64,000 nucleotides of DNA, from contig CM059429.1 in assembly GCA_030390025.1 (NCBI GenBank), forward strand, positions 32,240,001 through 32,304,000, read 5' to 3'. This DNA comes from Squalus acanthias (lineage: Eukaryota). Numbering within the stretch: position 1 is the first letter of the stretch; each line of letters begins with the position of its first letter. The translations under genes and the position numbers were made by a program. The notes beneath the pieces were generated by a model. That model searched no databases and had not been told where the DNA came from. It saw nothing but the letters and a program-made list of their open reading frames with translations. Below are positions 1-64,000 of this stretch, in pieces.

Positions 1-523
1 GGTCAGAAATTTACAGTGAAATCAAAATGCAAAACACGATTTTAAAAATGTTTTAAATGTGCTCATTCCGCACAGGACTATTTTCTAAAAATATGCCTGT
101 CGATGTAATACTAAATTTGGTTAGTTTAAGTGTTATCTTAATAAAGATCCCTATTCCATTTCCAAATCTCATAGTGTTGACATACGTTCATGTTACTGGT
201 AATTAACTTTGGTAGTACATCTAAGGATTATGTAACTTTATAAGTATGCTACATTTTGTGGTTTACTGTTATTAAACTTTAATTCTCATAAAACTTCAGA
301 GTCCATAAACATCAGTCAAATTGAAGTTCATACATTTAAGAGTAAAATGAATTGTAATATATACTGAACTACAAATAAAACCCAATCAACTATAAAACAG
401 GTTTATATTACTCATTTTGTTCAAAACTATTAACATATTTTTGTGTTATTATACTGTATTAAAGTCAATAATGTAAACTTTTAAAATGTTCTTCGCCTCC
501 AATTTTCTCCCCTTCCTTCTTCA

Positions 524-890
524 GACACTTCAGTGCAGTACTGAGGGATTGCTGTACTACCGGAGGTGCTGTCTTTTGGATGAGACATTAAACTGAGGCT
601 CCATCTGCCCTTGCAGGTGGCCGTAAAAGATCCCATGGCACCATTCAAAGATGAGCATGTGTGTTCTCCAGTGTCCTGGCCAAAATTTATCCCTCAACCA
701 ACATAACCAAAGCAGATTAACTTGTCAATCATCGCCCTGCTGTTTGTGGGACCTTGCTGTGTGCAAATGGTTACTGCAGCTCCCTACATTACAACAGTGA
801 CTTCACTTCAAAAGCACTTAATTGGCTGTGAAGCTCTTTGGGACATCCTGGGGTCATGAAAGGTGCTATAGAAATTCAATTTCTTTCTTT
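524..890 (+). mobile_element. Deu-domain SINE (SacSINE1/AmnSINE-like), 5'-truncated
   Basis: Deu-core-like sequence (ggatgagacattaaactgagg...gtaaaagatcccatggcacc...gtgtcctggccaaaatttatccctcaaccaac) followed by an L2-type tail (aaaggtgctatagaaattcaatttctttcttt). A homologous 3' part lies inverted at 25137-25355. Confidence 0.75.
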
Positions 891-899
891 CCTTTTTTA

Positions 900-1150
900 T
901 CCTCACATGAAGGCACTGAAGGTACAGTACTACAGGCGCTGACCACCGTCTGGTACATCACCCAAGTGACCATTCTTCATGTGTAAGCATAGATGGGAAG
1001 CATCAGCAGGCTATTTGATGGGGGGCATCACAGCAAAGCCTGACCCTGTCTTCACCCGACATTTACGCACATGCCTTTTACAGCTGGAGGTCACTGAATA
1101 GCAATTAGAAAAGAGAACCCTGGGTGATTTGTTCCACTCCCCAACCTCAG
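900..1150. repeat. Old interspersed repeat, unclassified
   Basis: gggggcatcacagcaaagcctgaccctgtc...cagctggaggtcactgaat resembles 30720-30802 (gggggacatcacaaccaagcctgacactgtc...cagcagaggtcactggat). Confidence 0.5.
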
Positions 1151-2839
1151 GCACTAAGGTCACTACTGGAAAATTTATGATATTGTTAATTTATTTAAAT
1201 TTATTACTGTTAAATGCAACAAGATTGAGTAAAAATCCAAATGGCCAATTTTGTCCCAGTGACTCGTCTCACCAAGTTTCTCAGACAGTATCTAAGTGGA
1301 GAGTTTGGTCTTTAGTCATTAGTTGTTTCAAATAAAATGTGAGCAATTATTTGAAGGTGCAGCAGAGATGAACCACACCACTGAGTGCATTAAGGCACTT
1401 TAGTGGAGTTAAGTGTTTTGTTAGACAGCGATGTAATTTATTGAAGTACATGGACAAACTTTCTATGAACTTTTCTCACTATCTGGGTTTATGTCTGTTG
1501 AAAAGCAAAAAAGCTTTGCTATTCATGGCTTCAGGTGCTCCCTCATCTGGAGCAGATTGCTTGCAGCATGGTGGTGAACCTAAAGCATTATTTGGACCTT
1601 AATCCCCTCCAAACTGGAAGGAGAAGGATTTATAGGGATCAGCAAAGCTTTGGATTCTGATTCCCCAAATTCAGAATGAATCGAAACTGTCAGTACAGAA
1701 AAGAAACTCAACTAAAAAAGACAGCGATTTAAAAAAAAAATAGAAAAATGGGAAAAACAAGTACCATTAAAACCAATGAGAAGCTGCAGTATGACCAACC
1801 AGCTACCAGAGATCAGCAGTGAGCACCGCCAGGGAGTGGAGCATTCTGTACTTTATAAACCTGAAACAAGTGTAAGCAAAGTTTGTTAAACAGCTTGTGA
1901 AACAGATCATTGATTTTGGTTGCTGGAGGCGCGTTACCCTTAGATCACTAGGTCACAACCAAGACTTGCAGACAAAAACTCCAGATCACCACAGAGATTG
2001 AATACACATGTATATAGACCACCATGGCGATCAGGTGAACAAATGGCACTAGACCACCAGGAAGACTGGGTACAAACATACCCAGTGGATTGTTGGGGGG
2101 GATTGGATATTTGTGTAACACTGTTGCTCCCTTTCAGCTCCTAATATGAGAAGCTCACAATTAGGCATGGTGATGGTGCTTCCCTTTGGCTTGTTAGGGG
2201 GCAACATGACACCTTACACCATACATAGGCAGAAGGAGACAATGTGGTGTTGCACTTTGCAGCACAGATAAAGACAAACAAAATGGCAGCATTTATTTTG
2301 AGATTGGTGTGGCACTCTCTGTTAATCTATGAGCATCGATTTGTGCCATCTGAGTGACTTAAAAGTGCACCATCTGGAGCCTTCCTGAAGGCTCAGTGGG
2401 ACAATTTTTGCATAAGGTAGTCTGTTTACAAATGTAGAATTGACACTGGGTTGCCCTCACTCAGCACATCTCGCAGGCTGCTAGAAAAAGAATCCAACAG
2501 TCAGTGAACCTATAGACTGTTGGCAGGTCCAGGGAAATGATAGGCTCGCTGGACTGGTCAGTTTTTAAAGTTTTTAGCACTCATACTGTGATGTTGAAAC
2601 AAGTGTTAATGTTACAGCAATAAAGTTGTTCAAATTTCAGGAGTAGCTTTAGTATTACAATATTCAGGAAAATTATCCGGGTGCCATTTCTAGTGGCACT
2701 GGAGCAGAACAGACGCTGGGGGGAGGTGGTCAGATAATCAGGCAGAGATCGATCTCACTGGATCTGCATCCATTCCCTACCACCTACAGACTTTTAATTA
2801 GGTCTTGAGACAGGCTAAAGACAGATCTAGCACCCAAAA

Positions 2840-3080
2840 CTGGGCAATAACTACAACCCTGCCAGTGGTCACCCACATCCCAAGAACAACTTTAAAAAAA
2901 TTAAAATTCTTACCCTCATCCCTTCTTGTCTTTGCCCCACCCTATCTTTGCAATCTCTTTCAGCCCGCTATACCCTCCCAAACACACCATTCCTCAGTCT
3001 GGCCTTCTGCTTAGCCCTCTCCCTTCACCCCAGCATGGCAGGCTTTTCAGCCAACTCGGCCCTAGACTCTGGAACTCTGT
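2840..3080 (+). mobile_element. LINE remnants: CR1-clade 3' tail followed by an L2 ORF2 3' fragment
   Basis: gggcaataa...gccagtggtcacccacatcccaaga tail also seen at 23770-23830. The following segment resembles the reverse complement of the L2 at 7280-7460. Confidence 0.45.
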
Positions 3081-3220
3081 AAATATATCCAGGACATTTC
3101 TTTAGGTTAAAAGTGACTTGTTGTAATCCCTCTGGCTCAGCTGCATATCAGGCATTGCATTGCACTAAACCATTGAGATAAGAGTTACTTCCAACTTTGA
3201 AAACTTACAAATGGTTTATT

Positions 3221-3958
3221 GGGCAGGATTTTGCTCTCAGCGTGAATGAACGGCGCCAGCAGACTTTCTATGGGATTTTGCACTGGAATTTACTCTAATT
3301 AGAAAGCCATTTCAGCGCTGCACCCTCTACAGGGGCTCTGGGACCTGTGTTAACAGGGCAAGCAACTGTGTATCTCCTTAACCGATCAGATTGAAGAATC
3401 GTTGCTGAGCCGCGCAGAGTCTGAATTAGGAAGTGTAAGTTAGAATATTTAATTTAATGTCAAATCAGGTACAGAAAGTGAAATAAAGAAAGGTGGGATT
3501 GTGAGAGAGAGACAAAAGAGACACAGATAACGTTTTTTTTAAATAATTTAAAAAAAAATTTAAATCTCCAACAATAATTAAAATCTGAAGTAATGAGATT
3601 CCTCACTTGTAAAAGTTAATTTTCAGTACCAGAGAGGTTATTTGCAGTAATTAAGACTTATCACGCCATTAAAAATGTACTTACACTGGAATGGACAAGC
3701 CCTAACTTTTTCTGGTGAGTTTAGTGGGTATCTATCATGTAAGTACAGCAAGTTCACGCCCTTCTATGTGTTTCAATGCTGAGTCTCTTGGCGAGATACA
3801 GCGCTGCTTTTGGAGGAGCAAAGCAACTCGGACAGCAACTTCTTGATTTCTGCGTTTAATTGCACATGTGCGGTTGCTGGAGGTTGCTTTCCGATTTACA
3901 CTTTAATAATGGTGAGCGCTATTAGCCTCACCATTATTTCTACAGCAAAATCTAGCTC
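3221..3958. mobile_element. Non-autonomous DNA transposon (MITE) with 3-bp TSD
   Basis: Imperfect TIRs gggcaggattttgct / agcaaaatctagctc, ATT on both flanks, subterminal hairpin aataatggtgag...ctcaccattatt, AT-rich core. Confidence 0.65.
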
Positions 3959-5384
3959 ATTGAATGTTTACCAAACTGAATTTTAGTAAAAAGAAATTGA
4001 CTAGTCGTTTCCTTTCTTCAGACTGTTGAGCCATGATTATACTGTGCTGAGAACTGGTGTTAGAACCCTCCTTCAGTATATCAAACCTGTTCAGCCAGAT
4101 TAATGGTATTTCCCAGTTATACCCAATACACTCAATAGAGAAGCTCAATATTGAATTTTTGCTGGTTTTAAATGTATTGATGTACAACACATGTAGTATT
4201 TTACCTTTTTTTTGATTAAAATGTAAGTGACAACACCTGACAGCAGGTAAAGAAGGGATTGTTACAATGTGGGTTTGGGAGGCGAGTTTAAGCAGGACAG
4301 AGAATGTGCCAGGTGCCGATGAGCTGTTTCACTATTGCACTGCCAGGTTATATTGGCATTTGTCCAAATTGGTGCCATCGTGAATCCAACCCCAGAAGTC
4401 TGTTTATTTTTTCCGAGCTACAGTTTGGCACCTGTGATTCAGGTTGATTATACTGGATGTCAGAGGTCGTATTGAGGTCAGTTCAGCGCCAAACCAATCT
4501 CCATGTGTCATTTTAACCATGGTATTAGTCCCTTTGGAAACCAGCTTTAAATGGGTCTGTATGTGTGTGAAAAATACTGAAATGTAACCTGGGCAATGAA
4601 GCACTTTTAGTAAAGTTCAGTGGAGCCCCTGTGCTTTTTATGGTTGGATTTATTTGATTAACAATAAATCTTGTTGACTTGTGTTATCAGTACCAGTATG
4701 AACACTGTGAAGGCAATAACCCTACTTTTAGCTTCTGTAGTGTTTAGAGAGGTTCATTTTTTAAAAAATTTAAAGACATGCAAGTTATAAGTAAATTATG
4801 CCTCAATAGATTTACAGTGGCATTTATGTTTTTGTACTTTATTTCTTGCTATAACACTTAGCATTCGAAAAACAACCCTTCAAAAAAAACCTTCTCTATC
4901 AGTGTTCTCTTTGCGGGGCCAGTTTTGTAAGCATCACTGACTTTTCCAAGTGTATTTGTCGTGAGGACATGGCTGGGCAATTGAGCTGAGGGTAAAAGGG
5001 TTACTAGTCACTGGCTTTGATATCATCACTCTGTCTTATTGCTACTATCATTGGAACTTCTAACAGGTGTTCAATGTTTTTATTTTATTTGCATTTAAGT
5101 AAATGATAAAATAACTCTTTTATGGGGACAGAGTTGTGCCAATTGTGTCAATCATCGTCATGCCACTGCTATAGCTCACTTGGCTAGTGTGATACAGTTC
5201 TTTGGTCCTTTTATTGAATGTTCTTTATTATGTTAAAGGTGCTATATAAATACAAGTTGTTGTTATTCATCATTGCACCTGTCTTGGCCTCTCGGTGCCC
5301 AACTGTCCCCCTGTTATATTTGGCATTGGGTGCAGTTTATGTTGACCTATTACCATTACTACGACTGCTATCACCATTTGTGGA

Positions 5385-5645
5385 AGAGGTTACAGAGAAA
5401 GAGAAGGGCGTGGCCATTAAGGACAAGGATGAGAATTTTAAATTTCAGGTGCTGGGTAACTGGGAGCTCATGAAGGTCAGCAAGGACAGGGGTGCTAGGT
5501 GAGCAGGACTTGGTATGGGATAAGACAGGAGCAGCAGAGTTTTTGATGAGCTAAAGTTTATGGAGGGTTGCGAATGGTAGGTTGGCCTGGAGAGTATTAA
5601 GATAGTTAAGTCTGGAGGTGAGAGGCATAGATTTCAACATCAGAC
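5385..5645 (-). mobile_element. L2 LINE ORF2 fragment, degraded
   Basis: Clear similarity to 7412-7690 (gaggttacagaga...acaaggatgagaattttaaa...caggacttggt...gcagcagagtttt). Confidence 0.65.
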
Positions 5646-5725
5646 CCCAGTGTAAATTTGAATTCAAAGTTTAAATGTAGATTAGAAAAGTTTAGTGAAA
5701 CTCATGTGTAACATTGTTAGATACT

Positions 5726-6684
5726 GGGGTAGATACTGACTGTAGGCGGGTTTCAGGCGGCCAGCTGGCGGGACGGAAAGCCCGGTCCATTTTGAGGGCA
5801 AGGTCTGGTTAGCATGGGTTCGACAAGCTGCAGGCTGAAGACAAGCATCTCAGGACAGCCTGCCCAGGTTGTTTTTGTGGAGCTCCCATCGTACCAAAAA
5901 TAAATTACAACTTACCTGCTGGGCACCACTGAGGCTGGAGCACCAGCTGACACTTTGCAGTCTGTGCAAGGCAAAATGCTCTACCCAGTACCGTCCGAAA
6001 ATCGTTTTTGGGGTCCTATGTTCATCATATCCTGGGATGAAGGGGTTGATGTATGACGAAACGTTGAGCAGGTTGGGCCTATACTCATTGGAGTTTAGAA
6101 GAATGAGAGGTGATCTTTTTGAAACATACAAGATTCTGAGGGGGATTGACAGGGTAGATGCTGAGTGGATGTTTCCCCTCGTGGGGGAATCTAGAACGAG
6201 GGGGCATAGTTTCAGAATAAGGGGTCGCCCATTTAAGACGGAGATGAGGAGGAATTTCTTCTCTCAGAGGGTCGTGAATCTTTGGAATTCTCTACCCCAG
6301 AGAGCTGTGGAGGCGGAGTCATTGAATATATTCAAGGCGGAGATTGACAGACATTTGAACTACAAGGGAGTCAAGGGGTACAGGTAGAGAGCGGGAAAGT
6401 GGTGTTGAGGCCAAGATTGGATCAGCCATGATCTTATTGAATGGCGGAGCAGGCTCGAGGGGCCGATTGGCCTACTCCTGCTCCTGTTTCTTATGTTCTT
6501 ATGTTCATATTTGCATATTAAAAGGACCCACCACCTGACTCAGGCAGGTGCTCCAGCTGCCCAGCGTTGGGAAAGATAGAGACAGTTGCACCATTGGCGG
6601 GAATGAGGATGGAAGTCATACCCCATAATGTTCAGAGCGATACTTCCCTGTTTATGCTGGATGGAAGGCCTCAAAATCTCCCCC
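5726..6684. mobile_element. MITE interrupted by a CR1 insertion
   Basis: Ends ggggtagat... / ...aaaatctccccc with ACT on both flanks (5723-5725, 6685-6687). Confidence 0.55.
6031..6507 (+). mobile_element. CR1 LINE 3' fragment
   Basis: ORF2 C-terminus (LGLYSLEFRRMRGDL...VVNLWNSLP), 3' UTR hairpin ggagcagg...cctgctcc, (TTATGTTC)n tail, probable TSD catat. Confidence 0.9.
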
Positions 6685-7077
6685 ACTATTTCAGAAAATG
6701 TGCCTTTTTACAACAAATCACCTCATAGCCACTGTCAGGATCAAAAGAAGTCACAACAAATCACAGACACTGTAACCAGTAGCAACCTGTAACTTGGGGG
6801 CTAATACCAAGAAAAGAGGTTTAAAATTAAATACAAACTGTGGGTGTAATTACAGTCTGAACAAGCCCCAAGGAGAGATAATAAAACACAGCAAAAGAAT
6901 TCTAACAATAAATTTGATGTGTGAGATTTTACTTTTTGCTTTTGTTTTCAAAACATCCATTGCTCTTTACTGACAGTTTCAATCAGATTGGTTAGTGTTT
7001 ACAGGGTGCTGGCTTCCCACATTTACAATACTGAAATGAGTAACATTAACCCAATGGACCCATATTATTCTGAATCT

Positions 7078-8198
7078 ACAACAACAGCAACTTCTATTTA
7101 TATAGCATCTTTAATGTAGTAAAGCATCCCAAGGCGCTTCACAGGAGCGTTATCAAACCATATTTGATACCGAGCCACATAAGGAGATATTAGAGCAGAT
7201 GACCAAAAGCTTGGTTAAAGAGATAGGTTTTCAGGAGTGTTGTAAAGGAGGAAAGAGAGGTAGAGAGGTGGAGATGTTTAGGGAAGGAATCTAAGAGCTT
7301 AAGGGCTTGGCAGCTGAAGGCACGATAACCAATGTTGGAGCAATTAAAATCGGGGATGCTCAAGAGGCCAGAATTGGAGGAGCACAGATATCTGAGGGTT
7401 GTAGGGCTGGAGGAGGTTACAGAGATAGGTAGGGGCGAGGCCATGGAGGGATTTGAAAACAAGGATGAGAATTTTAAAATCGAGGCGTTGCTTAACCGGG
7501 AGCCAATGTAAGTCAGCGAGCACAGGGGTGATGGGGGAACAGGACTTGGTGCGAGTTAAGACATGGGCAGCAGAGTTTTGGATGACCTTGAGTTTTCGGA
7601 GGGTAGAATGTGGGAGGCAAAACAGGAGTGCGTTGGAATAGTCAAGTCTCGAGGTAACAAAGGCATGGCTGAGGGTTTCAGCAGCAGATGAGCTGAGGCA
7701 GGAGCGGAATCGGGCGATGTTACGGAGGTGGAAATAGGCGGTCTTAGTGATGATTTGGTATGTGGTTGGATGCTCATCTTGGGGTCAAATATGACGCCAA
7801 TGTTGCGAACAGTCTGGTTCAGCCTTGGACAGTTGCCAGGGAGAGAGATGGAGTCGGTGGCTAGGGAACGGAGTTTGTGGTGGGGACTGAAGATAATGGC
7901 TTTGGTCTTCCTGATATTTAGTTGGAGGAAATTTCTGCCCATCCAGTACTGAATGTCGGACAAGCAGTCAGACAATTTAGAGACAGTGGAGTTGTCGAGA
8001 GAAAAGGTGGTGAGGTAGAGCTGGGTGTCGTCAGCATTCATGTGGAAACTGACGCTGTATTTTCGGATGATGTCGCCAAGATTCGAAACAGGAGGAGGCC
8101 AAGGATAGATCCTTGGGGATACCAGAGGTAACGGTGCGGGAGCGGGAAGAGAAGCCATTGCAGGTGATTCTTTGGCTACGACTGGATAGATAAGAATG
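7078..8198 (-). mobile_element. L2 LINE 3' portion, degraded RT
   Basis: Minus-strand peptides SFHMNADDTQLYL (degenerate YADD), CLSDIQYWMGRNFLQLN and SFTTLLKTYLF; tail gctatataaatagaagttgctgttgttgt. Confidence 0.9.
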
Positions 8199-8309
8199 CA
8201 AATGAAATGAAATTGGTTTGTATGGATTCCAAAAAACAATTAACCTCCTGGATTTTGTCACTGCCATGTGCAAAGAAAAGCTATGGGATAATATTAAGGC
8301 CATTTAGAC

Positions 8310-8956
8310 CAGGGTTTCTCAACCTTTTTGCTTCTGAGGCCCCCCTCCTGTGTTATAAAAAATCCACGGACCCCCTGTAACACAAGACAAGTATTTTTTC
8401 TGTATAGAATTAGTTATACAACTAAACATATATATTTATTATTATTTTTGTTTTACTTAATTATCATGAAGTTGAGACCGAGGTTGGTAGAGTTCTACTT
8501 AAGTTAGTAGACTATCACTGAGGTTGATCGAGTTATACTGAAGTTAATACACAGTCACGAAGGTTGGTAAAGTGTCACTGGAGCCGATGGAGTGCTGATG
8601 AGACCGATGGTGTTGAGGGCCTTACCAGCTTTCGCTTCTCCCCTTGTCGGTTACTAACGAGCTGAGCGGAACACACCCGCTCAGACTGGACGCCATCTCC
8701 TTGGCAACACAGTGGACCAATGACCATGAGCCTCTGGAGCCAAGTGCCGGTTTCCGGCTCCTCATGATCTGTGTGGGGCCGGGGACTAAAGTGTTTCTGT
8801 GCTGGTGTTGATCGGTGACTTGTGGGTAGGAGGTGAAACTTTGTGCCCGGGATACTGTCACTTTCGGGGATCGGCATTACATCAACTTTAAATTGTCTGC
8901 GCGTTGGAGACAGGGAGCCACTGGTGGACCCCTTCAAACCTTCCCGCGGACCCCTG
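8310..8956. mobile_element. hAT (Charlie-like) non-autonomous element
   Basis: Starts cagggtttctcaacc and ends ggacccctg; 8-bp TSD atttagac / ctttagac; subterminal ggacccc repeats; internal degenerate 40-bp tandem repeat at ~8480-8580. Confidence 0.7.
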
Positions 8957-11639
8957 CTTTAGACAGTTCTGCGCTCCTTCACCCAGCACCCAAAATGGTG
9001 CTGCAGCTTCCAAACTGCAGCAGCTCAATATGCCACCAGCTGGAAATTAGAATGGCCAATCAGAAATTAGCTGGCAGTTTCAATTCTCAGCAAAATATTT
9101 GATGTCTGTGACACGACACCGGAGCAAAATGGAGTTTAGAAGCCGACAGGAACAAACTCATTTCACAGAATATGAATTGTTTATTTCAGTCAAATAGTTT
9201 TTAAAATATAAAGATGCCATTTTCAGAATGCAGCAACATTATCTACTCCAGAAGAATGGAATTATTCACAAATTATAATTTCAGAAAAAAGTGATTAAAA
9301 TGTCTAAAATTCGCTGAATCCCATGGGACTGCAAGAATGCATTAACAGCCTTCAAAGGTGGCAAGAAATATTTACTCAAGTACTCAAGTGACTAAAGCAC
9401 ACAGAAGAGGCTCAGTTCCACTGAAGAACGTTTTTGCATGGTTGGAGGAAACCATCTCAAAGCATTTCAAGTTAGTCCCTGAAGAGGAAACCTTAGTCTC
9501 AGAGTCCCAACAGACTGGTAAGTATAATTTTTTTCTCTCGTAAATAATCACCCAGGTACAATAACTATAATTGAAAACAGTGGGCATAATGCATACGTTA
9601 AGAAGTATAATAATAACAGATTGAAAAGTAATGAGAAAATAAGTAAATCAGTGATGAGAAAAGGCCACTTAGCCCATTAAAGCTCTTCCTTACAGTAACT
9701 AACACTTCCCTTATGGCATCTAATTTTATATTAATAGGAAAATGTATTGCACTTTTCAGAATGTAATTTTTAAATATTCAAGAGCTCCGTGAAATAAATT
9801 CTATCCTTTTTGTCTCCACAGAGAAGCTATTTTCGTCTAGCTCCATTGCATTCATCCAGAAAGTCATACCCAAAGTTCAGGACAGAAACAAGTCACAGGA
9901 AGTTGGGAAATCCACTGGTGAGAAGTCAACAGCCACTGCACAGTTGTTAACCCGGAAGGGAGTACATAATATGCTACCCGATGGCTGGAGTTGTGTTACC
10001 TGTCACCAGATCCACCCAGGATCTTCTCTGAGGTAACACAAACATGCAGGAGGGTCCAACACAGAACTTAAGGTAGCATATCAGCTGCAGAAGGCAACTG
10101 CTGACTTTTGGATCACAACTTCTCCCCTCACAATATCTCAGAGCCTTGTAGAGGAGGAATGCCTGCTTCAGCAGGCCATTGACAATCTCTCTGTCAGTGT
10201 GCAATCTGATAACACTCAGATGCACACTGACATGGTGAGACCAAACAGTATTATGCAATTGGAGTAGTAACAGTTTGTTCGAATAGACTGGTTCTTGTGT
10301 AGCAGTCTAGTGTGAAACCAGCCATGCTCCTTTGTATTGCACTAGGATATATCCATTGAAAGCTCTCAGTTTTCTGAAGGCATTTCTTCTGAGGTTAGTA
10401 TCTACCTACCTGTAGCTGAGATGGCTCCCTCCAATCCAAAATACCACACTGGGATGTATCTTTCAATGGACAGTCCTTCCAAAGCTCAACCGTCCGTTTC
10501 TGAAATCAGTAAATAAAAATAATCAAATATTAGTCCTTTAGTCATGTATGTACTACAGAAATTGATTTTACAATATTATTGTTTTTTCTTCACTGTTCAT
10601 CTTTGTGTAATGTGTGTGCTAAATTAGTACAGTATTGCAGACATTGTAGTTACTATTTTTGTGTATATGATTTAGTCATTTAAGGCTACTATTTTAGACA
10701 ATTAATTAGACATTACATTTATGCTCAATATTGATATTTTGCAGCCTGTAATATTTTCTAGCTGTTGAAGTAAAAGCCAATTATTTTTCTCATTTATGCA
10801 TTCAGTGTCATCTTTGCCCACTCGACACAGATCTTTCAGCCCCATTTTATAATTAGAGTTGATTCTTCAATATGTTGTCTGTTCACCATCCTGGATGTAA
10901 CCAGATTGTTCAGTCACATGTGACATTCTTTTGCTTTCCAGGTCCTCCTCTCATGCATATATTAATGTTGAGGGTGTTTTGGCTTGTGCCAGTTCAAACC
11001 GTGCTATTAGGCATATTTAACATGTTAGTATCAATACAGTATTTGAAAAATTGCACTCAAGTTAATATGTTTTAATGTTGTGCCAATTTATTTTTTTGAT
11101 GCTCTTAATTAATCATCAAACCCACTCCTTCCGCAGAGTTTCTATACTTTGCCCTCAAGATATTTAATCTGAATAACCAGATGTACAACTTTGAAAAAGA
11201 TAGAACTGTGAAATTTCTCACTAACCCAAAGTAATCTTAAGTGACTCAGAGATATCAAACATTACAATCTTCAGTCAATTTGACCAGTTGCATTCCACAA
11301 ATGACTATTTAATTGCCCCAGCAGCATACAGCTATCATGTTCTGTCAAGTACTTGATCATCTCAGTTTGTTCTTATCCTTATAACTTTTTATCCGATTCT
11401 TAACCTGATATTTAGCCAGCTCTTTTTTTTGAAGAGCCTAATTTTTCTATGGGGAATAACATTCTAATTTCTAATTTTCCTTGGGAAGTGTTAAGAAGGA
11501 AAGGCTAGGAGGAATGCTTTATGTGAAAAATAGCCCCCTCGTATCTTTAAAAAGTCTATATATAAAACAGTATTTACTACCTTCTATAGCATATTTTAAT
11601 TGTTACCAATTATTTTAGCCCCCATGGAGACCCACCATT

Positions 11640-13310
11640 ACATAAGATCATAAGAATTAGGAGCAGGAGTAGGCCATACAGCCCCTCGAGCCTGCTCTGC
11701 CATTCAATAAGATCATGGCTGATCTTCGACCTCAACTCCACTTTCCCGCCGAAAATCCATATCCCTTGATTCCCCTAGAGTCCAAAAATCTATCTATCTC
11801 AGCCTCAAATATACTCAACAACTCAGCATCCACAGCCCTTTGGGATAGAGAATTCCAAAGATTCACAACCCTCTGAGTGAAGAAGATCCTCCTCATTTCA
11901 GTCTTAAATGGCCGACCCCTTATCCTGAGACTATGCCCCCTAGTCCTAAACTTTCCAGACAGATGAAACAACCTCTCAGCATCTACCCTGTCAATCCCCA
12001 TCAGAATCTTATATGTTTCAATGAGATCACCTCTGATTCTTCTAAACTCCAGAGAGTACAGGCCCAATCTGCTCAATCTCTCCTCATAGGACAACCCTCT
12101 CATCCCAGGGATCAATCTAGTAAACCTTCGTTGCACCGCCTCCAAGGCAAATATGTCCTTCCTCAGATAAGGAGACCAAAACTGTGCACAGTACTCCTGG
12201 TGCGGTCTCACCTGTACAAAGCCCTGTACAATTGTAATAAGACTTCCTTATTCTTGTACTCCAACCCCCTTGCAATAAAGGCCAACATGCCATTTGCCTT
12301 CCTAATGGCTTGCTGTACCTGCATGCTAACTTTCTGTGTTTCCTGTACAAGGACATCTAAATCTCTCTAAACACCAACATTTAATAGTTTCTCACCATTT
12401 AAAAAATATTCTGTTTTTCTATTCTTCCGACCAAAGTGAATAACCTCACATTTCCCCACATTATACTCCATCTGCCATTTTATTGCCCACTCACTTAACC
12501 GGTTTATATTTCCTTTGCCGGCTCTTTGAGTCCTCACAGCTTACTTTCCCACCTAGCTTTGTATCGTCAGCAAACTTGGATACATTGCACTCAGTCCCTT
12601 CATCCAAGTCATCAATATAGATTGTAAATAGCTGAGGCCCAAGCACTGATCCTTGCGGCACCCCACTAGTTATAGCCTGCCAACCGGAAAATGACCCGTT
12701 TATCCCTACTCTCTGTTTTCTGTCCATTAACCAATCCTCTATCCATGCTAATATATTAACCCCAACCCCGTGAGCCCTAATCTTACTTAGCAACCTTTTA
12801 TGTGGCACCTTATTGATGCCTTTTGGAAATCCAAATATACTACCTCCACTGGTTCCCCTTTATCTTCCCTGTTAGTTACATCCTCAAAAAACTCTAATAA
12901 ATTTGTTAAACACGATTTTCCTTTCATAAAACCATGTTGACTTTGCCTATTCATATTATGATTTTTTAAGTGCCTTGCTACCAGTTTCTTAATAATGGAT
13001 TCCAGCATTTTCCCAATGACTGATGTCAAGCTAACTGGCCTGTAGTTCCCTGTTTTCTCTCTCCCTCCTTTCTTGAATAGCGGGGTTACTCTTACTACCT
13101 TCCAATTTGCTGGGACCATTCTAGAATCTAGGGAATTTTGGGAAGATCACAATCAATGCAGCTACCTCTTTTAGAACCCTAGGATGTAGGCCATCATGGG
13201 GATTTATCGACTTTTACTCCCATTAGTTTCTCAAGTAGCTTTTCTCTACTGATATTAATTACTTTAAGTTCCTCACTCTCATTCGCCCCTTGGTTCCTCA
13301 CTATTTTTGG
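11640..13310 (-). mobile_element. CR1 LINE, 5'-truncated, frameshifted ORF2
   Basis: ORF pieces [32 protein letters not shown] and YSLEFRR in different frames; 3' UTR hairpin and (TTATGATC)n tail near 11640-11700. Confidence 0.92.
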
Positions 13311-13725
13311 TATGCTTTGTGGATCTTCTCCAGTTAAAATGGTTGTGACACCTCCCCACACTCTTCGTCAGTGGTAAAAACCCTTTCTAATGTTGTAGCA
13401 AGACTTTTCATCTACACTAGGAAGCAAAGGTAACCAATCCGGTCTGGATTTCCAACTCATTCATAGTCAATGGTGAGGTAAAATGACTCAGAACTATTGA
13501 CTAGCATAATTTAGCTAGGATGATAATTAATCTCACATTCAGGCAAGTTTTTTAGAAGAGTGGTTTGAACAGACCTTTAATTTCCACATGTCTGAATTTA
13601 ATATAAACTTTAATTTTAATATTGAAAATAATTGGATATGAAAGAGACTTACAGCTGGGAGTTACATACATCTAAGTTGCATGGCAGAGTTTAACCTTTG
13701 TTTACTCAATTGAGGCTGGATTATA

Positions 13726-13938
13726 CGTGCTAGTAAGAGTACAGAGAACAGGATAGTTAGGCTAAATACGTGGCTTGAGCAGTGGTGTAAGAGGGAGGGT
13801 TTTAAATTTTTGAGGCATTGGAACCAGTTTTGTGGTAGGTGTGACCTATACAAAAGGGACGGTCTACACCTGTGCAAAGATGGAACTGATGTTCTCGGGG
13901 TAATTTTTGATAAAGCAGTTCGGGAGCATTTAAACTAG
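13726..13938 (+). pseudogene. CR1 ORF1 C-terminal remnant (SGNH/GDSL esterase-like)
   Basis: Manual translation RASKSTENRIVRLNTWLEQWCKREGFKFLRHWNQFCGRCDLYKRDGLHLCKDGTDVLGVIFDKAVREHLN*. DGLHL matches the DxxH block of SGNH hydrolases known in CR1 ORF1. Confidence 0.8.
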
Positions 13939-16900
13939 TATGGCAGGGGGCTAGAAACCTATGTAGTGAAATAGAGGAAAGTGAAAGGCAGACAGAAATA
14001 AATGGTAAAAGAGTGAGGAACAAAAAACAAAGGGCCAAACTAATTCATAAAAAATGTGAGCATAAAAAAAGCCTGAGGGTTTTATACCTTAATGCGAGAA
14101 GCATCAGGACCAAGGTAGATGAATTAGCTGTGGAAATAGAGGTTAATAATTATGATCTAATTGGGATTACGGAAACATGGTTGCAGGGTGAGCAGGGCTG
14201 GGAGCTTAACATACAGGGGTATTCAGTATTTAGGAAGGATCGACAAAAAAGAAAGGGAGGAGGGGTAGCATTGCTGGTAAAAGAAGGGATAAATGCAATT
14301 GAAAGGAAGGATATTAACTCAGTTAATACAGAATCTATATGGGTGGAGCTAAGAAATAGCGAGGGGCGAAAAACATTAATAGGAGTGGTATATAGGCCTC
14401 CAAATAGTAAAATAGAGGTTGGGGAGGGCATCACGAGGGAAATTAGAGAAGCGTGCAATAAGAGCACAGCTGTCATCATAGGTGACTTTAACTTACATAT
14501 AGATTGGAATAGCCTAATCAGTAAAAATAATGAGGAGGAGGAATTCCTTGAGTGTTTAAGGGATGGTTATCTGGATCAATATGTCGAGGAACCAACTTGG
14601 GAACAGGCTATATTGGACTGGGTACTGTGCAATGAGAAGGGACTAATTAGTAATCTTGTTGTACGGGGACCCTTGGGTCAGAGCGATCATAACATGATCG
14701 ATTTCTCACTCGAAATGGAGAGCGAAGAAATTGACTCAGATACTAAGGTCCTGAATTTAAACAAGGGGAATTATGATGCCATTAGACGGGAACTGAGTAG
14801 GTCTGATTGGACAACGTTCCTGGGAGGACTGGAGGTAGATAAACAATGGCAAGCATTTAAAGATAGAATGACAAAATTGCAAAAATTGTTTATACCAATC
14901 TGGCATAAAAGGAAATCTAAAAAGGTGACTCAACCGTGGATAACAGGGGAAATTAGAGACAGCATAAAATCCAAAGATAGGGCGTATAAAATAGCCAAAA
15001 AAAGCGCCAGAGCGGAAGATTGGGAACAGTTTAAGATAGAGCAAAGGAGGACAAAGGGCTTAATCAAGAGGGGCAAAATAGCTTACGAAAGCAAGCTGGC
15101 GGACAATATAAAAACTAACTCCAAAAGCTTTTATAAGTATATCAAGAGGAAAAGACTGGTGAAAACCAAAGTTGGCCCATTGCAGTCAGATACGGGGGAA
15201 TATATAACGGGAAATAAGGAAATGGCAGACCAACTAAATGCATACTTTGGGTCAGTCTTTACGAAGGAAGACACAAAAAACCTCCCTGGGATATCGGGAA
15301 AAATAGGGACATTTGCAAAGGAGGAACTGACGCAAGTCAATATCTCTAAGGATATGGTGTTAAGGAAGCTAAAGGGATTGAAGGCGGACAATTCCCCAGG
15401 GCCTGATAACATGCATCCTAGGGTGCTGAAGGAGGTGGCCCTAGAGATAGCGGATGCACTAAGTATGATTTTTCAGAATTCATTAGACTCGGGAACAGTG
15501 CCCATGGATTGGAGGGTAGCTAACGTTACCCCACTATTCAAAAAGGGGGGTAGGGAAAAAGCAGGTAATTACAGACCTGTAAGCCTTACATCAGTTGTGG
15601 GCAAAATGCTGGAGTCCATCATTAAGGATGAAATAGCGGAGCACTTAGCAAATGGGGACAGGATAGGACAGAGTCAACATGGATTTACAAAGGGTAAATC
15701 GTGCTTGACTAATCTATTGGAATTTTTTGAGGGAGTAACTGGTAAAATAGATGGGGGAGAGCCAGTAGATGTGGTGTACCTGGACTTCCAAAAGGCCTTC
15801 GATAAGGTCCCACATAAAAGATTAGCAGGGAAAATTGAAGCTCATGGGATAAAGGGGAAAGTATTGACGTGGATAGAGAACTGGCTGTCAGATAGAAAAC
15901 AGAGAGTTGGAATAAACGGCTCATTTTCTGAATGGCAGGCAGTAACAAGTGGGGTACCACAGGGATCTGTCCTGGGTCCCCAGCTGTTCACAATTTACAT
16001 TAATGACCTGGATCAGGGAGTCGGATGCAGCATTTCCAAATTTGCAGACGACACTAAACTAGGAGGGGGGGTGGGCTCAGAGGAGGAGACCAGGAAGCTC
16101 CAGAGCGATTTGGACAGACTGGGTGATTGGGCGGATAAATGGCAGATGCACTATAATGTGGACAAGTGCGAAGTTATCCACCTTGGGTGCAGGAACGGGA
16201 GGGCAAATTATTATTTAAATGGCAATAAATTGGGAGAGGGGGAAGTACAGAGAGACCTGGGTGTTCTTGTACACCAGTCACTGAAGGCGAGCATGCAGGT
16301 GCAACAGGCGGTCAAGAAGGCAAACGGTATGCTGGCCTTCATAGCAAAAGGGTTGGAATACAGGAACAGGGATACCTTGCTGCAGCTGTACAGGGCACTG
16401 GTGAGACCACACCTCGAGTACTGTGTACAGTTTTGGTCGCCTCATCTGAGGAAAGATGTTCTTGCCATGGAGGGGGTGCAGCGGCGATTCACCAGGCTGA
16501 TACCAGGAATGGCGGGATTGACCTATGAGGAGAGACTATGTAGTTTAGGGATGTACACACTGGAGTTTAGAAGATTGAGAGGGGACCTCATAGAAGTGTA
16601 TAAAATTCTGACAGGTCTAGACAGACTAGATGCAGAAGGAATGTTTCCCTTGGCGGGTGAGAACAGAACTAGAGGACATAATTTAAGGATAAGGGCTAAA
16701 CCATTTAGGACAGAAATGAGGGGGAATTTCTTCACTCAGAGGGTGGTGAACCTGTGGAACTCATTGCCACAGAGGGCAGTGTACGCCAGCTCATTAAATA
16801 TATTTAAGAGGGAATTAGATGTATTTCTACAGGCAAAAGGGGTTAAGGGTTACGGAGAGAAGGCGGGGACGGGATACTGAATTGGAGGATCAGCCATGAT

Positions 16901-16979
16901 CTCATTAAATGGCGGAGCAGGCTCGAAGGGCCGGATGGCCTACTCCTGCTCCTATCTTCTATGTATCTATGTATCTATG
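13727..16979 (+). mobile_element. Young CR1 LINE, truncated within ORF1, intact ORF2
   Basis: ORF1 C-terminal remnant, uninterrupted ORF2, 3' UTR hairpin, (CTATGTAT)x3 tail, probable TSD tatac (13722-13726 / 16980-16984). Confidence 0.95.
14013..16880 (+). CDS. CR1 ORF2: APE endonuclease plus reverse transcriptase (frame open from 13914; true start uncertain)
   Basis: EN motifs YLNARS, ITETW, GDFN, SDHN; RT motifs [30 protein letters not shown]; no stops over 955 codons. Confidence 0.93.
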   Translation: MRNKKQRAKLIHKKCEHKKSLRVLYLNARSIRTKVDELAVEIEVNNYDLIGITETWLQGEQGWELNIQGYSVFRKDRQKRKGGGVALLVKEGINAIERKDINSVNTESIWVELRNSEGRKTLIGVVYRPPNSKIEVGEGITREIREACNKSTAVIIGDFNLHIDWNSLISKNNEEEEFLECLRDGYLDQYVEEPTWEQAILDWVLCNEKGLISNLVVRGPLGQSDHNMIDFSLEMESEEIDSDTKVLNLNKGNYDAIRRELSRSDWTTFLGGLEVDKQWQAFKDRMTKLQKLFIPIWHKRKSKKVTQPWITGEIRDSIKSKDRAYKIAKKSARAEDWEQFKIEQRRTKGLIKRGKIAYESKLADNIKTNSKSFYKYIKRKRLVKTKVGPLQSDTGEYITGNKEMADQLNAYFGSVFTKEDTKNLPGISGKIGTFAKEELTQVNISKDMVLRKLKGLKADNSPGPDNMHPRVLKEVALEIADALSMIFQNSLDSGTVPMDWRVANVTPLFKKGGREKAGNYRPVSLTSVVGKMLESIIKDEIAEHLANGDRIGQSQHGFTKGKSCLTNLLEFFEGVTGKIDGGEPVDVVYLDFQKAFDKVPHKRLAGKIEAHGIKGKVLTWIENWLSDRKQRVGINGSFSEWQAVTSGVPQGSVLGPQLFTIYINDLDQGVGCSISKFADDTKLGGGVGSEEETRKLQSDLDRLGDWADKWQMHYNVDKCEVIHLGCRNGRANYYLNGNKLGEGEVQRDLGVLVHQSLKASMQVQQAVKKANGMLAFIAKGLEYRNRDTLLQLYRALVRPHLEYCVQFWSPHLRKDVLAMEGVQRRFTRLIPGMAGLTYEERLCSLGMYTLEFRRLRGDLIEVYKILTGLDRLDAEGMFPLAGENRTRGHNLRIRAKPFRTEMRGNFFTQRVVNLWNSLPQRAVYASSLNIFKRELDVFLQAKGVKGYGEKAGTGY

Positions 16980-18789
16980 TATACTTGTATTTTTCCATAA
17001 AGGCTCATTGACGTGCCAAAACTATTTTATTCACTCTTTCTTATTTGCGTGATTATTCATTGTATCCAAAAATTCTGAAATACTGTTTTTTGTAAAGAAA
17101 ATTAAACAACTTTCCTTGGGGGAAAATAAACCTGTTCAGTACAAGGCAATGCTGTCTGTTGCAATGTAAAAGGATCAAGTTATTTGATCAATCGCACATA
17201 TGTATTCATACATGGGATTCATTTAGTCAGAGCTTTGCATAAATATTTTTGATGGTGTACAGGACTCAGCAGGAACAGTAACTGTGAATGTGTACAACCT
17301 AAGCCATATATGAGTTTCAGCTTGTTTGGTACCTGCTTTACATTTAGAAGGGAACACTAAAAAATAGTGGAAGAGATAAGAGGCGTATAGTTTGTCAGGT
17401 GTTTCACTATTCACCATATTTTTATCAACACAAACATACTGGAACACAGATGTGATCTGTCTACGGAAGCACTACAATTTCAGTATCAGAAATGAAACTG
17501 ACTTTCTGCCTTTGGGAATTAGCATTGATGACTCTGGTATAACACAAATACTTGGATATCTGGAAAAAGGTTTTTTTTTCCTTTTTGCAGCAGTCTTCTG
17601 ATTGGTTCACGATGTTCTCCTGGACAAACAGCTAGACAGTGATCAGAAAATGCTCTTGAAAATTGCAAGAGATGACTCAACCCACCCATTCACCAAGCTG
17701 CCTATTTGATATTTTTAGTACTAACAACACCCACTGGTGATGCAAAGAGTGCTTGAAAGCATTGAATGACCAGTGTAGTAAAGGTTACTTAATTTAAGCT
17801 TTACTGAGGAATTAATGCAGAGAGAGCTCATCGGTGTTGCTGACTAGCATTGCATGCAATGTATTAAATATATGATGTTCCAACTGCAAAGATACTCACT
17901 CTAATGAATAACATTAATCCATAAAATTGAAAAATAAGTTGAAAAATCAAAATTTGATATTGATGTTTTGTGTGAGCTTGGTGTAGTAGTCATTGCATTA
18001 GTTTAATGTCCTGATTCTATTGCACATTACGGACTGAAGAACATAGATTGATTATAACCATCATGAACTGTTCCTGCTTCTTGGCGACCCTTGCTGGTGT
18101 CATTCTGGTTTGGCTTCTAGGTTGTGTATCCATAATGCATCACATAATGATGGGTTAGTGTATTACATTAACATGCTGTTACATTATGAGATGATCCATG
18201 TATGCTCCCCAAAATAATTGTGAAAATATTTTGTAAAGCCAGTTCAACTGTCCAAAGTACATATTTCACTTCTGGGACAGCCAGAACAGAACTGGAAACA
18301 TTCCTCTTTTTGGGCTGCAGAAGCTAATTTAACCTTAATGATGCAGCACCATTTTGTTGAGTAAAAGTAACTTCACAATGTCTAGTAACTTAAAGTGCCT
18401 CATCGTTTACCTACTTTATTGATTTCAGTAGGTTACTGATCACAATTGAATGGTGACATGAACAGAAAAAAAATCAAAAAGGTATAAAATTAAAGTTCTC
18501 ATTTGATTTTTCCTATGTTTGAGATAGATTTTAGTAAACAGCAATAAGACTTAACCTATAATGTATACATACGAAAAAGCAGCTCAATATATTCCATCAT
18601 TCATCTCTTTTATTTATTTGCATGTTCATTATTTTGCATTTATAACAAGAAAACAAAGAAAGAAGAGAGAATTTATAACACAAATTTATTACCAAATTCA
18701 TGCTGATAGCATGACCAAATCATACATTGGCACCTCTAGTCTGTTATCATCCAATTGGACATGTACTTGAAGAGGACTCATTTTCAGGG

Positions 18790-20720
18790 TTATGGGGAAT
18801 GGGGCGGTAGTTTGCATGGATGGAGTTGTTGAAGGTTGTTTTTTTGAGGAGAGAATTGAAGGAGAGGGGGACAGTACCTGAGGAGAGAGAACCGTTAACA
18901 ATGTCAGCTAACATGGGAGCCAGAAAAGGAAGTTGGGTGGTCAGCAGTTTAGTGGGAATAGGGTCGAGGGAGCAGAAAGTGGGTCTCATGGACAAGATGA
19001 GCGTGGAGAGGTCAAGAGGGGAGACCGGAGAGAAACCGGAGAAAGATGAAAGTTCAGGGTTAGGGCAGGGGGGAGCCTGAGAGGAAGTTTGGCCTGGTGG
19101 GCTAGGGGAAGGAAGGGAAGAGGCAGCGGGAGCTGATCAGATGGTCTCAATCTTAGAGACAAAGATGTCCATGAGCTCCTCGCACTTGTTGTTGGAGGTG
19201 AGGGTGGAGGAGACAGGGGAAAGGGATTTAAGAAAAAGGTTAGCAGTAGAGAATAGTAGTCAGAGGTTATCTTTGCATTCCAGGATAATCCTGGATTAGT
19301 GAGCAGTTTTGGCAGACAAGAGTAGGACCCGATAATGCGGTGAATGGCTAAACCAGTTATCCGCCATATCCGTTCAAGTCTGCGTCCCTTGTACTTGAGG
19401 GAGCAAAGATGAGGGCTGTACCAGGGGGAACAGCCAGGGTGAGAGAGAGTAATGGTTTTAATAGGGACTATGGCATCAAAGGTGGTGGTGAGGGTGTGGT
19501 TGAGCAGATCGGTAGCTGCAGAAATGTCGTGGTGAATGGAAGGCCAAAGGCTGGACAGTTGAGATTTCGTAAGTGCAGTTGTAAGAGAGTTGGGAAGAGA
19601 GATTTTTCCAGGGGTGGACACAGAAGGAAGTAGGGTTGGGTGGGGAAGGAGGATGTGGGTGGAGAGCGATACAAGGAAGTAGTCAGAGATGGCCTTATCT
19701 GTGATTGACATGGTGGGGGTAGCGAGGCCACATGAGATGGCAAGATCAAGGGAGTGGCCGTGAATATGGGTTGGGGAATTTACATGGAGGGAGGATAGGA
19801 GGCTAGTGAACTCAGAGGAGAGAGAGCATGATGAATTGAGATGGAGGTTCCAATCACTGAGGATGATAAGTCGCTCAGTGCAGAGGCTGAGGGAGGAAAG
19901 CAGTGAAGATATTTTGGTGATAAAATTTTTAGCGTACTTGGGTGGGCGGCAGAGTACGAGAATTTTAAATGGGAGGTGAGAGGGGTGGAACAAGGTGAGA
20001 TGCTCAAAGGAGGAGAAAATGCCAGAGGATTAGGGGGACAGACCAAGGTGTGATTTGGTGATGAGCCACACCGCCACCATGGCGGTCTGGGCGGAGCAAG
20101 TGGTGGAAGGTATAGCCAGACGGGGAGGCTTCATTTAAGGGTAAGGTGTCATCACCCCTCAGCCAAGTTTCCGTCAGGGCCATGATGTTGATGCAATCAT
20201 CGGGGATAAGCTCATGGATGGTAAGGGCCTTGTTCGCAAGTGAACGGACATTCTAGAGGGAGCTGCAGAGAGGATCGGTGATGACTGATCCAGTGCCAGC
20301 CTCCACAGGGTCAGCACTGGGAGGGGTGAGTTGGACGGGGAGGAGATTGTCAAGGTTAGCCCCCCATGGGCGGGAAGGTCGGTGAGAAAGTAGGATAGGA
20401 CAGTTGGGGTTGCTACTCGTGAGGAGACAGTGACGAGTGTCTCGGTGGGCTCTTCGGAGGATGCCAAGAGAGGCACAGAGGGAAGCTGTAGGCCTATCTA
20501 AGAGGGAGTCAAGCCTGGGACGGCAGCAGGAGAGTAGGAAGGTCAAAGAGTAATGAAGGATTGGGGTAGGGATTTGGGAGGGCAGAGTATCCGAGAGAGG
20601 AGAGATGAAAGGCGGCATGGCAACAGGAGAGGGATAGAAAAGAAAAAGGGGGAGAAAGAAGTGAAAATAGAAGTGTACGGCTCGGGTCCAGAACGGCAGC
20701 CAAAATGCACACGCAAATGG
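18790..20720 (-). mobile_element. L2 LINE, degraded endonuclease and N-terminal RT region
   Basis: Minus-strand peptides LCRPPK, ILSDWNLHLN, PTHIHGHSLDLAIS, LDPIPTKLL and ANYRPI across frameshifts; strong purine skew on + strand. Confidence 0.85.
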
Positions 20721-20869
20721 ACACTGGAAAACTCAAGTTACACAGGCCTGGTTATGTAGCAATTTTAGGGATGCAGAAGAGGATGATCCATTAACTACAC
20801 CACAGATGGAACAATTTGAGAGCAAAACTAAATAATGATGAGTATAGCTTTAGTGAGAACTTGTGTCAA

Positions 20870-22130
20870 AGTGTTCAAGAGCACAGTTCTAGACATGCAT
20901 AATGTAGGCATACAAGATCACCAGTGAAATGAACATACTGAAAACCACACTCGTCATCATTGGTTAGTCCAGAACTTTCAAGATGATGGATAATTTGGGA
21001 ATTAATAGCAGCTTCTATAACTTTAGAATGTACTAATGTAAGGATAATGTGACAGTAGTTTTGAAGAGTAAGAGTTAGTACCTTTCTGAGGGATTGGGTA
21101 AATATGAACAAATTTCCAAGGAAAAGAAAAACTGATTGAGAAAATGGCATAAGATGGGGATAAATTTGAAGACACACATCTTGAGGGTCATGGGAAGGAT
21201 GCTGTCAGGACCATAGCTCTTATTGGAGTCCAGAGAGTAGACATTCTGACAGACCTGCCAGAGATAAAACTTGATGTTGTTCATAACAGAATGGAATATT
21301 GGAGGGAGGTTTTTTGGCAAGATATCACAATTTGAGTTGAAAGATAAAAGTGAGCCAAAAAGGACAGCTTTATCTGTAGCAGAGCTAGCAACTGCACCTT
21401 CGGTATAGAAGAGGATGGGAAGGAGGATTCACAGAAGTTACAAGAATTAGCTTTGGCAAGGAACCAGATGAAGCAGCTGCTGAGAGACAGGAAGATAATA
21501 GTGGATGCTTCTTTTCCATTTAGGAGCTTTAATCAAGGATTTACAGAAGTTGCAAGTAAACATAAAATTGGCCCAGAATGCTTTGGATTGATCAAGATGC
21601 CAAGTACAATATGCATTTTTATGAGACATAGCAGAGCAGCAAATATGATTGAACCAAGATACAGTACCAGATCCGACAGAAAAGGAAGAGTGGAGTATGA
21701 AACCTTGTGTGCCAGCTAAAATAATATAATTTACTTCACTGGCACAAATAGCAGGGTCAAGAGAGTAAAGGTAGAAGTTTGACCAAGGTGGAGCAACAAA
21801 GAATTCTTGAAGACCATCCCAGTCACCTGAATTATAGTGCCAAATAATGTTGGACTGGATCATAGATTGTGATTTGTTCCAGAGAATTCTGCAGGAGACA
21901 GCTATGAGACATTGGTCAAGAGGCCAGTGGTGAGGAGACAGATACAGTGTAAGAATTAGGATTGGAAGTGAGGAAAATAGCTAGCAGATTATTTGAGTTA
22001 GTGAGCTAATCAGAGATATGGGATAAGCTGATGGACGAATTGCTCAAGATCATCAGGGCAGTAAAAGTCTCAGTACAAGAGAAGTGGACCAATTACTGAT
22101 GATGAGTTCAGAAGAGGTGGATTCAAATTT
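20870..22130 (-). mobile_element. Highly degraded non-LTR retrotransposon, CR1-Zenon-like
   Basis: Peptides IWHYNSGDWDGLQEFFVAPPW, LDSNKSYGPDSILPMTLKMC and QNYCHIILTLVHSKVIEAAINSQIIHHLESSGLTNDDECGF resemble the linker and RT domains 0-2. Family assignment is from memory. Confidence 0.7.
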
Positions 22131-22919
22131 GCTTGCCAAAAAAGCTGAAACGTGCTTGAGATTTAGCAAGGTTCAGAGAGTGATAGGCATAGCAGATTAA
22201 TTTAATATGATAAAGGAGAGAGAAATAATGCACAAGAAAGTATGAAACGATGAAAGACCATTTGGCCTATCAAGCCTTTTCCTTCCAGAGACCATGTTGT
22301 ATCATGTGTCTATTAATTGTCCTGAGAAAAGGTCCTGCAAGGTTTCTGCCTTCTCCAGTTCCAAGAATATCTATCGAAGCTTACATCCCAGTGTATTCAT
22401 TCTTGACAAGTTAGCTTCCTTGGCATGTCTTTTCCACAGTATCAGCAACTCAGGAACCATCATGTTCTACACAGCAGTTGATCACCTTTGCTGATAATTA
22501 TATTTATAACTCTTAAACCCATGCCTCGCCAGGACAAAAGAATGGGCGCACTATTAAATACAAAGGAATAAAAAAACATATGGGCGCTGTAGTCAATACA
22601 AAAAAATCTTGAAAAAACACATAGGTTCAGTGAAAACTATGAATGAAATGGGGAAAAGCAGATGGGTGCTGTGACAGGCGGAGCTGCTTCTCCAACACTG
22701 GATGTCATAAGTCAAAGGTCAAATCTCAGGAGTGTTGGAAAAGTCAATCTGAAACACGAGGAAAATTGTATTAAAACCTTGCGTTTACAAAAAATTCAAT
22801 TTACCATTCAATTCTGATATCAATCTTCTTGTCTTCTGTACCTAACGGCACATCAGGCAACCCATTTATTCCACTGCTTTACATCCAAATTGTGCTCTGG
22901 GTTGTTTCCGTAACAGAGT

Positions 22920-23155
22920 CCCTTTTTTATGTGGATAGGCTGTAAGCCTGACTCACAACTCCCTACCAGGAGAACTGGCTAGATGTGATGGGGGGTCTCT
23001 ACTCCACTCTCATCAGACATGAGTACCCTGCTGGATGTTAACCCAGTAATCAGAGGCCAAGAATCTCATCTCTCCTTACCGGGATTGGCTTGAATAGGTA
23101 TCGAACCCTTAACCGTCTGACTCAGAGGTGGGAATTCTACTACTGAACCAATGCT
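22920..23155 (-). mobile_element. tRNA-derived SINE remnant
   Basis: Reverse complement reads tggttcagtagtag (A-box-like) ... ggttcgatacc (B box, 23097-23107). Confidence 0.5.
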
Positions 23156-23697
23156 CATCCCTCTGATATCAATAACCTACTAAAAACAATACTTGCATTT
23201 ATATAACACCTTATCACGAACTTGTGACGTCCTAAAGTGCTTTATATCCAATGAATTACAGAAGTAGATTATTTTAAATGATTGTTGATACACTTTAAGC
23301 TCTGGTGCACAGCTTGTAGATTCATGCACATTTTTATGAATCTGGTTGGGGTGGGGGTGATTTCTGTACTTACGATCAAAAGTTAAAGGTTGCATTTTGG
23401 CAACATTGTGGACAGTACAATGTTTACAATTGCATTCTCTTTTTCTCTACCAGTTGAAACTCCTTTAGTTCAGAAACGTGATCTGGATAGCGCATTCTGG
23501 ATAGGTCAAAGTTCAGTTCTTAAGTTTTCCTGTGATCTGGGCAACACCAAGAAACACAGTATTTTAAAACTGGCTGAATTCCAACGTACATCTAATGAAT
23601 TGTATGATGGCTGTTGCTGTGTACCAAATGAATGTGCCACAAAGGTCAGCATACTACAACCATTAATGTCCTAGTTAAGTAACGTTCAATCATTTGT

Positions 23698-23833
23698 ACC
23701 ATGTGGGAGTACCATCACCACAAAGACAGCAGCGGTTCAGGAAGAAGACCCACCACCACCTCAGAGCAACTAGGGATGATCAATAAATGCAGTCTTGCCA
23801 GCGTCACCTACATCCCAAGAAATAAACAAAAAC
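23698..23833 (+). mobile_element. CR1-clade LINE 3' end remnant
   Basis: gcagcggttcaggaagaagacccaccaccacctc...caactagggatg matches the reverse complement of 56400-56490. Confidence 0.6.
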
Positions 23834-24242
23834 ATTGGTTGCAATTTGATTTAGATTATGTCACTGCTGTTACTTTGTCACAACAACATAGTAACTTCTG
23901 TGCCATGGCCAGGAAGTTGCAGCAGAAATTGCAGCGAATGCATACACAATGGATTTCTATTATAATCACATTGGGATCGTCAACCAAAAAAATGATCAGG
24001 GAAAAAGTGACAGCAATACTTTTTTTGTTCCAATATGACTTTTTTCGGTGACGCATCCAGGTTGAGCAATTTTGTAACACAGCTACCAAAAGATAAATCA
24101 ATTGCCCTTTGCAGTGAGTACTGTTGCAGTTTTATAGAGATTCCGATTGTGTTGCCATTACAGGGTACTGTTACTATTTGCATCAAATTGAATAGAAAGA
24201 AAGTAGTACATTTATGTGAAGGCAGCAGATGAAAATTATAAT

Positions 24243-25002
24243 GGCCCGGATATTACGGGGCCTATGGCGATGTACGCACAGTGTACGCCGTCGTAAGTGC
24301 CCTGCAAGTCCTGGGTTTCCGCGTGCAATGTGCATGCGCGAAAACCCGGAACTTACGATTTTTCAAGTTTCTCCTTGACAGATCGTACCCATCTGCTGGA
24401 AATTCACTTTTGCTGGTGCAGAGTTGGGCTATTTGCCCAACTACTGCCCAGCGAATACCCACCAAACCCTTATGCCTGGTAAAAGCAGGCGTAAGGCCTT
24501 CTTTTACCAGCGTAAGGGTTTAAATAAATGTTAAAATATTTTTTTTTAAATGATTTAAACATTCACTTACATTTAAAATTAGTTTAGGACAATTTTGTCC
24601 CGGTTAAAAATGTTTAAATTTATTTTTCAAAAAAATAAATTTTTATTTTAAATGTTTATTAAATGGTATTTTAATTAATTTTGAACCTGTGATGATTTAT
24701 TTTTATTTCAGTGTTGTGAAATTGTATTTTTTAGGTGATTTTTATTATGCTTATGGGGATTCTGTACGTAAATGGAATCCCCACAAGCATCATAGGAATC
24801 CCCCTTTGTCATTGGTTGGCCTGGCCCACGGGATCCCAGGGACGCTTGCGAACCACATGCGCCCCTGGGATTCATGGGCCTTTACGCAGGCGTACGCCTG
24901 CAGGCCCAGGACCGCAAGAGTCCGAAGCTCCAGAGGCAGCAGGTAAGTGTGTACTTCTCTTGTGGTTCAGAGGCAGCAAGCCTCCGACTGTAATTTCCAG
25001 GC
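24243..25002. mobile_element. MITE with 3-bp TSD
   Basis: TIR-like ends ggcccggatattacg / ctgtaatttccaggc, AAT on both flanks, CpG-rich arms and AT-rich centre. Confidence 0.65.
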
Positions 25003-25136
25003 AATATTTTTTAAAATACAAGGCTACCATATTGTTTAAAATAAATGCATCCAGCTACTCCATTGGTTCAATAAATAAATGCACCACCTAGAAGGCCCTG
25101 GTTCAAAACCCAGTATAGGAAGGCTGTTAGCAGAAA

Positions 25137-25355
25137 AGAAAAAGAAAGACTTACATTTATATAGCGCCTTTCATGACCACCAGACGTCTCAAAGCACTTT
25201 ACAGCCAGTACTTTTTTTTTGGAGTGTAGTCACTGTTGTAATGTGGGAAACACGACAGCCAATTTGCGCACAGCAAGCTCCCACAAACAGCAATGTGATA
25301 ATGACCAGATAATCTGTTCTTGTTATGTTGATTGAGGGATAAATATTGGCCAGGG
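25137..25355 (-). mobile_element. Deu-domain SINE 3' half
   Basis: Reverse complement of ~675-890 (gagggataaatattggccagg; aaagaaagacttacatttatatagcgcctttcatgacc). Confidence 0.75.
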
Positions 25356-25466
25356 CAGCAGCTGTACAATTATACCCTGGTACAAATCAGTTGTCTTCGG
25401 GAGAGTATGGGAAGAAGAGGAGAGACATAATTAGATTTTTTTTTAATGGATGTCTTGAAAAATGTT

Positions 25467-62400: not shown

Positions 62401-64000
62401 TCTTTAACTACTGCCAGAAGTTGAAACTCGATTATGTCGAATCTATAGTTCCCTTTAGTTTTTCACGACCTGATTAATGCTTCGGTGTGGTCCCTATACA
62501 GGCGATGAATCGTACTCTTTCTGCCTCCACTATCACAGACAGTACCGGAATGCAGAGGGGCTTTATCTTCTATTTATCCCAGAGGTTGCTTTGTAAGTCT
62601 GCAATCAAAGTACAGTATGCACAATTGTAAACCCATGCATTACACAAAACTATCCGCAGCTGTATTAATGACTTGTAATTTAACTGGAGTATTCGAATGT
62701 ATTATATGCAAATAACAATGACGTGTTTTGAATTTGACCATTATTGCATAGGAAATACTGGGCACTCTCCATATTTCTTGCTCAGTTTAAAGATTTGTCT
62801 ACCAACTTGTTTCGAAAGCCATCCGAAGGCCGATAGATATATTTTAGATTTACATTTGCACACATTTTATTTAATATCAAAGATCAACCTTTCATGTGTT
62901 CTGGAAATGACCAATAGCTGAAGTTAAGTATATATCCCACAAATCTGTTCTAGAACATTTCCCCCAGGTAACACATTCTAGATAATATAACATAATAGTG
63001 TGAATGACGTAGTTAATGCTTTATAGTCCTCAAGTCTAACTAAAAACATTCCCTGTTTCCAGCACAACTGTTGGAGATTTTCAGTCAATAAACGGAATAT
63101 ATGGGCTGTCGGTTCAATGAAATGCATATTGTTTACTAAAAAAAACTAGTACATGTAAAATAATGTGGCCTGATTCTGCTTCTGTGTCAAAATGCATAAT
63201 TAGTCTGCAGTGATTATTTTCCAGTTCACAGAAGACGTGGAGAATCAGACTGGTGTTTGTGTTAAAGTGTAATATGTATTGTATATGTATAATTGCCTTA
63301 AATGTAGTTTGCCAGTACTCACTGTACTTTTAGTCTCCCACCTGCACACTAGCAAACTGGATTAACTAACACCACTGGTGTTGAGCAAGGCCATTGATCT
63401 GGGGAACATCATCAAATTTCTCATTAACTTTTACAGGCAGTTGCTGCAGCACAACTTGAAGCTCGTGTTCCTCTCTGAGCAGGACCAGGGAGTTGATGGC
63501 CGAAATCTGTTGCAAGAAGACCGCCCTGCAGAAGTGCATGCAATCGCTGGGATTCAGGCATTGCACATTATTATAAATAACGCGGGTTCACACGCTTATC
63601 AAGTAACGGCAGAACAACCGAGCCATTTTAATCAAGTGGTTATCTTAACCATCATGGAGATCAGAGCGCTATCACTGTGGGGCTCGTCATTGTGCTTATG
63701 CTGGAAATGACAGCTCTCTGACTAATGGGGACCAGTCAGTGGATGAGATTTCAGTACCCTGCACTAAAATTCACGCATTACCATTTCATTAAAACACACG
63801 GAAAGAAAGCATGCTTTTTAAGCAGTTATTAAGACTGATGCCTAATTGTTCGGTCGGGACCCAAAATAAATTGCAGAGAACTCCCCAAAGTCAGCGGTCT
63901 TTTTCTTAACCTTCCCCAGTATTGGAAACTGCCAGGAATCAACTCTGCGCTGAACTTTTCTGGAAACGTCACTTTAAAAAAAGTCATGTATAAATATTGT

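Follow-up and report, generated by a model that had tools for sequence, protein, structure and literature searches.

The reverse transcriptase (RT) ORF of the CR1 LINE lineage described here is best read as being expressed by low-level -1 ribosomal frameshifting at a U_UUA_AAC heptamer, which would yield an ORF1-ORF2 fusion. On sequence comparison, we give this reading a probability of roughly four in five. The element lies in a 64,000-nucleotide stretch of the Squalus acanthias genome (the window; contig CM059429.1, positions 32,240,001 to 32,304,000, forward strand), in which all positions below are counted. An esterase-endonuclease-RT fusion made by -1 frameshifting had been predicted from these letters, and it is supported by the occurrence of the heptamer in the family, the lack of an early ATG, the absence of synonymous variation at the site, and a metagenomic relative (L001) with no start codon ahead of its endonuclease motif.

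A truncated CR1 copy and its ORF1/ORF2 junction

Section 15 of PMC13343379 gives an esterase ORF1 as the CR1 type. The ORF1 remnant in the window has a weak PF13472 match (E 0.028, Pfam) and shares 63-67% identity with full-length esterase ORF1 proteins bearing PF13472, and ORF2 encodes both an APE endonuclease and an RT (Table 1). By eye, the junction looks like that of published catshark and sawfish consensus rows labelled CR1. The 3' end carries the microsatellite tail of a vertebrate CR1 LINE, in three 8-nt units; CR1s end in such short tail repeats instead of poly(A). Family reads and contigs diverge from the window before 13725, and the element start is placed at about this position. Because the copy is 5'-truncated and retains only the last ~70 ORF1 codons, it is unable to use the site. 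The fusion is thus not makeable by this copy itself, and the signal is a relic of the source element and a property of the family. The remaining CR1 pieces in the 64-kb window comprise RT and 3' end only.

Table 1. Features of the CR1 copy and its ORF junction (positions in the window)
Feature	Position	Strand	Comment
5'-truncated CR1 LINE copy	13725..16981	+	ORF1 remnant, intact ORF2 frame, 3' UTR, octamer tail
ORF1 3' end (C-terminal ~70 codons of SGNH esterase)	13725..13938	+	ends His-Leu-Asn-stop; from translation
TAA closing the ORF2 frame	13911..13913	+	five codons before the slip site
ORF2 frame, 988 codons, -1 to ORF1	13914..16880	+	basic linker, APE endonuclease, RT
Slippery heptamer T_TTA_AAC, ORF1 phase	13929..13935	+	last position before the stop
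ORF1 stop TAG	13936..13938	+	adjoins the heptamer 3'; candidate stimulator (inferred)
GGGGG run	13946..13950	+	10 nt after the heptamer; candidate unstructured stimulator
In-frame GTG	14013..14015	+	near-cognate codon ahead of the endonuclease
APE endonuclease in ORF2	about 14091-14699 (aa 60-262)	+	Pfam
First in-frame ATG of ORF2	14694..14696	+	codon 261, at the end of the endonuclease domain
RT in ORF2	about 15549-16181 (aa 546-756)	+	Pfam
8-nt unit TCTATGTA, three copies	16958..16981	+	closes the CR1 element; from sequence

All coordinates given in the original prediction (the TAA, TTTAAAC, TAG, GTG and first in-frame ATG) proved correct. The ORF2 frame is indeed -1 relative to ORF1 and stays open over its whole length, and an X_XXY_YYZ heptamer lies inside the overlap in the phase of the upstream ORF, as -1 programmed ribosomal frameshifting (PRF) demands. 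Canonical heptamers occupy 0.57% of positions in the element, and for a single copy the chance of finding one is ~3% at any of the six in-phase overlap positions and 0.6% at the last. It also holds that ORF2 lacks an ATG through the endonuclease: at the Met rate of the remaining ORF2, 260 codons without Met have P ~0.002.

Translation of ORF2 by termination-reinitiation, the best documented LINE mechanism (SART1; PMC3894237, PMC3708506), has to be weighed here. After terminating at the ORF1 stop, ribosomes would begin again in the ORF2 frame, on an overlapping AUG or a non-AUG codon, and release a free ORF2 protein, and TTTAAAC would be a termination/reinitiation context. Human L1 ORF2 is translated by reinitiation at a non-AUG codon. 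The window offers two near-cognate codons in frame before the endonuclease (GTG at 14013, which has an A at -3, and CTG at 14073), but its ATG at 13940 is out of frame (+1) and starts a reading frame of only 4 codons. With the junction comparisons below, we regard reinitiation as unlikely.

Conservation of the heptamer

Published consensus sequences of the vertebrate CR1 group (PMC13343379 supplement) were compared over the first 400 nt of each row. There, 18 of 23 motif matches are TTTAAAC plus a stop at the ORF1 end, with position judged by eye; the lineages share ancestry, so these junction counts are not independent events. The hosts are sharks, rays, a chimaera, a halosaur, bowfin, coelacanth, bullfrog, crocodilians and bearded dragon, and all three stops follow the heptamer (11 TAG, 6 TAA, 1 TGA). 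None of the 33 matches to synonymous or one-letter (first-base) variants lies at an ORF1 end; TTA AAT, which keeps the residues of both frames, is among the variants never found at a junction. The heptamer is also present in 6/6 CR1 rows retrieved by the upstream esterase motif. The published consensus rows thus bear out the original prediction in showing no synonymous variation (18 junctions versus 0/33 variants), and by this sequence evidence the exact heptamer bases are conserved across jawed vertebrates.

Some junctions do resemble those of reinitiating LINEs. TAATG, an in-frame stop-start overlap, occurs at 3/18 consensus junctions, in some shark subfamilies, and two ray copies (P0184 and P0187) have a Met in the linker ahead of the endonuclease. 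The overlap is nevertheless absent from the other 15 junctions, from the window and from L001, and reinitiation leaves the conservation of an in-phase X_XXY_YYZ motif unexplained.

The same counts bear on a second alternative, in which the bases are held by protein constraint (a C-terminal Leu-Asn, or dual coding) or by some other RNA signal, with a spliced or internally started RNA as the message for ORF2. All 18 junctions encode Leu-Asn as TTA AAC and have a T just before it, against 0/33 for the variants. In the window and in L001, a stop shuts the -1 frame five codons upstream and no start codon follows before the heptamer, so that dual coding would itself need a shift. We consider this alternative quite improbable.

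C-termini of ORF1 proteins

Among 152 ORF1 relatives, 49 end in Leu-Asn (LN), in hosts from sharks to lizards, and 10 end in Gly-Asn (GN), a group that includes a crab protein. The C-terminal Asn common to both groups speaks for protein constraint. Ahead of LN, the residue rules out a codon ending in T in 1 protein and one ending in G in 19; ahead of GN, these counts are 8 and 0 (Fisher p 3e-6, kinship ignored). From protein evidence only, the residue before GN thus appears to switch as G_GGA_AAC requires, an apparent base change ahead of the last two codons that reinitiation leaves unexplained. For DNA of the GN group, the viral-contig scan yielded none, no read-through copy was found, and a probe of the supplement gave 0 matches.

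The four shiftiest eukaryotic heptamers were taken from PMC5009743. In 53 of 93 natural termini, one of these fits at the final or penultimate position, versus 0-3 fits at each of 14 other offsets in the same termini; none of the four fits the other 40. Glu, which is incompatible with T_TTA, precedes LN in 2/46 LN-ending proteins. An upstream -1 stop is compatible with the protein in 25/49 and 30/43, with several other offsets as high.

Metagenomic relatives

Of 19 metagenome loci, four (L001, L002, L003 and L005) have an esterase ORF followed by an endonuclease; the other 15 were dropped for lack of an endonuclease match. L001 is a diverged CR1, with 46% identity between its esterase and the query. 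It shares the window's heptamer and stop, and a TGA closes its -1 frame at the same offset as the TAA of the window. No ATG, CTG, GTG, TTG or ACG occurs in the 40 codons from this -1 stop to the endonuclease motif, so reinitiation would lack a start or near-start codon there. L002 has G_GAT_TTT, one codon and a TAA stop, then a 970-codon -1 frame with its first Met inside the endonuclease. Thus, in the window, L001 and L002 the -1 ORF is open from the heptamer and has no start of its own before the first domain. The endonuclease of L003 and L005 is in the same frame as the esterase ORF, with a TGA-C stop. Viral-contig scans gave no relative, and two loci from a genome scan were rejected as weak and irrelevant.

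Family contig and RNA reads

One family contig, possibly from the window's own species or sample, spans 13725-14200 with two differences (14012 and 14110) and no gaps. In this one contig, the family form carries the heptamer and has no in-frame ATG up to 14200, as foreseen from the single copy. RNA run X23 contributed 1,865 reads, with a depth of about 85-100 across the junction; runs X21 and X22 gave 7 and 0. The reads fall about equally on both strands and so are not a sign of element expression. None of the 40 differences listed, of 117, alters the heptamer.

At this depth, X23 has no splice joint or start pile-up among the rows listed, which argues against ORF2 being made from spliced or internally started RNA, although an unstranded-looking run and contigs leave room for rare RNA forms. 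The same run bears on transcriptional slippage, by which a base added in a T or A run would give fused-frame RNAs. The overlap does contain short T3 and A3 runs, but no insertion at >=3 reads in 100 is among the rows listed, and the motif fits the ribosomal heptamer rule. Runs of three are also short for polymerase slippage. We hold this explanation to be highly improbable.

RNA structure and candidate stimulators

The region downstream of the stop had been judged by eye to lack strong structure, and folding agrees: 13936-14030 folds at z 0.35. In the window, no 3' fold of 40-200 nt beats shuffles (z -0.98 to 0.44), and none of the three junctions (window, L001, L002) shows a 3' hairpin (z -1.31 to 1.21 overall). 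The folding program has no pseudoknot model, yet no strong first stem is present, and all three junctions lack a stem-loop or pseudoknot 5-9 nt downstream. The usual stimulator of frameshifting, a 3' structure, is missing, and this counts against frameshifting. It counts against reinitiation as well, since SART1 requires a downstream structure; the window has neither this nor an AUG overlapping the ORF1 stop. A long-range duplex between 13939-13962 and the remaining element was rejected (best -22.2 kcal/mol versus -20.6 +/- 1.9 for shuffles, which were scored on a coarser grid than the real sequence).

The adjacent stop and the G5 run are candidate stimulators. The run recurs at identical 10-nt spacing in L001 and, by eye, in 5/18 consensus junctions, and doubles as a Gly codon in ORF2. 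TGGGA, a reinitiation motif, occurs in the 90 nt upstream of the stop 0 times in the window and once in L001.

Proposed mechanism and significance

The slip would take place on the final two esterase codons and the base before them. There, tRNA-Leu and tRNA-Asn would move back onto UUU and AAA, and decoding would pick up again at the codon 13935-13937. Slow termination at the adjacent stop may supply the pause, perhaps aided by the G run. Abundant ORF1 protein and a small amount of the ORF1-ORF2 fusion would result; since a 3' structure is missing, the shift is probably inefficient.

LINE ORF2 translation has been called an open question (PMC3894237), and the PMC13343379 abstract describes CR1-group elements as the dominant retrotransposons in most vertebrate species. 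We found no paper on CR1 frameshifting in the literature searched, whose coverage excludes the founding papers of 1997-2006. If frameshifting does operate, the CR1 ORF2 protein has the ORF1 protein and its esterase at its N-terminus, unlike that of L1; ATG-based annotation of CR1 ORF2 misses the endonuclease, and calls of 'intact' elements need to include the junction. The site would further stand as a very old natural eukaryotic -1 frameshift working without 3' structure, and conservation of the heptamer makes it testable with a single reporter.

A broader reading is tentative and, on balance, doubtful. CR1-group elements with an esterase ORF1 would make their RT only as a gag-pol-like fusion, in vertebrate CR1s through a structure-free U_UUA_AAC shift that has persisted for ~450 million years, with the adjacent stop and a fixed-spacing G run, perhaps bound by a protein, as its drivers. 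Invertebrate relatives would swap in G_GGA_AAC, G_GGU_UUY or G_GAU_UUU, and sister lineages would read through UGA-C.

Comparison with known systems

Coronavirus 1a/1b, which has U_UUA_AAC itself, and the gag-pol junctions of retroviruses and animal LTR elements have the same type of in-phase heptamer in a short overlap, and in CR1 too a structural ORF precedes a polymerase placed in the -1 frame. CR1 departs from canonical -1 PRF in having no stem-loop 5-9 nt 3', a stop adjoining the heptamer and a non-LTR host element. The original prediction had treated such frameshifting as typical of LTR elements, as opposed to L1. The gag-pol precedent stands, but the mechanism is not LTR-confined: a figure legend in PMC5911963 says that the ORF2 of the Dictyostelium APE-type LINEs TRE5-A and TRE3-A needs a -1 frameshift. 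These differ from CR1 in host and element group, and no esterase ORF1 is described for them there. The word 'frameshift' is absent from PMC3159450, consulted for the experimental basis of the TRE5-A/TRE3-A statement.

SART1, with its UAAUG coupling, and mammalian L1 share with CR1 a bicistronic LINE RNA and low ORF2 output, and a few shark CR1 subfamilies have a SART1-like TAATG. SART1 needs its overlapping AUG and downstream structure and makes a free ORF2 protein, whereas most of the CR1 junctions compared have no such AUG.

PMC5009743 places U_UUA_AAC, G_GGA_AAC and G_GGU_UUU among the shiftiest sites. It also describes the site of pea enation mosaic virus (an umbravirus), G_GAU_UUU_UGG_UAG, where any stop, and no sense codon, supports shifting. 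Similarly, CR1 junctions use all three stops directly 3' of the heptamer, and the L002 layout of G_GAT_TTT, one codon and TAA is that of the viral site. The viral site also includes a 3' structure that makes a long-range contact; nothing of the kind was found for CR1. The same source reports protein-stimulated frameshifting in PRRSV, which involves an unstructured C-rich motif lying 11 nt downstream of the slip site. The CR1 run is G-rich, not C-rich, and has a candidate role only, with no binding protein known; like the PRRSV motif, it is unstructured and sits at fixed spacing (10 nt) near the mRNA entry channel.

The CR1 copy in the window

The junction studied here, at which ORF1 (an SGNH-esterase protein) meets ORF2 (an endonuclease and reverse transcriptase, RT, protein), belongs to a CR1 LINE copy whose parts are listed in the table. 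Upstream of ORF2, an ORF1 remnant of only about 70 codons matches the C-terminal part of SGNH-esterase ORF1 proteins at 63-67% identity; a sawshark is the named host of one of these proteins. Family reads and contigs diverge from the window sequence before 13725; thus, this copy is 5'-truncated and can itself make neither ORF1 nor a fusion.

Features of the CR1 copy that carries the junction
Feature	Position	Strand	Remark
CR1 LINE copy	about 13725-16981	+	carries junction under study
ORF2 frame	13914-16880	+	988 open codons; frame scan
APE endonuclease	aa 60-262 of 988-codon frame	+	domain search
RT	aa 546-756 of 988-codon frame	+	domain search
Terminal repeats	16958-16981	+	three 8-nt units; close the element

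The remaining CR1 pieces of the window stop short of the junction. Older, broken CR1 fragments of the RT and 3' regions (11639-13343, minus strand, and 6031-6504, plus strand) are about 70% identical to the studied copy, and the first of these is in head-to-head orientation with it at a distance of about 380 nt. A decayed LINE that belongs to a different, probably L2-like, type occupies 18747-20252 (minus strand), with endonuclease-like stretches and a 347-codon frame without a Pfam match. A SoxB-type gene with HMG box and SOXp domains is encoded in one 310-codon open frame at 43162-44094 (plus strand).

The original prediction was exact in all its coordinates: a TAA at 13911-13913, T_TTA_AAC in ORF1 phase at 13929-13935, the ORF1 stop TAG at 13936-13938, a GTG at 14013, and the first in-frame ATG of ORF2 at 14694. 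For a single copy, the chance of a canonical heptamer anywhere in phase within the overlap is about 3%, falling to 0.6% at the last position, and 260 Met-free codons have a probability of about 0.002. Near the ORF1 stop the sole ATG, at 13940, belongs to the +1 frame and opens only four codons. A 3,245-nt contig of sequencing run X1 spans 13725-14200 gap-free with two differing letters (14012 and 14110), neither of which creates an in-frame ATG; because this run may come from the same species or sample as the window, the contig documents the family form but does not count as independent support. From RNA run X23, 1,865 reads were placed on the copy, about 85-100 deep across the junction, with no joint, indel or start pile-up among the features listed (40 of 117 difference rows). 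These reads lie on both strands, and expression of the element is therefore not inferred from them.

Conservation of the TTTAAAC junction

The TTTAAAC junction is a real and deeply conserved feature. We searched the first 400 nt of each of about 1,000 vertebrate CR1-group consensus sequences (supplement of PMC13343379), a scope that leaves the junctions of most full-length rows outside the search, and judged positions by eye. Within it, TTTAAAC plus a stop codon gave 23 matches, of which 18 lie at the end of ORF1 or immediately before endonuclease coding (TAG 11 of 12, TAA 6 of 8, TGA 1 of 3). The hosts of these 18 junctions are catshark, dogfish, stingray, sawfish, chimaera, halosaur, bowfin, coelacanth, bullfrog, alligator, crocodile and bearded dragon. 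Free variation at synonymous positions was looked for in the same 400 nt with 17 probes, a subset of the possible heptamer variants (other Leu/Asn codons, other first base), and none of their 33 matches fell at a junction. Probing there with the upstream esterase motif gave eight matches, of which all six in CR1 rows were followed by TTTAAAC and a stop, and two were unrelated L2 sequence. Two full-length dogfish rows, 891 and 896 (CR1-18 and CR1-3), also contain TTTAAAC followed by a stop in what appears to be their 5' UTR. By eye, a -1-frame stop (TAA, TAG or TGA) five codons upstream of the slip site is present in several rows, namely from catshark, sawfish, stingray, dogfish, alligator, crocodile and halosaur.

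Conservation is also seen in the ORF1 proteins. Among 152 relatives (the top 150 of 245 in one search plus two from another), 49 end in Leu-Asn (LN) and 10 in Gly-Asn (GN). The fitting heptamers, T_TTA_AAC and G_GGA_AAC, require the preceding codon to end in T and G, respectively. The residue before LN is unable to end in T in 1 case and in G in 19, versus 8 and 0 before GN (Fisher p = 3e-6, kinship between proteins ignored). Natural termini were defined as those 22-33 residues past the esterase His motif (n = 93; the 59 proteins left out comprise 26 without the motif and 33 whose tails are of other lengths). Of the 93, 45 are compatible at the final position with one of the four shiftiest eukaryotic heptamers and 8 are compatible one residue earlier, whereas each of the following 14 offsets has 0-3 fits; the other 40 fit none. 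In a second protein search 46 of 59 were LN-ending, two of which have a Glu before LN, a misfit to T_TTA_AAC. Where the host is named, LN-ending proteins come from, among others, sharks, skates, rays, eel, sturgeon, Hyla, Xenopus, two turtles and two lizards. In seven copies, a frame error falls close to the end of ORF1 and the residues there are Phe-Lys-Leu, which is TTT AAA CT in the -1 frame. The preceding residue can end in G in 19 of 19 GN proteins, protein-level evidence in which nine of the 19 were found via a GN-group query; snow crab is the only host named for a GN protein. A probe of the consensus rows and a scan of viral contigs gave no DNA match for the GN group. Two LN-ending CR1 ORF1 proteins (P0165 and P0209) are assigned to Pseudomonas aeruginosa and to the frog parasite Protopolystoma, probably because those assemblies are contaminated from the host or sample.

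Proposed frameshifting and the reinitiation alternative

Scanning metagenomes with esterase patterns, none of which covered the ORF1 end, recovered 19 loci, with esterase followed by endonuclease in four. One of them, L001, reads CAT TTA AAC TAG, its ORF1 end matches sturgeon proteins, and a -1-frame stop lies five codons 5' of the slip site, exactly as it does in the window (13911-13913). Across the 40 codons before its endonuclease motif, the -1 frame contains no ATG, CTG, GTG, TTG or ACG. A second locus, L002, is a CR1-like element (esterase identity 29%) reading G_GAT_TTT CAC TAA at 856-868, with an intact -1 frame of 970 codons in which the first Met falls within the endonuclease.

Judging from the sequence evidence, we consider it probable, at roughly four chances in five, that a structure-free -1 frameshift fuses CR1 ORF1 to ORF2. 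Most ribosomes would halt at the ORF1 stop and release the ORF1 protein. For a minority, slippage from UUA AAC to UUU AAA would let decoding resume at codon 13935-13937 and append about 980 residues (linker, endonuclease and RT). Low frameshift efficiency is consistent with the small amount of ORF2 protein that LINEs are thought to need (PMC3894237, parts 1-2 of 3). The main rival is termination-reinitiation at the ORF1 stop, to which TAATG at 3 of the 18 consensus junctions, a linker Met in two ray copies, and in-frame GTG and CTG codons within the window linker lend support. However, reinitiation leaves unexplained L001, the exact heptamer, and its apparent exchange for other heptamers. Frameshifting and reinitiation could coexist in TAATG subfamilies.

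Candidate stimulators

The absence of a strong downstream pseudoknot, as originally noted by eye, was upheld: neither the window nor L001 or L002 folds 3' of the heptamer, and no long-range partner for the downstream region stands out. One defining feature of the canonical signal is thus missing, and the junction is not to be classed as a heptamer-plus-pseudoknot site. Two candidate stimulators remain, the stop adjoining the heptamer and a GGGGG run. The stop lies directly 3' of the heptamer and varies in identity, resembling pea enation mosaic virus, in which shifting at G_GAU_UUU needs a stop and any stop but no sense codon works (PMC5009743, in part). L002 has the same layout as the umbravirus shift site, G_GAT_TTT plus one codon plus TAA. 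The GGGGG run, which also codes a Gly, has the same 10-nt spacing from the heptamer in the window and L001 and, by eye, at 5 of 18 consensus junctions; in most of the remaining rows, often degraded, a G run lies at other spacing, and at least three have none. In arteriviruses and cardioviruses, unstructured protein-bound stimulators lie 11-14 nt from the shift site (PMC5009743, in part).

Relation to known systems

Viral -1 frameshifting at T_TTA_AAC is textbook knowledge. We found no statement of CR1 frameshifting in a literature search that did not reach the founding CR1 papers of 1997-2003. A turtle CR1 paper reportedly noted a short ORF overlap, so an earlier one-line proposal is quite possible, and we give its existence about even odds. 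For the Dictyostelium LINEs TRE5-A and TRE3-A, a review figure legend states that a -1 shift is needed (PMC5911963, in part), and for Paramecium LINEs +1 shifting, reinitiation or readthrough has been suggested (PMC5405496, in part). The term CR1 does not occur in the first 300,000 of 449,034 characters of PMC5009743, and frameshifting is absent from the mechanisms named in parts 1-2 of 3 of PMC3894237. In the available portions of the following sources, PMC13343379 lacks "frameshift", "overlap" and "slippery"; "frameshift" does not occur in PMC4120745, PMC3905857, PMC8665684, PMC3708506, PMC11203168 or PMC3159450; and PMC6609765 and PMC4255032 use it only of mutations. Conservation of the junction, heptamer exchange and the absence of structure appear new relative to the literature accessible to our search.

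Sister lineages

In two other metagenome loci, the esterase ORF1 ends with TGA then C (L003:531-533 and L005:1326-1328) and the same frame continues into endonuclease motifs. Proteins P0102 and P0104 have a sense codon where related ORF1s stop. Together, these sequences suggest stop-codon readthrough in sister L2-like lineages. A further predicted protein, P0214, has the endonuclease ahead of the esterase and is probably a rearranged or nested copy.
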